From positions 83,237 through 147,236 of the forward strand of contig JBFWJS010000005.1 of assembly GCA_050253075.1 (NCBI GenBank): 64,000 nucleotides of DNA, read 5' to 3'. This stretch comes from Deferribacterales bacterium. GTDB lineage: Bacteria > Chrysiogenota > Deferribacteres > Deferribacterales > Geovibrionaceae. The translations under genes and the position numbers were made by a program. Shown piece after piece: positions 1 to 64,000 of the stretch. The number at the start of each line of letters is the position of its first letter. Position 1 is the first letter of the stretch. The notes beneath the pieces are model-generated. The model saw only the letters and a program-made list of their open reading frames with translations, did not search any database and had not been told where the DNA came from.

Positions 1-770
1 AGCAGGTTCTTTTCGAACAGTCCCGCTTCCTCGCTATGGGGCAGATGATCAGCGCAATAGAGCACCAGTGGAGACAGCCCCTCAGTGCCCTCGGTATAAA
101 CATCGAAGACCTCGAGGATGCCTATGCATCGAACGAGCTCGACAGCGAATACATCCACGACCTCACCATAGACTCTATGGATCTCATCAAGACCATCTCA
201 AAGACGATGGAAGACCTTAAGACATTCTTCAAAACAAGCCAGGCCACAGAGCCTTTCTATGTTATGAAGCTATTGGGCGAGGTTATGGGGCTTGTATACG
301 CAAGGCTTATGAACAGCGACATATCGTTCCAGATATCCTATACAAAAGACGACTCCACCATCGAAGCACACGACATGGACGTGCTCGGTTTTACTTCAAA
401 GATCACCGATTTTCAGCTTCAGGGAATCCCTGCAGAATTCAAACAGGTGATAATAAACATACTGAACAATGCCGTGGATGCCATCCTTGAAAAGAAATCC
501 GCATCTCTGGACTACTTTCAGGGTGTGATATCACTGGATATAGAAAAGCAGGCAGGAAAAGTGAAGATATTCATCAGAGACAACGGAGTGGGCATCACCC
601 ACGATGCCGTGACGAAAATTTTCGAACCGTACTACAGCACAAAGCAGGAAGGATCGGGAATTGGTCTCTATATGTCCAAGATCATTATAGAAGACCATAT
701 GGCAGGAACTATCAGCGCTTCTCCTCTGCCGAACGGCGCTATTTTCACCATAAACTTACCCATCTGCTGA
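1..770 (+). CDS. Sensor histidine kinase, C-terminal HisKA/HATPase part (5'-truncated by the window edge)
   Basis: Frame is open from the window start (QVLFEQSRFLAMG...). H-box EHQWRQP, N-box NILNNAVDA, DNGVG and GSGIGLY boxes. Confidence 0.9.
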   Translation, partial: QVLFEQSRFLAMGQMISAIEHQWRQPLSALGINIEDLEDAYASNELDSEYIHDLTIDSMDLIKTISKTMEDLKTFFKTSQATEPFYVMKLLGEVMGLVYARLMNSDISFQISYTKDDSTIEAHDMDVLGFTSKITDFQLQGIPAEFKQVIINILNNAVDAILEKKSASLDYFQGVISLDIEKQAGKVKIFIRDNGVGITHDAVTKIFEPYYSTKQEGSGIGLYMSKIIIEDHMAGTISASPLPNGAIFTINLPIC

Positions 771-862
771 TTGATGTAAAAAAGAGGCTTCTAAAATATG
801 TCATTTTTACTATATTTCAAATACAGACAACAGAACGTTATGATTTAATGTGGGTAAAATAG

Positions 863-3574
863 ATGAATAAGCGAATTTCAAATATAACCTTTTTTTCTTC
901 GATAATTATTGCGGCAGTTTTCTGCGCCGTTGTCATATGGAACATGCAGGAACTTCTGTCGAAATTCATAAAGCAGAACAGCACCGAGATCAGAGTTTTC
1001 TACACCGAACAGCAGAAAAACCTTATAAAGAACGAGGTTAACCGTCTGGTCAAAAGGATATATGCCACAAAGGACTCAATAGAAAACAGCACCCTTGAGA
1101 GCATGAAAGAGCAGGTTCGCTCCGCTAATGATTTCATAATAAACATATTATCCAACCATAATCAAAGAAATCAGAAAAAACATATAGAAGAGATGGTCTC
1201 ATCCTTTAACTGGAACCAGAGCTCAGGCTATTTTTATGTGCTCTCCCCCGAGGGTGTGGTGTTATACCACGGAGGGAGCAAAGAGCATGTCGGGCGTAAC
1301 CTTCTGGAGATGCGTAGCAAATACCCTCGCCTGTACACCTTTCTGCAGAATACTGTTAACAAGGGCGAATTCTCCGGCGAATACGACTTCCCCAGACCAA
1401 ACAGCGACGGCACCCTGGAAACAAAGCTCGGATATGCAGTATATAACAAAAGCCTTAACATGGTCATAGGTACAGGCGTATACCGCAAAGACCTCGATAA
1501 AAAAATGCAGGACGAAATACTCGAAACACTGAAAGACGAACGTTTCGGATATATGAACTACGGCTATTTCTGGATATTCAATACTGAATACGACACCATA
1601 TTTCACATAAATAAGGACCTGTATAACGACAACCTCTACAACCTGCAGGACACTCAGGGCAAGTATGTCTTAAGAGAATTCGTAGACATAGCTCTGAATC
1701 AGGGGAAGGGATACACACAGTATTACTGGACCATCCCCGGCCAGGAGGAAGAATCCGAAAAGATATCCTATCTGCGGTATCTGCCCGAATGGAACTGGAT
1801 AGTCGGATCGGGCTTCTACTTTGAAAACTTTAACGAACTGATACAGAAAGAAGAGCAGATAAGCAAAAATGTTCTGGGCGAACAGCTTAAGAACAATGCA
1901 GCCATACTGCTGATATTATTCACTCTGGTGCTGATAATATCTCTGTTCATACGCAAGCGAATCAGACGTATAGAAACAGAGCAGGAGGACTATGTAAACG
2001 ACCTGCTCCAGTATAAAACCGTCATAGGCCAGAGTGCCATCGTCAGCATCACGGACCTAGGCGGCAGGATACTCCACGTGAATGACCAGATGACAAACAT
2101 CACCGGCTTCACAAGTAAAGAGCTGGTCGGCAACAGACACACAAAGCTCGGACACCCGGACAACCCGAAAGCCACATATCAAGACCTCTGGAAAACCATT
2201 ACAAAGGGCGAAGTATGGCGGGGCATCATAAAAAACCTCACTAAGGACGGCGGATATTTTTATCAGAAATCCACCATAATACCTTTCAGAGATAAGACCG
2301 GTAAGATAACAAAATACATCGCAGTCAGCTATGACGTTACAGAAGTTTTTGAGAACAAATCACAGCTGCAGAAATATCTGCACTCCGACCCTCTCACAGA
2401 CTTGAAAAACAGAGCCAGCCTGCTTATGGAGATCAAAAGCTCGAAGTCTGCCGATCTCGCTATCATAGACATAGACGACTTCCATAAGATAAACGAAACC
2501 TACGGTATGAAGGTTGGCGATGAAGTTCTGAAAGTTTTCGCAGGGAGACTCACAGACAACATCCTTCTGAAGCCTTACGACATATACAGACTGCACTCAG
2601 ACGTTTTCGCTGTTTTCTCTCAGCAGAGCGACAAAAATCTCTTTATCATAAACGTTGAAAACGCAGTGAAAGAGACCACAAAAGAGAGCATATGTATTGA
2701 ATCCGGCGAGGTCATCATCTCTACCATAACAGGCTATGCACACGGCTCAGACAACATAATGGCACACGCCGACGCCGCTCTCCAGTTCGCAAAGGCAAAC
2801 AACATAAGCCACTACACATACGACCCGCTGGAGATAGACAACAGCAAGATATACGAGCAGAACATCCGTGTTGTCAAGATGCTCAGCAAAGCCATAGAGG
2901 AAGACAGGGTTATGCCTTTCTTCCAGCCTATCGTAGGTGCAGATAAGCCCAAGTATGAGTGCCTCATGCGTATTATAAACGAAGACGGCAGCGTCGTTTC
3001 GCCTGTCGAGTTCCTCGACGTCAGTAAACAGACACGCTATTACCCCGACCTGACAAAAATAGTGGTGAAAAAGTCCATAGACAGATTCGAAAACGAAGAC
3101 GCAGAGTTCAGCATAAACGTCTCCGCAGAAGACATTCTGAACAATGCCACAATGGACTTCATATACGACTATGCATCTGAAAAAGGCGTTATGAACAGGC
3201 TGATACTAGAGATAGTCGAATCTGAAAGCCTCTCATCGTATTCGTCTGCCACAGCAGTGCTTTACAAGTTTAAGATAGCAGGCGCAAGGATCGCCATAGA
3301 CGACTTCGGCACAGGATACTCAAACTTTGACTACCTGCTGAAGATAAAGGCGGATTTCATCAAAATAGACGGCAGCATTATAAAGCTGATAAACAAAGAC
3401 GAGAGAGCCGTGGACATAGTGCAGTCGATAGTCTCATATGCGAAAAAACTGAAAATGAAGACCATAGCAGAGTTCATCTCAGATGCTTCACTCGCCAAAA
3501 AAGCCGCAGAGCTCGGCGTGGATTATCAGCAGGGCTACCACCACGGTAAACCTGAAAAAGACCTTAGAGCCTAA
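863..3574 (+). CDS. Membrane Cache-PAS-GGDEF(degenerate)-EAL protein, probable c-di-GMP phosphodiesterase
   Basis: Two TM helices flank tandem Cache domains, followed by PAS. GGDEF site reads RLHSDVF; EAL motifs ECLMR and DDFGTGYSN are intact. Confidence 0.9.
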   Translation: MNKRISNITFFSSIIIAAVFCAVVIWNMQELLSKFIKQNSTEIRVFYTEQQKNLIKNEVNRLVKRIYATKDSIENSTLESMKEQVRSANDFIINILSNHNQRNQKKHIEEMVSSFNWNQSSGYFYVLSPEGVVLYHGGSKEHVGRNLLEMRSKYPRLYTFLQNTVNKGEFSGEYDFPRPNSDGTLETKLGYAVYNKSLNMVIGTGVYRKDLDKKMQDEILETLKDERFGYMNYGYFWIFNTEYDTIFHINKDLYNDNLYNLQDTQGKYVLREFVDIALNQGKGYTQYYWTIPGQEEESEKISYLRYLPEWNWIVGSGFYFENFNELIQKEEQISKNVLGEQLKNNAAILLILFTLVLIISLFIRKRIRRIETEQEDYVNDLLQYKTVIGQSAIVSITDLGGRILHVNDQMTNITGFTSKELVGNRHTKLGHPDNPKATYQDLWKTITKGEVWRGIIKNLTKDGGYFYQKSTIIPFRDKTGKITKYIAVSYDVTEVFENKSQLQKYLHSDPLTDLKNRASLLMEIKSSKSADLAIIDIDDFHKINETYGMKVGDEVLKVFAGRLTDNILLKPYDIYRLHSDVFAVFSQQSDKNLFIINVENAVKETTKESICIESGEVIISTITGYAHGSDNIMAHADAALQFAKANNISHYTYDPLEIDNSKIYEQNIRVVKMLSKAIEEDRVMPFFQPIVGADKPKYECLMRIINEDGSVVSPVEFLDVSKQTRYYPDLTKIVVKKSIDRFENEDAEFSINVSAEDILNNATMDFIYDYASEKGVMNRLILEIVESESLSSYSSATAVLYKFKIAGARIAIDDFGTGYSNFDYLLKIKADFIKIDGSIIKLINKDERAVDIVQSIVSYAKKLKMKTIAEFISDASLAKKAAELGVDYQQGYHHGKPEKDLRA

Positions 3575-3589
3575 AAGCATGGGCTGTTG

Positions 3590-4009
3590 TCAGGCTTTTT
3601 CTGCCAGTCCGAGAGTGTTTCCGTCGGGGTCTTTGATATAGAATTCTTTCATACCGTAGAATGTCTCGTGCAGGCCTTTAACAATCTCTGCCTTTCCGTG
3701 CAGTTTATCGAATAGTCCATCCAGGTCAGCAACTTCCAGATACATCATAGAGCTGCCTTTCCTGATATCTTCGGGTTTCATGCTGGATTCCGACTGTATA
3801 CTGTCTGCTGTCTGTATCATAAGGTTTACGCTGTCGTTTGTTATAATGCAGAAGCAGTATTCCACACCGCTCTCAAAGCTGAAAACAGCCTCGTCTGAAC
3901 CTTCGGGAACTGTGAGCAGCAGTTTGAATCCGAAGTTTTCCATATAGAACTCGGTGGTCTTCACCACATTTTCAGATATAAGGATATTAGTGAGCTTATT
4001 TACTTTCAT
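3590..4009 (-). CDS. VOC/glyoxalase-bleomycin resistance family protein
   Basis: FYMENFGF and TFYGMKEFYIKDPDGN motifs. Confidence 0.85.
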   Translation of the reverse strand: MKVNKLTNILISENVVKTTEFYMENFGFKLLLTVPEGSDEAVFSFESGVEYCFCIITNDSVNLMIQTADSIQSESSMKPEDIRKGSSMMYLEVADLDGLFDKLHGKAEIVKGLHETFYGMKEFYIKDPDGNTLGLAEKA

Positions 4010-4069
4010 CGGGCACCCCTAAAAATAAATACTTTGTTAATCTTATTAACCAAATCAGGAAAAGTCAAA

Positions 4070-4288
4070 TCAGTCTTTGTTAATAATTTTTTCGCTTAGG
4101 TATTTTATAATAAGCAGCACTATCGGAGTGCTGTGCATCACAAGGTCGAATATATCTATCGGACGGGTGAGCGTTCCGTCGATCAGCATATTTATCTTTT
4201 CGGTCAGATGTGGTTCAGGAACAAAGGGCGCAAGCCCCAGCACTATCGAAAAAAGTATGAGATATCTGTATTCCAAAGACTTCAGCAA
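4070..4288 (-). CDS. Small conserved membrane protein (72 aa)
   Basis: GLAPFVPEPHL..L..P.DIFDL..H pattern, two hydrophobic segments, GGAG RBS. Confidence 0.75.
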   Translation of the reverse strand: MLKSLEYRYLILFSIVLGLAPFVPEPHLTEKINMLIDGTLTRPIDIFDLVMHSTPIVLLIIKYLSEKIINKD

Positions 4289-4337
4289 CTTAGCTCTCCA
4301 AATGTGAAATTATGTAGAAATCATAGATTTTTTATCC

Positions 4338-4364
4338 TCAAGGTTCAAGCGGAAATGCCGATAT
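4338..4364 (+). promoter_or_regulatory. Sigma28 (FliA)-type promoter
   Basis: TCAA-N15-GCCGATAT versus consensus TAAA-N15-GCCGATAA, upstream of the 4503 ORF. Confidence 0.7.
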
Positions 4365-4502
4365 GCGGATATATAACACCTGACACGGGTGTTGCGAATG
4401 GTGCTTTTTTCGACGCAATCTAAAAGCATTCTTCGAAAACAACGGACGGTATAACGAAGAATATTTCACCCCGAAATCTCTCCGGGTGAAGAGGAGAACA
4501 CA

Positions 4503-5141
4503 ATGTACGTGAGCAATGCTAGCGTTCAGACCATGAATCTGCGCTATAGCTATTCAGACAGTCAGTCTGCGAAGACCAAGGAAGGTCAAACAGCGGCTAA
4601 TTCAGAGAAATCTGAAGAATCTAAAACAGAAAACACTGAAAAATCCACTAATTTTTTAGATGTTTTGTCTGTGATGTCTAAGGACGTATCACCAACAATC
4701 CAGAATATCGATGCGTATATCAAGGACACTGTCACTAAGGTTCTTGAAAAGATCGCCCGTCATGCTTCTGAAACATTTTCAGGACAGTCGGAGTCTTTCT
4801 CTCTCAGTGTGACCAGCATCAGCATCTCCATAGAGCTCGATGCAGGCGAAAGCATTAAAGATGTTCAGTCTCAGCTCAGCTCTATGCTCGGCGACGACGG
4901 ATATTGGGGCGTGGAAAAGACCTCACAGCGCATGTTCGACTTCGCTGTCGGCATAGCAGGGGACGACCCTGTCCAGCTTGAAAAAGCGAGAGACGCCGTG
5001 ACAAAGGGATTCGAACAGGCAGAGGCTATGTGGGGCGGTAAACTGCCTGACATCAGCTACGACACCTATAACGCCACAATGGAAAAGTTTGATAGCTACC
5101 TCAGCAATATCAACAGCTCATTATCAGCAACTTACGCATAA
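4503..5141 (+). CDS. Conserved hypothetical protein (DUF5610-like, GYWGVEKTSQRxFDFA family)
   Basis: Ser/Thr-rich N-terminus, C-terminal DDGYWGVEKTSQRMFDFA...GFEQAE..WGGKLPDISY.TY, GAGGAG RBS. Confidence 0.75.
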   Translation: MYVSNASVQTMNLRYSYSDSQSAKTKEGQTAANSEKSEESKTENTEKSTNFLDVLSVMSKDVSPTIQNIDAYIKDTVTKVLEKIARHASETFSGQSESFSLSVTSISISIELDAGESIKDVQSQLSSMLGDDGYWGVEKTSQRMFDFAVGIAGDDPVQLEKARDAVTKGFEQAEAMWGGKLPDISYDTYNATMEKFDSYLSNINSSLSATYA

Positions 5142-5193
5142 AAAAAAGAACCCAATGCGTTTAAAAGATATGTTGATGCACACACAAGTAACC

Positions 5194-5324
5194 GTCACTC
5201 TGAGGAGCACTAGCGACGTGAGAGTCTCATAATTTTTGATAAGCAGACCTTATAGTCACTGTGACATAGAACCTGATAAGCAAGAGCTTTAGATTCTTAC
5301 GCCTGTGTACAGGCTCAGAATGAC
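5194..5324. repeat. REP/RPE-like palindromic element, complete copy
   Basis: Termini GTCACTCTGAG...CTCAGAATGAC with inner inverted repeats; same architecture as the 14547 and 52366 copies. Confidence 0.75.
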
Positions 5325-5346
5325 AATTAAAAATCTTCTTAAACAA

Positions 5347-5381
5347 AAAATCCCCAGTCTTTATAAAAGATTGGGGATTTT
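5347..5381. terminator. Bidirectional intrinsic terminator
   Basis: AAAATCCCCAGTCTTT/AAAGATTGGGGATTTT hairpin between convergent genes. Confidence 0.75.
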
Positions 5382-5444
5382 GTTATTTAAGGTTTAAAAA
5401 AACATGTTTATCGGAAAGTCAGAGGTTTTACCCCCTTTATCATT

Positions 5445-7007
5445 TCAATTAACTCTATCCAGCATAATACAGATACAGGCTCCCCTGTCGGTGTTTCTGA
5501 CATGTATGTCGCCGTGCATCCTGTCTTTTATAATGAGCTTCGCCATGTAAAGCCCGAGCCCTGTACCCTTGTCGCCCTTTGTGCTGACATAAGGGTCAAA
5601 GATACGGCTCATCACTTCCTCAGGCATACCGCCGCCGTTATCCTCTATACATATACGAATAACACCGTCTATCTCGCTCAGTACTATGTGCACTTCACCC
5701 TTGCTAATCCCCCGTGATTCTATAGCATCACGTGAATTAGTGAGGAAGTTGAGTATAACGTTCTTAAGCTCGTTCTCATAGCCGTGCACTTCTGCTTTTT
5801 TGATCTCTTCGTCGTCATAGAATATTTCGCAGTTCATGCCGTAGTGTCGGAGCTGTGGTCTATACAGCTTCACGACATCCTGCACTACCTTGTCGAGGTT
5901 AAAATCACATTTCTGATTTGATGGTTTAAGAAAGTTTCTGAAATCGTTCATGGTATTAGACATAAAGTCTACCTGAGCGATGACGCTGTCTATGCTCTTA
6001 ATAAGCATGGTACGGTTTTTCTCGTCTACTTCTATCAGTTCGTCCAGCATCTGCACTATCATAGCGATAGAGTTCAGAGGCTGCTGCCACTGATGAGCGA
6101 TAAGGGCGACCATCTCGCCCAGCGTAGCCATCTTAGACTGCTGGATCAGCATCCGCTCCTGATCGATGTGCTTCCGCTCCATCTCACGTATACCTCGCAG
6201 ATCATTGAGGAAGACGAATATCTTCTCCCCTTCGTGCCCGATGACCATCTCGAAGTTTACGAGAACGTCTATCTTCTCGCCGTTCTTCCCCTTAACACGA
6301 TAATCCACGGAGTTGATCCTGCCGGCGCTGTTGATGAATTTAGCAAACATCTTGCTCGCACCGAGCACATCATCTTCAAAGAGAAGATTTACACTGTGCA
6401 TCTTTGTCATCTCTTCGCTGGTATAGCCAAAGAGGTTAAGTGCGCTGGTGTTATAGTCTGTGATGTATCCTTTCAGATTAAGTACGATAATGGCGATCTT
6501 AGCGTTTGAAAAAATAGTTTCAAAGGCCTGTGTATTGACATTCTTGGCAATCTCGGCCTCTTTCATGCGGGTGATGTCTCTGAAAACTCCGGAGACGCTC
6601 CCCTCTATGGTGTTTGCAGGGTGGTCGATGATGACCTCTATATGCTTATCCCGCTTACTACTCCCTCTGTAGATGAACTGAATGTCGTAATCATCACCTT
6701 CAGAGATGTTAGCGATGGCATCGCAAAACTGGTTATTATGCCCCTGACGTATGTTTTTACAGAAATCTTCTATCTCGAAAACATTCTCGCCGTCTTCAAT
6801 GCCAAGACAGGCGCATGCTTCGTCGGAAAGTACAATGAGTTTGTCCTCTGGGAGATACTCGAATGAACCGATACCGGCAAGGAGCTGGGCACGCTGAAGC
6901 CTGTCACGGCTCCTCTGCATGTCCTTCATCGCAAGGCTGAGACTGTCACCCTCGTAATCCCGATTTTTTGAAACAAAATCCTCGTTTGTATCTCTCATGT
7001 CCACCAT
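5445..7007 (-). CDS. Cytoplasmic PAS-PAS sensor histidine kinase (orphan)
   Basis: PAS domains, AHQWQQP H-box, DNGGG, GTGLGLY. Confidence 0.9.
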   Translation of the reverse strand: MVDMRDTNEDFVSKNRDYEGDSLSLAMKDMQRSRDRLQRAQLLAGIGSFEYLPEDKLIVLSDEACACLGIEDGENVFEIEDFCKNIRQGHNNQFCDAIANISEGDDYDIQFIYRGSSKRDKHIEVIIDHPANTIEGSVSGVFRDITRMKEAEIAKNVNTQAFETIFSNAKIAIIVLNLKGYITDYNTSALNLFGYTSEEMTKMHSVNLLFEDDVLGASKMFAKFINSAGRINSVDYRVKGKNGEKIDVLVNFEMVIGHEGEKIFVFLNDLRGIREMERKHIDQERMLIQQSKMATLGEMVALIAHQWQQPLNSIAMIVQMLDELIEVDEKNRTMLIKSIDSVIAQVDFMSNTMNDFRNFLKPSNQKCDFNLDKVVQDVVKLYRPQLRHYGMNCEIFYDDEEIKKAEVHGYENELKNVILNFLTNSRDAIESRGISKGEVHIVLSEIDGVIRICIEDNGGGMPEEVMSRIFDPYVSTKGDKGTGLGLYMAKLIIKDRMHGDIHVRNTDRGACICIMLDRVN

Positions 7008-7043
7008 TATATCAACATAAAATCTGTATTGTAATCACAAAAT

Positions 7044-7307
7044 TCACGGTTTGATGCCGAAAATGGCAAAACCTGCAAAAATGCCCGCAGGCAGAGGCTT
7101 TTGCCAAAGTAAAAAAGTGATAACAAAAAAGAAAACGCCGATAAACGTAAGCACAAAGCCCACACGTTTGAAAGCGGCATCCCTCGCCTCGTCTTTCACA
7201 TCTTTAAAATACTTTTCCATAGCAAAGGTTTCCACCCGTATGTAAAAGTATCCGCCGAGTATCATCCCCGCAAGAAACAGCAGTATCGTATCAGTGTTTA
7301 ATTCCAT
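7044..7307 (-). CDS. Small membrane protein at the end of the nqr operon
   Basis: Start re-called to MELNTDT (7307), overlapping the nqrM-like stop; three hydrophobic segments. Confidence 0.6.
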   Translation of the reverse strand: MELNTDTILLFLAGMILGGYFYIRVETFAMEKYFKDVKDEARDAAFKRVGFVLTFIGVFFFVITFLLWQKPLPAGIFAGFAIFGIKP

Positions 7308-7452
7308 CGGATTCCTTATTATCGCAAACCTGCCCTGTCTGACAGTGCCCCTGTCCACAAGCGCAGGAGCTCTTTTTTTTGCTCTTTGTCAGTATAAACA
7401 TGAAAAAGCCTATCAGCACAAAGCATATCGCAAACAGTAAAAGATACTGCAT
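7291..7452 (-). CDS. nqrM: NqrM-like Na+-NQR maturation protein
   Basis: ATG just after the nqrF stop; one TM helix followed by SCACGQGHCQTGQVC (4 Cys). Confidence 0.6.
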   Translation of the reverse strand: MQYLLLFAICFVLIGFFMFILTKSKKKSSCACGQGHCQTGQVCDNKESDGIKH

Positions 7453-7453
7453 C

Positions 7454-8665
7454 CTAACCGCCGAAATCGTCGAGATAAATATTGTCAGGCTCCACACCGA
7501 GGCTGTCCAGCATGGTCTTCACCGCGCCGATCATCATCGGAGGTCCGCAGAGGTAATATTCTATCTCTTCGGGGGCTTCGTGGTTCTTCAGATAGTTGTC
7601 CAGAACTACCTTATGAATAAATCCTGTATAGCCTGTCCAGTTGTCCTCGGGGAGAGGGTCTGAAAGGGCAATGTGCCAGCTGAAGTTTTCGAATTCTTTC
7701 TCCAGTGCCTCGAAATCCTCGAGGTAAAAGAGCTCCTTCTTGCTCCTTCCGCCGTACCAATAGCTTATCTTACGGTCTGCGCCCAGCCTCTTTAGCTGGT
7801 CGAATATTATCGAACGGAGCGGAGCCATACCAGCACCGCCGCCGATGAATACCATCTCGTTCTTTGTATCCTGAGCAAAGAATTCACCGAAAGGTCCCGT
7901 GATTGTGACCTTATCGCCGGGCTTCCTCGACCATATGTATGAGGAGCCTATGCCCGGGGGTACGTTTTTGTTCGGAGGCGGAGTGGCAATCCTAACGTTC
8001 AGCTTCACTATCCCCTCTTCCTCTGGGTAGTTCGCCATGGAGTATGCTCTCTGCACGCCCTCTTTCGTTCCTGCGTGATATCTGAAAACGCCGAACTTCT
8101 CCCACTCGGGGACAAAGCGTTCCTCGACATCGATATCTTTATAGTCCGCCTCGTATGGAGGCACGACGACCTGTATGTATCCGCCCGCTCTGAAATCCAC
8201 CTTTTCAGGCACTTTCAGCACGAATTCCTTAATGAATGTCGCAACATTTCTGTTGGATACGACTTCACAGTCGAAGCTCTTCGCAGCGAAAACCTCAGGC
8301 TCAAGCTCGATCTTCATATCCTGTTTCACCGCTGTCTGGCAGGAGAGTCTCCAGCCTTCACGCTCTTCACGTCGGCTGATGTGTGATTTCTCCGTAGGGA
8401 GTATCTCACCGCCCCCCTCGTGCACCTGCACACGGCACTGTCCGCAAGAACCGCCGCCCCCGCAGGCAGATGAAACAAATATCTCGTTATCGGCTAGAAC
8501 ATTAAGGAGCTTCCCGCCGACACCTGTCACTATATCTTTCTCATGATTGATATTTACAGTCACGGTTCCACTGGCGACCAGTGCTTTTCTGGCATTTACG
8601 ATTATACCGACCAGAAGGATTATCACCGCAGTGAATGCAATTACGCCAAGTATAAGCAGCATCAT
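7454..8665 (-). CDS. nqrF: Na+-translocating NADH:quinone oxidoreductase subunit F
   Basis: [12 protein letters not shown] 2Fe-2S motif, [16 protein letters not shown]-terminal DDFGG. Confidence 0.97.
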
Positions 8666-9273
8666 AATTGTATCCCCGAGAATATCATGAAGGATATCGC
8701 CATGATCCCCGCCACGATGAATGTTATTCCTGCGCCGTCCAGCCCTTTAGGAACAGATGCATATTTCAGCTTTTCCCTTAAACCTGCCATAGCGACTATG
8801 GCAAGTGCCCAGCCGACCCCCGAGCCCATGCCGAAGACGACAGACTCGCCGAAGTTGTATTCACGCTGAACCATAAAGAGCGAACCGCCGAGTATCGCAC
8901 AGTTCACCGTTATCAGCGGAAGGAAAATACCGAGGGCGTTATAAAGCGAAGGTACGTATTTATCCAGCGCCATCTCCAGTATCTGAACGATGGCAGCGAT
9001 AACGCCTATGTATGTGACAAGACCGATGAAGGTCAGGTCCACATTGCCGAGACCAGCCCATGCGAGAGCTCCGTCTTTCAGCAGGTGTGTGTATATCACG
9101 TTGTTCACCGGCACAGTGATTGTCTGCACCACAACAACCGCAACCCCCAGCCCGAAGGCCGTTTCCACCTTTTTGGAAACAGCGAGGAATGTACACATCC
9201 CCAGAAAGAATGAGAGCGCCATGTTTTCTATAAATACTGCCTTTATAAACAGTGCAAGGTATGACTCAAACAT
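8662..9273 (-). CDS. nqrE: Na+-NQR subunit E
   Basis: [29 protein letters not shown]. Confidence 0.97.
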
Positions 9274-9274
9274 A

Positions 9275-9901
9275 TCAAGCCTCCTCCTTTACCACTGTCA
9301 GCTTCGCAGCCCAGATTATCACTCCGATGAGGAAAAATGCACTAGGCGCAAGCAGGAAGAGACCGTTTGGTGTGTACCAGCCTCCTTCCGTAACAGGCTT
9401 AAGTATTGTAAATCCGAGTATCTTGCCGGAGCCGATCAGCTCCCTTACTATCGCCACCTGAATGAGAACAATGCTGTATCCCGCCGCATTCCCCACACCG
9501 TCGAGGAAGCTCTTCACCGGTGTGTTTGTAACGGCGAATGCCTCCGCACGTCCGAGCAGGATGCAGTTTGTGATGATCAGCCCTACGAAGACGGAGAGCT
9601 GTTTGCTTATCTCAAACATGTATGCCTTTATTATCTGATCCGCAATGATAACGAGTGTGGCTATCACCGTCATCTCAATGATAAGCCTGATGCTCGAAGG
9701 CATCATCTTCCGTATCAGAGAGATAAAGAAGTTCGACAGCCCGAGGATGCATATCACCGATATGGACATAACGAGCGTCGTCTGCATCTTCGAAGTGACC
9801 GCCAGAGCGGAACATATCCCTAGTATCTGTATAGCTATGGGGTTGTTTTTAAATATTGGCTCGAATAGGATCTTGCCGTAGCCTGCTGCCATATCAAGCA
9901 C
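9275..9901 (-). CDS. nqrD: Na+-NQR subunit D
   Basis: [35 protein letters not shown]. Confidence 0.97.
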
Positions 9902-10652
9902 CCCCCTTCTTCATTTTTTCAAAGTATTTGCCGAACGCATCCTCGCCCAGCCAGAAACGTATAACGCCCTGCACGCCTCGGCTGGTCAGTGTGGCACCGC
10001 TGAGTGAATCCACCTGATGCACGCCCTTCGCACCCCCCTTCACAATGGAGATGGCGACACTGCCGTCGCTTGCGTATATTTCCTTGCCCGGCCATTTTGC
10101 CTTCCACAGCGGATTGTCTATCTCACCGCCGAGTCCCGGTGTTTCACCGTGCTCGTAGAATGTGATACCGCTGACGGTGTTCATATCGGGCTCCACAGCG
10201 AGGAATCCGTACATAGTAGACCAAAGCCCCGAGCCGTATATCGGCAGGATGACCTTGCTCACGTTACCTTCACCGTCCTTTACAAGGAAGAGAGGAACCT
10301 TCGCAGGGATGCTCTTTATGGAAGCCTTATCCTGCGCCTGTGTCAGCTTTATGGATGTAGGCCCCGTGGAGAGCTTTTTAAAGTTGTTAAAATAGGCGGT
10401 CAGATCGCCGTCTGTCACATCGCCGGTCTTCATATCCACAAAGATTATGTCGATGGACTCAAAGACCTGTTCCACATCAGTGCCGTCTTTCATAAGACCG
10501 CCCGCAATGAGGACATTCTTTTTACGCTCCAGCTCCTTATTCTTATCCTGTTTCGGTTTCAGCATCACGGCAGCACCCGAAACCAGAAAGGAGCAGATAA
10601 CAGCTAAAACGAAAGCTGTGATAAAAGTCCGAAGATCACTTTCACGCTGCAC
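9894..10652 (-). CDS. nqrC: Na+-NQR subunit C
   Basis: [17 protein letters not shown]-attachment motif SGATLTS. Confidence 0.97.
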
Positions 10653-11829
10653 TTCTAGCCCCCCTTCTCTTAATATTTGCTCTCACCACCACATAGTCGA
10701 TGAGCGGAGCCATCACATTTGCAAAGAGAACCGCAAGCATAGCCCCCTCGGGGTATGCAGGGTTCACCACCCGCACCAGAGCCGTCATGGCACCGATGAG
10801 GAAACCGTAATAGAACTTACCCTTATCCGTGAACGATGCAGACACGGGGTCTGTCGCCATGAACACCGTCGCAAAGGCGAAACCGCCAAGCACAAGGTGC
10901 CACTGAGGAGTGAGGGCAAACATGTAGTTTGTATCCGAGCCTATGATGTTAAACAGACCCGTAATGGCAACCAGCCCGATGACGGAGGAGATCATTATCC
11001 TCCATGAGCCGATGCCCGTAATGATCAGAACAAACGCACCGATGAGGCACGCAAGGGCGGATGTCTCACCCATTGAGCCGGGGATAAACCCGAGGAAAGC
11101 ATCCATGAATGTGTAGTTGAACTCCAGACCAGATGCAGTAGCTCCGAGCGGAGTCGCCTGTGAGAAGCCGTCGAGAGCGACCCATATGGTGTCCCCTGTG
11201 GCTGCCGCAGGATAGGAAAAGAACAGTATCGCCCGTGCAAAAAGCGCAGGGTTCACAAGGTTCCGCCCTGTACCTCCGAAGAGCTCCTTACCGAAAACAA
11301 GCCCTATGGACAGAGCCACCATAGCCTGCCAGATAGGTACTGTCGGCGGGAGTATCATCGGATAAAGGAGAGATGTAACGAGGAACGCCTCGCCTATCTC
11401 ATGCTTTCTCACCACGGCGAAGAGAACCTCCCAAACACCGCCCACCGCAAGAGTAGCTATGTACAGGGGGAGGAAATATGCAGCACCGTGCATGAAGTTG
11501 TCGTATATGCTGTGCGGGTTAAACCCTATGCCGAACATGCCGAGCATGGCAGCACGCCACCCCTCGGGTGTTGCGCCTGTGGATGCTATGGCATTATTCG
11601 CCTGAAGCCCCGTGTTATACAGAGCCATCAAAAGGCAGGGGAGCAGAGCCAGCACGACTGTGGTCATGATACGCTTAAGCTCTATACCGTCACGGACATG
11701 TGTACGTCCTTTAGTCTTTACAAAAGGGGTATAGATGAAGGTATCCACCATTTCGAAAACGGGATACCATCTCTCCAGCTTGCCGCCTTTTTCAAAGTGT
11801 TTTGCCTGTTTTTCAAGGAAAGCCTTCAT
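10642..11829 (-). CDS. nqrB: Na+-NQR subunit B
   Basis: FEKGGKLE, KELFGGTGRN, DGFSQATPL FMN site, FMATDPVS. Confidence 0.97.
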   Translation of the reverse strand: MKAFLEKQAKHFEKGGKLERWYPVFEMVDTFIYTPFVKTKGRTHVRDGIELKRIMTTVVLALLPCLLMALYNTGLQANNAIASTGATPEGWRAAMLGMFGIGFNPHSIYDNFMHGAAYFLPLYIATLAVGGVWEVLFAVVRKHEIGEAFLVTSLLYPMILPPTVPIWQAMVALSIGLVFGKELFGGTGRNLVNPALFARAILFFSYPAAATGDTIWVALDGFSQATPLGATASGLEFNYTFMDAFLGFIPGSMGETSALACLIGAFVLIITGIGSWRIMISSVIGLVAITGLFNIIGSDTNYMFALTPQWHLVLGGFAFATVFMATDPVSASFTDKGKFYYGFLIGAMTALVRVVNPAYPEGAMLAVLFANVMAPLIDYVVVRANIKRRGARSAA

Positions 11830-11833
11830 ATCA

Positions 11834-13153
11834 TCAGCCCTCCTTCTCTATTGTGGTCAGCACGTCTCTGATGATCGGTGCATAGTCTATCTTCCCAGGG
11901 CACACATATGTGCATAGGCTGAGATCCTCCTCTGAGAGCTCCAGACAGCCGAGCTTCTCCGCCATCTCGAGGTCGCCCGTGATGAGTGACCTGAGCAGGT
12001 GCGTCGGCAGTATGTCCAGCGGCATGACCTTCTCGTATGTTCCCACGGGAACCATAGGCCTGTGTGCGCCGTTCAGCGATGTGTCAAAGAGCAGCTTCCC
12101 CTTACCCGCAAATGCAGATGCGAATATGTTCTTCACTGAGAAGAGGTCTACACGCGGGGTTGTCCAGCCGAAAAAGTATCTGTCCTTCAGCTCGGGGAGC
12201 GCCGTTACCTGTGCAAAGCAGGAAGAGAGACAGTCCACACCGTCCTCTACCTCGTATCCGTACAGCACGGAGCCGATGATCAGCCTTATGTCTGAGGCTG
12301 TCAGCCTGCCTGATATCACCTCGGATACGGGAGCACCTTTCAGCGTTTCTATATAGCAGGGTTTGTCGAAAGCTCCTGAGAGCGCAACCCTTGTTGTCTC
12401 GTTGAGTTCACCGTGGGTCAGCAGATATCCGATGTCCACCACCGCCTGCATATCTATTGTCCAGACTGTTCTGGAGAGAGAAACGGGCATGATGAAATGT
12501 ACGTGCGTGCCCGAAAGCCCCGCAGGATGCACTCCGTCGAATATCTTAACCTCTGCTCCTGCCACTTCGGGGAGAGTGAGGTCTATCCCTTTGCAGATGA
12601 ATGTGTTTTCAGACAGCTTTGTCAGTGCCTCTGCGCCTTTTTTGAAATAGTCTTCGTTCCCGCTGAGGAGAACAGACATATCGGGTGCAAGGGGGCGTGT
12701 GTCCATACAGTTGATGAATACAGCCTTCGGCTTGCGGTCTGCGCTGGGGCATTTGGCAAACGGACGCTCTCTGAAAGAGGCGAGAAGCCCGCTCTTTTTC
12801 AGCAGTTCATAAAGGGCATCGCCGTCTGATATGCCGGTGTCAAATTTTATTGCTTCGCCTTCGCCCTTTTCAAAAACCATAGAGAGAAACTTGCGTTTAT
12901 TACCTCTCTTAATGGCTTTTACCGTGCCCGTCACAGGCGCAGTGAATGTTATCTCAGGGTTCTTTCTGTCGGTGAAGACCGGCTGTCCTTTGGAAACAGC
13001 GTCCCCTTCACGCACCAGCATAGAAGGCTTCATCCCGGGGAAGTCATCCCCCAAAATGGCTGACTGATTGATACTGCTAAGTTTTTCGATGTCGCCAGAG
13101 GGCGCACCTTTGACAGGAAGATTTAGTCCTTTCCTGATTCTGATTAATGTCAT
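11834..13153 (-). CDS. nqrA: Na+-NQR subunit A
   Basis: IRKGLNLPVKG, HPAGLSG, EEDLSLCTYVCPGK; start re-called to MTLIRI after GGAGG. Confidence 0.95.
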   Translation of the reverse strand: MTLIRIRKGLNLPVKGAPSGDIEKLSSINQSAILGDDFPGMKPSMLVREGDAVSKGQPVFTDRKNPEITFTAPVTGTVKAIKRGNKRKFLSMVFEKGEGEAIKFDTGISDGDALYELLKKSGLLASFRERPFAKCPSADRKPKAVFINCMDTRPLAPDMSVLLSGNEDYFKKGAEALTKLSENTFICKGIDLTLPEVAGAEVKIFDGVHPAGLSGTHVHFIMPVSLSRTVWTIDMQAVVDIGYLLTHGELNETTRVALSGAFDKPCYIETLKGAPVSEVISGRLTASDIRLIIGSVLYGYEVEDGVDCLSSCFAQVTALPELKDRYFFGWTTPRVDLFSVKNIFASAFAGKGKLLFDTSLNGAHRPMVPVGTYEKVMPLDILPTHLLRSLITGDLEMAEKLGCLELSEEDLSLCTYVCPGKIDYAPIIRDVLTTIEKEG

Positions 13154-13203
13154 TTCCCCTCCATATAAGGGTATAATCAAAGACCCGATGTGGCTCTTCT
13201 TAA

Positions 13204-13231
13204 AGTGTAAACCATTAATGACTTATGTCAA
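13204..13231 (-). promoter_or_regulatory. Sigma70-type promoter of the nqr operon
   Basis: TTGACA-N16-TACACT on the minus strand. Confidence 0.55.
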
Positions 13232-13254
13232 GCTGAAGGGGGTTAAAATAAGGG

Positions 13255-14169
13255 TCAATTTTTCTTTGATAATCCAACAAGAACACCGCTGATACCCACT
13301 AAAAAGATACCTGCCAGTGAAATAGCACCGGGCCAGCCGTCACCTGCGAAGAATCCGAAGATGGTGGAAAAGATTAGCCCGACATAGCTGACGGTGCTTA
13401 CGACGGAGGCTCTGCCGTATTTATACGCCACAGACATCAGCCACTGAGCAATGGATGCGAGTATGCCGACCATCACCACATAGTATATATCCGCCCCTGT
13501 GGGGATAAACTGTGTGGAGAGATATCTCGGGTCGCCGAGGATGACACGTATGATGAAATATATCGTGGAACCCGTGAGCCCCGCTATGGAGAAAGACAGC
13601 ACTATCGTGCGTGCATCGTAAAACTTTGCCAGTCCTCTGACGGATGTGTATGCCATGGCTGCCAGCACCCCTCCGCAAAGCCCCGCCACAGCCCCCGACG
13701 GCGATATGCCGTGGGACGGACGCAGAACAAGGAGCACGCCTATAAAGCCTATTATGATCGCCGTCCACACCTTTAGTCCGCTCTTTTCCTTCAGCATGAA
13801 GCCGGCGAAGATAGCCGTAAATATCGGCGCAGTCTTACCGAATGTGGATGCGGTAGCCAGTGGTAGGACGCTGATGGAGTAAAAAAAGCAGAACATGGCC
13901 ATAAAGCCGAAGACGCCACGCATCACCAGCAGAAAAGGCTTCCCGCCGATGCTTTTCGGTTTGATAAGGAGCATAGACCCGCCGAGAATGGCGAAGCTGA
14001 CGATGTTTCTGAAAAAGACTATTTCGAATGTGGTGTGATGCGCACTGAGCATCTTTATGAAAAAGCCCATAAGGGAAAAGAAGAACGCAGCAACGAACAT
14101 TATCAGAACGCCCCGCAGCTCTTCACCCAGAGCATCAAACTTTGCCTTTGTATTGGTATATGCCGTCAT
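13255..14169 (-). CDS. DMT/EamA family transporter
   Basis: Ten TM helices in two EamA repeats; APIFTAIFAGFMLKE. Confidence 0.9.
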   Translation of the reverse strand: MTAYTNTKAKFDALGEELRGVLIMFVAAFFFSLMGFFIKMLSAHHTTFEIVFFRNIVSFAILGGSMLLIKPKSIGGKPFLLVMRGVFGFMAMFCFFYSISVLPLATASTFGKTAPIFTAIFAGFMLKEKSGLKVWTAIIIGFIGVLLVLRPSHGISPSGAVAGLCGGVLAAMAYTSVRGLAKFYDARTIVLSFSIAGLTGSTIYFIIRVILGDPRYLSTQFIPTGADIYYVVMVGILASIAQWLMSVAYKYGRASVVSTVSYVGLIFSTIFGFFAGDGWPGAISLAGIFLVGISGVLVGLSKKN

Positions 14170-14208
14170 GGGCAGTAATATATCACTGCCCTTTCAATGT
14201 TGCTACGG

Positions 14209-14526
14209 TTAAAAAAAGTATTTATACACCCAGTCGAGGCGGCCGCGTTTCAGGTAGTGTATCCCGCTGAATTTCATCACTTCCTTAATGCGTGCACGCA
14301 TCTCAGGCCTGTAGCAGTGCACGGGGCATTTCTTGCATCTCGGCTTTGGGTCAAGGTGGCATTTCTCCGTGCGTTTCAGCGCATACGCCAGAAGGTCGTG
14401 ACAGGCAGGGCACAGCCCCGAAGCCCCGGCCATTGCACCTTTTTTCAGGTGCTTCTGCCTGCAGTATGCTTTTATAAACGCCTGTAAGACTTCAGAATCT
14501 TTCTTTATGCGTTTCTCTTTATTCAT
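14209..14526 (-). CDS. YgbA-like ('nitrous oxide-stimulated promoter') Cys-rich protein
   Basis: YCRQKH..LCPAC..LL.YA..R..KC....KP.CKKCPVHCY.P.MR..IKEVMKFSG. Confidence 0.85.
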   Translation of the reverse strand: MNKEKRIKKDSEVLQAFIKAYCRQKHLKKGAMAGASGLCPACHDLLAYALKRTEKCHLDPKPRCKKCPVHCYRPEMRARIKEVMKFSGIHYLKRGRLDWVYKYFF

Positions 14527-14546
14527 ATAATGTTCTTTCTCTTAAA

Positions 14547-14678
14547 GTCATTGCGAACGAAGTGAAGCAATCTTAGCCCTTCATTAAAGTTAATAAATTT
14601 GGAAGATTAGCTCACTGCTTCACAGTTTCGTACAGTAAACTAGTGCCGCGTCGGCATAATATGCCTCCTCGCAATGAC
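14547..14678. repeat. REP/RPE-like palindromic element, complete copy
   Basis: GTCATTGCGA..GAAGCAATCT ... CCTCGCAATGAC. Confidence 0.8.
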
Positions 14679-14680
14679 AC

Positions 14681-15682
14681 TTATATTAATTCAAGTGTGT
14701 CGCCTGTTCTTATCCTGTTGCGCAGGTCTAGGAGCTTTTTATCCAGTTCCTGCAGCTCTATAAGGTTCGCACGTTCGGCATCGGATGTTTCGATGATCTT
14801 TGCCACACCGCCGTTTTTAATGACGAGGCGTTTGTCGCCCATCAGTGCGAGGATAGGGTCGTGTGTGGACATAAGCACTATCTTCTCTTCGCCTACGAGG
14901 AGGTCGAGGGCTTTCTTTCTGTCGATGCCCGCATTCTCTATCTCGTCTATCAGTACGATAGGTGATTTGCTGAGGAATGCAGTATCGGCGATCATGAGCG
15001 CTCTGGACTGTCCGCCTGAAAGGGCTGTCACGGGTGTATCCCCGCTGAACTGCTCGCCTGCGAGCTCGTTCGCCTTTTCGATGATGAGCTCCACCTTTTC
15101 CTCCGGGTTCGGAACGAAACGGCTCTCTGCGTGTATCATGACGAAATCTCTTGCAGATAAGTCCATTACAAAGTTCATGTTCTGGCTGAGCTGTGCCACG
15201 GGCTTATGCTCGGGGCTGAAACGCCAGCTTTTGTCTGCATCTGCGCCGTTTATCTTTATATGACGTTTTGTGGGTGTGTCGCCCATAGCCATCCATTCGA
15301 TATCCGCCAGCAGACGGCTTTTGCCCGAACCTGTAGGACCGACGATGCATATAACTTCGCCCGCTTTGATCTCCAGATCGATATCTTCGGGCTCGCCCTT
15401 CTTATTTATACCGCCGATTATGCGCATGGTCTCTATCTTCGAAGTCTTTTCTGTCAGTGCGCCGACGGCATCCACGAAGGATACGAAAGCCTCAATGAAC
15501 TCTGCGGGGTCTATGCCGAGGTCTTCGAGGGTGTCCTCGGAAAGTGCGTTAACGAAATCCGTAACGTTCCCCTCGGGTGCGGTGAGCCCCTGAGACTCGA
15601 AGAAATCGCCCGCAAAAGGGAGCTCTGTCAATATATCTGTGAAATCTGCGCTGAGCAGTGTCTTTCTATCCATTGTCCACAT
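14681..15682 (-). CDS. Stand-alone ABC-type ATPase with N-terminal DUF1858-like domain
   Basis: Walker A GPTGSGKS, signature LSGGQ, Walker B LIDEIEN, H-loop STHD. Confidence 0.85.
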   Translation of the reverse strand: MWTMDRKTLLSADFTDILTELPFAGDFFESQGLTAPEGNVTDFVNALSEDTLEDLGIDPAEFIEAFVSFVDAVGALTEKTSKIETMRIIGGINKKGEPEDIDLEIKAGEVICIVGPTGSGKSRLLADIEWMAMGDTPTKRHIKINGADADKSWRFSPEHKPVAQLSQNMNFVMDLSARDFVMIHAESRFVPNPEEKVELIIEKANELAGEQFSGDTPVTALSGGQSRALMIADTAFLSKSPIVLIDEIENAGIDRKKALDLLVGEEKIVLMSTHDPILALMGDKRLVIKNGGVAKIIETSDAERANLIELQELDKKLLDLRNRIRTGDTLELI

Positions 15683-16361
15683 CCATCTTTCTTACGTTGC
15701 CCATCTGATACTTTGCGCCGATGCGCTTTTCGCCGAGGCAGTATGAACAGAGTGCCGACGGCATGGAGAACCTGAGGCTCTTTCCGTCCAGTGTCTCTGT
15801 CTCTGTCTTTTCATCCGCAAACAGTGTCGAAAGCTCGAAAGCCCCCTGCCCTGTGATGCCGTTCACATGCATGATGCTTGCTGTCGGGTTCACCGCTGCC
15901 ACTCTCGCTGCGAAAACCTCACGCTCTGCCTGTGATACGATATCGCCCTTTGTGATGATGACGATATCTGCGGATTTCAGCATAGGTCCGATCTTCTTCG
16001 GAGTGTTGATGCCTGAGAGGTTATCTATCACGCACACTGCGAGTATCTCTTTTATATGCGGGGAGCATCTGTTGCAAAGACCTGCACTCTCGCTCACGAG
16101 GATGTCCAGCCCCTGCTTTACGCCCCATTCAAAGCTCTCGGAAACATTGCTGACGAAGTAGTGGTCGGGGCAGAGTGCGCCCGACAAGCCCTTTTTCACA
16201 GGGATCCCCTTTGCTTCGTACAGCTTGTCGTCGTCTGTATATAAACAGTCGAACTTCACCACGCCTGACTTTAGTCCACGCTGCTGAAGGCTCTCGACTG
16301 TTTTCAGTATCACTGATGTCTTGCCCGATGAGGGAGGGCCGCTTACGGTTACGAATCTCAT
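15666..16361 (-). CDS. G3E family (HypB/UreG/CobW-like) GTPase, Cys-rich
   Basis: GPPSSGKT, LCPDH, ESAGLCNRC, TKGD, CSYCLGE. Confidence 0.85.
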   Translation of the reverse strand: MRFVTVSGPPSSGKTSVILKTVESLQQRGLKSGVVKFDCLYTDDDKLYEAKGIPVKKGLSGALCPDHYFVSNVSESFEWGVKQGLDILVSESAGLCNRCSPHIKEILAVCVIDNLSGINTPKKIGPMLKSADIVIITKGDIVSQAEREVFAARVAAVNPTASIMHVNGITGQGAFELSTLFADEKTETETLDGKSLRFSMPSALCSYCLGEKRIGAKYQMGNVRKMDVDNG

Positions 16362-16363
16362 TG

Positions 16364-17566
16364 TTACTCTCCGAGTGCTTCGTTAAATTTCTTATCCAGT
16401 TTCTCAAGGAGTACGCCCATGTCTGTGTTATAAATGTAGTCCCATCCGACCCAGTTAAACTTTGCGCCTTCGGGCAGTTTGTTGTCTACCTCTGGGTTCA
16501 GCGCAGGGAAGAGCCCTCTATGGCTGAGGATCTCGCCGACCTCTTTACCGTAGAGGAAATCTGCCGCAGGTTTTATCACTTCTTCTCTGTCTTTTCTGGT
16601 CAGCATGAAGATAGGGCTGATGATAGCGCCCTCCTCCGGCCAGACTACCTCGGCTGTTTTGCTGCCGAAGAGCATCTTTGTAAAGAAGTAAGGCATGATG
16701 GTCACTGCGGGTTTCTCTTCGTTTTTGCGTCCTGCATTTTTAACCATCTGAGCAGGGTGCATAGACTGGATCATGCTTTTAGCGAGCTTTTCCACCCCTT
16801 CGTCGCCGAACATCCTGTGGATGTGTACGAGCATAGCATTGAAAAGGTCAAAGTCGCCCACGGGGAGAGACACGGACTTTTCAAAAGCAGGAGAGAGGAG
16901 ATCGGCCCAGCTCTTCGGCACTTCACGTCCGTTCAGGGCATCTTTATTCACAAGGAAGACCGCGGGCACGACAGATATCATGCCGTAGTTTCCTTTAGGG
17001 TCTTTCATCTGGCTGAAATATTCGTGGGTTTCGCCTGTCATGTCTGTGAACATGCCGTTCTTCACGTGCTTTCCGAATGAACGCTCGTCGAAGAATACGT
17101 CGAAGCCCGCAGAGACGAACACATCGGGCACATTGCCTGCTGCGATGCCTTCGACATTTTCTTTCAGCCATGCTTCACCGCCGGATGCGGCTACAAGGTC
17201 GTGGGCAACGCTAAGGCCTGTCTGCTCTGTCACGCCCTCGGCAAATGCGTCGATGGACTCAAGGAGCGGCAGACGAACAGGGCAAGGGAGCAGTCCCTTC
17301 ACTGTGATGTCCCCCTCTTTCTTTGATTCGCGGAGGGTGATGTCTACCTTTGCGTCGTTGTTTATGTCTATTTCGTTCAGACTGTCCAGGAATGTCTGGA
17401 TGTCATAGTTTTTTTGTTTTATAGCTGTTTCGAGTTTCAGAAACTTTCCTGCGCTTTTAAGCATAGGGTCCTGTTTGAACTGGTCGAAGCCTTTGCTCAC
17501 GAACAGGCTGAAAGCCTCGGGGTGTCTTTCTGAAAGCTCAAGAACTGTGATGTTTCCGTTTATCAT
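16364..17566 (-). CDS. Signal-less ABC substrate-binding-like protein with N-terminal DUF1858-like domain
   Basis: LPCPVR motif and PBP2-type PKSWADLL and WPEEGA motifs; no signal peptide; start re-called to MINGN after GGAG. Confidence 0.75.
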   Translation of the reverse strand: MINGNITVLELSERHPEAFSLFVSKGFDQFKQDPMLKSAGKFLKLETAIKQKNYDIQTFLDSLNEIDINNDAKVDITLRESKKEGDITVKGLLPCPVRLPLLESIDAFAEGVTEQTGLSVAHDLVAASGGEAWLKENVEGIAAGNVPDVFVSAGFDVFFDERSFGKHVKNGMFTDMTGETHEYFSQMKDPKGNYGMISVVPAVFLVNKDALNGREVPKSWADLLSPAFEKSVSLPVGDFDLFNAMLVHIHRMFGDEGVEKLAKSMIQSMHPAQMVKNAGRKNEEKPAVTIMPYFFTKMLFGSKTAEVVWPEEGAIISPIFMLTRKDREEVIKPAADFLYGKEVGEILSHRGLFPALNPEVDNKLPEGAKFNWVGWDYIYNTDMGVLLEKLDKKFNEALGE

Positions 17567-17597
17567 TTTTCGCTCCATCATTTACTTTATGATAGTG

Positions 17598-17638
17598 AAT
17601 ATAAACGAATATCGATAGATTAACTTGATAGGTGTCAA
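17598..17638 (-). promoter_or_regulatory. CRP/FNR-family class II activator site plus -10 box
   Basis: TTGAT-AGGT-GTCAA at 17625-17638 and TATATT -10 (minus strand) at 17598-17603; near-identical layout at 29358-29399. Confidence 0.65.
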
Positions 17639-17649
17639 AAAACAGAAGT

Positions 17650-18075
17650 TTATTCTGCTTCTCTGATAAACTGCTTCACACGGTCTTTTATGCTGTCTCT
17701 GACAGTGCGTGTGAACTCCAGCTTTTCATCGTCTGAGCCCTGAAATGATGAAGGATCGCCGAATGGCCAGTGCTGCTTCTCACCGCTGCCCGGGAATATG
17801 GGACAACGCTCCGCTGCCTCTTTGTCGCACACGGCTATCACGTGGTCATATGTTTTTCCTGCTTCGAGCATCTGCAGTACTGTCTTTGTCTCATTGTCTG
17901 ATATATCAAAGCCGAGCTCCATCATGGCACGCACGACGATAGGATTCAGCTTTCCCCCTTCGATGCCTGCGCTCTCCGCCTCGAATCTGTCTCCGGCGAA
18001 TTCGTTAAGGAACTTTTCAGCCATCTGGCTCCTTGCGCTGTTGTGTATGCAGACAAATAAAACTCTCTTTTTCAT
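17650..18075 (-). CDS. arsC: Thioredoxin-type arsenate reductase / LMW-PTP family
   Basis: [16 protein letters not shown]...CPIFP, HWPFGDP. Confidence 0.85.
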
Positions 18076-18076
18076 A

Positions 18077-19933
18077 TCAATCCTGTCCTTTTTCCGCTTT
18101 ACGGAATGTAAGCGTGAATTCTGCTCCGCCTATTATATTGCAGACATTTATTGTGCCGTTCATGGACTTTTCCACCATTTCTTTGCACATATACAGTCCT
18201 ATGCCGCTCCCCTGATCAGCCTTTGTGCTGAAATGCTTTTCAAATACACGGTTAAGGATATTCGCAGGGATGCCGCCCCCCGTGTCGGAGACCTTTACTA
18301 TCACAGTGCCTCCGTCTATGGCTATCATTATTTTTATTATGCCTTTAAATACGGAGATGTCCTCCCCCGCATCGACCAGCCTCTCCCTGTAGTCTACTAT
18401 GGAGTCTCTGGAATTATTGAAAAAGTTAAGCATAATATGCTTAAATTCGTTCGGATATCCCAGAACATTCGCTGATTCATCAACATCAGGGGTAAATTCC
18501 TTTTCAAAGCCGATGTTATATCTGTCAAAGCTGAATTCGAAAAGATGTATAACATCCTCAACGGCTTCCGCCACGTTGAAGACCGTCTTGTTCTTACTCG
18601 GTTTCATAAAGTTAAGGAAGTCGGCTCCTGTCTGGCTCATGAACATGGTCTGTTCTTTTATATTTTTAAGACTTTCTTTTATCTCTTCATCATCGCATTT
18701 CTTGTCTATATCTATCAGGACGATGTCGGATATCATTGATATAGAGTTTATCGGCTGTTTCCACTGGTGCAGTATGGATGTGACCATCTCTCCCATCGTA
18801 GCCATCTTAGACTGCTGCATGAGGAACTGGTCTTTATTCTGGAGCTCTATCACCTTCTCTGTGACCTTCCTCTCCAGAGCTTCATTCATCCGCAGTGTCT
18901 TCCGCCTGCTGTTGTCCAGAGCGGCGAAGATTATTATAAGTGAAAGGGCTATCATGCTGACAGACACGAAAAGCACCCTGTATGTATTGATGATGACCCT
19001 ATAGTCCTCTACCAGACCGTGACTGATGATATATCCCACACCGTTCCCGTCGACAGTTATCACGGGGATGTATGTCAGCAGTATGTCATCGCAGTCTGTA
19101 TGAACTATCTCGGAGAATGGCTTATACTCCGTCAATCGGGTTTTATTAGTATCCACTATGGATGTCATCAGCTTCGAGTGTATCTCAGTCTGAGAACAGG
19201 CGTACTCTTCGCTTGTGATACAGGCGTCACAGCTCTCCATAAAATATGTTTCTGAAATGCTGTTGTTGAGATATTTATCAATGGTCTCAGCCGTATAGTT
19301 CTGAAATACCTTTTCTTTATCCAGTATGTATGAATAGCCTATGCCGTACAGCCTGTTGAGAGCCTGTATCATCTCCTTCAGCCCCACAGCCATCTCAGCC
19401 GAGCCGATATGATCGCCGTCCATATCAAGAGGGAAGACATAGCGGTATGCTACGAGGTGTCTGCCGTTCTCAAATCCCTGGATCATCTTATCAGTATGAT
19501 TAGCCTGCATAACAGTTTTACGGAAAGGTGCGAGGGAATCGCCGTAATAGAAAGGTCTGTGCATACGCAGCAGGCTCGTGCCGTCGGGCATATGATACTG
19601 CATATGGGAAAGACCGATGGAGCGTAAACTATCAAAAATAGGCTGAGTTTCTATCCTCAGCCTATTCCTGTATATGTCTCGATTGTATTCTTCGTCTGCT
19701 GCTTTCAGCATGAGAGTCTTCACCTCCCGGGTGTCGATCTTCTGCTGAATAACGTTTGTAAATATCTGCTCATAGGCAGAAAGTGCCGACTTAAGATTAT
19801 TCTCGCTAATAGTGACCTTTGACCTGTAATAGTCGTCAAGCCTCAGCCCTCTGGAATAGTCCATAACGGCATAAATAGCCAGTTCAGCTAATAGCACGGT
19901 AATAATAAGTACGCTCAGGCGCTTCATGAGCAC
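18077..19933 (-). CDS. Cache-domain membrane sensor histidine kinase
   Basis: Two TM helices, LRMHRP..YGD Cache motif, HQWKQP H-box, DTGGG, GSGIGLY. Confidence 0.9.
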
Positions 19934-19998
19934 TTCCTGTCTTGTATATTTAATATACTATTAATACATTAAATACACTGTAAACATCAACTTTTAAT

Positions 19999-22644
19999 TT
20001 ACTTTGCCATGTTCCTCAGAACATAAGCAAGGATTCCACCGTGCTTAAAGTACTCTATCTCTACGTCTGTATCCAGCCTGCAGAGCACATCGAATTCCTT
20101 AACGCTTCCGTCGGCCTTTGTGGCTTTCACTTTCAGCGTACATCTAGGTGTAACGCTTGCTACGCCTCTGATGTCGAATGTCTCAGTACCGTCGAGCCCG
20201 ATTGTCGCCCAGCCTTCTCCGCCTGTGAACTGAAGCGGAAGGATACCCATACCCGCAAGGTTGCTTCGGTGGATACGCTCAAAGCTCTCGGATATAACAG
20301 CCTTCACACCGAGGAGCAGTGTACCTTTCGCTGCCCAGTCACGTGATGAGCCGGTACCGTACTCTTTACCGCCGAGGATGACAGTCGGTGTGCCCTCTGC
20401 GATATATTTCATAGCTGCATCATAGATATAGCTGTCTTCGCCGGCAGGCATGTATTTTGTGAGACCGCCCTCTTTAGGCTCAGCCAGTTTGTTCTTTATA
20501 CGTACGTTTGCGAAGGTACCGCGCATCATCACCTCATGGTTACCCCTTCTGGAGCCGTATGAGTTGAAGTCCACGGGTTTCACGCCGTTAGCCTGAAGGT
20601 ATTGACCCGCAGGATACTCAGGCGGGATAGCACCCGCAGGTGATATGTGGTCTGTGGTGATGGTATCGCCGAGCAGAGCGAGGGGCTTCGCGCCGATGAT
20701 GTCTGTCACAGGGGCAGGTGTCAGCGAGAAATCCTCGAAGAAAGGCGGACGGCGGATATATGTTGAATCAGGGATCCAGCTGTATATATCAGACTTTGTG
20801 ATAGGCAGTGCCTGCCAGTTTTCGTCCCCTTCGAGTATCTGAGCATAGCGTGTTGCGTACTGCTCTGATGTCACGCATGTATTCACGAGGTTCCATACCT
20901 CTGCATTAGAAGGCCAGATATCTTTCATATAGACGTCTTTGCCGTCTTTGGATTTACCGATAGGGTCGGTGTGCAGGTTGATATTCACAGTGCCTGCAAG
21001 GGCGTATGTAACCACCAGCATAGGAGATGCGAGGTAGTTCTGCCTTACGAGAGGGTGAACTCTCGCTTCGAAGTTTCTGTTTCCTGAAAGAACAGATGCA
21101 ACAGACAGCTTCTTATCCTTAACCGCATCGTTGATAGCAGGTGTGAGCGGGCCGGAGTTACCGATGCATGTGGTACAGCCGTAAGCCGCAAGGTTAAAGC
21201 CGAGCTTGTCGAGGTATGTGTCTACACCCGCAGCCTGAAGGTAGTCTGTGACAACCTTAGACCCCGGAGCCAGAGATGTCTTAACATACGGCTTAACAGT
21301 GAGGCCGAGTTCCACAGCCTTTTTAGCCACGAGTCCGGCACCGATCATTACGAACGGGTTGGATGTGTTTGTACAGCTTGTAATAGCGGCGATGACCACG
21401 TCGTTCTCTTTCAGTGTCATCTTTTCGCCGTTGAGAACGATCTCTGCTGATTTGGATTCAGGAGCTTCCTCGGCAACAACCTTTTTAAGGTTTTCCAGAG
21501 GTACGTTCTGCTGAGGCTTTTTAGGGCCTGCGACGCTAGGTTTCACAGTGGAGAGGTCGAGCTCGAGAACTGTTGTATATTCGGGTTCGTTGTCATAGTC
21601 ATAGAAGAGCATGTTTGCTTTTGTATAGTTCTCTACGAACTGAGCCTGCTCTGCCCTGTTTGTCTCTCTCATGTATCTGAGTGTCTCGTCGTCCACAGGG
21701 AAGAAGCCCATAGTGGCGCCGTACTCAGGGGACATGTTTGATATTGTCGCTCTGTCTGTCAGTGTGAGAGATTTAAGCCCCGGTCCGAAAACCTCGACAA
21801 ATTTCTCAACGACTTTATGCTTACGCAGGAGCTCTGTGGCTTTGAGAACCACGTCTGTGCCTGTGATGCCTTCGGCTATCTCGCCTGTCAGACGCAGACC
21901 GACGACCTCAGGGATAGGCATATAGTAAGGCTGGCCGAGCATAACTGCCTCTGCCTCGATACCGCCTACACCCCATCCCATAACGCCGATGGCGTTGATC
22001 ATTGTGGTGTGTGAGTCAGTACCCACGAGTGTATCGCAGAAAGCCGTTTCTTCGCCTTTCACGTCGCCTTTCAGCACTATCTGGCCGAGGTATTCAAGGT
22101 TTACCTGGTGGCAGATACCTGATCTTGGCGGTACGATGCGAAGGTTATTAAAGCTCGCCTGAGCCCATTTAAGGAGAGAATATCTCTCGCCGTTTCTTTC
22201 GTATTCGAGCTGAACGTTTTTATCAAGGCAGTCCGGTGTGCCGTAATAGTCGACCTGTACAGAGTGGTCGATGATGAGATCCACAGGTACTACTGGGTTG
22301 ATGAGCTTCGCATCCTTACCCTTTTCAGCCAGAGCATCACGCATGGCAGCGAGGTCTACAACGCCGGGAACTCCTGTGAAGTCCTGCATAACGACCCTCG
22401 CAGGGTGATGAGCTATCTCCTGCGGTTTATCATAAGTTTTCTTCCATCCGCCGACCTCCCTAACGTCGGCTTCAGTGACGATCTTCCCGTCAAAGTTTCT
22501 TACTATATTCTCAAGGAGCACTCTTATAGAGTAAGGCAGTTTTTGTATGTCTGCCATCCCTGCGGCCTGAACTTTCTTCAGGTCGTAGTATGCGTATGTC
22601 TTTCCACCAAACTCAAAGTGGCTTCTAAAATGTGTTCTATCCAT
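19999..22644 (-). CDS. acnA: Aconitate hydratase A
   Basis: QDFTGVP, DHSVQVD, GTDSHT, ITSCTNTSN, YGCTTCIGNSG, TTDHISPAG, GSSRDWAAKG. Confidence 0.97.
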   Translation of the reverse strand: MDRTHFRSHFEFGGKTYAYYDLKKVQAAGMADIQKLPYSIRVLLENIVRNFDGKIVTEADVREVGGWKKTYDKPQEIAHHPARVVMQDFTGVPGVVDLAAMRDALAEKGKDAKLINPVVPVDLIIDHSVQVDYYGTPDCLDKNVQLEYERNGERYSLLKWAQASFNNLRIVPPRSGICHQVNLEYLGQIVLKGDVKGEETAFCDTLVGTDSHTTMINAIGVMGWGVGGIEAEAVMLGQPYYMPIPEVVGLRLTGEIAEGITGTDVVLKATELLRKHKVVEKFVEVFGPGLKSLTLTDRATISNMSPEYGATMGFFPVDDETLRYMRETNRAEQAQFVENYTKANMLFYDYDNEPEYTTVLELDLSTVKPSVAGPKKPQQNVPLENLKKVVAEEAPESKSAEIVLNGEKMTLKENDVVIAAITSCTNTSNPFVMIGAGLVAKKAVELGLTVKPYVKTSLAPGSKVVTDYLQAAGVDTYLDKLGFNLAAYGCTTCIGNSGPLTPAINDAVKDKKLSVASVLSGNRNFEARVHPLVRQNYLASPMLVVTYALAGTVNINLHTDPIGKSKDGKDVYMKDIWPSNAEVWNLVNTCVTSEQYATRYAQILEGDENWQALPITKSDIYSWIPDSTYIRRPPFFEDFSLTPAPVTDIIGAKPLALLGDTITTDHISPAGAIPPEYPAGQYLQANGVKPVDFNSYGSRRGNHEVMMRGTFANVRIKNKLAEPKEGGLTKYMPAGEDSYIYDAAMKYIAEGTPTVILGGKEYGTGSSRDWAAKGTLLLGVKAVISESFERIHRSNLAGMGILPLQFTGGEGWATIGLDGTETFDIRGVASVTPRCTLKVKATKADGSVKEFDVLCRLDTDVEIEYFKHGGILAYVLRNMAK

Positions 22645-22788
22645 TTAGTTACTCCTCACTTTTATTGTGTCGTATATAGATTCTACCCTGTCCGCAGGAT
22701 TTTTCAACGGAGGTTGAACTCTATTTGCATTTTAAATTTGTTTTTTGCCCATAAAGGTATAGTTTATATTAACAGTTAAGGAGAAAAG

Positions 22789-23247
22789 ATGAAAGCTCAC
22801 TGTTTAAAACGTGTACAGATTCTCCGTACAGATTTAGACAAAGCGTGGAACTATTTTTCCTCGCCGCTTAATCTGGCAGAGATAACACCCGACTGGCTTA
22901 ATTTCAAGATAGTTTCAGACGTACCCGCAAAGATGTACGAGGGGCTGATAGTGCAGTATAACGTGCACCCTTTCTTCGGCATCCCCATCGGCTGGGTGAC
23001 AGAGATAACCCATGCGAAAGAGCCGCATTACTTTGTGGATGAACAGCGCATCGGTCCATACAGGCTGTGGCATCACCAGCATCATTTCAAAGAGACAGAC
23101 GAAGGGGTCGAGATGACGGACATAGTCCACTGGATGCTGCCGTTCGAGCCTTTCAGCCATATTCTGCTGGGCGGAACAGTGGCGAAAAAGCTCGACGAGA
23201 TATTTGCATACAGGCGTGAGAAGCTAGACATTCTGTTTAATAGGTAA
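22789..23247 (+). CDS. SRPBCC family protein
   Basis: FSSPLNLAEITP, WVTEI, FVDEQRIGPYRLWHHQHHF. Confidence 0.85.
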   Translation: MKAHCLKRVQILRTDLDKAWNYFSSPLNLAEITPDWLNFKIVSDVPAKMYEGLIVQYNVHPFFGIPIGWVTEITHAKEPHYFVDEQRIGPYRLWHHQHHFKETDEGVEMTDIVHWMLPFEPFSHILLGGTVAKKLDEIFAYRREKLDILFNR

Positions 23248-23317
23248 TAATACATAACCCACTAACAAATATATAACATTTCCATAACATCTATGCATAA
23301 TATGGCTATATATCATT

Positions 23318-25147
23318 ATGCAAAACAATGCTTTACCAGAGATCTGGCAGGAAAGAATTAATGTTATGGAACACGCGTTCCAGCCTATTGTAAACCCTCT
23401 GAGCGGGTCGCTTTTCGCTGTGGAATGTCTCCTGCGGGGACACGACAAGGCGGGCTTCGGAAATATATTCGAGGTCTTCGACACTGCATACGACGAGGGC
23501 ATACTGCTGACTGTCGATCTGGAACTGCGCAAAAAAGCGATAGAAAAATTCACCAGCATCGGACTTTCTAAAAAGATAAAGCTCTTTTACAACTTCGACG
23601 TGCGCATCACAGACATGTGCAACTATACACCGGGCACCAGCGCACAGATGCTTCAGGGGTATAACCTTGACCCGGGCGTTTTCACATTCGAAATAAGCGA
23701 AAGATACCATACAAACGGCACAAGGATGGACTGTCTGCTGAACAACGCAAAGACATCAGGATGCCAGATAGCCATAGACGACTTCGGCTCGGGATTTGCA
23801 AATTTTGAGCTTTTCTACTTCAGCGAGCCGGATTACCTCAAGCTAGACAGGTTCCTCATCACAAACATCGAGAAAGAGGTAAAGAAGCGTAAGTTCTGCT
23901 CACATATAACAAACCTTGCACACTTCTTCGGTATATCCGTAGTGGCAGAGGGGATAGAGACAGAGAAGGAATTCCTCACATGCAGAGACATGGGGGTAGA
24001 CCTGATACAGGGCTATTTCATACAAAAGCCCGTGATGGACGTGGACGAACTTCAGGCAAAATATGATGTGGTGGAGACACTCTTCAGAACGAACAAAAGG
24101 AAAGTCACACAGGACTCCCACCTCGTAAACAGCCAGATGATACAGCTGAGCCCGATACATAAGAACGGAACAATGGAAGAACTGCTGGAGAAGATCAGCG
24201 AAAACACCGACGTGCCCATAGTGCCCGTGGTGGACGGAGCGAACATCCCCGTGGGCGTAATAAGCGAATCGAACCTTAAGAAATACCTATATAAACCGTT
24301 CGGCAAGGATCTGCTGTTTAACAAAAGCCACACGCCGTCCATAGCAAAATTCATCAGCAAATGCCCGACGATAGAGATCACCGTGCCTCTGGAGCAGATG
24401 CTCGAAGTATACGTGGCGAACCCCGACTCCGAAGGGATCATCATCACAAACGAACTGCACTATCACGGCTTCATGACGGCGCAGTCCCTCCTGAACACCC
24501 TGAATGAAAAGAACCTCGCATACGCCAGAGACATGAACCCTCTGACAAAACTGCCCGGCAATAATATAATAAACAGCTATATGAACAAGGCATTCAAAGA
24601 GGAAGACGCCTCTTATGTGTTCGTATATTTCGACTTTGACAACTTTAAGCCTTTCAACGACAGGTTCGGCTTCCGTCAGGGGGACAGAGCCATAACACTA
24701 TTCGCAGACCTCATGCGTGAGCACTTCACCGACGACAGAGCCTTCATCGGACACATCGGCGGGGACGACTTCTTCTGCGGGGCATCGTGCAAGGAATCTG
24801 ACGAAGACTGCTGTGTGGCAGTGCTCAGCCGTATAAAGGAGCTGGTGAGGATATTCACCGGTACGGCGGCATCCTTCTACGACTCAAGAGAACAGGCGAA
24901 AGGACTCTATACGGCGAAAGACCGCAACGGCATAGTAAAGGACTTTCCCCTGCTGAGCGTCAGCGCAGCCGTCATACGCATCCCAGTGGGACCGAGACAG
25001 ATAAACGCCGAAGAGATGAGTAATGTGCTCGCCGTGATGAAGAAAGAGGCGAAGCAGAGCGAAACAAAGATATCATATCTGGACATAGGCTCCGAAGGCG
25101 TGGTGGACACCACTCTGAACCTCGAATATCTGAAATTCACTATCTAA
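23318..25147 (+). CDS. EAL-CBS-GGDEF c-di-GMP signalling protein
   Basis: ECLLR, DDFGSG, VVAEGIET; CBS pair; NPLTKLPGN, DFDNFKPFND, GGDDF. Confidence 0.9.
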   Translation: MQNNALPEIWQERINVMEHAFQPIVNPLSGSLFAVECLLRGHDKAGFGNIFEVFDTAYDEGILLTVDLELRKKAIEKFTSIGLSKKIKLFYNFDVRITDMCNYTPGTSAQMLQGYNLDPGVFTFEISERYHTNGTRMDCLLNNAKTSGCQIAIDDFGSGFANFELFYFSEPDYLKLDRFLITNIEKEVKKRKFCSHITNLAHFFGISVVAEGIETEKEFLTCRDMGVDLIQGYFIQKPVMDVDELQAKYDVVETLFRTNKRKVTQDSHLVNSQMIQLSPIHKNGTMEELLEKISENTDVPIVPVVDGANIPVGVISESNLKKYLYKPFGKDLLFNKSHTPSIAKFISKCPTIEITVPLEQMLEVYVANPDSEGIIITNELHYHGFMTAQSLLNTLNEKNLAYARDMNPLTKLPGNNIINSYMNKAFKEEDASYVFVYFDFDNFKPFNDRFGFRQGDRAITLFADLMREHFTDDRAFIGHIGGDDFFCGASCKESDEDCCVAVLSRIKELVRIFTGTAASFYDSREQAKGLYTAKDRNGIVKDFPLLSVSAAVIRIPVGPRQINAEEMSNVLAVMKKEAKQSETKISYLDIGSEGVVDTTLNLEYLKFTI

Positions 25148-25241
25148 ATGCACTTTTGTTCAATTTCACCGTCCTAATCAGACATTTTTGGTTTCATTCC
25201 ACAATATTTTCATATATAAATGGGACATATCGGAGGTACAG

Positions 25242-26885
25242 ATGCCTGAGATAATCGTAATCGGACATAAAAATCCTGACAGTGACTCTGTATGTTCTGC
25301 ATATGCATACGCAGAACTTAAAAATCTAACAGACGGAAAAGATAATAAATATACCCCCGCCAGATGCGGAAACCTGAACAAACAGACAAGGTTCATCTTT
25401 GACAAATTCGGGCTGACGGCGCCGAAGTTCGTCAGCGACGTATACCCGAAGGTCTGCGATGTCATGACGAGAAAGGTCGTCGCCATCGATGAGAACGACC
25501 CTATCAAAGGCGTTATCAAAAACATCGATGAACTGAAGATCCGCATAACCCCCGTAGTATCAGGCGGAAACATACTCGAAGGCGTGATAAGCGTGCTAGA
25601 GATAGCCCACTTCTTCACACCGAACGACTCAGAGGGGAGACCCGTTTATCTCTTCAGAGGCTCAAACTTTGAAAAATCCATCAAAGGATACACATACGCA
25701 CGTGGCGAACAGGACGAATTTGAAGCATCCCTCGTGATAGGCGCTATGCCTTTCGAGAGATTCAGAGAGCGGATGGAGACATTCGACGCTAATAAATCCA
25801 TACTGATCGTCGGCAAGAGACGGGACATCATAGAATACGCTATCAAAGAGGAGCTCCCCGCTATCATGCTCACGGGCATCAGAGGCGAGAGTGACATAGA
25901 CATAGACTTCACCGGATACAAGGGATGGGTCTTCATATCCGAGCTGGACACGGCGGAGACAATGAGAAACCTGCTGCTGAGCATCCCTGCGAAGTTCTTT
26001 ATGACCAAAGACGTGCCGCACATAGCAGAGACAGACTACCTCGATGCCGCAGGTGACGTGCTCATGAGCGTAGACCACAAAGGTCTGCCTGTGACAGACG
26101 ACGGACGCCTGATAGGTATCCTCACAAGGTCTGACATCATCAAAAAGGTGCAGAAAGAGCTTATCCTTATGGATCACAACGAGCTCTCTCAGGCTGTGGA
26201 CGGTGCGGAAACGAGCAGGATAGTCGAGATTGTCGACCATCACAGGCTCGGCACTATCAAAACAAAGACACCTATACACTTCTTTGCCAAACCGGTGGGA
26301 AGTACATGTACGCTGGTCTTCCAGCAATACAGGATAAACGGTCTGGAACCGAGCAGAGAGGCGGCATCCGTGCTCCTTTCGGGCATACTCTCAGACACCG
26401 TAATACTGAAATCACCAACCACAACACAGCAGGACATCGACGCTGTAAAAGCCCTTGCGGAGCTCGCAGGGCTCGACTATGAAAAATACGGCGTAGAGAT
26501 GTTCTCCTCCACGGACAACCTGAAATCCAGAAAGACCGAAGACATCATCGGCACAGACTTCAAGGTCTTCTCCGAATACGGAAAGACATTCGGTATCGGA
26601 CAGGTGGAGGTCGTGAACCTCGAAGAGCTCGAAGGGGTGAAGGACGAACTGCTGAAAGGTCTGGACAAGGTAAAGATGGACAAAGGTCTGGAATGGAGCA
26701 TGCTGCTAGTCACAGACATCATAAGGGAAGAATCCGTACTGCTCACCAGCGGATACGCACTGGCAGAGAAGCTCATCAGCTATAAGGAAACGGGCGAAAG
26801 AAGATTTTATCTGCCCGGCGTCCTCTCCCGAAAGAAACAGCTCCTCCCCGAGATACTCAGGGTTTTGGAAGAACTCACAGATTAA
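25242..26885 (+). CDS. ppaC: Family II Mn-dependent inorganic pyrophosphatase with CBS-DRTGG insert
   Basis: GHKNPDSDS, DHNE, DHHR, GILSDT, SRKKQ; start re-called after GGAGG. Confidence 0.93.
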   Translation: MPEIIVIGHKNPDSDSVCSAYAYAELKNLTDGKDNKYTPARCGNLNKQTRFIFDKFGLTAPKFVSDVYPKVCDVMTRKVVAIDENDPIKGVIKNIDELKIRITPVVSGGNILEGVISVLEIAHFFTPNDSEGRPVYLFRGSNFEKSIKGYTYARGEQDEFEASLVIGAMPFERFRERMETFDANKSILIVGKRRDIIEYAIKEELPAIMLTGIRGESDIDIDFTGYKGWVFISELDTAETMRNLLLSIPAKFFMTKDVPHIAETDYLDAAGDVLMSVDHKGLPVTDDGRLIGILTRSDIIKKVQKELILMDHNELSQAVDGAETSRIVEIVDHHRLGTIKTKTPIHFFAKPVGSTCTLVFQQYRINGLEPSREAASVLLSGILSDTVILKSPTTTQQDIDAVKALAELAGLDYEKYGVEMFSSTDNLKSRKTEDIIGTDFKVFSEYGKTFGIGQVEVVNLEELEGVKDELLKGLDKVKMDKGLEWSMLLVTDIIREESVLLTSGYALAEKLISYKETGERRFYLPGVLSRKKQLLPEILRVLEELTD

Positions 26886-26890
26886 AAAGC

Positions 26891-26920
26891 AAAGGCGGTG
26901 CAAACACACCGCCTTTTTTT
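26891..26920. terminator. Intrinsic terminator (likely bidirectional)
   Basis: AAAGGCGGTG-loop-CACCGCCTTTTTTT. Confidence 0.8.
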
Positions 26921-28538
26921 ATATCTTAAACGTTTCAGATTTTTGCGAGAGGTTCGCCGCATTGGACTGAAGCCCCGTTGCAGCACCTGCTATCTGCCCT
27001 ATCGCCTGGGATGCTTCCTGTATACTGGCGGATATCCCCTGAAGCGAATGGTTCACTTCCTCTATATTCCCTGCAGATGCAGACATGCCGGATGATATCA
27101 CGCTCTGCTCCGAGTTTATATTCTGCATATTGTCGGAGACCTTTCTGTAAAAGGTTTCCAGATTTCTTATGAGGCTCATACCTTCGCCGACCTTTTCCAC
27201 AGACACTTCCATGGAGTCCTTTGCCCTTGAAGTATCCTTCATAAGCTGGGTCACGATCTTTTCCACTTCGCCCGTGGCTGTCTGTGTCCGCTCTGCGAGC
27301 TTTCTCACCTCGTCCGCAACAACGGCGAATCCGCGCCCTGCATCCCCTGCTCTGGCTGCCTCTATTGCGGCATTCAGCGCCAGCAGGTTTGTCTGCTCTG
27401 CGATGTCGTTTATTACTTTAAGTATATTCTCTATCTCACTGGATGACTCGACGAGGCTCTCCATAACGCCTGAGAGCTTATTGGTATCCTCGCTTATCTC
27501 CTCGGTCTTGCTTATCACATCCTCCAGATGGGTGAATGCCTCGGCTGTCTCCAGACTGGTGCTCTCCACCATATCTGTCATGTTCTCCAGCCGGGAAATG
27601 ATATCCATCGTGGAGCCCGCCAGAGTATCCATTGCGCCTGCTATGTTTGATATCTCTGCCGACTGCTGATTGAATGTGACAGAGAACTCCTCCGAAGCGG
27701 AAGAGAGCGTCGTGCTGTTCTCCTTTATCTCTCCGATGGTGTTTTTCAACATTTCTATGAGCGAGCGGAGGGACTTTGTAAAGCTGTTGAAGCTGGCGGA
27801 AAGCTCGCCTATCTCGTTCTCTTTGCTGTATCCTATCTGAACGGTCAGGTCGCCTGATGCGCCCTGCTCAAATTTACCTTTGAACTCCTGCAGCGGGCGA
27901 AGCACCGAGCGAGTGACTACCACAGAAAGCGTGACAGCCAGCAGCAGAGCAACGACACTGAGGAAAGCCGACATCTTCATTATAGATGCAGACATATCCG
28001 TTATGTCCTGAAGTACGAAGTGCAGCTCGTCATCATGCCTTTTGACTATAGTGCTTATGGTCTCGCCGAGGGCTTCTGCATATGGGTCGAATTTGCCCAT
28101 AAATTCGTTCCCTGCCTCAGGCCCCTGTTTAACATAGACATCTGCCATCTGCCTGCCTACATCGTAAAAGGCGTTTATCTCGCTTTTCAGCTTTTGCAGT
28201 TCGCCCAGCTCGTCGGGCTTTATGCTTTCGTCCCCGAGCATCTTATCCAGTATGCCCATGGCCTCTTTATAATACTTCTCCGCCTCGCCAAAACCGTCGT
28301 CGAAGCCTTCCATAGCACGGGTAGCGGAAACATCCGTCAGCCACTGCTGTATCTGGATGATGTCTCTATCCAGCTCGATGAAGCTCATGGTCTGGACGAC
28401 TATTTCGTTTTTAAGATTTTTAAGGTCGAGCAGTGTTGCTCTGGTTGAAAGTACGCTGTAGATGCTTAGCAGTAGAATCAATAATGAAATGAGTGAAAAA
28501 CCGCCGATGATCTGCGTACGTATCCGAATTTTAAACAT
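26919..28538 (-). CDS. Methyl-accepting chemotaxis protein
   Basis: TM-4[44 protein letters not shown]. Confidence 0.95.
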
Positions 28539-28664
28539 GGCTTACCCTCCGAAAATTCCGCAATCATAACAATAATCTTGATTATGAATTTGAATATCTC
28601 ATAAAGCCGTAATAAATATGTCAGCTCTTCTACACGTAAAATAAAACTTTACGAAGGCTTGTCA

Positions 28665-29345
28665 CTACATTTTTTCAGCAATAACAACAAGTGAATAGCT
28701 ATTTTTTCGTTCATAAGCCGACTTATCAAATCCACCGTAGAATTTATTTAAACGCAAATTATTATCAGTTAAGAAACTAGTTATAAATAATGATGCGATA
28801 GGATAAATATTAACGTCCGAAGATTGTTCACCTGTGTTCGAAATTATTTTTCCCTTAAACAGTATGTGGTCTTCAAAATATTCATATTTTCTTTCGAATT
28901 TTATATTTTCTGTTTCTATCAGAGGCAGACCTTCAGGTTTTGTCAGCATGATGCGGTCATAGTTCAGTATCTGCACAAGGAGCTTTCCGCCCTTTTTCAG
29001 CACTCGGGCAAACTCTGCTATCACCGAATTCGGGTCTGTGGAGTGTACGAGAGTATTGCCCATACATATCACACTGTCGAAGCTATCATCCGAAAACGGC
29101 AGGCTGTGCATGTCGCCCTCTATCGTCTTTTGCGGATAGCCTATCAGCTCGGGCACGTATTCCAGCCCCACAGCATCATATCCGTCTGAGACAAGCCTGC
29201 GCACGAGCTCGCCTTTCGCCGCTCCCACATCCAGCACTCTGCCTCCGCATGGTGTTATATCCTCAGCCATTTTAACGGCCGCCTCGCTCAGCGGGAATAT
29301 CTCTGAATAGTTTTCACTCAGCATTCTGTAGAATTCCATGGTCAC
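28665..29345 (-). CDS. Class I SAM-dependent methyltransferase
   Basis: VLDVGAAKG, GDMHSLPF..DSFD, CMGNTLVH, LKKGG. Confidence 0.9.
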   Translation of the reverse strand: MTMEFYRMLSENYSEIFPLSEAAVKMAEDITPCGGRVLDVGAAKGELVRRLVSDGYDAVGLEYVPELIGYPQKTIEGDMHSLPFSDDSFDSVICMGNTLVHSTDPNSVIAEFARVLKKGGKLLVQILNYDRIMLTKPEGLPLIETENIKFERKYEYFEDHILFKGKIISNTGEQSSDVNIYPIASLFITSFLTDNNLRLNKFYGGFDKSAYERKNSYSLVVIAEKM

Positions 29346-29357
29346 CTCTTAATGCTG

Positions 29358-29399
29358 AATATAGGCTCCTGTCATGCAGATTGGCTTGATAAGTGTCAA
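29358..29399 (-). promoter_or_regulatory. CRP/FNR-family class II activator site plus -10 box
   Basis: TTGAT-AAGT-GTCAA at 29386-29399 and TATATT at 29358-29363 (minus strand). Confidence 0.65.
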
Positions 29400-29586
29400 A
29401 AAAAATAAATTTCCCAAACTTTACGATACATTATAATTAATAAGTAAAAAACAGACTTTAGTTAACTTTTTAGAAGCAATTATTAATAAATTCACCAGTG
29501 CTTTATGAATTATAAATTCAATAAAGTTAACAATAATATTTAACCTTGAAAACTTTCTCGAGCACATTATTCTTCTAATTATAACA

Positions 29587-30195
29587 ATGTTTCCATCCGG
29601 TGATATTATGAGATATATAGACACACAAGCCGGATTTCCCGGCAGGATTAATAGTCTGAGAGAAGTACATAATTTTTCTGAATTCGTAGAGTATGCGCTC
29701 CCATACGGGATAGCTAAAGTATACATGACAGCAAACAGGCGCTGGATGTTCCTTGAGCGTGACCGCAGGAAAAGGGCACTTGCTCTGCTCATAAACAGAG
29801 TCATCAGGCGCTTCGCATTTAACATATGGGATGTCCGAACCTCGGGAGGAGGCTTCATGGAGGACTTCCATACTATGCCGGTGATAGGTATAATAACCAT
29901 ACTAGCGACAGAATACGCCAGACAAGAACACCTTATAAACACCTATGGCAACCTGAATATGGCGACATTCAAACTATGCGGTGAAGGTTTAATACCAAAC
30001 GAACTGAAAGACAGGATAAACAGACTGAACGAGCTGAAGCTCCGGAAAGAAAGAGGCGATGTTGCGGCACCACCGAGCCAAGATAACAAACCGCTGCTTT
30101 ACGAAGAAGCCGTAAGCGCCCTTTACGAACTGGAGGAATGTCTGATCAGTGCCCACCGGAGACATATCAATCATTCCTTACAGGCGAGCGCCTGA
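29587..30195 (+). CDS. Hypothetical protein
   Basis: 202-aa ORF fills the gap between divergent and convergent neighbours; codon style like the host; no recognised domain. Confidence 0.65.
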   Translation: MFPSGDIMRYIDTQAGFPGRINSLREVHNFSEFVEYALPYGIAKVYMTANRRWMFLERDRRKRALALLINRVIRRFAFNIWDVRTSGGGFMEDFHTMPVIGIITILATEYARQEHLINTYGNLNMATFKLCGEGLIPNELKDRINRLNELKLRKERGDVAAPPSQDNKPLLYEEAVSALYELEECLISAHRRHINHSLQASA

Positions 30196-30198
30196 TAC

Positions 30199-30561
30199 TT
30201 ATTTGGAATAAACTTCGACAAGTGCCTCTGCGAGCTTTTCCGCATCTACGGGTTTGTTCATAAACACGCTTGCACCGAGAGCCATGACGTTCTCCCTTGT
30301 CTTGTTCTGGATGTCTGCGGTGAGGATGATGACCTTACACTCTTTATCCACCGTGCGTATCTGCTCCAGAACCTCTTCACCGCTCATCTCGGGCATTGTA
30401 AGGTCGAGGAAGACGACAGACGGCGAATGTTCCTTAAACAGTCCGAACGCCTCGGTGCTGACACCTGTGTCGATAATCTCCCACCCTTCGAGCTGCTGAG
30501 AGAGGAGCTTTTTCAGTGCTCTTCTCGCAAAGTTAGAATCATCTACTACAAGAACTTTCAT
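30199..30561 (-). CDS. Single-domain response regulator (CheY-like)
   Basis: VVDD, LDLTMP, TAD, KP. Confidence 0.92.
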   Translation of the reverse strand: MKVLVVDDSNFARRALKKLLSQQLEGWEIIDTGVSTEAFGLFKEHSPSVVFLDLTMPEMSGEEVLEQIRTVDKECKVIILTADIQNKTRENVMALGASVFMNKPVDAEKLAEALVEVYSK

Positions 30562-30579
30562 CTTTCCCTCTTTGTATAA

Positions 30580-32868
30580 TCAGTTAGACCCGCGAAACAC
30601 AGTCAGCTGTTCGCTGAGCCCTTTCACATTTTTTCTTATCCCGCCGACAAGCTGCAGTGCATATTCAATGCCTACATCAAGTCCGTGCTCTTCGAGCTTT
30701 TCCATGGATGCTGCCATATCTTTCAGGTAAAAGCTGAGGAACTGTCCTTTTATGTAGTGCGCCTTCTGCTTTATCTTAGCGTGCAGTTCATTTTTAACAT
30801 TATATTCGAGTTCGTCGAGGTCATTATATATTGATTTGAAAAATATATCCAACAGCCTTTCGACATCTTCGCTTTCGATTTCAGCATTTTCCAGCATATT
30901 CAGCATAATGTACTCTATCATTCCGCTCGGAGATATGGCAGAAACTGTATGTTCAACAGGCGCAGCCACATCCAGAAGCTGTTTTATGACAGAAACGCTG
31001 ATAGGCTTCACCAGATATCCGTCAAAACCGTATGAAAGGTATTCCACCTGTTTTTCTTTCAAAGCGTGGGCCGTAAGCGCATATACCGGCGGAATGTCCG
31101 CATTCTCTTTTTCAGCGTATTCCTTTATCGCGGTCATGGTTTCCAGTCCGTCTTTGATAGGCATGTTGATGTCTATCAGCACAAGGTCGTACTTATGCTG
31201 TTTGAAATACATAAGCCCCGATTCGCCGTTTGAGACGATGTCTGTTGCAGCACCCAGCTTCTCAAATATCACTTTCATCAGGAGCTGGTTATTATAGTTA
31301 TCCTCCATCACGAGGACACGTTTATTCGTATCTATCCGCCCGGCAGGGTCTTTCTTATAAGCCTCTTTCACCGCCAGCAGGAAAGACCTCGGGTCGAGGA
31401 TACCTCTGTATGTGACGAGCTTGTCGCCGTGGGCGTTGTTTCTGTGGGTTTCGCAGTGGGTGTCGGACAGGCACACTATCTTCATATCGCCCATCTTCTC
31501 CAGCAGTGCAGCATCCTTACAGAGCTCGTCGCACTCAGCGATGACATTCACCGCAGAGAACCTTCTGCCTCTTTCGTTCTCTTCGATAATGTCAGAGAAC
31601 TTTTTAAAGACCTTATTCGGCATACCAAGACTTTGCATGTATTTGCTGAGTGTCTCAGTGACAGCACCCTTATCTTCCTTCAGCACGACAGAAACCGCAA
31701 GGTCTCCGCTTCGCTCGGCATAGGCAAATGACCTGCCGTCTAGGATCTTAGATTTTATAACAAAGCTGAATTCGCTCCCTTCGTTAACGGCGCTTTCGAC
31801 CTTTATCTCGGTCTGCATCAGCTCTGCAAATTTTGAACATATATAGAGCCCTACTCCGGAGCCTTCAAAATACTCATCCGTTTGCTCCCTTTCATAAGGC
31901 ATGAAAATCTTATCGGTAAATTCCTTATTCATACCTGCGCCGTTATCCTTCACAGAGAATTTTATCTCTGCCACGCCTGTTGCAGCACTGACCAGCTCAG
32001 CCTTTACATACACCTCACCCTCTTCGGGGGTGAATTTCACGGCGTTGCTTATAAAATTAAGCAGGATCTGGCGTATCTTTGAAGAATCCGCAAAAACTTT
32101 TGCAGGAAGCTCAGGATCGATAAAGCAAACGAGCCTGATAGACTTCTGCAGCGCCTTCGCATAGAAGAGCTCTGCGGATGATTTAACAGTATCGTGGATG
32201 CTGCATTCGGTAGGCTTGAACTCCAGCACGCCCTTTTCGACCTCGCTGATGCTAATTACGCTGTTTACGATGTCCAGCATAGAGTTAGAGCTGTCCTGCA
32301 GGACATTGAGGTATTCCCTCTGCTCAACAGACAGGCTGGTGCTTTTCAAGAGTTCGATGAATCCGAGGATAGAGTTCAGCGGAGTACGCAGCTCGTGGCT
32401 GGTATGCGCTAGGAATTCAGACTTGCTTTGGCTGTGCTTCTTATTTATCTCGGCCATGCGGTTCAGCTTCTGTTCCACTTCGAGATAAGGCGTACAGTCG
32501 TAGACGGTAACGAGATAAACGTCCTCGTCATCCAGATAGCTGACTGTGACATCCTGCTGCATCACGTCAAAGAACTGCCCTGTCAGGCTTTTCACCTGAA
32601 CGGGTATAAGATATCTATCGTTGAAACCCTGATAATAAGCAGGGGCCTTCATCATTTTTGTCTGATTCATCTTACGTTTGAGCTTTTTCAGATTTACATC
32701 GGGAAAGATTTCGGCAAGCTCTTTACGGCTGATCTCATCCACGCACACACCGGTATGCAGATACAGCCAGTTGTTCCAGAAGAGCACCCTGCACTCTTCA
32801 TCCAGCACCATGACACCGTTGTTCACATGGTTGAAAAGCTCAAATTTGTAGTTATCAGAAGTTTTCAT
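30580..32868 (-). CDS. Hybrid histidine kinase PAS-HisKA-HATPase-REC-Hpt
   Basis: SHELRTPL, NAVKFT, DNGAG, DINMP, KAHYIKG (Hpt). Confidence 0.92.
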   Translation of the reverse strand: MKTSDNYKFELFNHVNNGVMVLDEECRVLFWNNWLYLHTGVCVDEISRKELAEIFPDVNLKKLKRKMNQTKMMKAPAYYQGFNDRYLIPVQVKSLTGQFFDVMQQDVTVSYLDDEDVYLVTVYDCTPYLEVEQKLNRMAEINKKHSQSKSEFLAHTSHELRTPLNSILGFIELLKSTSLSVEQREYLNVLQDSSNSMLDIVNSVISISEVEKGVLEFKPTECSIHDTVKSSAELFYAKALQKSIRLVCFIDPELPAKVFADSSKIRQILLNFISNAVKFTPEEGEVYVKAELVSAATGVAEIKFSVKDNGAGMNKEFTDKIFMPYEREQTDEYFEGSGVGLYICSKFAELMQTEIKVESAVNEGSEFSFVIKSKILDGRSFAYAERSGDLAVSVVLKEDKGAVTETLSKYMQSLGMPNKVFKKFSDIIEENERGRRFSAVNVIAECDELCKDAALLEKMGDMKIVCLSDTHCETHRNNAHGDKLVTYRGILDPRSFLLAVKEAYKKDPAGRIDTNKRVLVMEDNYNNQLLMKVIFEKLGAATDIVSNGESGLMYFKQHKYDLVLIDINMPIKDGLETMTAIKEYAEKENADIPPVYALTAHALKEKQVEYLSYGFDGYLVKPISVSVIKQLLDVAAPVEHTVSAISPSGMIEYIMLNMLENAEIESEDVERLLDIFFKSIYNDLDELEYNVKNELHAKIKQKAHYIKGQFLSFYLKDMAASMEKLEEHGLDVGIEYALQLVGGIRKNVKGLSEQLTVFRGSN

Positions 32869-33469
32869 CTATAAATTTTTCTATTGTTTCCTGAAGATAT
32901 TCAAAAGATTCCTCGTTTATAAATATCAGCAGATACCCGACAACATCGCTCTCCTGACCGGAAAGCCAAGTCTTAATTATAAAAAAATGCTCGAACGAGT
33001 TGTTCCTGTATGTGAAAACGATATCGTCGATATGGCTGTCCACGAGGTTTGGTGCGGAGAAAGACATATGGGACGAAAGCAGCTCAGCGAGCTTGCCTAT
33101 GCTGACAGATGTCAGAATATTTGAAAGCTCCAGAGCACAGCTGCGGATGTCTTCTTCATCAAGTGCATCTGCGGGCTCTTCCAGCATCAGCGAAGCAAAG
33201 TTCTGCGCTGAAGACATATCTACAAGGAACAGACTCTCGCCTATATAGGCTCCTTTGAACTTCTGATTTGTGACGATGCAGTTTTTGAGATTCACCGGTA
33301 TCTTATCCAGCTGATTCTGGATGTCGTTGATATCTGTGACGATAATCTCAGGCACGCTGAGTTTAACATAGCTGCCTGCTGCATTCGTAATGAGGGATGT
33401 AGCCATACCGTATGAAATGTTTACTATCTCTTTGAGAACATCGACTTCATCAGCCGAGAATTTAATCAT
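32855..33469 (-). CDS. CheC-like phosphatase
   Basis: Two ExxN motifs (KEIVNI, LELSNI), LSVP. Confidence 0.8.
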   Translation of the reverse strand: MIKFSADEVDVLKEIVNISYGMATSLITNAAGSYVKLSVPEIIVTDINDIQNQLDKIPVNLKNCIVTNQKFKGAYIGESLFLVDMSSAQNFASLMLEEPADALDEEDIRSCALELSNILTSVSIGKLAELLSSHMSFSAPNLVDSHIDDIVFTYRNNSFEHFFIIKTWLSGQESDVVGYLLIFINEESFEYLQETIEKFIDENF

Positions 33470-33668
33470 CTAATCCACCATTCTTATCATTTAAGCCCAA
33501 AAGAATATAACTATCAATAATATCTGTATTTAGACTAATTTTATCATTATACGCTGTCTATATCAAGGATATTTCTGAACAACATAGGTTTAATAAAACC
33601 GACACACAGATAACCTGCATATAATATGCCCTTTTAGGCACTTAGCAATAATATTTATTTTCAAATGA

Positions 33669-33697
33669 TTGACATCGGCATCCTTAAGTAATAAAAT
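33669..33697 (+). promoter_or_regulatory. Sigma70 promoter
   Basis: TTGACA-N17-TAAAAT. Confidence 0.75.
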
Positions 33698-33700
33698 CAT

Positions 33701-33728
33701 GTCGATATATACTTAACTACATAACGAT
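33701..33728 (+). promoter_or_regulatory. ModE-type operator
   Basis: GTCGATATATA-CTTAAC-TACATAACGAT matches ModE consensus CGNTATATA-N6-TATATAACG and overlaps the predicted +1. Confidence 0.75.
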
Positions 33729-33748
33729 TATATTCTCAGTAGGAGGCG

Positions 33749-34495
33749 GTGCAAAAAATGATAAACATCTATTCATCCGGCAGCATTTCAGGCGCAGTGC
33801 GAGATGCCGTAAACAGCCATCTGTTCAACGAAGGCGGCATCGGTATAAACTGCACCGTAGGCCCTGCGGGGCTCCTCCGCAGACGTATCGAAGAGGGAGA
33901 GATGTTCGACATATTCATCTCCGCCGACCTGCACAACGCCAAAGAGCTCCAGATAAAAGGGATAACAAACGCTCCGATACATCTGGTGAAAAACAAGATG
34001 TCCGTATTCATAAAAAAGAGCCTCCACGCCGCAAAAGACACGGTGCTCGACATTCTGGCGAAGGACGGCATAAGACTGGGCATATCCACCCCGCTGTCTG
34101 ACCCTGCGGGAGATTATGCCATGGATGTGTTTTATAATATCGAGAATAATATATCGCAGGAATTAGGAAAACTGCTGAAGAAAAAGGCTATCCCCGTTGT
34201 CGGCAATGCTCTGCTACCCGCCATGCAGAACCACGGCAAAAGCCCCGTAGTGAGACTGTTCAGAGAAGGTCATATCGATGCATTCATAGGATACTCGAGC
34301 AGCTTCCTGAAGCTGGCGGAATGTCATGATTATGTCGAAGAGATAGACCTGCCCGAGCAGGCCGCCGTACAGGCGGATTATTACGCCGCACTCTTCATCG
34401 GAGCATCAGACGGCGCAGATAAGATAATCTGTACACTGCTGAAACAAAAGGACATATTCCTGAAACACGGCTTTATTCCGCTGGAGATATCTTAA
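33749..34495 (+). CDS. ModA-like molybdate/tungstate-binding domain protein without signal peptide
   Basis: YSSGS, GPAGLLRRRIEEGE.FDIFISAD, STP.SDPAGDYA; GTG start after AGGAGG. Confidence 0.75.
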   Translation: MQKMINIYSSGSISGAVRDAVNSHLFNEGGIGINCTVGPAGLLRRRIEEGEMFDIFISADLHNAKELQIKGITNAPIHLVKNKMSVFIKKSLHAAKDTVLDILAKDGIRLGISTPLSDPAGDYAMDVFYNIENNISQELGKLLKKKAIPVVGNALLPAMQNHGKSPVVRLFREGHIDAFIGYSSSFLKLAECHDYVEEIDLPEQAAVQADYYAALFIGASDGADKIICTLLKQKDIFLKHGFIPLEIS

Positions 34496-36155
34496 AGGTC
34501 TCCACCCTGTTTCGTCCGTTATTTTTTGCGCTGTAGAGAGCTTTGTCCGCAGAGACCATTAGTGATTCGAGGGAGTCATAACGCTCATATGCGCAGACTA
34601 TGCCTATGCTTATGGTACAGCTTATAAGTTCGCCTTCGGCATCCATCTTTGCACTCTCCACCAGCTCCCTTATGCGCTCCGCTACGAGGCGTGCTTCGTC
34701 AGGGTCTGTCTCTACGAGCACAGCCGCAAACTCCTCTCCGCCCAGACGACCAAAAAGGTCATTGTCTCTCAGTGCATTAGCACATATATCCGCAATATTC
34801 TGCAACACCAAATCGCCTATGTGGTGTCCGTATGTGTCGTTTACAGATTTGAAATGGTCGATATCCATCATCAGCAGACAGGCGTTGTGCTTATAGCGGA
34901 TGCTTCGCTGAAGCTCTTTTTCGCCCAGTTCCATAAAGTGACGCCTGTTGCTGACACCTGTCAGCTCGTCTATCATGGCTATCTTCCGCAGTTTTTCCTC
35001 TCTGTTGGAGACCTCGTTATCGTAATAGACAAAAACCTTCGCCATGTCGGTTATCTCGTCATTACCGGAGGTGTCTATATCTACATCGTCACCAGCCAGC
35101 CTGCCGAGTATAGCTTTGTTCAGCCTCATCAGCCTCTGAACCAGATTCTTTCTGAAATAGACGACCACAAAGCCAGACGTCATAAAAGCACCGATGGAAA
35201 CAACTGCGAATATCAGAGTCATCTGACCTATCCTTTCAGACAGCAGCCTCGAATTATCGGCGGTATAGTTGATCAGGGTATTAAAGCCTGAAGTGTTTCT
35301 GTTTTTGAAGTCTTCGACCATATTACGGGTGAAATTGCCCCGTCCGTATTTCTGCAGGCTGACCTTTATCGCTTCCTCTATTTTATCCACCAGCCCGTCA
35401 TCGGAAATGACAAAATCAGAGAGCTGTTCTTCCACAGCCTTCATTTTTAAGCGCAGGTCTGCGGGCATATCGCCGGATATCTTTTCAAGATTTGCGAAGT
35501 CTCTGCTGAGGCTGTTGCGCAGTATCTTTATCTTATACATGGCGTCGATGGTGCCCGCCTGATTAGCCTTGTTTATGATGGCGACCATATGCCCAGTCCA
35601 TGTGGAAAGTCCGGAGTATGTCTTCTGGTCTGAGATGGTCACACGTGTGTCCTGCTCGAATTTTATGATCTCTTCGGAAAAGTCGAACAGCCTGCTCATC
35701 AGTTCCTGTATTCCTGACGAGACCGCCACGTTCTCTGTTACCATATCGTTCAGCTCTTCCAGAGTGCTGTTTATGACCTCTATCTCATTCGACAGAGTTT
35801 CATTCAGCTCAAAGTCCGAGCCGACTATCCTGCCTATCTCCTCCATGCTCTGCTCGATATTGCCGTACGCCAGCCTCTGTACAGGGCTGGACTCCGCAGA
35901 TATGAGCCTCTCTGTCTCACTCAGCACATGGCTGATGAGGTTGTTCAGCTTCGCCCTGCGTGTGATGTCGGGGAGGCCCTTATTCGAAATATCTTTCATA
36001 GCAGAATGAAAGCTGTGAAAACCGATAAGCGCAATGCCGGACACGGCGACAAGCGCTATGACTATCGCAATGAGCCCGCCGGTGATCTTCTTGGCTATAC
36101 TCTGCTTTTTACCGTTTAAAATTTTTAAAATCTCTCTACTCCAAAAAAATAACAA
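34473..36155 (-). CDS. Membrane diguanylate cyclase (large helical periplasmic domain-HAMP-GGDEF)
   Basis: Two TM helices, DELTG, DIDHFK, RxxD I-site (RDND), GGEEF; start codon uncertain. Confidence 0.9.
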   Translation of the reverse strand: MLFFWSREILKILNGKKQSIAKKITGGLIAIVIALVAVSGIALIGFHSFHSAMKDISNKGLPDITRRAKLNNLISHVLSETERLISAESSPVQRLAYGNIEQSMEEIGRIVGSDFELNETLSNEIEVINSTLEELNDMVTENVAVSSGIQELMSRLFDFSEEIIKFEQDTRVTISDQKTYSGLSTWTGHMVAIINKANQAGTIDAMYKIKILRNSLSRDFANLEKISGDMPADLRLKMKAVEEQLSDFVISDDGLVDKIEEAIKVSLQKYGRGNFTRNMVEDFKNRNTSGFNTLINYTADNSRLLSERIGQMTLIFAVVSIGAFMTSGFVVVYFRKNLVQRLMRLNKAILGRLAGDDVDIDTSGNDEITDMAKVFVYYDNEVSNREEKLRKIAMIDELTGVSNRRHFMELGEKELQRSIRYKHNACLLMMDIDHFKSVNDTYGHHIGDLVLQNIADICANALRDNDLFGRLGGEEFAAVLVETDPDEARLVAERIRELVESAKMDAEGELISCTISIGIVCAYERYDSLESLMVSADKALYSAKNNGRNRVETFKISPAE

Positions 36156-36156
36156 A

Positions 36157-37626
36157 TCATGGGCATTTGGTTAATATTCTGCCCTCTATCTTCGGACTAA
36201 CCACATTCTTATTCTGGACATATTCCCTCACTATCTCCCAAATAAGCATGGACGCCTTTTTCCCCTGAACCACTCTAGCATCCTTCAGCATGGAGAAGCC
36301 GTCCCCTCCGTTCGCCATGAAATCTGCCGTGGCAGCTCTGTAAATCTTATCGTCTTTCAGCGGTTTGCCGTTTATCGTTATGGATACGACCCTGCTGCCG
36401 ACGGGTTTTTCAGGACAATAAGCCATCTTCACACCCGAAAAATGCAGGAATCTACCCTTTACGTCATCCATAGTACTGAGACCGTTTTCCACAGCGTCTC
36501 TGAGCTGTCTGCCTGTGATATCCAGCAGTATGCCCGAATTCCTGAAAGGCAGCTCCGACTGTATGTCTCCCCGTGTCAGCAGAGTGCCCGCAGAGTAAAG
36601 CCTGTTGCCCCTTATCCCGCCTGAATTCATAAAGGCGATGTCGCTGTCGTAGTAATCACGCAGGGCATCCGCCGTCAGGTTGCCGAATGCGTTTTCGTAA
36701 AGCCTCACTATCCTCTTAACGGTGGTCATCTCTGTGGTCGTCCTGCCTATCACGGCGGACATAACGTCTGAGAGCTTCCCGTTGTAATAATCTACTTTTT
36801 TACTAACCTCAGGATCAGGCGGAAATTCTAAAAGGTGCCTGAAAACAGGGCTAACAGATACACCGTCGGCGCTTTTTTTAATATCTGCGACGATTACATT
36901 GCCGTCCACCGTCCCCTGCTTCACAAGGAAGCTGCCGTTCACGTCTATCACCTGATCTTCCTGTGATTTCACTATGAACATGATGTCGACACTCTTGCTG
37001 TATATCATCTGCATAATGTCTTCGTTCACCATACCCGCAACCATAAGCACAACATCGGCACCGTTCTTTTTCAGCTTTCGTGCCAGTTCGTCCATGTGGC
37101 TGATGTCCGGGTCTACTATTATTCTGTCTGGCATATAGTCCATATTTACCGACGGATCGAGGTATGAAATGACGCATACATTTATATCATTTATCTTATT
37201 ACAGTAGTTATTTAGAACACCTTCGAGGTTTTTCCCCGTGAGAGGGTCAGTTATATTCGAAGAGACAAAGGGGAAGCCAGCCTCTTTTATCCTGAGCACC
37301 AGCTCGTCTTCTTTATAGGCGAGTTCACGCTCATTTACGGTGACGGCGTCAGGCTCCAAACTGTTAAGGATATCTATCATATGAGAACCGTGGTCAAAAG
37401 CAGACATCGCACTGGGCGCAAGGAAATCTCCGCCGTGAAGGAAAAATACTGAGCCCTCACTGCGTGACTGTCTGAGCAGACCGCCCAGCTCCACAAGCCC
37501 GCCGACACCCTTATCAGACATAGATATATCAGGTGTACGAGAGATGTAGATGAGCTTTAAACTACTTTCTGCATATGCTGTAAAACTTTGTATTAAAAGA
37601 AATAAAACTAATAACGACCTAAGCAT
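36157..37626 (-). CDS. Secreted 5'-nucleotidase/UDP-sugar hydrolase homologue with degenerate metal site
   Basis: Signal peptide (AYA); GGD retained; C-terminal domain motifs NSGGIRG, LPFRN, GGDGF; start re-called after GGAGG. Confidence 0.85.
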   Translation of the reverse strand: MLRSLLVLFLLIQSFTAYAESSLKLIYISRTPDISMSDKGVGGLVELGGLLRQSRSEGSVFFLHGGDFLAPSAMSAFDHGSHMIDILNSLEPDAVTVNERELAYKEDELVLRIKEAGFPFVSSNITDPLTGKNLEGVLNNYCNKINDINVCVISYLDPSVNMDYMPDRIIVDPDISHMDELARKLKKNGADVVLMVAGMVNEDIMQMIYSKSVDIMFIVKSQEDQVIDVNGSFLVKQGTVDGNVIVADIKKSADGVSVSPVFRHLLEFPPDPEVSKKVDYYNGKLSDVMSAVIGRTTTEMTTVKRIVRLYENAFGNLTADALRDYYDSDIAFMNSGGIRGNRLYSAGTLLTRGDIQSELPFRNSGILLDITGRQLRDAVENGLSTMDDVKGRFLHFSGVKMAYCPEKPVGSRVVSITINGKPLKDDKIYRAATADFMANGGDGFSMLKDARVVQGKKASMLIWEIVREYVQNKNVVSPKIEGRILTKCP

Positions 37627-37765
37627 AACACCTCCGTACGTAAGCCCAGAAATGTAAGCTGACAAATTAATAATAAATAAAATTATCCCAATAAGGTATA
37701 AATTACAAGGAATTTTGAGCTAGAATTTAAAAATTATTTAACAAGAAAACAAATAGGCATGATAG

Positions 37766-37799
37766 AAAAAAAAGGCATGCACCCTTTCGAATGCATGCC
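37766..37799 (-). terminator. Intrinsic terminator of the ELWxxDGT gene
   Basis: GGCATGCA/TGCATGCC stem followed by a T8 tract on the minus strand. Confidence 0.75.
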
Positions 37800-37811
37800 A
37801 TTGTATTAAGT

Positions 37812-40800
37812 TTACGAACTTAACCCTACCGGTCCTTCCATAACTTTTATCATGGAGCTGCCGAGTATTCTCACCAGGAATATCTCTCCCGTGGTGTCGT
37901 TCTGGAACCACTTAAGAGAATAGCCTGTTTCGGGCACTACACCTGTGTAGTAGATGCTGCTCAGCATGCTGAAACCATCCAGCCCTGCTGCTTCCACATC
38001 CAGCTCTTTCACTGTGCCTAAGGAGTTTCTTATGAGATGCGTAACAATGCCGTTCTCCCCATAGATACCCACATAGAAAATATCATCCACCAAAAGCGTA
38101 GGATATATCAGAGGGATAGGAACAGGAGGTATACTGTCAGGCTTTGCCACTGTATGCACCAGAACCGAGCCGTCCACAGTGCCGTCTGTCTTCCAGAGGT
38201 ATTCGCTGCTGAGGTCTTCTGCTTTAAAAGTGTAGTAGTAATCATCTTCTACCGTAAGCAGTCCTGTAGCATACTCAGTAGAGAGGAAGTCTCTCAGTTT
38301 TACGGAGCTCATGGTTGTAAGGTCTGTCGCCCATAAGGTCGATGTGCCGTCATCCATTGCTACCAGAGTAAAGAGCTTGCCCCCTGCGTACTGAAATGAA
38401 TTTGATGAACTATCATTCAGAACATCATTAAGCTGTATTTCGCCAGCGAGTGATGTTCCGTCCTGTGTACCGTCTGTGAGATAAACATAAAGCAGGGTTT
38501 CGTCTGCTGAGTTCATAGCTACGATAGCCAGCTCATCATCCACGGCTATTGCTTTGATTATATCGAGGTCCCCGTCGTAATGGTTCCCGTCGATGTCCTC
38601 AAGCCTTGTCACATTACCCTGCACGTCCATTATAAAGTAAATATCATCGAATGTATCTGTGGTCTCACCGATGAATAATATCTTGTCGCCGAATACGGTC
38701 AGGACTTCGATATCGCCGTATATATCACCGAAAAGCTCTGTGCCTGCCTGTGTGCCGTCACTCCTTACGAACTGACAATCGCCTGTACACGTAACAGCGA
38801 CACCGTATCCGCCGACAGAATAGATTGTGTTGATGGATCCGATCGTGTCTTCGGCAGCAAGAGTACCTGCTTCTGTGCCGTCAGATGTCCATAATTTATA
38901 ATCGACAGACTTCAGCACATATCCGTGCTCCGCTTTTACAGATGCGATATACATATTGAGACCGTTTGAAGGTGTGGTATTTGCATCTTTCAGTATGGCT
39001 GTTCCTGCTGCCGTACCGTCTGACATCCACGGTTCAAACTTGCCTTCGAACATTCCTGAGAAGTATACCTTCCCGTTTAGCTCAACGTGGGCATTGTAGT
39101 CCCTGCTCGGGATATCGATGTCTCCTATTGATTTGATAAGTGTCGTTCCCGCATCTGTTCCGTCTGTAGACCAGAATCCGTATTCGTCATCAACATCGTA
39201 ACCATAAAAAAGCAGTTCATCCCCAAGCTGATAAAACGATTTAATACCGTCTACTTTGCTTGTTACTGCGGAGATGGTACCCGCTGTGATATCTGCTTTA
39301 TAGAGGACATTATAATAAAGGAAGTAAACATCTTCATTCATCACAAATGCTCTGCCGTAAGTATATGAGTCGGAAACGCTGAGAACGTTAGCGAAAGGAT
39401 CTCCTGTGCCGTCTGAATAATATATTCTGGCATTATAGCTGTCACTTGTGTCACGCATAAGAAGGAATATGCTATCTTCCCCTGCTACCATTGATTTATC
39501 TGTATTATAAATAAAGCTGTTACGAATGGTATTATTCGCAGGGTATGCATATGAAGCCGGTGCAACCAGCTGTGCCTCATTTGTCAATGCTTCTGCGGCA
39601 TCAGCAGGTGTCAGCCTATAAATAGTAGTGCTGGTCTGTACATACAGGTCATCCTTGAAAGTAAGAAGAGCACTATTCGCCTCTATATCCATAGCATCAA
39701 CTGTCTTTGTCCCGTCTGAGACATAGAGCTTATCAGGCGTTTCAAACCAGATATATTCACCGGCAACTTGTATAATAGCTCTATCAGTCTGCGGGATAAG
39801 ATTCCCGTTAACATCCTGTACAGCTACTGTGCCCGCTTCGGTTCCGTCTGTAACTCCGACGACGTATACCCCCATGGATTCCATAGCTGCAGAGAAATAC
39901 GATTTACCCTTAAAAGATGTAAAGCTGTAAGGAAAGCTGCCGTTAGGTCCGGGTATTATATCCTTCAGCATGACAGTACCTGCTTCGGTTCCGTCTGAGA
40001 TCCATAGCTCACTTCCATGTACAGAGTCATTCACTCTGAAGATCAGAGTGCTGTCGTCAAAAGCTGCTAAAGAATACATCTCATTCGTGAACTCTTTAAC
40101 CAGAACCGTACCTGCTTCTGTCCCGTCAGATTTCCATAAAGATCCGCCGTTATCGCTTACAGTTGTGAAATAAAAATCTGAGCCGACCATAACAAAATTT
40201 TCCGGAAATGCTCTTTCAGTTGCGCTGTTTAAATCTTTTACAAATTTGAGTTCTTTGCCGTCCTCTGTCATCCACAGCTCTAATCCTCGCTCTGCATCAT
40301 AGCCTGCGAAGATGCGCTCTGTGGACTGGACAGTGCCGTCAGGGTCTATGGCGAGCTCGTTGAAAGTATCTTCCATGTGCTCCATAGCTTCCTCACGCTC
40401 GACAAATCTGAGCCCTTGAGGCAGGGTATCCCTGAGCCACTGCTCAAAGCCTGATGAAGAAAAGTCTGCATTTATAAGAGCAGCCAGAGCATCTTCGTCG
40501 GGAGTGATACCGTCTGAAGGGTCTCCGTTGCTGTCGATACTCTGAAGGAACTGAGCAAGGTTCAGAGCACGTTCCTCATCACCGGGAAATAGTGAATGAG
40601 GCGTGATATACGGGCCTGCCGGAGCAGAGCCGAGGACGATATCACCAGCCTTGAATGTTATAGTATCCCCTTCATTGTATTCGAACCCGCCGTTCTCATC
40701 TGTTGTTCCTGTTATTCCTGTCGGAGTGGTCTCATAAGAGAGGTTTACGACTGGGCTGTCGACGAAAACCCCTGTTTCAGAACCTGTGACAGGGTCTGGA

Positions 40801-40952
40801 TCTGGGTCCGGATCTGGGTCTGTTGAACCACCACCCGGGTCTGGTGTCGGCGCTACTGTTGTGGAACTTCCGCCCGAATTCCCAAGGAAGTTACAGCCGC
40901 CGGCTAAAAGGACCAGCGCTAAGATAACCGACAATGCGATTACACGTTTCAT
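37812..40952 (-). CDS. Large acidic lipoprotein with ELWxxDGT repeats
   Basis: Lipobox-like LAGGC, PD linker, about 12 (L)W.SDGT.AGT repeats. Confidence 0.88.
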   Translation of the reverse strand: MKRVIALSVILALVLLAGGCNFLGNSGGSSTTVAPTPDPGGGSTDPDPDPDPDPVTGSETGVFVDSPVVNLSYETTPTGITGTTDENGGFEYNEGDTITFKAGDIVLGSAPAGPYITPHSLFPGDEERALNLAQFLQSIDSNGDPSDGITPDEDALAALINADFSSSGFEQWLRDTLPQGLRFVEREEAMEHMEDTFNELAIDPDGTVQSTERIFAGYDAERGLELWMTEDGKELKFVKDLNSATERAFPENFVMVGSDFYFTTVSDNGGSLWKSDGTEAGTVLVKEFTNEMYSLAAFDDSTLIFRVNDSVHGSELWISDGTEAGTVMLKDIIPGPNGSFPYSFTSFKGKSYFSAAMESMGVYVVGVTDGTEAGTVAVQDVNGNLIPQTDRAIIQVAGEYIWFETPDKLYVSDGTKTVDAMDIEANSALLTFKDDLYVQTSTTIYRLTPADAAEALTNEAQLVAPASYAYPANNTIRNSFIYNTDKSMVAGEDSIFLLMRDTSDSYNARIYYSDGTGDPFANVLSVSDSYTYGRAFVMNEDVYFLYYNVLYKADITAGTISAVTSKVDGIKSFYQLGDELLFYGYDVDDEYGFWSTDGTDAGTTLIKSIGDIDIPSRDYNAHVELNGKVYFSGMFEGKFEPWMSDGTAAGTAILKDANTTPSNGLNMYIASVKAEHGYVLKSVDYKLWTSDGTEAGTLAAEDTIGSINTIYSVGGYGVAVTCTGDCQFVRSDGTQAGTELFGDIYGDIEVLTVFGDKILFIGETTDTFDDIYFIMDVQGNVTRLEDIDGNHYDGDLDIIKAIAVDDELAIVAMNSADETLLYVYLTDGTQDGTSLAGEIQLNDVLNDSSSNSFQYAGGKLFTLVAMDDGTSTLWATDLTTMSSVKLRDFLSTEYATGLLTVEDDYYYTFKAEDLSSEYLWKTDGTVDGSVLVHTVAKPDSIPPVPIPLIYPTLLVDDIFYVGIYGENGIVTHLIRNSLGTVKELDVEAAGLDGFSMLSSIYYTGVVPETGYSLKWFQNDTTGEIFLVRILGSSMIKVMEGPVGLSS

Positions 40953-41179
40953 TAGTGTCTCCTTTAATGTGATAATAATAGATACATAGAAACATAAATA
41001 ACTGAGTTAAAGAAGATTATACCTAGAAAATTAACAGGGCAACTAATAATGAAGTGAACTAATGTTAAAATTACCAATCTGTGAGACATGTACTGGAAAA
41101 TATGTATAAGGATTGAATTTTATCATTAATAATGAAAACTTACCTATGTTCACGGCATCAGATTATGAAAAACTTAAAC

Positions 41180-41235
41180 GTCACTGAGAAGCCGGCAGGG
41201 CTGTGGCACTAGCCGAAGGTTTTCCTCGCAATGAC
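41180..41235. repeat. Degenerate or collapsed copy of the REP/RPE-like element
   Basis: GTCACTGAGAAGCC..GGGCTGTGGCACTAG...CCTCGCAATGAC. Confidence 0.65.
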
Positions 41236-41269
41236 TTTCACGCTCCAGAGCCGGAGTCTGAGACAGCAT

Positions 41270-41300
41270 AAAAAAAGGTCAACTCCGTAAAAGCTGACCT
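41270..41300 (-). terminator. tRNA terminator
   Basis: AGGTCAGC..GTTGACCT followed by TTTTTT on the minus strand. Confidence 0.75.
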
Positions 41301-41309
41301 TAGTTAAAA

Positions 41310-41382
<73 letters not shown>

Positions 41383-41467
41383 ATGCATATTCGAAAGAAA
41401 CGGTCTCAAATGCTGACCGAGACAATTTATTACATACTTTTCATACATATGTCAAACAAAAAGAGCT

Positions 41468-42349
41468 CTATAGACTGTAAGTTACAGGTATATAATAGCT
41501 GAGCACGAACAGGTCGTCGTCAGAGAGGAAGTGATTCTTTTCATAAACGGCGTAGGCAGGGAGGGTCGTCGTCTCATAGCCGTTTGCGGGAAACCAGTCG
41601 TTATAAACCCACTGCATGAATTTCAGCACGTCGCCGTACCTCCCCTGCAGGTCGAAACGGGCAAATATCCCGCCCGGGATGGTCGTCCGGGGGAGCTCTG
41701 TTTCCACCCCCTCTTTCATACCGTCTATGCTGAGACAGGCGATGTAGCTGCACTCGCTAAGAGGTGTAAATGACGGGTTATCGTGATGCAGTCCTATCTG
41801 TATGCTGTTCTCCGCATTCATTTTCAGAGCCCACATATACAGCTTTTCCCACGTGCGCTTTATCGTGCGCCCGTATCCGTTGTGCCTGATGTATACGCAA
41901 GTCATCTTAGGCATGCGCACCATCTTCGGCTTCAGGTTTTCAAAGGTCATCTCGCTGTTCTTTGCCCAGTCGGATGTGCTGATGATGTCTGCAGAATATT
42001 TCCTGTATCCGTCCCTGCGCCATTCCTTCGGCGACATGCCGAACCTGTCTCGGAAAACCTTGTTAAAAGAAGACTGTGAAGCGTATCCGCAGACGGACGT
42101 TATCTCTGATATAGTCGAATGCTTGTTTGTGATGAGCAGGTTAGCCGCCTTGTGCAGGCGTATCTGTTTTATGGATTCGTATATATTCTTTCCAAAGACA
42201 TCCTTGAACACACGCTGAAGGTGAAACCTGCTGACCTTCAGGTCGTCCGCAAGCTCCTCAATGTTGATGTCGGTATCTATATACTTATAGATGTAATACA
42301 GGGCATCGTTTGCCATCTTCGAGTGATTCAGCAGGGTTGTTTTCTTCAT
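41468..42349 (-). CDS. AraC family regulator with GyrI-like effector domain
   Basis: SRFHLQRVF, CGYASQSSF..F...FGMSP, HDNP..TP..C.Y.AC; start re-called to MKKTT. Confidence 0.9.
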   Translation of the reverse strand: MKKTTLLNHSKMANDALYYIYKYIDTDINIEELADDLKVSRFHLQRVFKDVFGKNIYESIKQIRLHKAANLLITNKHSTISEITSVCGYASQSSFNKVFRDRFGMSPKEWRRDGYRKYSADIISTSDWAKNSEMTFENLKPKMVRMPKMTCVYIRHNGYGRTIKRTWEKLYMWALKMNAENSIQIGLHHDNPSFTPLSECSYIACLSIDGMKEGVETELPRTTIPGGIFARFDLQGRYGDVLKFMQWVYNDWFPANGYETTTLPAYAVYEKNHFLSDDDLFVLSYYIPVTYSL

Positions 42350-42452
42350 AAATTTAAAATTAGCAAAAATAGACAATTTTACAAGCAAAAATAATAAAGA
42401 ATAAGTAAACCAGACGTACTATTATCCTGTGAAAAGGACTAGGGGGTAGTCT

Positions 42453-43571
42453 ATGAAAAGATCATTTATAAGAGAGATCCTCGAATCTATCAACGAAGAA
42501 ACGATATCCTTTGCAGGGGGGCTTCCCGACGACAAGCTCTTTCCTCTGGAAGGGATGCAGGAAGCTGCTGCGAAGGCCATGCTCAACTCTTCAAATCTGC
42601 AGTATTCCACCAGCGGAGGCATCATGCCACTGCGTGAGAAGATAGCAGAGCTCCATACCGAAGAGGGCTTTCCCACAGAAGCGGAAAACATCCTTATCAC
42701 CACAGGCAGCCAGCAGGGCTTATATGCCGCTGCAAAATATTTCGAAGAGAGACAGATAGTCATCGAGTCGCCTTCATACCTCGGCGCCGTGAATATCTTC
42801 AGAGCAAACAACATGTTTATGCTTTCCGTACCGCTCACACAGAACGGCATAGACATAGAGCTCTTCGCCGAGAAGTTCCACAGGGCAAAGCTGACATACC
42901 TTATACCTGATTTCCAGAACCCTACAGGACACAGACATTCGCTGGAGAACAGACAGCAGACAGCCGATGTTGTCTATAACAACAGAGGGCTCATCATCGA
43001 AGACGCTCCGTACAACGAGCTGTACTTCGACGAACGTTACCCCAGCATCTCGTCCATGATACCGGACAACAGTATCTACATGGGCTCATTCTCCAAAACC
43101 CTGACACCGGGGCTGCGCATAGGCTGGGTAAGGGCAAAGAAAGAGATAATAGACAGACTGACAGCCATAAAGGAAACCATAGACCTGCACACAAGCACCG
43201 TCACACAGCACATACTGTATGAGTTCCTGAAAGACGATGTGACATATAAAGAGCATAAAAACATGCTGAGAAGAGAATACAAAGCAAAGATGGAAGTATT
43301 CGCAAACGCCCTGCGCAAATATCTGCCTGATTTCGAATTTACCAACCCTTCAGGCGGTATGTTCATATACGGCAGGCTGAAAGGCGTGGATACATACGAC
43401 ATGATACAGGAATGCATGAAGGAAAAGGTCGTCTTCGTACCGGGAAACCAGTTTTACAACGACAGGGACACCTGCGACGAGATACGCTTTAACTTCACCC
43501 ACAGCTCTCCTGAGATAATAGAGGAAGGGCTGAAACGCATCAGAAACATCTACGAATCTGTACACGTATAA
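42453..43571 (+). CDS. PLP-dependent aminotransferase (class I/II, MocR/ARO8-like)
   Basis: ISFAGGLP, FQNPTG, EDAPY, GSFSKTLTPGLRIGW; divergent from the AraC gene. Confidence 0.92.
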   Translation: MKRSFIREILESINEETISFAGGLPDDKLFPLEGMQEAAAKAMLNSSNLQYSTSGGIMPLREKIAELHTEEGFPTEAENILITTGSQQGLYAAAKYFEERQIVIESPSYLGAVNIFRANNMFMLSVPLTQNGIDIELFAEKFHRAKLTYLIPDFQNPTGHRHSLENRQQTADVVYNNRGLIIEDAPYNELYFDERYPSISSMIPDNSIYMGSFSKTLTPGLRIGWVRAKKEIIDRLTAIKETIDLHTSTVTQHILYEFLKDDVTYKEHKNMLRREYKAKMEVFANALRKYLPDFEFTNPSGGMFIYGRLKGVDTYDMIQECMKEKVVFVPGNQFYNDRDTCDEIRFNFTHSSPEIIEEGLKRIRNIYESVHV

Positions 43572-43598
43572 AAAAAGGCGGGGCAAAAACCCCGCCTT
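43570..43598. terminator. Intrinsic terminator between convergent genes
   Basis: AAGGCGGGG-loop-CCCCGCCTT with A-tract. Confidence 0.8.
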
Positions 43599-43620
43599 AT
43601 CTATTTTCTACTTAATCTAC

Positions 43621-45384
43621 TTAGTAAGTAAATTGTTTCTGAACACCGAATACTCTTCCGTATACGTCGAATACTTCGAAGTTTGCGTTGTATGAGTGAC
43701 CGGATGTAAATGTGGTTGCGTTAGCCACGATGCTTGTTGTATCGAATGGGATGCTTCCGCCGTCGTCATCGCCGTCGCTGCCGCCTTCGAAAACGTTATA
43801 GCCGCCTTCATTGTCATAAACATCAAGCTGCACTTCGGAAACGTTTGCATTATCTGTGTGAGTAAAAGCAAATGTTACAGTACCGTCTGTGTTTTGTGTA
43901 ACGGTGAGCGTCGGGATGAACTCATCCAGAACAGCCTCAGTAGGACAAGCAGGGAGAGTGAGCTCTATGCCGTCTGTTGTGCCGTCTGTGTAGTCCACAT
44001 GCAGATCGATGTCTCTGGCAGCGCATATGTCTGCAGAGTATGTTACGTCGTACTGCTGGTTGCCTGTGTAGTAATAAGGATATGTCTCACTTGTGTACAG
44101 GTGGTATTCGTTGCTGTCGTCGTTAGGGTTGATGAAAAGCTCTACAGTACTAGGAAAGAAGCCTGCATCGAGATATACGTTATCGATAGGGTAAAGGTCT
44201 GTCTCTGTGACATCCGCCCAAAATCTGCTCTCGATAGTGCCGTCGCCTGTGTCGTAGAAGCCCATGTTCACCCAGAACTCAGACTTTTTCTGGTTACCGA
44301 TGAGAGCCCACTTCTGTGTGGCTTCATCATATGTAACATACATAGGAGCTGCCTTGTATGATGCCTCTTTTGAGTCGTCATAGTTCTCTTCCTCAACCAC
44401 TTCGCCGTTGAGCTTAAGCTGTGTGTGTGAAGCGATGAATACTTTATAAGTAGTATCGTTCACTTTAACAGCTTTTGCATCTGAGCTGACGAGAGTCAAA
44501 GTGAGACCGGCATCTTGCATATCGGTTAATTCACTCTGAATGTTTGTAAGCCAGTGTTCTGCATCATATCCGTCTGTGAGGAAATCTGTGCTGAGGCTGG
44601 CTGCGAGTGTTGTAATGTCGCCTGTGGCATAAGCGTTGAATACGCCTTCGATGATCTCGGAAGCTGTTTCTGCATCATTAGATGAAGCAGGAACGACAAA
44701 TCCGCCTGTTGATATCTCTTCATAAATTTCAGAGCTTTCGAAAGCAGAAGCGAGAACAGTCGAAACACTCACACCGTTCTCAGCGTTTTGCCATGTGAGA
44801 GCATTCGTGTAGGACTGCCTGAGGCTTTCAAATGTACCGTCATTTTCAACAGACTCTCTGAATGTTGTCACGTCGATATCAAGTGTAGCATCAGAAAACC
44901 CTGCAAGAAGCTGAGCAGCACTGGCGCTGTTGTTGTTTGCCTCGAGAGCACCTACATAAGCCTGCAGGATATCTACGAAAAGTGTCGATTCAGGGTCTGT
45001 GGCACCTAAATCAACGCCGCCGTCTGTGGATGCAAGAGAGGAGAAGAAGTTCTTGAGAACAAGGTCTCCTGCGTGGGCTTCAACGTATCCCACAGCATCT
45101 TCGGAATAGTTTCTGACAACACAAGAGTATTCGCCGTTGCCGTCGTCAGTCATTTGATATGTTGTACCGTCTGCGAGAGTAAGAGTAACGCTGATGGCTG
45201 TTGCTCTTGATAAGCTGTCGTCAAAAAATCCTGACGGTGTACCTGTCAGAGACAGAGTTGTTTTGATCTCTACATCTGTAGAGTCGTCTGTTCCTGCATT
45301 ATCTGAGCTGCTTCCGCTGCCGCCACCACATGCGACAAGCGTGAGCATTACAGCTGTCATAAGCAGGTTTCTTAATAGTTTCAT
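43621..45384 (-). CDS. Large acidic surface lipoprotein, unknown function
   Basis: Lipobox LVAC then GGGSGSSS linker; D/T/S-rich; start re-called to MKLLRN after GGAGG. Confidence 0.8.
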   Translation of the reverse strand: MKLLRNLLMTAVMLTLVACGGGSGSSSDNAGTDDSTDVEIKTTLSLTGTPSGFFDDSLSRATAISVTLTLADGTTYQMTDDGNGEYSCVVRNYSEDAVGYVEAHAGDLVLKNFFSSLASTDGGVDLGATDPESTLFVDILQAYVGALEANNNSASAAQLLAGFSDATLDIDVTTFRESVENDGTFESLRQSYTNALTWQNAENGVSVSTVLASAFESSEIYEEISTGGFVVPASSNDAETASEIIEGVFNAYATGDITTLAASLSTDFLTDGYDAEHWLTNIQSELTDMQDAGLTLTLVSSDAKAVKVNDTTYKVFIASHTQLKLNGEVVEEENYDDSKEASYKAAPMYVTYDEATQKWALIGNQKKSEFWVNMGFYDTGDGTIESRFWADVTETDLYPIDNVYLDAGFFPSTVELFINPNDDSNEYHLYTSETYPYYYTGNQQYDVTYSADICAARDIDLHVDYTDGTTDGIELTLPACPTEAVLDEFIPTLTVTQNTDGTVTFAFTHTDNANVSEVQLDVYDNEGGYNVFEGGSDGDDDGGSIPFDTTSIVANATTFTSGHSYNANFEVFDVYGRVFGVQKQFTY

Positions 45385-45620
45385 ATAACCTCCAAGTATT
45401 AAGTTCTTTTCCCAGTGCGAATGGAAAGTAATAAAATATACCCCCGCAAAATATGCAAAACAAGTTATATTTACCAATTCATATATATGTCAAACCATTG
45501 TCAATTTTATTAATTTCCGTAAACTACTATTTCTTATGATGTTTTCATAATCACCAATGTCTGAAACTCTTATAAAAAATAAAATTATATTCATGCAAGG
45601 TTTGCATCGGCATTTTATAT

Positions 45621-46607
45621 ATGTTAAGTTCAAAAATGCTTCATAGAATAATCAAAGATAAAGACTCACCCGATGAGCACAGACATAAAGTCAGCAAAAA
45701 TACAAAAAGACTAATAATCCCGAAGAAGTACACCATAATCAGATGGCTTACACAGAATTTCTTCATAATAATAGGCAGTGTGATATCCGCACTGGGCTAT
45801 GTTCTCTTTCAGATACCGTTCGACCTCGCCGCAGGCGGTGTGACAGGCCTCGCCATCATCCTGTATAAACTGGTCAATATCCCCGCAGACACCTCATATC
45901 TTGTACTCAATATACCATTGATGATTTTAGGATATTACACACTGGGAAAGATGAAGTTCCTGTCCTCCACCATGGTAGCAGTATTGACATTTTACCTTTC
46001 CACAAAGCTTTTCCTTGTCTATCTGCCGATATGGTTAACTCAGTATCCGATATCTCAGGACATGCTGCTGAGCAGTATATACTCCGGCGTTCTCTTCGGT
46101 ATAGGGATGGGCATCATATACCGTGCAGGCGGAACACTCGGCGGAACAAGCATCCCCGCTAGGATAATACAGCAAAAGACAGGATTCCCCCTTTCGCAGT
46201 CCTTTATGGTCACAGACCTTTCGATAATAATACTTGCAGGCTTCATCTTCAGCTGGGAGATAGCACTCCTCGCCATACTAGCACTGCTGCTCTCGGGCAT
46301 GGTCTCCGACTTTGTCATGGAGGGGAGCTCACAGGTGCGCACCGCTTTCATCATCACAAAGCATCCGAATGTACTAAGCAACACCCTCATGGCAGAGCTG
46401 GGCAGAGGCGTCAGCACATGGACCATACAGGGGGGATACTCCCAGACAGACCAGACAATGGTCTACTGCACAGTGCGAAGATCTCAGGTTTCCGAGCTGA
46501 AATACCTCGTGGCTGCCGTGGATGAAAAAGCATTCCTTGTCATCGGCACAGCACAGCAGGCGTGGGGCGGCGTAGGCTTCAACTCTCTCAAAGCTCCTAA
46601 AAACTAA
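45621..46607 (+). CDS. YitT family membrane protein
   Basis: AAGGVTGLA, LNIPL, GGTLGG, LGRGVS, D..AF. Confidence 0.9.
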   Translation: MLSSKMLHRIIKDKDSPDEHRHKVSKNTKRLIIPKKYTIIRWLTQNFFIIIGSVISALGYVLFQIPFDLAAGGVTGLAIILYKLVNIPADTSYLVLNIPLMILGYYTLGKMKFLSSTMVAVLTFYLSTKLFLVYLPIWLTQYPISQDMLLSSIYSGVLFGIGMGIIYRAGGTLGGTSIPARIIQQKTGFPLSQSFMVTDLSIIILAGFIFSWEIALLAILALLLSGMVSDFVMEGSSQVRTAFIITKHPNVLSNTLMAELGRGVSTWTIQGGYSQTDQTMVYCTVRRSQVSELKYLVAAVDEKAFLVIGTAQQAWGGVGFNSLKAPKN

Positions 46608-46652
46608 TCCGCACATACCCGACATACCCGAAATTCTGCAGAAGCGTCTATT

Positions 46653-46863
46653 TTTACATCCTGATTTACATCAAATCCGTCTATAGCTCTTACATTTTTA
46701 CACAATACTAATTTAATCTGATTCTATAACAGTCTAATAAATAGCGTCTTTTTCGCTATTAATATTTTACATTTTTCTTTACATTTTTAGTGTAAAATCT
46801 CTTTACATGCATTTACATAAATGGTATATAAATAACTGTGAGTTATGGAATTTAGATTTACAT
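46653..46863. repeat. Array of ten (T/C)TTACA(T/C) motifs
   Basis: Copies at 46653, 46665, 46689, 46697, 46766, 46778, 46790 (inverted), 46802, 46812, 46857. Confidence 0.75.
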
Positions 46864-46887
46864 TTTATTTATAATGAGAGGTTACAA

Positions 46888-48015
46888 ATGGTTACTAAAA
46901 AGGTTATGGCTACATCTAAGGTTTTTATGTTCAGCGACTCCTATGATAAAAAGTCCCTCGGCGAAATGCTCTCCCGTGCTGCAATCCTCAATACAACGAT
47001 AAGCGACATCCCCATGCTCCCTCAGCAGGCAGCAGACATCGATACGGAGATACTCGCTTCATCCATCACAGGCACAGCAGCAATAGACGGAAATCCGTTC
47101 ACTGAGCAGGACATTCGCACTGTCATTGAAAAAAATGATGTAGAAAATTACTCACTTAACCACAAAATAGAGATAGAAAACCTCATAGCAGCCTACGAAT
47201 CACTCGATAATTTCGAGACAAAGGGTGAAAACTTCATCATAACCGAAGAGTTCATCAAAACCCTCCACTACTCACTCACAAAAAACCTCACATACAAAAG
47301 CAACACACCCGGAGAATACAGAGACAAGCTGGTAAAGGTCGGTTCCGAACAGCACGGCGGTATCTACAGACCACCATCGACTCTCAACGATATAGAAAAC
47401 CTCATGGCTTCCTTTGTGGAATGGATAAACAGCGAAGAACTGCTGAACGCATCACCTTTCATCAGAGCATCACTCGCACACTATCACCTTTCCCTCATCC
47501 ACCCTTTCTTCTCAGGCAACGGACGCACCGCAAGGCTTCTTGAGGCTTACATCCTGCACGCTGCAAACATTCGCAATGTTTCAAAAATGCTCGCAGGCTA
47601 CTATTACAAAAACATGGACAGATACTTCCTCTCCTTCAGCCAGACAAAGCGAAAGGGGAAGGACACTACGCCATTCCTTATGTTCGTCCTCGAGGCTGTA
47701 AACGCATGTCTGGACGAGCTTAAGAACCGTGTCTACGGATACCTGTATGACCTCACCATGAGAGAATTCCTCACTATTATGAAAAACGACGGAGACCTGA
47801 ACACGAGACAGTACGAGCTTGTACTTCTTATGATGGACGAAGATGTAGAGATAAGCCTTAATTCACTTCAGACAGAGAAGCCCTTCGTATACCTCTACAG
47901 CGATGTGACAGAGCAGACGGCAAGGCGTGACATAAAGAAACTGTCAGACCTGAACCTGCTCCGTACGGAAGACGGCAAAAGTTTTCACCTCTGCTTTGAT
48001 ATGCTGATGTTTTAA
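46888..48015 (+). CDS. Fic family protein with C-terminal winged-HTH
   Basis: HPFFSGNGRTAR, N-terminal TAAIDGN, EQTARRDIKKL; start re-called after GAGAGG. Confidence 0.9.
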   Translation: MVTKKVMATSKVFMFSDSYDKKSLGEMLSRAAILNTTISDIPMLPQQAADIDTEILASSITGTAAIDGNPFTEQDIRTVIEKNDVENYSLNHKIEIENLIAAYESLDNFETKGENFIITEEFIKTLHYSLTKNLTYKSNTPGEYRDKLVKVGSEQHGGIYRPPSTLNDIENLMASFVEWINSEELLNASPFIRASLAHYHLSLIHPFFSGNGRTARLLEAYILHAANIRNVSKMLAGYYYKNMDRYFLSFSQTKRKGKDTTPFLMFVLEAVNACLDELKNRVYGYLYDLTMREFLTIMKNDGDLNTRQYELVLLMMDEDVEISLNSLQTEKPFVYLYSDVTEQTARRDIKKLSDLNLLRTEDGKSFHLCFDMLMF

Positions 48016-49059
48016 TTATTTAATGAATTTGCTGAATTTCTCGCCGAAGTCGTCGAGACTGTAAACGGTGACAGATTTATCATGTTCATTAAGGAGCTCT
48101 GCCAGAGCCTCCCAGTCGTCCTTAGGATAGACGTTTTTAGATATCTCGGGGAGAACGCCCGTGTCGGATGTGATGAGAGGCACACCGCAAGCCATGGCTT
48201 CCATCCCCACCCTGCATATTGCCTCTGAGCCAAGAGAGGATACAACGCACACATCGAGGCTGTTGTATATATCCGCAATATCATCCCTCTTTCCCGTTAT
48301 CAGGCTTATATCTTTTATACCGTGCTCTGTGAGCATGCGTTCTATCTCTGCCTCACTGCTGACAGCGTCGAACCCTGCTATGAGCAGACGTATGTCTTTA
48401 CGTCCGTTATGATAAAGTTTTGAGACCGCCCTGATGAGGTTCTCGTGTCCTTTGATAGGGTCAAATCTGCCGACTATCCCCACCACAAAGTTTTCATCGG
48501 TATAGCCGAATTCGTCCCTTAGCTTTATACGTGCGAAACCGCTCGGTTTGAATATATCAGTATCCACACCGCCGTATATGACATTCAGCCCTATTTCAGG
48601 CGTGTCAAAGATGTCTCTGTACTGCTGTTTGATGAATTCCCCTGATGTGATTATGGCATCGGTGCATCTGTTGTGAAAGAATTTGTTCAGCTTCCCCGGT
48701 TTCGGAGGACGGATGTCTCCACGGACACGCAGGAGCTTATATTTCTGTTTAGTGACCCGTCTGTAGGCAAAATAGCCATAAAATTCTCCCCTGTTGCATA
48801 TGACGATCTCCGGGTCAAAGGTCATCATCAGCTTATCCATTGCGCCCATAGCAGCCAGCACCCTGAAAGGGTCTGATTTGTTAATATCGGCCTCGAACGT
48901 TTCGAGGCCGATATCATGAGCTTTAAGGACAGGAGGTGTGCCAGGCAGACCGCAGACAAGGACATCGTGTCCTCTGCGCTTGAGGACCGATGAAAGGTTC
49001 ACGGCATACCAGGCAGTTGCGTTAAACCACCTGACGTTTATCACGTTCAGGATACGCAC
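48016..49059 (-). CDS. Glycosyltransferase family 4
   Basis: VGRFDPIKG, SEAICRVGMEAMACGVP. Confidence 0.9.
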   Translation of the reverse strand: MRILNVINVRWFNATAWYAVNLSSVLKRRGHDVLVCGLPGTPPVLKAHDIGLETFEADINKSDPFRVLAAMGAMDKLMMTFDPEIVICNRGEFYGYFAYRRVTKQKYKLLRVRGDIRPPKPGKLNKFFHNRCTDAIITSGEFIKQQYRDIFDTPEIGLNVIYGGVDTDIFKPSGFARIKLRDEFGYTDENFVVGIVGRFDPIKGHENLIRAVSKLYHNGRKDIRLLIAGFDAVSSEAEIERMLTEHGIKDISLITGKRDDIADIYNSLDVCVVSSLGSEAICRVGMEAMACGVPLITSDTGVLPEISKNVYPKDDWEALAELLNEHDKSVTVYSLDDFGEKFSKFIK

Positions 49060-49070
49060 CTCGTACTCTT

Positions 49071-50198
49071 TTAATCCGCCTGATTTCTGAGGTAAGCCGG
49101 CAGTTCGGATTCTTCCTCGTTGAAGTCAGACAGAGTTTTTAACCTGTGATCATTTTTTCGGATGCTTCCGAGTGTTCTTTTAATATCGTTACCGCTTGTA
49201 GCTTTCTCGGCAAAGCTCTCAAGGTCTACGGCCTTTTTTTCGCGAGATTTACCAAGCCCCGTGGCAACGACTGTCACTCTGATCTCGCCGTTCATGTTAG
49301 GGTCAAGCACAACACCCTTAAAGATGTTTGCATCTTCGCCTGCGGCTTCATAGATCTTGAGTGCGATGTTTTCCATCTCCTGCATGCGGAAGTCCATACC
49401 GCATGTGATGTTCAGCAGCAGAGCTTCTGCGCCGTTGATGGATGCATCAGTGATAAGCGGAGAATTAAGGGCACGCTCTGCGGCCATAAGGTCTCTGTTC
49501 TCCCCTTCGCCCACACCGATACCCATGAGAGCCATACCTTTGGAACCCATGATGGTGCGGATATCTGCGAAGTCGACATTCACGACACCGCTGGAGTTAA
49601 TAGCGTCTGAGATACCCTGTACGCCCTGACGGAGAACATCGTCTGCCATCTTGAACGCTTCGTCAAAGAGTGTGTTCTCTTTGCACTGGTCGAGTATCTT
49701 GTCGTTGTGAACAACGATATATGTGTCAACATGCTCTTTAAGGAACTTAAGTCCTTGGTCAGCAAATGTATTTCTCTTTTTACCTTCGAAAGCGAAAGGC
49801 TTAGACACAACAGCAACGGTAAGTGCGCCGAGGTCCTTTGCAATGCTCGCAATAACAGGCGCAGCACCTGTGCCTGTTCCGCCGCCCATGCCTGCTGTTA
49901 CAAACACGAGGTCGGCTCCTTTGAGCTGCTCTTCTATCGCTTCCATATCTTCGATAGCGGATTTCTTACCCACTTCAGGGTTACCGCCGGCGCCGAGTCC
50001 ACGAGTGATAGTGGTTCCCAGCTGTATCTTCACCGGGGCGAGGTTCGCCTTCAGTGCCTGAGCATCAGTGTTTGCCGCGATAAAATCGACATCCTCTATG
50101 CCCTCTCGTATCATGTTGTTTACAGCATTGCCGCCTGCGCCGCCAACACCTACAACCTTGATGACCGCGTTACTGGCGATCTCAGTGAATTCAAACAT
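49071..50198 (-). CDS. ftsZ: Cell division protein FtsZ
   Basis: [23 protein letters not shown]-terminal LPAYLR; start after AGGAGG. Confidence 0.98.
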
Positions 50199-50300
50199 TA
50201 ATTCCTCCTGCAGAAAGCTCAACTTCTGCGTGTTGTCCTTAAATAGTACGCTCGATATATACTTCTTGATGAGTCGTCCTGACCATCTCGTATATGTCAT

Positions 50301-50336
50301 GGAAGATCACCACAGCCCTTTGGGCTTCGCGATGAC
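50301..50336. repeat. Half copy of the REP/RPE-like element in the ftsA-ftsZ spacer
   Basis: GGAAGATCACCACAGCCCTTTGGGCTTCGCGATGAC, near-identical to 52429-52465. Confidence 0.8.
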
Positions 50337-50349
50337 CTTAAAACACTTC

Positions 50350-51585
50350 TTAAAAGAATTCGCCAAACCAGCTCTTCATCCTGCCGAGCACATTTGTAAA
50401 AGCCTTCTCGTCGTTTCCGGAGAGCTTGTTACCCGGCTGATGCCCTTTGCGGCTTGCCACCATAGCCAGTCCCACTGCCGTAGCGTATTTAGGGTCTGTC
50501 ACATGGTCTGAAAGCCCGCCCACTCTCGAAGGTTTGCCGAGCCTCACAGGCACACCGAGTATCTCGGCTGCGAGGTGCTCTATCCCCTCGTGGTTTGCGA
50601 ATCCGCCTGTAATAACAACGCCCGCTCCCAGATGATCCATCAGCCCCTTATACTGGAGCTCGCCTTTGAATATCTGGAAAACTTCTTCGGCTCTCGCCTG
50701 AAGTATCTGTGTTACAACAGGTTTTCCAACTTCCCTCGGTGGACGCCCGCCCACTGTCGGTACTTCTATAACATCATCTTCCTCTACCAGAGGCATCCAG
50801 ACACACCCGTGTTTTATCTTCAGCTTTTCAGCCTCGGATTCAGGCGTATTCAGACCTATGGCGAGGTCTTTTGTAAAGTTTCTTCCGCCGATAAGGAGAG
50901 CCGCTGTGTGGAACACTGCACCCTGTTTGTAAACAGCCATGTCAGAAGTTCCGCCGCCGCCGTCGATGATACACACCCCTATCTCTTTTTCATCGTCCGA
51001 AAGGACCGATTCTGAAGAGGCTAATTGCTCTAAAACTATGTCATCAACGATAATTCCTGCTTTTTCACAGCTCTTCACTATATTCTGGGCACTGGATACT
51101 GCACCGGTGATGATATGCACGTCTGCCTCGAGGCGCACGCCTGTCATCCCCACGGGGTCTTTTATCTCGCTCTGCCCGTCCAGAATGAACTGCTGAGGGA
51201 GTATCGCCAGTATCTCATTACCCACAGTGATGTTTGTCGCTGCTGCTGTTTCGATAACTCTTTCGACGTCCTTCTGAGTGATCTCACGTCCGCCTTTCAC
51301 AGCTATCGTTCCACGCTGGTTAAAGCTCTTTATGTGACCGCCAGCAATGCCTGCGGTAGCTCTCTTTATCTGAACACCCGACATGCGCTCTGCCTCTGCA
51401 ACAGCTTCTCTGATGCTGTTCACAGTGGAGTCTATGTTGACGACCACACCTCTGCGGATGCCCTCGCTCGGAGCTTTCCCCAGACCGATAATATCAAGGC
51501 TTCCGTCCTCGTTCTTGCTCGCCACCACTGCGCAAATTTTAGTTGTGCCGAAATCAAGACCGACAAAGATGTTGTCCGTTGCCAT
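50350..51585 (-). CDS. ftsA: Cell division protein FtsA
   Basis: GLDFGTTKI, DPVGMTGVRLE, DGGGGTSD, YATAVGL. Confidence 0.97.
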   Translation of the reverse strand: MATDNIFVGLDFGTTKICAVVASKNEDGSLDIIGLGKAPSEGIRRGVVVNIDSTVNSIREAVAEAERMSGVQIKRATAGIAGGHIKSFNQRGTIAVKGGREITQKDVERVIETAAATNITVGNEILAILPQQFILDGQSEIKDPVGMTGVRLEADVHIITGAVSSAQNIVKSCEKAGIIVDDIVLEQLASSESVLSDDEKEIGVCIIDGGGGTSDMAVYKQGAVFHTAALLIGGRNFTKDLAIGLNTPESEAEKLKIKHGCVWMPLVEEDDVIEVPTVGGRPPREVGKPVVTQILQARAEEVFQIFKGELQYKGLMDHLGAGVVITGGFANHEGIEHLAAEILGVPVRLGKPSRVGGLSDHVTDPKYATAVGLAMVASRKGHQPGNKLSGNDEKAFTNVLGRMKSWFGEFF

Positions 51586-52268
51586 TACATCACCCCTTTA
51601 ACATATATTTTATCGGGTATGCGCATATCCACGTATTCGATGGATTTATATCTGTTCTTCACAGTTTTCTTATAAACCTCGAAGAGCTTTGCAAATTCTT
51701 CCCTGTCATAGTTGCCGAGGATCTTGATATCCCCGTCTGTAACAGTGAAGTAAAACTGCTTAAGCTCCACATCCGCATCTTTCAGCACGGCAGTGTTCTC
51801 GTATATACGGATGAACTCTCTAAAGTCCTGATCCTCAACACCGCTCTCCATGCGAACCTTTGCCTCTTTGCAGTCTTCCTTTATCAGGAGGCCGGATGCA
51901 GTCGCTGTAAAGCATCCCTTTGTGTTTGTAAGCTGAAAGACGGGAGTCTTTTCAAATACAACCACTTCGAGGCTGTCAGGAAACACTTTCCTGATCTCCA
52001 TGCGCTCTACCCAAGTGTCGTCGACACTCGTTATATTCGTATTTTTAATATCAAAGATACTCTTGCCGACCAGCGATTTCACCATGGATTTCACTTTATT
52101 TTCATCGGCTTTGATAACACCTTTAACACGCACACTCTTCACTTTGAAATACCCGCTGTCGGAAAGCACCACCGCACCTGCTGTGACACCCACCGCGAAC
52201 AGACCTACGGTAAACAGTGCGAAGACCGTTACTGCCATAAATCCTACAAATCCTTTTTTCTTAGCCAT
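51585..52268 (-). CDS. ftsQ: Cell division protein FtsQ/DivIB
   Basis: TM plus POTRA (WVE...RKVFPD.L.V...EK), C-terminal YVDMR; gene position. Confidence 0.85.
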   Translation of the reverse strand: MAKKKGFVGFMAVTVFALFTVGLFAVGVTAGAVVLSDSGYFKVKSVRVKGVIKADENKVKSMVKSLVGKSIFDIKNTNITSVDDTWVERMEIRKVFPDSLEVVVFEKTPVFQLTNTKGCFTATASGLLIKEDCKEAKVRMESGVEDQDFREFIRIYENTAVLKDADVELKQFYFTVTDGDIKILGNYDREEFAKLFEVYKKTVKNRYKSIEYVDMRIPDKIYVKGVM

Positions 52269-52328
52269 TACTTAACTCCATTCAAGTAATTTTGCGGCAT
52301 AAGTTCTTTATTACCTTATATTATGTCT

Positions 52329-52737
52329 CTTTGAAACTGATCGTCCCGACAGTTTCAAAGGCTTGGTCATTGCGAGGAGGATTTATCCGGCGAAGCAATC
52401 TTCCACTTAAAGAAACTCTTCTTAACCTGGAAGATCGCCACAGCCCTAAAGGGCTTCGCGATGACACTGTCTAATTCTCTACTACCTACCGTTTACTCTC
52501 AAAAGCTTCGAGGAGCATCTTCTCGATCGATAACTTCTTTGAAACGGATCGTCCTGACCGTTTCAAAGGCGACTTTGCCTAACTAGTCAGGCAAAGGTCT
52601 TTCGGGCTGCAATTCTTTTGCCCGCAGGTGCTCCTGCACCTGATGGTCTCGTCATTGCGAGGCTTGCCGAAGCAATCTTAGCCCTCGTTCCGCAGCCTAC
52701 CGTTTACTCTCAAAAGCTCCGAGGAGCATCTTCTCGA
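52329..52737. repeat. Composite repeat region: two diverged ~210-bp units (hairpin + REP + ddl 3' end)
   Basis: Hairpins at 52329-52360 and 52537-52568; REP at 52366-52465 and half REP at 52651-52680; 42-bp direct repeat 52485-52526 / 52696-52737 with 1 mismatch. Confidence 0.85.
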
Positions 52738-53593
52738 CCATATCATCAAAGCTGTAGCCCGCTTTATTAGCGGCCTTAGGCAGAAGGCTGGTCTCTGTCA
52801 TGCCCGGCAGGGTATTCACCTCAAGCACATACGGATGCTTTCCGTCGTAGATGATGTCTGCCCTTCCGTAACCGCTGCATTCCAGAGCGTCAAAGGCTCT
52901 CATGGCCATGTTGTTCACTGCTTCTGTCTCCGTTTTGGAGAGACCTGTCTCGAAGATATATTCTGTCATACCTTTGGTATATTTTGATTCATAGTCATAG
53001 ACGCCTTTTTTCGGGCGTATCCATATAGCAGGGAGCACCTCACCGTCCAGTATGCTGACGGTCAGCTCCATGCCGCTGATGCACTGCTCTACGATAACCT
53101 TGCCGTCGTATTTGAAAGCGTCTTCCAGCTTCTCTGCATAGTCAGCTTCGTTGTCTACTATGTGTATGCCCACGCTGGAGCCCTGTCTTGCGGGCTTTAT
53201 CACGCATTTTTCGAAAGGCATATTTCTATTAACGTCTCTCAGCTCTATATAGTCTGCGGTCTTCACCTTAGACTTTATGAACTGTTCCTTAGAGAGCGCT
53301 TTATCAAAGGCTATCAGGTTAGACTGGTATGAAGAGCCTGTATAAGGCAGCCCCATTATGTCCAGCAGACCCTGTATGCGTCCGTCCTCACCGTATGTAC
53401 CGTGCAGAGCGATAAAGCAGACATCGGCGCCCGACCGGGCTACCTGAGAGGCGACATCACGCCCCATGTCTATGAGGGCGGTCTCGTATCCAAGGCGGAT
53501 GAGGGAGTCATAAGCTGCCTTTCCGCTGCGGAGGGAAACCTCTCTTTCTGCCGACATACCGCCGTAAAGGACGGCTACCTTTTTATCTTTCAC
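52697..53593 (-). CDS. ddl: D-alanine--D-alanine ligase
   Basis: GGMSAEREVSL, LHGTYGEDG, GSSVG, YDYESKY, EVNTLPGMT. Confidence 0.97.
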   Translation of the reverse strand: MKDKKVAVLYGGMSAEREVSLRSGKAAYDSLIRLGYETALIDMGRDVASQVARSGADVCFIALHGTYGEDGRIQGLLDIMGLPYTGSSYQSNLIAFDKALSKEQFIKSKVKTADYIELRDVNRNMPFEKCVIKPARQGSSVGIHIVDNEADYAEKLEDAFKYDGKVIVEQCISGMELTVSILDGEVLPAIWIRPKKGVYDYESKYTKGMTEYIFETGLSKTETEAVNNMAMRAFDALECSGYGRADIIYDGKHPYVLEVNTLPGMTETSLLPKAANKAGYSFDDMVEKMLLGAFESKR

Positions 53594-54980
53594 TTCTCTT
53601 TATCCTCACTGCCTCTGAAAGCTCAAAGGAGAATTTTGTAATGCTTCCCGCACCGAGTGTCAGCATGACTGTGTCGTCACAGCCGTGTTCGTGCAGGTAT
53701 TCAAACACCCCGTCAAATCCGTGGATGTATTTTACGTTTTTAAAGCCTCTGGTCTTGATCTCTTTCACCAGTGTTTCAGAGTCCACACCGTCTATCTTGT
53801 CTTCGCTGGCCGCATATATATCTGTAATGAAGAGCATGTCTGCATCAAAGAACGCAGTGGCGAAATCCTTCATGAGCGCCGCAGTACGGCTGTATCTGTG
53901 AGGCTGGAAAATAGCCAGTATCTTCTTATCCTGATAAGCACCGCGCACAGCCTTCAGAGTAGTTTTGATCTCTGTCGGGTGATGTCCGTAGTCGTCCATA
54001 ACGATGCAGCTTCCGTCTTCGTATCTGCTGGTCAGCCTGCGCTGAACACCCTTAAACCCTTCGAGGGCACGCTTTACCGTGCGGAAAGGTATGTCGAACT
54101 GCATAGCGACGGCTATTGCGCCCAGTGCGTTGCGTACATTATGCTCACCTGGGAATCCGAGCTTAATTCTGCCCGCCTTCTTTCCGCTGATGATAACGTC
54201 GAACTGCATAGAGAAACCCTTCTGCTCTATGTTCACCGCATGCACATCTGCCTGTGCGAGGAATCCGTATGTGACAAACCTGCGGTCTATCAGCGGGATG
54301 AGGTCTGCCGTGTTCTCGTCGTCGAGGCAGAGGACCACAGAGCCGTAAAAAGGCACTCTGGAAACAAAGTCGGCGAATGTCTGTTTGACATCTTCGATAT
54401 CTTTGTATGTGTCAGGGTGCTCAAAGTCTATATTTGTAACCAGTGCAACAGACGGCGACATCATAAGGAAACTCCTGTCTGATTCGTCCGCTTCGGCAAC
54501 TATCACGTTTCCTGTGCCGAGGGTTGCGTTGGTATCTTTCGTATTCAGTATCCCGCCCACGACCACTGTCGGGTCGAGTTTTGCGGTGTTCAATATCTCT
54601 GCCACCATGGATGTGGTGGTTGTCTTCCCGTGGGAGCCTGCGATGGCAATGCTGTATTTCAGACGCATAAGCTCCGCCAGCATCTCGCCACGCTTTATCA
54701 CAGGGATAAAGTTATCCTTTGCGCAGACCAGCTCAGGGTTTGTCTCCTTCACAGCGGATGAATAGACCACAACGTCTGCACCCTCTGCGTTTTCATACCT
54801 GTGTCCTGTCTGCACGTTTATTCCCATTTTCTGCAGGCGTTTAACATTGTTACTCTCCAAAAGGTCGGAACCGCTCACGCCAAACCCCATAGTATGCAGA
54901 ACCTCAGCGATACCGCTCATGCCTATCCCGCCTATGCCTACGAAGTGGATGTTTTTAACTTTTCCAAAAACCTTATCCAA
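53583..54980 (-). CDS. murC: UDP-N-acetylmuramate--L-alanine ligase
   Basis: HFVGIGGIGMSG, GSHGKTTT, EADESD, DDYGHHPTE. Confidence 0.97.
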   Translation of the reverse strand: MDKVFGKVKNIHFVGIGGIGMSGIAEVLHTMGFGVSGSDLLESNNVKRLQKMGINVQTGHRYENAEGADVVVYSSAVKETNPELVCAKDNFIPVIKRGEMLAELMRLKYSIAIAGSHGKTTTTSMVAEILNTAKLDPTVVVGGILNTKDTNATLGTGNVIVAEADESDRSFLMMSPSVALVTNIDFEHPDTYKDIEDVKQTFADFVSRVPFYGSVVLCLDDENTADLIPLIDRRFVTYGFLAQADVHAVNIEQKGFSMQFDVIISGKKAGRIKLGFPGEHNVRNALGAIAVAMQFDIPFRTVKRALEGFKGVQRRLTSRYEDGSCIVMDDYGHHPTEIKTTLKAVRGAYQDKKILAIFQPHRYSRTAALMKDFATAFFDADMLFITDIYAASEDKIDGVDSETLVKEIKTRGFKNVKYIHGFDGVFEYLHEHGCDDTVMLTLGAGSITKFSFELSEAVRIKRSER

Positions 54981-56016
54981 TGTTCATTCCCCCTGCTATC
55001 AGCTCTACGCTTTCGTATGTTTTCAGGTTTTTCAGTGCTGTTTTATAGCTGTCATAGTTCAGAGATATGCTCTTCACCATTCCCGCCAGAGCCTCCGGCT
55101 TTGCGTCGTCCTCAGTGAGAACTTTCGCCACGCCCTGCTCCTCTGCAAATTTTGCATTATAGAGCTGGTGTTCGTCCGCCGACAGCGCAAAGGGTATGTA
55201 AATAGCGACCCTTTTTGCATTCATAACCTCGAAAACCGTCCCCGAGCCTGAGCGTGCTATTACCACATCCGCCCATTCCAGTGCCTCGGCGACATCATCT
55301 ATGTATCCGGTCACCTGAAGTCTCTCATCAGGTGTGATACCGAGCACGTTATATTTTTCCATAGTCTCACCCAGCAGCTTTCCGCCCGCCTGATGACGGA
55401 TGGTAAACCCCGCTTCCAAAAGCGACTTTGCGGCCTCTGCCACCTGAGTGTTTATAAACCTGCTCCCCTGCGAACCGCCGAGGATCAATATATTCTTACC
55501 CGCCTCTTCCTTCATCGGGATGTTTTTAAACATCGCCCTGACGGGGTTGCCTGTCACGGTTGTTTTCCCCACTGCCTTTTTGGTATCGGGGAAAGACAGA
55601 AAGACCTTTTCACAGCTCCCTGCGAACTTTCTGTTAGTCATGCCCATCACGCTGTTCTGCTCGTGGAGATACATCTCTATCCCCTTCATCGAGCCGACCA
55701 GAGCGGCGGCAGCGGATACAAACCCGCCTGTAAGGAGGAGCTTGTCGTCCTTTTTCAGCAGTCTGTGGCATCTGGCGACCTCTTTCATCAGCATGAATAC
55801 AGACTTTACCTTTCTGAATGCAGATACACCGTTCAGAGGTGTTTCCGACTGCTCATAGAAAGGATAGCCGAGGTCTGTGAGCACCTTCCTCTCCAGTCCC
55901 CTTTTGGAGACGATGAAGAAGCTGTCCACGCCGAACTGCTTTACGTATTCCGCAACGGCTACACCCGGGTAAAGATGCCCGCCTGTACCGCCGCCTGCGA
56001 TGACCAGCCTAGACAT
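54973..56016 (-). CDS. murG: Lipid II GlcNAc transferase MurG
   Basis: GGGTGGH, HEQN, GNPVR, GGSQG. Confidence 0.96.
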   Translation of the reverse strand: MSRLVIAGGGTGGHLYPGVAVAEYVKQFGVDSFFIVSKRGLERKVLTDLGYPFYEQSETPLNGVSAFRKVKSVFMLMKEVARCHRLLKKDDKLLLTGGFVSAAAALVGSMKGIEMYLHEQNSVMGMTNRKFAGSCEKVFLSFPDTKKAVGKTTVTGNPVRAMFKNIPMKEEAGKNILILGGSQGSRFINTQVAEAAKSLLEAGFTIRHQAGGKLLGETMEKYNVLGITPDERLQVTGYIDDVAEALEWADVVIARSGSGTVFEVMNAKRVAIYIPFALSADEHQLYNAKFAEEQGVAKVLTEDDAKPEALAGMVKSISLNYDSYKTALKNLKTYESVELIAGGMNIG

Positions 56017-57106
56017 TCTGTTCCCCCTGTGCCTCTTCGGCACTGCGTATGAGCACGCCCACGATAAAGAGCGACATGATCATACTGGAACCGCCGTAGC
56101 TCACAAACGGAAGACCTATACCCTTAGTCGGCAGTGCACCTGTCACAACACCTATGTGCAGACAAGCCTGAACAACGAGACAATAAGCCAGACCGAATGT
56201 AAAAATACGTTTAAATTTATTCGTATGCAGCTTTGCAACTTGCACGCATACATAAAAAAGTACTGCAAAAAGCACTATAAAAAACAATGCACCAAGAAGC
56301 CCTGTCTCCTCAGCTATGATGGCATAGATGAAGTCTGTGTGAGCCTCGGGGAGGAAGTGCAGCTTCTGGGAAGAGTTGCCTATACCCTTGCCCGCCAGCT
56401 TCCCGCTGCCTACTGCGGCGAGAGACTGTATCAGCTGATATCCTGTCTTATACTGGTCTGCCCACGGGTCGAGAAAGCTGAGAAGCCTAGCCTTCCTGTA
56501 TCCCATCATCATCCCCGCTATCAGTATCGGAGAGATGAACCCGAGCATACCGCCTATATGCTTAATGCTCGCACCGCCGATGAGGAACATGGCGAGCAGT
56601 ATAGCTATCATCAGAAACGTAGTACCAAAGTCAGGCTCGGAGAGTATCAGAGCACCCATAAGGCCGAGCAGGATAGAAGCAGGTAAAAAACCTTTGGAGA
56701 AGTCTTTCAGCTTGTCTTCCTTCTTTTCCAGATAGTGCGCCAGATAGAGTATCAGCGTAAACTTCGCCAGCTCCGAAGGCTGGAAGCTGAAACCCGGCAG
56801 GAGCAGCCATCTGTGCGCTCCGTTGATAGGTCTGTAAAAGAAGACCGCAACGAGCAGTACCAGAGTGAGAAAATAAAGGATCGGAACATTCTTTCTCCAT
56901 GCGCTGAGAGGCACTTTATAAGCAGTGTACATAGCGAAGAAGCCGACGATGACGCTCACCATCTGCTTCTGGAAAAAGTAGAGCTCACGCTTGCCCAGAG
57001 AGATAGCCTGCATGCTCCCCGCAGAGAGTATGAAGATCAGACCGCCCATGGTCAGCACAGAGATTATCAGCAGTATTTTAAATCTGTTGTCTCTCAGCTC
57101 GTTCAT
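56009..57106 (-). CDS. ftsW: Cell division SEDS protein FtsW
   Basis: NGAHRW, QPSELAK, EPDFG, LPEAHTDFI, LPFVSYGGSS. Confidence 0.96.
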   Translation of the reverse strand: MNELRDNRFKILLIISVLTMGGLIFILSAGSMQAISLGKRELYFFQKQMVSVIVGFFAMYTAYKVPLSAWRKNVPILYFLTLVLLVAVFFYRPINGAHRWLLLPGFSFQPSELAKFTLILYLAHYLEKKEDKLKDFSKGFLPASILLGLMGALILSEPDFGTTFLMIAILLAMFLIGGASIKHIGGMLGFISPILIAGMMMGYRKARLLSFLDPWADQYKTGYQLIQSLAAVGSGKLAGKGIGNSSQKLHFLPEAHTDFIYAIIAEETGLLGALFFIVLFAVLFYVCVQVAKLHTNKFKRIFTFGLAYCLVVQACLHIGVVTGALPTKGIGLPFVSYGGSSMIMSLFIVGVLIRSAEEAQGEQNV

Positions 57107-58344
57107 TGTCTTCCCTTTATCTCCATTACCAGTTCTTTGAAGTGAGTACCTCTGTGTTCGAAGCCTCTGTGCTCGTCAAAGCTGGCACAGGCAGGTGAAA
57201 GCAGAACTTTTTCGCCCGCTTCAGCCGCCTCATATGCTTTTAAAACCGCCTCTTCCAGATTTAAAGCTCTGTAAAGAGGCACACTGATCTTTCCGTTCAG
57301 CGTGTTATATATCTTTTCACCTGCGCCGCCGTAGGCTATCACGCATGTACATTTTTCATTCAGGGCGTCTGTCATAGTTTTGAAGTCGCCGTTCTTGTCC
57401 TTTCCGCCGAGGATGATCACTATCCCCTTCTCCATGCCGTTCAGCGCTGTCAGGGTGCTGTGTATGTTTGTACCCTTAGAGTCGTTTATAAACTCCACGC
57501 CGTTTATCTCGGCTACGTGTTCGCATCTGTGCTCGAGCCCTGTGAGCCCTGTCAGCATATCCGAAACATCGCCTTCGAGCCCTGCCAACGCATCCACCGC
57601 TAAAAGGGCAAATGAAAGGTTTATCAGGTTATGCCCGCCACTCAGTGGGAAGTTTGCCGTATCGGCATAAAACCTGCCGAAATCGAGCCTGCCCGCCTGC
57701 GGTTTAGGGTCTATCTTTATCGTCTCACCCGTGAAGACAGACGCCTTCCCTTTCAGGTATTCATCGTCTTCTATTATCAGCCTGCCCTCAGGCTTCAGGT
57801 AATGCAGCAGATTTATCTTATCCGCTGTGTAGTCGTCCAGATCTGAGTATCTGTCCATGTGGTCTTCGGCGAGGTTTGTTATGACCGCTGCATCCGCCTG
57901 AAACTCTTTCAGCATCCCTGTCTGGAAGCTGGAGAGCTCTGCCACATAAACATCCTTTGCGCCCGCAAGCACCGCATCGCCGAATGTCACGCCTATGTTT
58001 CCGCAGGCTATGGCGCTCATCCCGCACTTTTCAAAGAGCTGTGCGGTGAGGTGAGTCACTGTGGACTTACCGTTTGTGCCTGTGATGGCGACTATCTTAG
58101 AGCCCATCGGCATGTGCTTGTATGCCAGCTCTATTTCGCTAGTATATTTTTTCGGTGCGTTTGTCAGCTTGCGCAGGTTTATCCCCGGGCTGACAGCAAC
58201 ACTGTCGTATTCATCTTTAAACTCTGCGATCGGTCTGGCGGACTTGTCGTCGAAAATATCGACTTCATTATATCCGTCCAGTGTCAGCAGTTTTTCGGCT
58301 GCCTTACCGCTCATACCGTAGCCTATGATCGCAGCTTTCATCAT
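57103..58344 (-). CDS. murD: UDP-MurNAc-L-Ala--D-glutamate ligase
   Basis: ITGTNGKST, ELSSFQ, NDSKGTN, LSPACASFD; start re-called to MMKAAIIG. Confidence 0.96.
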   Translation of the reverse strand: MMKAAIIGYGMSGKAAEKLLTLDGYNEVDIFDDKSARPIAEFKDEYDSVAVSPGINLRKLTNAPKKYTSEIELAYKHMPMGSKIVAITGTNGKSTVTHLTAQLFEKCGMSAIACGNIGVTFGDAVLAGAKDVYVAELSSFQTGMLKEFQADAAVITNLAEDHMDRYSDLDDYTADKINLLHYLKPEGRLIIEDDEYLKGKASVFTGETIKIDPKPQAGRLDFGRFYADTANFPLSGGHNLINLSFALLAVDALAGLEGDVSDMLTGLTGLEHRCEHVAEINGVEFINDSKGTNIHSTLTALNGMEKGIVIILGGKDKNGDFKTMTDALNEKCTCVIAYGGAGEKIYNTLNGKISVPLYRALNLEEAVLKAYEAAEAGEKVLLSPACASFDEHRGFEHRGTHFKELVMEIKGRQ

Positions 58345-59429
58345 TACCTCAGCTTCAGCGTGGACAGAGCCACCAGTGCCAGTATTATAGAGATGATCCA
58401 GAAGCGGATGACGATCTTTGTCTCGCCCCAACCGGAAAGCTCAAAATGATGATGTATAGGTGCCATGCGGAAAAGTCTCTTCCCGCCCGACATCTTAAAA
58501 TACCCGACCTGAAATATTACAGACAGGGTCTCCATTACGAATATACCGCCCACTATGGCGAGGACTATCTCGTGCTTTGCTATAACAGCTACTGTAGCCA
58601 GCGCACCGCCTATGGCAAGGCTGCCCACGTCGCCCATGAAGACGCTCGCAGGGTGTGCATTAAACCAGAGGAATCCGAGCCCCGCACCAACCATCGCTCC
58701 ACAGAATATAGCAAGCTCTCCTGCATCTCTGATGTAGATGATCTGCAGATAATCTGCGAATTTCACGTGACCTGTGAGGTACACGAAGAGCCCGATAGTT
58801 CCAAATGCTATGACGCTCGGTGCTATTGCCAGCCCGTCGAGACCGTCTGTGAGGTTCACGGCGTTTGATGTGCCGATGATGACAAACAGAGCAAATACAA
58901 AGTAGAAGTAGGACAGGTCTATCACCAGATGCTTGAAGAAAGGCATGGCGAGCCTTGTCACATTACCGCTAGTGTCCACCTGCATCAGCATAGCAGTAGC
59001 GGCAACAGCCACCACGAGCTGACCCATGAACTTTGTCCTTGCAGATATCCCGTTCGGGTTTTTCAGTATTGTCTTTTTATAGTCGTCGACAAATCCGAGG
59101 AAGCCGTAAGATACGAATACGAAAAGCGTAATCCACACATACGGATTTCTCAGGTCTGCCCACAGCAGTGTTGTAATTGTTGCGGAGCCGACTATTATTA
59201 TGCCCCCCATTGTCGGGGTGCCTTCTTTTGCTTTATGTCTGTCGGGCTCATAGCCCTTTGACTTCATATTGAAAGAGAGCTCCCTCAGCCTGCGTATAGC
59301 ATATGGACCGACTATCAGTGTGATGAGCATAGCGGTAACGGCAGCGTATGCCGCACGGAAAGTGATATAGCGAAAGACATTAAGTATGCTCAGCTGGTCC
59401 GCTAACGGGACTAAGAGGTTATACAGCAC
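58344..59429 (-). CDS. mraY: Phospho-MurNAc-pentapeptide transferase
   Basis: [38 protein letters not shown]. Confidence 0.98.
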
Positions 59430-60777
59430 TCTTCATTTTCTCCTTTTCGAGGTGTTTTACGAACTCCTCGAACTTCTGACCACGGGAAGCCTTGAAAAGA
59501 ACCGCACCCTGACTTACCTCAGAGATGAGCCTCTTTGCCTCTTCACGTGTCTGAACTATCTTTATATTTCCCGCTTTTTCAAAACGGGTGAATCCTTTAC
59601 CTACAAATACGAAGTTTACGTTCTGAAGCTCGGATGCTTTTTTCATCAGTTTGAAGTAGAGCATCTCTTCGTATCCTTCTATCTCGCCCATTTCGCCTAT
59701 GAAGGCTGTCTTCACGTCCGATGGTATCTCGGCGAGGTTTGACATGGCGCTTATCACAGATTCGAAACCTGCGTTATAGGTGTCGTCGATGACCTTTATG
59801 CCGTCCACGTCATTTATGCGCCCTCTGCCTGCCTTCGGCTGAAAGTTTCTGATGCCCTTCATGACATCTGTATATGAGAGCCCCGCAGCCATGCCTATGG
59901 CTATTGCAGGGAGACTGTTATTTACAAAGTGGCTGTATATGTGGTTCAGCTTAAAGCAGTAAGGAGTATTCCTCGTGACCGCCGTAAAGTAGAAGTCACC
60001 CGCTGCTGTTCTGTTCACCTCAGCCAGTATCACGTGGGAGGACATGTCAGAGCCGAAGTATTTCACCTCTGCTTTTTCAAGCACTTCCGATGTAATGAAC
60101 CTGCGGCATGTGTCGGCTATGTAGAGCGTCCCTCTGTTTTTCATCCCTTTAACGATGGAGAGCTTCTCCTCTGCGAGCCCTTCTATGCCTTTGAATCTGC
60201 CGATGTGCGCATGTCCTATGCCTGTGACAACGCATACGTCAGGCTTTATATATTTAGAGAGCTGTTCTATCTCTCCGCTGGAGTTCGTACCCATTTCAAA
60301 CACTGCATAGCTTGTGCCCATCTTCATGTTTGCAGCACATATGGCGACTCCAAGCTCGTTGTTGTAATTGCCGTATGCGGTATAAACACGCTTTCTTGTT
60401 TTCAGCACTTCGCTGATCAGCTCTTTTGTGGTGGTTTTACCCACGCTGCCTGTTATGGCTATCTTTCTGCCTTTGTATCTCTGAAGGTTATAAGCACCGA
60501 GGTCTTTCAGTGCCTGCATGGCATCACGTACCAGAACCTTACTGCCTCTGATGCTGTCATAAACAGCCTCATCCGTGACCACGACAAGGGATGCACCCTC
60601 TTCGGACACTGCCTTTGCGTAAAGGTTTCCGTCTGTCTTCTCACCTTTGAAAGCGACAAAGCAGCTGTCTTTTCTCAGCTGTCTGCTGTCGATGACAAAG
60701 TTTTTGATCTGTACGTCTTCCTGCACATGGGAATGAAGAACACCGCCCATGGCATTGATTGCCTGTGTGACTAGCAT
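59419..60777 (-). CDS. murF: UDP-MurNAc-tripeptide--D-Ala-D-Ala ligase
   Basis: [30 protein letters not shown]. Confidence 0.96.
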
Positions 60778-60780
60778 TCG

Positions 60781-62226
60781 CTATACCTCCAGATACTTTC
60801 TCACTTCTTCTCTGTCGTCGAAGTGAATTTTCTCCTTACCGAGAACCATATAGTCCTCATGGCCTTTACCCGCTATCAGCACTATGTCCTTTGGCTCTGC
60901 CATCTCCACAGCCTGCTTGATAGCTTTCATACGATCGGGGCAGATGATAACGCTTTCTGCGTTTTCGAATCCTGCGATGATGTCTTCGATTATCTGCTGA
61001 GGATCTTCTGTCCTCGGGTTATCGCTGGTAACTATAACAACATCCGATCCGCTTTCGGCGGACTTTGCCATCCGTGGCCTCTTTGACCTGTCCCTATCCC
61101 CGCCGCAGCCGAACACTGTGATCAGCCTGTTTTCTTTAAAGCTGCAGAGTGCATCTACAACATTTCTCAGGGCGTCGTCAGTGTGGGCGTAGTCTACAAA
61201 TATATATGCTCCGTTAGCCTTCTCGAATTTCTCGAGCCTGCCCGGCACATTTTTCAGATTTTCGATACCTTTTACGATGTCGTCTCCGTCCACACCCAGC
61301 ATGATGCATCCCGCAGCAGCAGCCATAAGGTTCTCCAGATTGTGCAGACCGACTAGGTCGGACTTTATCTCGAGAGCACCGGAAGGGCAGACAAACTTTG
61401 CTTTCAGCCCGCTAAGGCCGAACCATATCTCCTCTGCGGTGATGTCAGATTTCGGAGTGAGTCCGTAGGACACTTTATCTATCTCAGCTTCTTTAAAGAG
61501 CTTTGCTCCATAGTCGTTATCTTTGCCTATCACGCCGACCTTGCAGTATTCCGGTGTGAAGAGTATCTTTTTCGCTTCGTAGTATTCGTCCATTGTCTTG
61601 TGATAGTCGAGGTGGTCGCCCGATATGTTTGTGAATATCGCCACGTCGAAGACAACGCCGTTTACCCTGTGCTGATGCAGAGCGTGTGAGGATACCTCCA
61701 TGATGAGGGTATCGCAGCCCGCCTTTTTAGCATCTGCCAGTATTTTAAAGAATTCATATGTAGGCGGTGTGGTACTGTTCAGGTCGATCAGCTTGTCAGC
61801 GTATCTGATACCTGTCGTGCCGACCACCACAGGCTTTTTACCAGCCTGTTTCACGATGGATTCTATGATATATGTTGTGGTTGTTTTGCCGTTTGTACCT
61901 GTCACGGCAATGCATTCCATAGCTTCGTCCGGTCTGCCGAAGAAGTTTCTGCAGGCTCTGGCGACGGCTCTTCTTCCGTCTTCCACGATGACTGTAGGCA
62001 CACCTTCGATCTTTTCCTCTGCGACGACAAACGGTACTTTTCCGCTGGCGAACACATCGGCAGCAAACTGGGTTGAATCCACGGCAGCACCCTTAAACGC
62101 AAAGAACGGAGACCTGTTTTTCAGGTTTCTGCTGTCAATATTGATATCTTTCACATCTGTTTCGAAATCTACATCAAGATCGAAACCCTTGATGGAAAGT
62201 CCGTCAAGAAGCTGGGAGACTTTCAT
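60781..62226 (-). CDS. murE: UDP-MurNAc-dipeptide--meso-DAP ligase
   Basis: TGTNGKTTT, MEVSSH, DYAHT, DNPR (DAP-specific), AGKGHE. Confidence 0.97.
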   Translation of the reverse strand: MKVSQLLDGLSIKGFDLDVDFETDVKDINIDSRNLKNRSPFFAFKGAAVDSTQFAADVFASGKVPFVVAEEKIEGVPTVIVEDGRRAVARACRNFFGRPDEAMECIAVTGTNGKTTTTYIIESIVKQAGKKPVVVGTTGIRYADKLIDLNSTTPPTYEFFKILADAKKAGCDTLIMEVSSHALHQHRVNGVVFDVAIFTNISGDHLDYHKTMDEYYEAKKILFTPEYCKVGVIGKDNDYGAKLFKEAEIDKVSYGLTPKSDITAEEIWFGLSGLKAKFVCPSGALEIKSDLVGLHNLENLMAAAAGCIMLGVDGDDIVKGIENLKNVPGRLEKFEKANGAYIFVDYAHTDDALRNVVDALCSFKENRLITVFGCGGDRDRSKRPRMAKSAESGSDVVIVTSDNPRTEDPQQIIEDIIAGFENAESVIICPDRMKAIKQAVEMAEPKDIVLIAGKGHEDYMVLGKEKIHFDDREEVRKYLEV

Positions 62227-63892
62227 ATACATAGCTCCTTTTTAATCCAAGCTGCATTGACAGCTGTTCTGCCAGAGTCTTAAAAGTGTGGGCCGCTGTA
62301 GAACCGCCGTATATCGACTTTTTAGGTTCCTGATAGACCACCAGCATAGCTATCCTCGGATTATCAGCAGGGAAAACCCCTGCAAAACTCGCAACATACT
62401 CTTTCTTACTGTATGTTCCTGTTTCACTATCTATCCTTTGTCCTGTCCCTGTCTTTCCGGCTATAGGCACAAAGGATGACTGCGCATTGCTTCCTGTTCC
62501 GTCTGTTACGACATCGGACAGTAATGACTGCAACGCTTTTGCTGTTTCTTCAGAAAAGATCCTTTTCTGTACATATTTCGGTCTGTATATATTTCCGCCG
62601 TTTTCGACTTTGCTCACTATTTTAGGGTTCACCAGTCTGCCGCCGTTGGCGATGGCAGAGTAAAAACGCACCATCTGCAGCGGAGTGACCATCACTTCCT
62701 GCCCGATGGATATCGAAGGTTTGCTGAGTCCTGACCACTGCTCTGTCGATCTGAGGATGCCCTCTTCTTCGCCCAGTCCTGATACGCCTGTCTTCTCGCC
62801 AAATCCTGCTTCTTTCATGTATTGATAGAATTCCTTTTTTGTCACTTTGTCGGACAGCTTCATTGTGCCTATGTTGCTGGAGTGCAGCATGACCTGTCTG
62901 GCTGTCAGTATCTGAAACGGGTGAACATCCTTCACCACGTGGTCGTACAGCTTATACTTACCGTTTTCACAGTTGACCATCTCTCTCATGTTCAGATTAT
63001 GCTTATCCATAAGCAGAGAAAAAAGCACAGGCTTGAATATGGAGCCCGGCTCGTATAGATATCCCGCAGGATAGTTTTTCCATTCAGAACGGCTGTATTT
63101 GCCGTATTCGTTCGGGTCAAAGCCTCCGGAGGACGCCGCAAAAATTATATCCCCAGTGTATGCATCCATGGCAACTGCGATTCCCCTCTTGGCCATGAAT
63201 TTCTCGGTGTCCTCTCGGAGCACTTCTTCGCTTAGACCCTGTAGGTATTTGTCTATCGTCAGATAGAGCTGTGTATCTATTTCTTTTTCTTTTCTGGTAT
63301 CTTCGAAAACGATGCGCTTGCCTTTGTTATCCTTCAGGCTGAGCAGCTGGAGCTTATGCCCCTGCAGTATCTTTTCGTATCTGTTTTCCAGTCCGCCGAG
63401 ACCTTTGTTATCCGTACCGGTGAAGCCCACGATTGACGCAGCCAGCTTTCTCTCTGGATAAAGTCTCTGCTCTTCCAGCAGATATTCCACATTCGGGATC
63501 TGCTTCTGTATCTTTTCCGCCTGATCTATGTCTATGTTCCTTTCGATCCAGACGAATCCGTCGTTTTTCAGTATGCGTGTGATGGTATTCTTAGAGAGCT
63601 TCAGACCTGCATTCTGGAGCTTTCTAACGAACACCTTCCTGTCGTTTATCTCACTGGCGAAGACATAGAGGGATGCGGACTTCTTATTCAGTGCGAGCGG
63701 GTCTCCGTTCACATCGAGAATGAATCCTCTGCCCCTTGTGCTCTCTATGACGCCCTTTGCTTGATTGCCCGCAAACTCAGTGAAAAAGTCCCCCTGCCAT
63801 AATTGAAGATAGGCGATCCTGGCAACCAGAACGCCTAAAGCAAGGAAAGCTAACAAACTGAAGAAGTTTATGCGGGATCTGTCATTTGACAT
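62204..63892 (-). CDS. ftsI: Class B penicillin-binding protein FtsI/PBP3
   Basis: EPGSIFK (SxxK), SSN, GKTGT; start re-called to MSNDR. Confidence 0.93.
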   Translation of the reverse strand: MSNDRSRINFFSLLAFLALGVLVARIAYLQLWQGDFFTEFAGNQAKGVIESTRGRGFILDVNGDPLALNKKSASLYVFASEINDRKVFVRKLQNAGLKLSKNTITRILKNDGFVWIERNIDIDQAEKIQKQIPNVEYLLEEQRLYPERKLAASIVGFTGTDNKGLGGLENRYEKILQGHKLQLLSLKDNKGKRIVFEDTRKEKEIDTQLYLTIDKYLQGLSEEVLREDTEKFMAKRGIAVAMDAYTGDIIFAASSGGFDPNEYGKYSRSEWKNYPAGYLYEPGSIFKPVLFSLLMDKHNLNMREMVNCENGKYKLYDHVVKDVHPFQILTARQVMLHSSNIGTMKLSDKVTKKEFYQYMKEAGFGEKTGVSGLGEEEGILRSTEQWSGLSKPSISIGQEVMVTPLQMVRFYSAIANGGRLVNPKIVSKVENGGNIYRPKYVQKRIFSEETAKALQSLLSDVVTDGTGSNAQSSFVPIAGKTGTGQRIDSETGTYSKKEYVASFAGVFPADNPRIAMLVVYQEPKKSIYGGSTAAHTFKTLAEQLSMQLGLKRSYVYESLPAS

Positions 63893-64000
63893 AAAACGTC
63901 CTTCGCACATCCGGCAAACTCAGCCCGAGTTCTTTTGCCTTTCTGTATAGGTTCTCTGTATCATATTCTCTGGATTTCTTATCCAGCATGCTCAGATAGC
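63882..64000 (-). CDS. ftsL: FtsL-like protein, C-terminal fragment (truncated by the window edge)
   Basis: Hand translation ...YDTENLYRKAKELGLSLPDVRRTFYVK*; overlaps the ftsI start. Confidence 0.6.
   Translation of the reverse strand, partial: YLSMLDKKSREYDTENLYRKAKELGLSLPDVRRTFYVK

Follow-up and report, generated by a model that had tools for sequence, protein, structure and literature searches.

The closest precedents for the gene pair described here are TorT/TorS and PruR/DcpA. TorT is the ligand binder and associates with the sensor domain of TorS in a 2:2 complex, as outlined in a review (PMC8050422), which also covers NspS/MbaA, an example of binding-protein control of a c-di-GMP enzyme; the main text of this review contains the term ‘nucleotidase’ 0 times. 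In Agrobacterium tumefaciens, PruR is a non-catalytic periplasmic binder derived from an enzyme fold and encoded directly upstream of the membrane c-di-GMP enzyme DcpA; the pair is conserved, and its outputs are variable (PMC11194511). Purine sensing by bacterial receptors was also described for dCache (PMC11245519). The folds of NspS/MbaA and of the dCache purine sensors differ from those at the present locus, and neither system has a nucleotidase-derived component. His117 is the catalytic residue of UshA-type enzymes; in CpdB, nucleotide hydrolysis was lost with the H117A substitution and inhibition by adenosine was little changed (PMC7922932). No published description of a dead nucleotidase paired with a TorS-like sensor was found in a literature search covering the main texts of openly accessible papers.

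The window, the whole stretch of 64,000 nucleotides analysed from a Deferribacterales bacterium, carries such a pair on its minus strand. The first gene (36157..37626; ATG 37626 to TGA 36157) is an intact ORF with GGAGG 5 nt ahead of the ATG. Based on the ORF, Pfam, structure, UshA alignment and clade membership, it encodes a secreted pseudo-5'-nucleotidase of 489 aa with a signal-peptide-like N-terminus and a mature part taken as residues 20-489, the proposed accessory receptor. The first-pass annotation had described an intact UshA-type ORF without nearly all of its metal and catalytic motifs, and alignment to E. coli UshA as the reference confirmed this. Residues D41, H43, D84, N116, H217, H252 and Q254 of UshA are the dimetal ligands. 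The lost positions include D41 (R30), H43 (P32), N116 (E99), H117 (R100), D120 (A103), H217 (G198) and H252 (K220), and only D84 (D67) and Q254 (Q222) are matched, the 252 and 254 columns being noisy. Neither the dimetal ligand set nor the catalytic His117-Asp120 dyad is preserved, and a Pfam search at E<=0.1 gave no PF00149 match. A separate 5'-nucleotidase in the same genome has the GNHE and later His motifs and matches PF00149.

The fold of the protein is retained. The AF2 model (pLDDT 91) has the two-domain architecture of metallophosphoesterase and 5_nucleotid_C domains, and Foldseek matched it to 5'-nucleotidases (best E 2.3e-39; TM 0.81 to 2z1a). The metallophosphoesterase-fold N-domain (about residues 20-290; 36757..37569, minus strand), delimited by UshA alignment and Foldseek, lacks the metal site, and Arg100 stands in place of the catalytic His. 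The C-terminal domain (residues 292-449; 36280..36753, minus strand) had been reported as well kept, which agrees with a PF02872 match at E 1.9e-38 and with an intact pocket: R379, R410, F429, F498 and D504 of UshA correspond to R308, R339, F361, F436 and D442. The position of UshA R375 is K304. Compared with the UshA/CD73-type 5'-nucleotidases (PF00149 and PF02872), the protein shares the fold (TM about 0.8 to closed forms), the secretion signal and the C-domain pocket; whereas it has lost the dimetal ligands and the catalytic His-Asp, and belongs to a separate, sensor-coupled clade. Judged from the alignment and the model, this pseudo-nucleotidase is very probably unable to hydrolyse nucleotides.

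The second gene (34473..36155, minus strand; TTG 36155 to TAA 34473) lies 1 nt from the first and is also intact, as the first-pass annotation had stated. It encodes a membrane diguanylate cyclase of 560 aa from the TTG, identified from its ORF, Pfam matches and motifs, with the order TM1, TorS-like sensor, TM2, HAMP-like segment and GGDEF domain. The TTG has no obvious SD, and the closest orthologous locus (L006) likewise starts with TTG. An in-frame ATG through a one-base-longer T7 run after the start was considered and rejected; no such indel was listed for the spanning runs X1 and X3, and L006 argues the same way. The GGDEF domain (34506..34979, minus strand; PF00990 E 4.7e-47, 160 bits vs a cut-off of 23.8) has a GGEEF active site and an RxxD inhibitory site in the motif string RDND-LFGRL-GGEEF.

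Hydrophobic segments at residues 28-46 and 314-332 flank a 267-aa helical domain (residues 47-313; 35217..36017, minus strand), in line with the earlier description of a periplasmic region of about 270 aa. The HAMP domain named with it did not hold up as a Pfam match: Pfam HAMP matches 11/28 family members (best E 5.3e-05) and not this cyclase itself, and the segment should therefore be read as HAMP-like. The earlier guess of a TorS-like sensor was borne out by profile and fold matches, including a profile match to 3o1h (E 2.9e-06), a TorS-type top match in a fold search of 48161 chains (Z 18.1, rmsd 3.1, 231 aligned) and an HHalign value of 97.6%. Other bimodular helical sensors followed TorS at Z 16.4-14.4. 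The Pfam family PF21689 (TorS_sensor_domain) gave 0 matches for this cyclase and matched 3/28 members weakly (best E 3.6e-04).

The pair resembles TorT/TorS in having a membrane sensor with a TorS-type bimodular helical periplasmic domain and an adjacent secreted partner. However, the partner here is a pseudoenzyme of the 5'-nucleotidase fold rather than a Peripla_BP_1 solute-binding protein, the output modules are either GGDEF domains or kinases of several types, identity to TorS is about 12%, and no connection with TMAO respiration was seen. As in PruR/DcpA, a membrane signalling gene is immediately preceded by the gene of a predicted non-catalytic secreted protein; whereas PruR consists of a small, degenerate SUOX domain that binds pterins, and the periplasmic domain of DcpA has ~140 aa, as described for that system (PMC11194511), against a whole two-domain hinge enzyme fold and a 267-aa TorS-like domain here.

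Adjacency to signalling genes was found to be conserved across genomes. Among the GTDB loci having downstream sequence, the next gene carried the same TorS-like periplasmic domain in 42/42, vs 0/22 control loci; the genomes counted for pairing are related, so that these are not independent events. The sensor gene was split in 2/42 loci (L013 and L018). In Marinomonas the pairing was 32/32 carriers forward and 27/27 in reverse, and two further even samples gave 16/16 and 2/2 loci (18/18 in total, one of them weak: L175, 23.6 bits on a 298-aa ORF). Within the phylum, the same 2/68 genomes carry both genes. By contrast, 3/4 of the more distant TorS-like genes inspected adjoin a classical solute-binding protein instead; L114, a true TorS/TorT-like pair, served as a control. 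The downstream sensors of the 42 loci end in 15 GGDEF and 26 kinase-type outputs, with 1 cut off. A receptor feeding c-di-GMP synthesis, as first proposed, fits the GGDEF output of this locus; but c-di-GMP is not the only output of the system, since a histidine kinase is the more frequent target of this kind of pair. Cultured carriers are found in Marinomonas, Azospirillum, Vibrio and Kordiimonas; Azospirillum has two pairs that are paralogous to each other.

A terminator-like hairpin with a T-run (37774..37799, minus strand; consensus scan only) follows the upstream ELWxxDGT gene, which suggests that the pair forms its own two-gene unit; the gene downstream is convergent. On the minus strand, a promoter consensus scan gave no sigma-70 site. 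Clustering of the neighbourhoods of paired loci revealed neither a third gene shared throughout the clade nor a conserved metabolic neighbour that could point at the ligand, and the flanking genes were not syntenic in three genus relatives.

Phylogenetic analysis placed 132/135 metal-site-less sequences in one clade (support 0.999) with no intact enzyme inside. Arg or Lys replaces His117 in 113/132 members, and all five pocket residues are retained in 115/132. Judged from codon substitutions, the clade is under purifying selection: the 132 proteins are intact, the N-domain dN/dS is 0.04-0.27 in the 13 computable of 15 pairs, and the neutral decay that would have counted against a receptor is absent. 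Databases annotate the clade proteins as active metallophosphatases or 5'-nucleotidases. In two members (P0117 and P0171) the dead domain is fused to membrane PAS-SpoIIE phosphatases. No direct fusion between nucleotidase and sensor was found; a sensor-alignment search of longer proteins returned 2 TorS-annotated kinases among 8000 candidates, which is weak evidence.

The alignments, profile searches and predicted models show a secreted protein with the UshA two-domain fold, without the metal site, with an intact nucleotide pocket and with basic residues replacing a metal ligand and the catalytic His, coupled to a TorS-like membrane sensor with GGDEF or histidine kinase output. From its recurrent position directly ahead of a membrane signalling gene, the secreted protein is probably the partner's receptor for a nucleotide-like signal. 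Our main reading, with a probability of about 0.68, is a TorT-like, enzyme-derived accessory receptor that probably closes on a 5'-ribonucleotide and switches its partner, here the diguanylate cyclase. That it docks on and controls the partner's periplasmic domain is considered likely; a nucleotide-type ligand is favoured with more reserve, the most likely candidates being ribonucleotides phosphorylated at the 5' position, for example AMP or a compound that bears an NMP. The base would be stacked between F361 and F436 with the ribose on D442, and the phosphate would be gripped by R308/R339 plus R100, standing in for the metal. The large open-to-closed domain rotation of the fold, trapped by the uncleaved ligand, might then be the signal, and could reach the cyclase by way of the helical bundle, TM2 and the HAMP-like linker, with c-di-GMP as the predicted output in this genome.

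The retained pocket may serve a ligand that is not a nucleotide monophosphate. An accessory receptor for a base or a phosphate-free nucleoside, a nucleotide sugar, an NAD-type compound, a cyclic (di)nucleotide or another phosphorylated metabolite is the strongest competing explanation, although rather unlikely. UshA-family pockets are described as accepting many substrates (PMC4905662), the crystals of 3ivd/3ive, the solved relative closest in sequence, contained uridine or cytidine, and in one Marinomonas-group subclade a GAK-system CofD-like gene lies directly 3' of the cyclase gene. The position of UshA N431 varies among the 135 sequences (N72/D24/S20), and the ligand may therefore differ between subgroups. 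However, R379 is kept in 133/135 and R410 in 132/135 of them, and new Arg/Lys residues occupy the old metal site, so that an anionic phosphate is favoured over a bare nucleoside.

A ligand-independent chaperone, scaffold or repressor, whose pocket is kept structurally while the sensor domain itself binds the signal, is improbable. The sensor fold also matches McpZ (Z 16.4) and McpS (Z 14.9), receptors that bind their ligands directly, and the sensor Arg94, invariant in 65/65 paired sensors, could bind a ligand; but the pocket residues are equally conserved in the dead clade and in intact enzymes, and the fused forms stack the dead domain with family-3 ligand-binding modules. Still less credible is an enzyme of altered, metal-independent or very slow chemistry that makes or removes a signal detected by the adjacent sensor. 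The fold, both domains and the bridging Asp (D67) are retained here, and the clade has new conserved residues (R100 81%, Y164 82%; both 0% in intact enzymes); whereas only 59/135 metal-site-less sequences have the bridging Asp, no metal ligand set is conserved among them, and the dyad is gone. A pseudogene decaying by chance beside the cyclase, which the patchy distribution in the phylum might suggest, is refuted by intact ORFs in several phyla, dN/dS far below 1, the invariant coupling, and a second strain (run X3) in which 2 of 14 listed changes in the gene alter amino acids.

For the accessory receptor as a family, we lean slightly towards a widespread and undescribed class of receptors for extracellular nucleotides in Deferribacterota, Desulfobacterota, Spirochaetota and Alpha-/Gammaproteobacteria. 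The metals would have been swapped for Arg/Lys, and the catalytic rotation would thereby become a ligand-locked switch, read by TorS-like sensors with c-di-GMP, phosphorelay or, in the fused forms, PP2C outputs. This reading is cheap to test, given a soluble protein and carriers that are in culture. Charged extracellular nucleotides are signs of lysis, of eDNA/RNA turnover and of how much phosphate is available. If true, a periplasmic receptor sensing intact nucleotides and driving c-di-GMP or kinases would extend the known range of binding-protein-controlled sensors by one class of signal and one receptor fold, and would give an orphan family of TorS-like diguanylate cyclases and kinases its input. 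It would also correct a common mis-annotation, since the clade proteins are called active enzymes in the databases.

The secreted pseudo-5'-nucleotidase P0001 (489 aa; 36157-37626, minus strand) and the membrane diguanylate cyclase P0002 (560 aa from a TTG; 34473-36155, minus strand) are encoded by intact ORFs separated by 1 nt, as the first-pass annotation had described. P0001 was matched in Pfam by PF02872 and not by PF00149, and its AF2 model (pLDDT 91) matched whole 5'-nucleotidases in Foldseek (E 2.3e-39, TM about 0.8). Alignment to E. coli UshA showed replacements at seven site positions (D41>R30, H43>P32, N116>E99, H117>R100, D120>A103, H217>G198 and H252>K220) and retention of D84 as D67; the metal-ligand positions are those of UshA. 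The reported loss of nearly all dimetal and catalytic motifs is thus confirmed. The UshA pocket residues R379, R410, F429, F498 and D504 are all present in P0001, which together with the PF02872 match agrees with the proposed well-kept C-terminal substrate-binding domain; the two arginines and D504 have pocket roles in UshA. On its sequence, P0001 would not be counted among the active 5'-nucleotidases. The roles of H117, F429 and F498 were assigned from PMC7922932. NCBIfam contained no model that reached its cut-off for the P0001/P0002 system.

A terminator-like hairpin (37774-37799; consensus match only) lies upstream of the two genes and the downstream gene is convergent, so the pair looks like its own unit. 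The downstream gene encodes a ModA-like molybdate-binding protein in which no signal peptide is evident (33749-34495, plus strand), overlapping the end of the cyclase gene by 23 nt. The gene directly upstream (37812-40952, minus strand) encodes a lipoprotein-like protein of 1046 aa with ELWxxDGT repeats and a (DP)n linker, and is not syntenic in genome G025. Two further ORFs of the window had no match in Pfam or NCBIfam: a 618-aa lipoprotein-like one (43621-45477, minus strand) and a 202-aa one (29587-30195, plus strand). In a contig of run X5 (depth 24.8), window position 34496 is joined to 37768 with 30 other letters between, and both genes are skipped; this contig may represent a relative without the cassette, with 30 letters only supporting its far side.

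Of the 96 proteins from the homologue search, about half share the site loss, and a profile search run against 1.84 billion representatives supplied many more among its best 150 matches. Besides P0001 and UshA, the alignment (n=218) comprised matches 440-640 aa long and the N-terminal regions of two fusion proteins; three sequences were dropped for missing key columns. Among the 215 analysed, 135 keep at most two of the six site residues, 76 keep at least five and 4 are intermediate. In the FastTree tree, 132 of the 135 site-less proteins form one clade (support 0.999) containing no intact enzyme, and three fall outside it. Within this dead clade, the His117 position is Arg or Lys in 113/132 members, a basic residue occupies position 116 or 117 in 121, the five-residue pocket is complete in 115, and the N-terminus is hydrophobic in 123. 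The bridging Asp is retained in only 59/135 site-less proteins, and therefore no alternative metal site is conserved. Neutral decay of the orthologues was checked and none was seen: the N-domain dN/dS, similar to that of the C-domain, was 0.04-0.27 in 13 of 15 non-independent pairs, the other two being saturated. Separate partial losses of GNHE outside the main clade were observed in the nucleotidase homologues L063, L064, P0079, P0219 and P0235; L063 has no adjoining sensor.

The partner sensor is TorS-like by sequence profile and structural model, as had been suggested earlier. A 28-member profile of the domain matched the TorS sensor structures 3o1h and 3i9y (E about 3e-06), and HHalign gave 97.6% against a true TorS. 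TorS ranked top among 48161 chains for the sensor model (pLDDT 90; Z 18.1, rmsd 3.1, 231 aligned); McpZ, McpS and PilJ ranked lower. By sequence, the domain did not fall within PF21689. Arg94 is invariant in 65/65 paired sensors.

Conserved adjacency to signalling genes, expected from the first-pass annotation, was found in a GTDB scan of 68 loci (43 dead-clade and 25 others), using a profile built by iteration from the sensor region of P0002 and run over all six-frame ORFs. In 42/42 dead-clade loci with room, the sensor domain comes immediately after the dead gene in the same orientation; the remaining locus (L022) stops at a contig edge. The domain was found in none of the 25 others, of which the 22 with >1.1 kb downstream serve as controls. 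Just two of these control loci contained a kinase or GGDEF match of any kind, 1.2-3.5 kb off and on the opposite strand. The partner outputs across the 42 loci are 15 GGDEF, 26 kinase-type (25 by BLAST, L045 by Pfam) and one truncated; the two types of output, GGDEF and kinase, are intermixed on the tree, and L013 and L018 have a split sensor gene. Hosts include Denitrovibrio, Desulfamplus, Spirochaetia, Vibrio, Marinomonas, Azospirillum and Kordiimonas. Across 65 pairs, the tree distances of the two partners are correlated (r 0.89; permutation maximum 0.17), for which kinship alone could suffice.

Whole-genome searches gave a similar picture. In the window's phylum, the dead gene and the sensor gene occur in the same 2/68 genomes. 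The dead-clade gene was found in 32/64 Marinomonas genomes with the sensor adjoining in 32/32, five of these sensors being below the first cut-off and identified from locus DNA; conversely, the dead gene precedes 27/27 Marinomonas sensors at E<=1e-25. In two even samples (301 and 251 genomes), the domain follows 16/16 and 2/2 dead-clade genes; of these 18 loci, about three had been counted before and one (L175) has a weak sensor match. In the order of the Azospirillum genome G070, the dead gene is upstream in all 30 loci listed, of about 205 matches. The reverse rule is not absolute because of L113, where a lower-scoring TorS-like kinase adjoins a divergent family-3 binding protein and no nucleotidase; a classical binding protein adjoins 3/4 more distant TorS-like genes. 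Besides L113, G070 holds two paralogous pairs (L078 and L112) with different outputs, a hybrid kinase and a PAS kinase.

Two long proteins carry the dead domain in fused form. P0117 (1665 aa) joins a signal peptide and a dead-clade nucleotidase to three SBP_bac_3 modules, a single TM helix, a PAS domain and a SpoIIE phosphatase, and P0171 (1417 aa) has the same architecture with two SBP_bac_3 modules; the dead domain is thus placed among ligand-binding modules, outside the membrane, on a signalling protein. Another protein, P0179, combines a fragment-like nucleotidase with SBP_bac_3. A gene for a 'GAK system CofD-like protein' (L029:9424-10602; TIGR04357, 487 bits against a cut-off of 340) comes after the pair, in the same orientation, in one subclade of Marinomonas/Maribrevibacterium. 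It is present in L029, in 6/7 of L117-L123 and in 12/13 of L099-L111 (L100 being the same locus as L123, and L111 the same as L122), and had no match in the window's genome. This neighbour is a possible clue to the ligand or the output.

In UshA-type enzymes, the substrate is bound in the C-domain and carried to the metal site by a rotation of about 96 degrees (PMC8475336 and PMC10454023). The H117A variant of CpdB lost nucleotide hydrolysis with adenosine inhibition little altered (IC50 870 to 2000 uM; PMC7922932). A dead-clade protein probably binds a phosphorylated nucleoside, closes on it with Arg/Lys standing in for the metals, and leaves it uncleaved; the closed or open form would then be shown to the TorS-like domain, by analogy with TorT. 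Hydrolysis can come from another gene, since the window's genome encodes a separate 5'-nucleotidase (C1:229964-231838) with GNHE and the later His motifs kept and a PF00149 match. By score, 30/32 Marinomonas carriers have a second, weaker nucleotidase match.

The P0001/P0002 pair would work in the manner of TorT/TorS and PruR/DcpA (PMC8050422 and PMC11194511) but belongs to neither system. No description of a nucleotidase-sensor pair was found in the openly available papers searched. The dead nucleotidase and its TorS-like sensor are a real, widespread two-gene system. The pair probably represents a variant of sensing under binding-protein control in which the receptor has a new fold and the ligand is probably a nucleotide.
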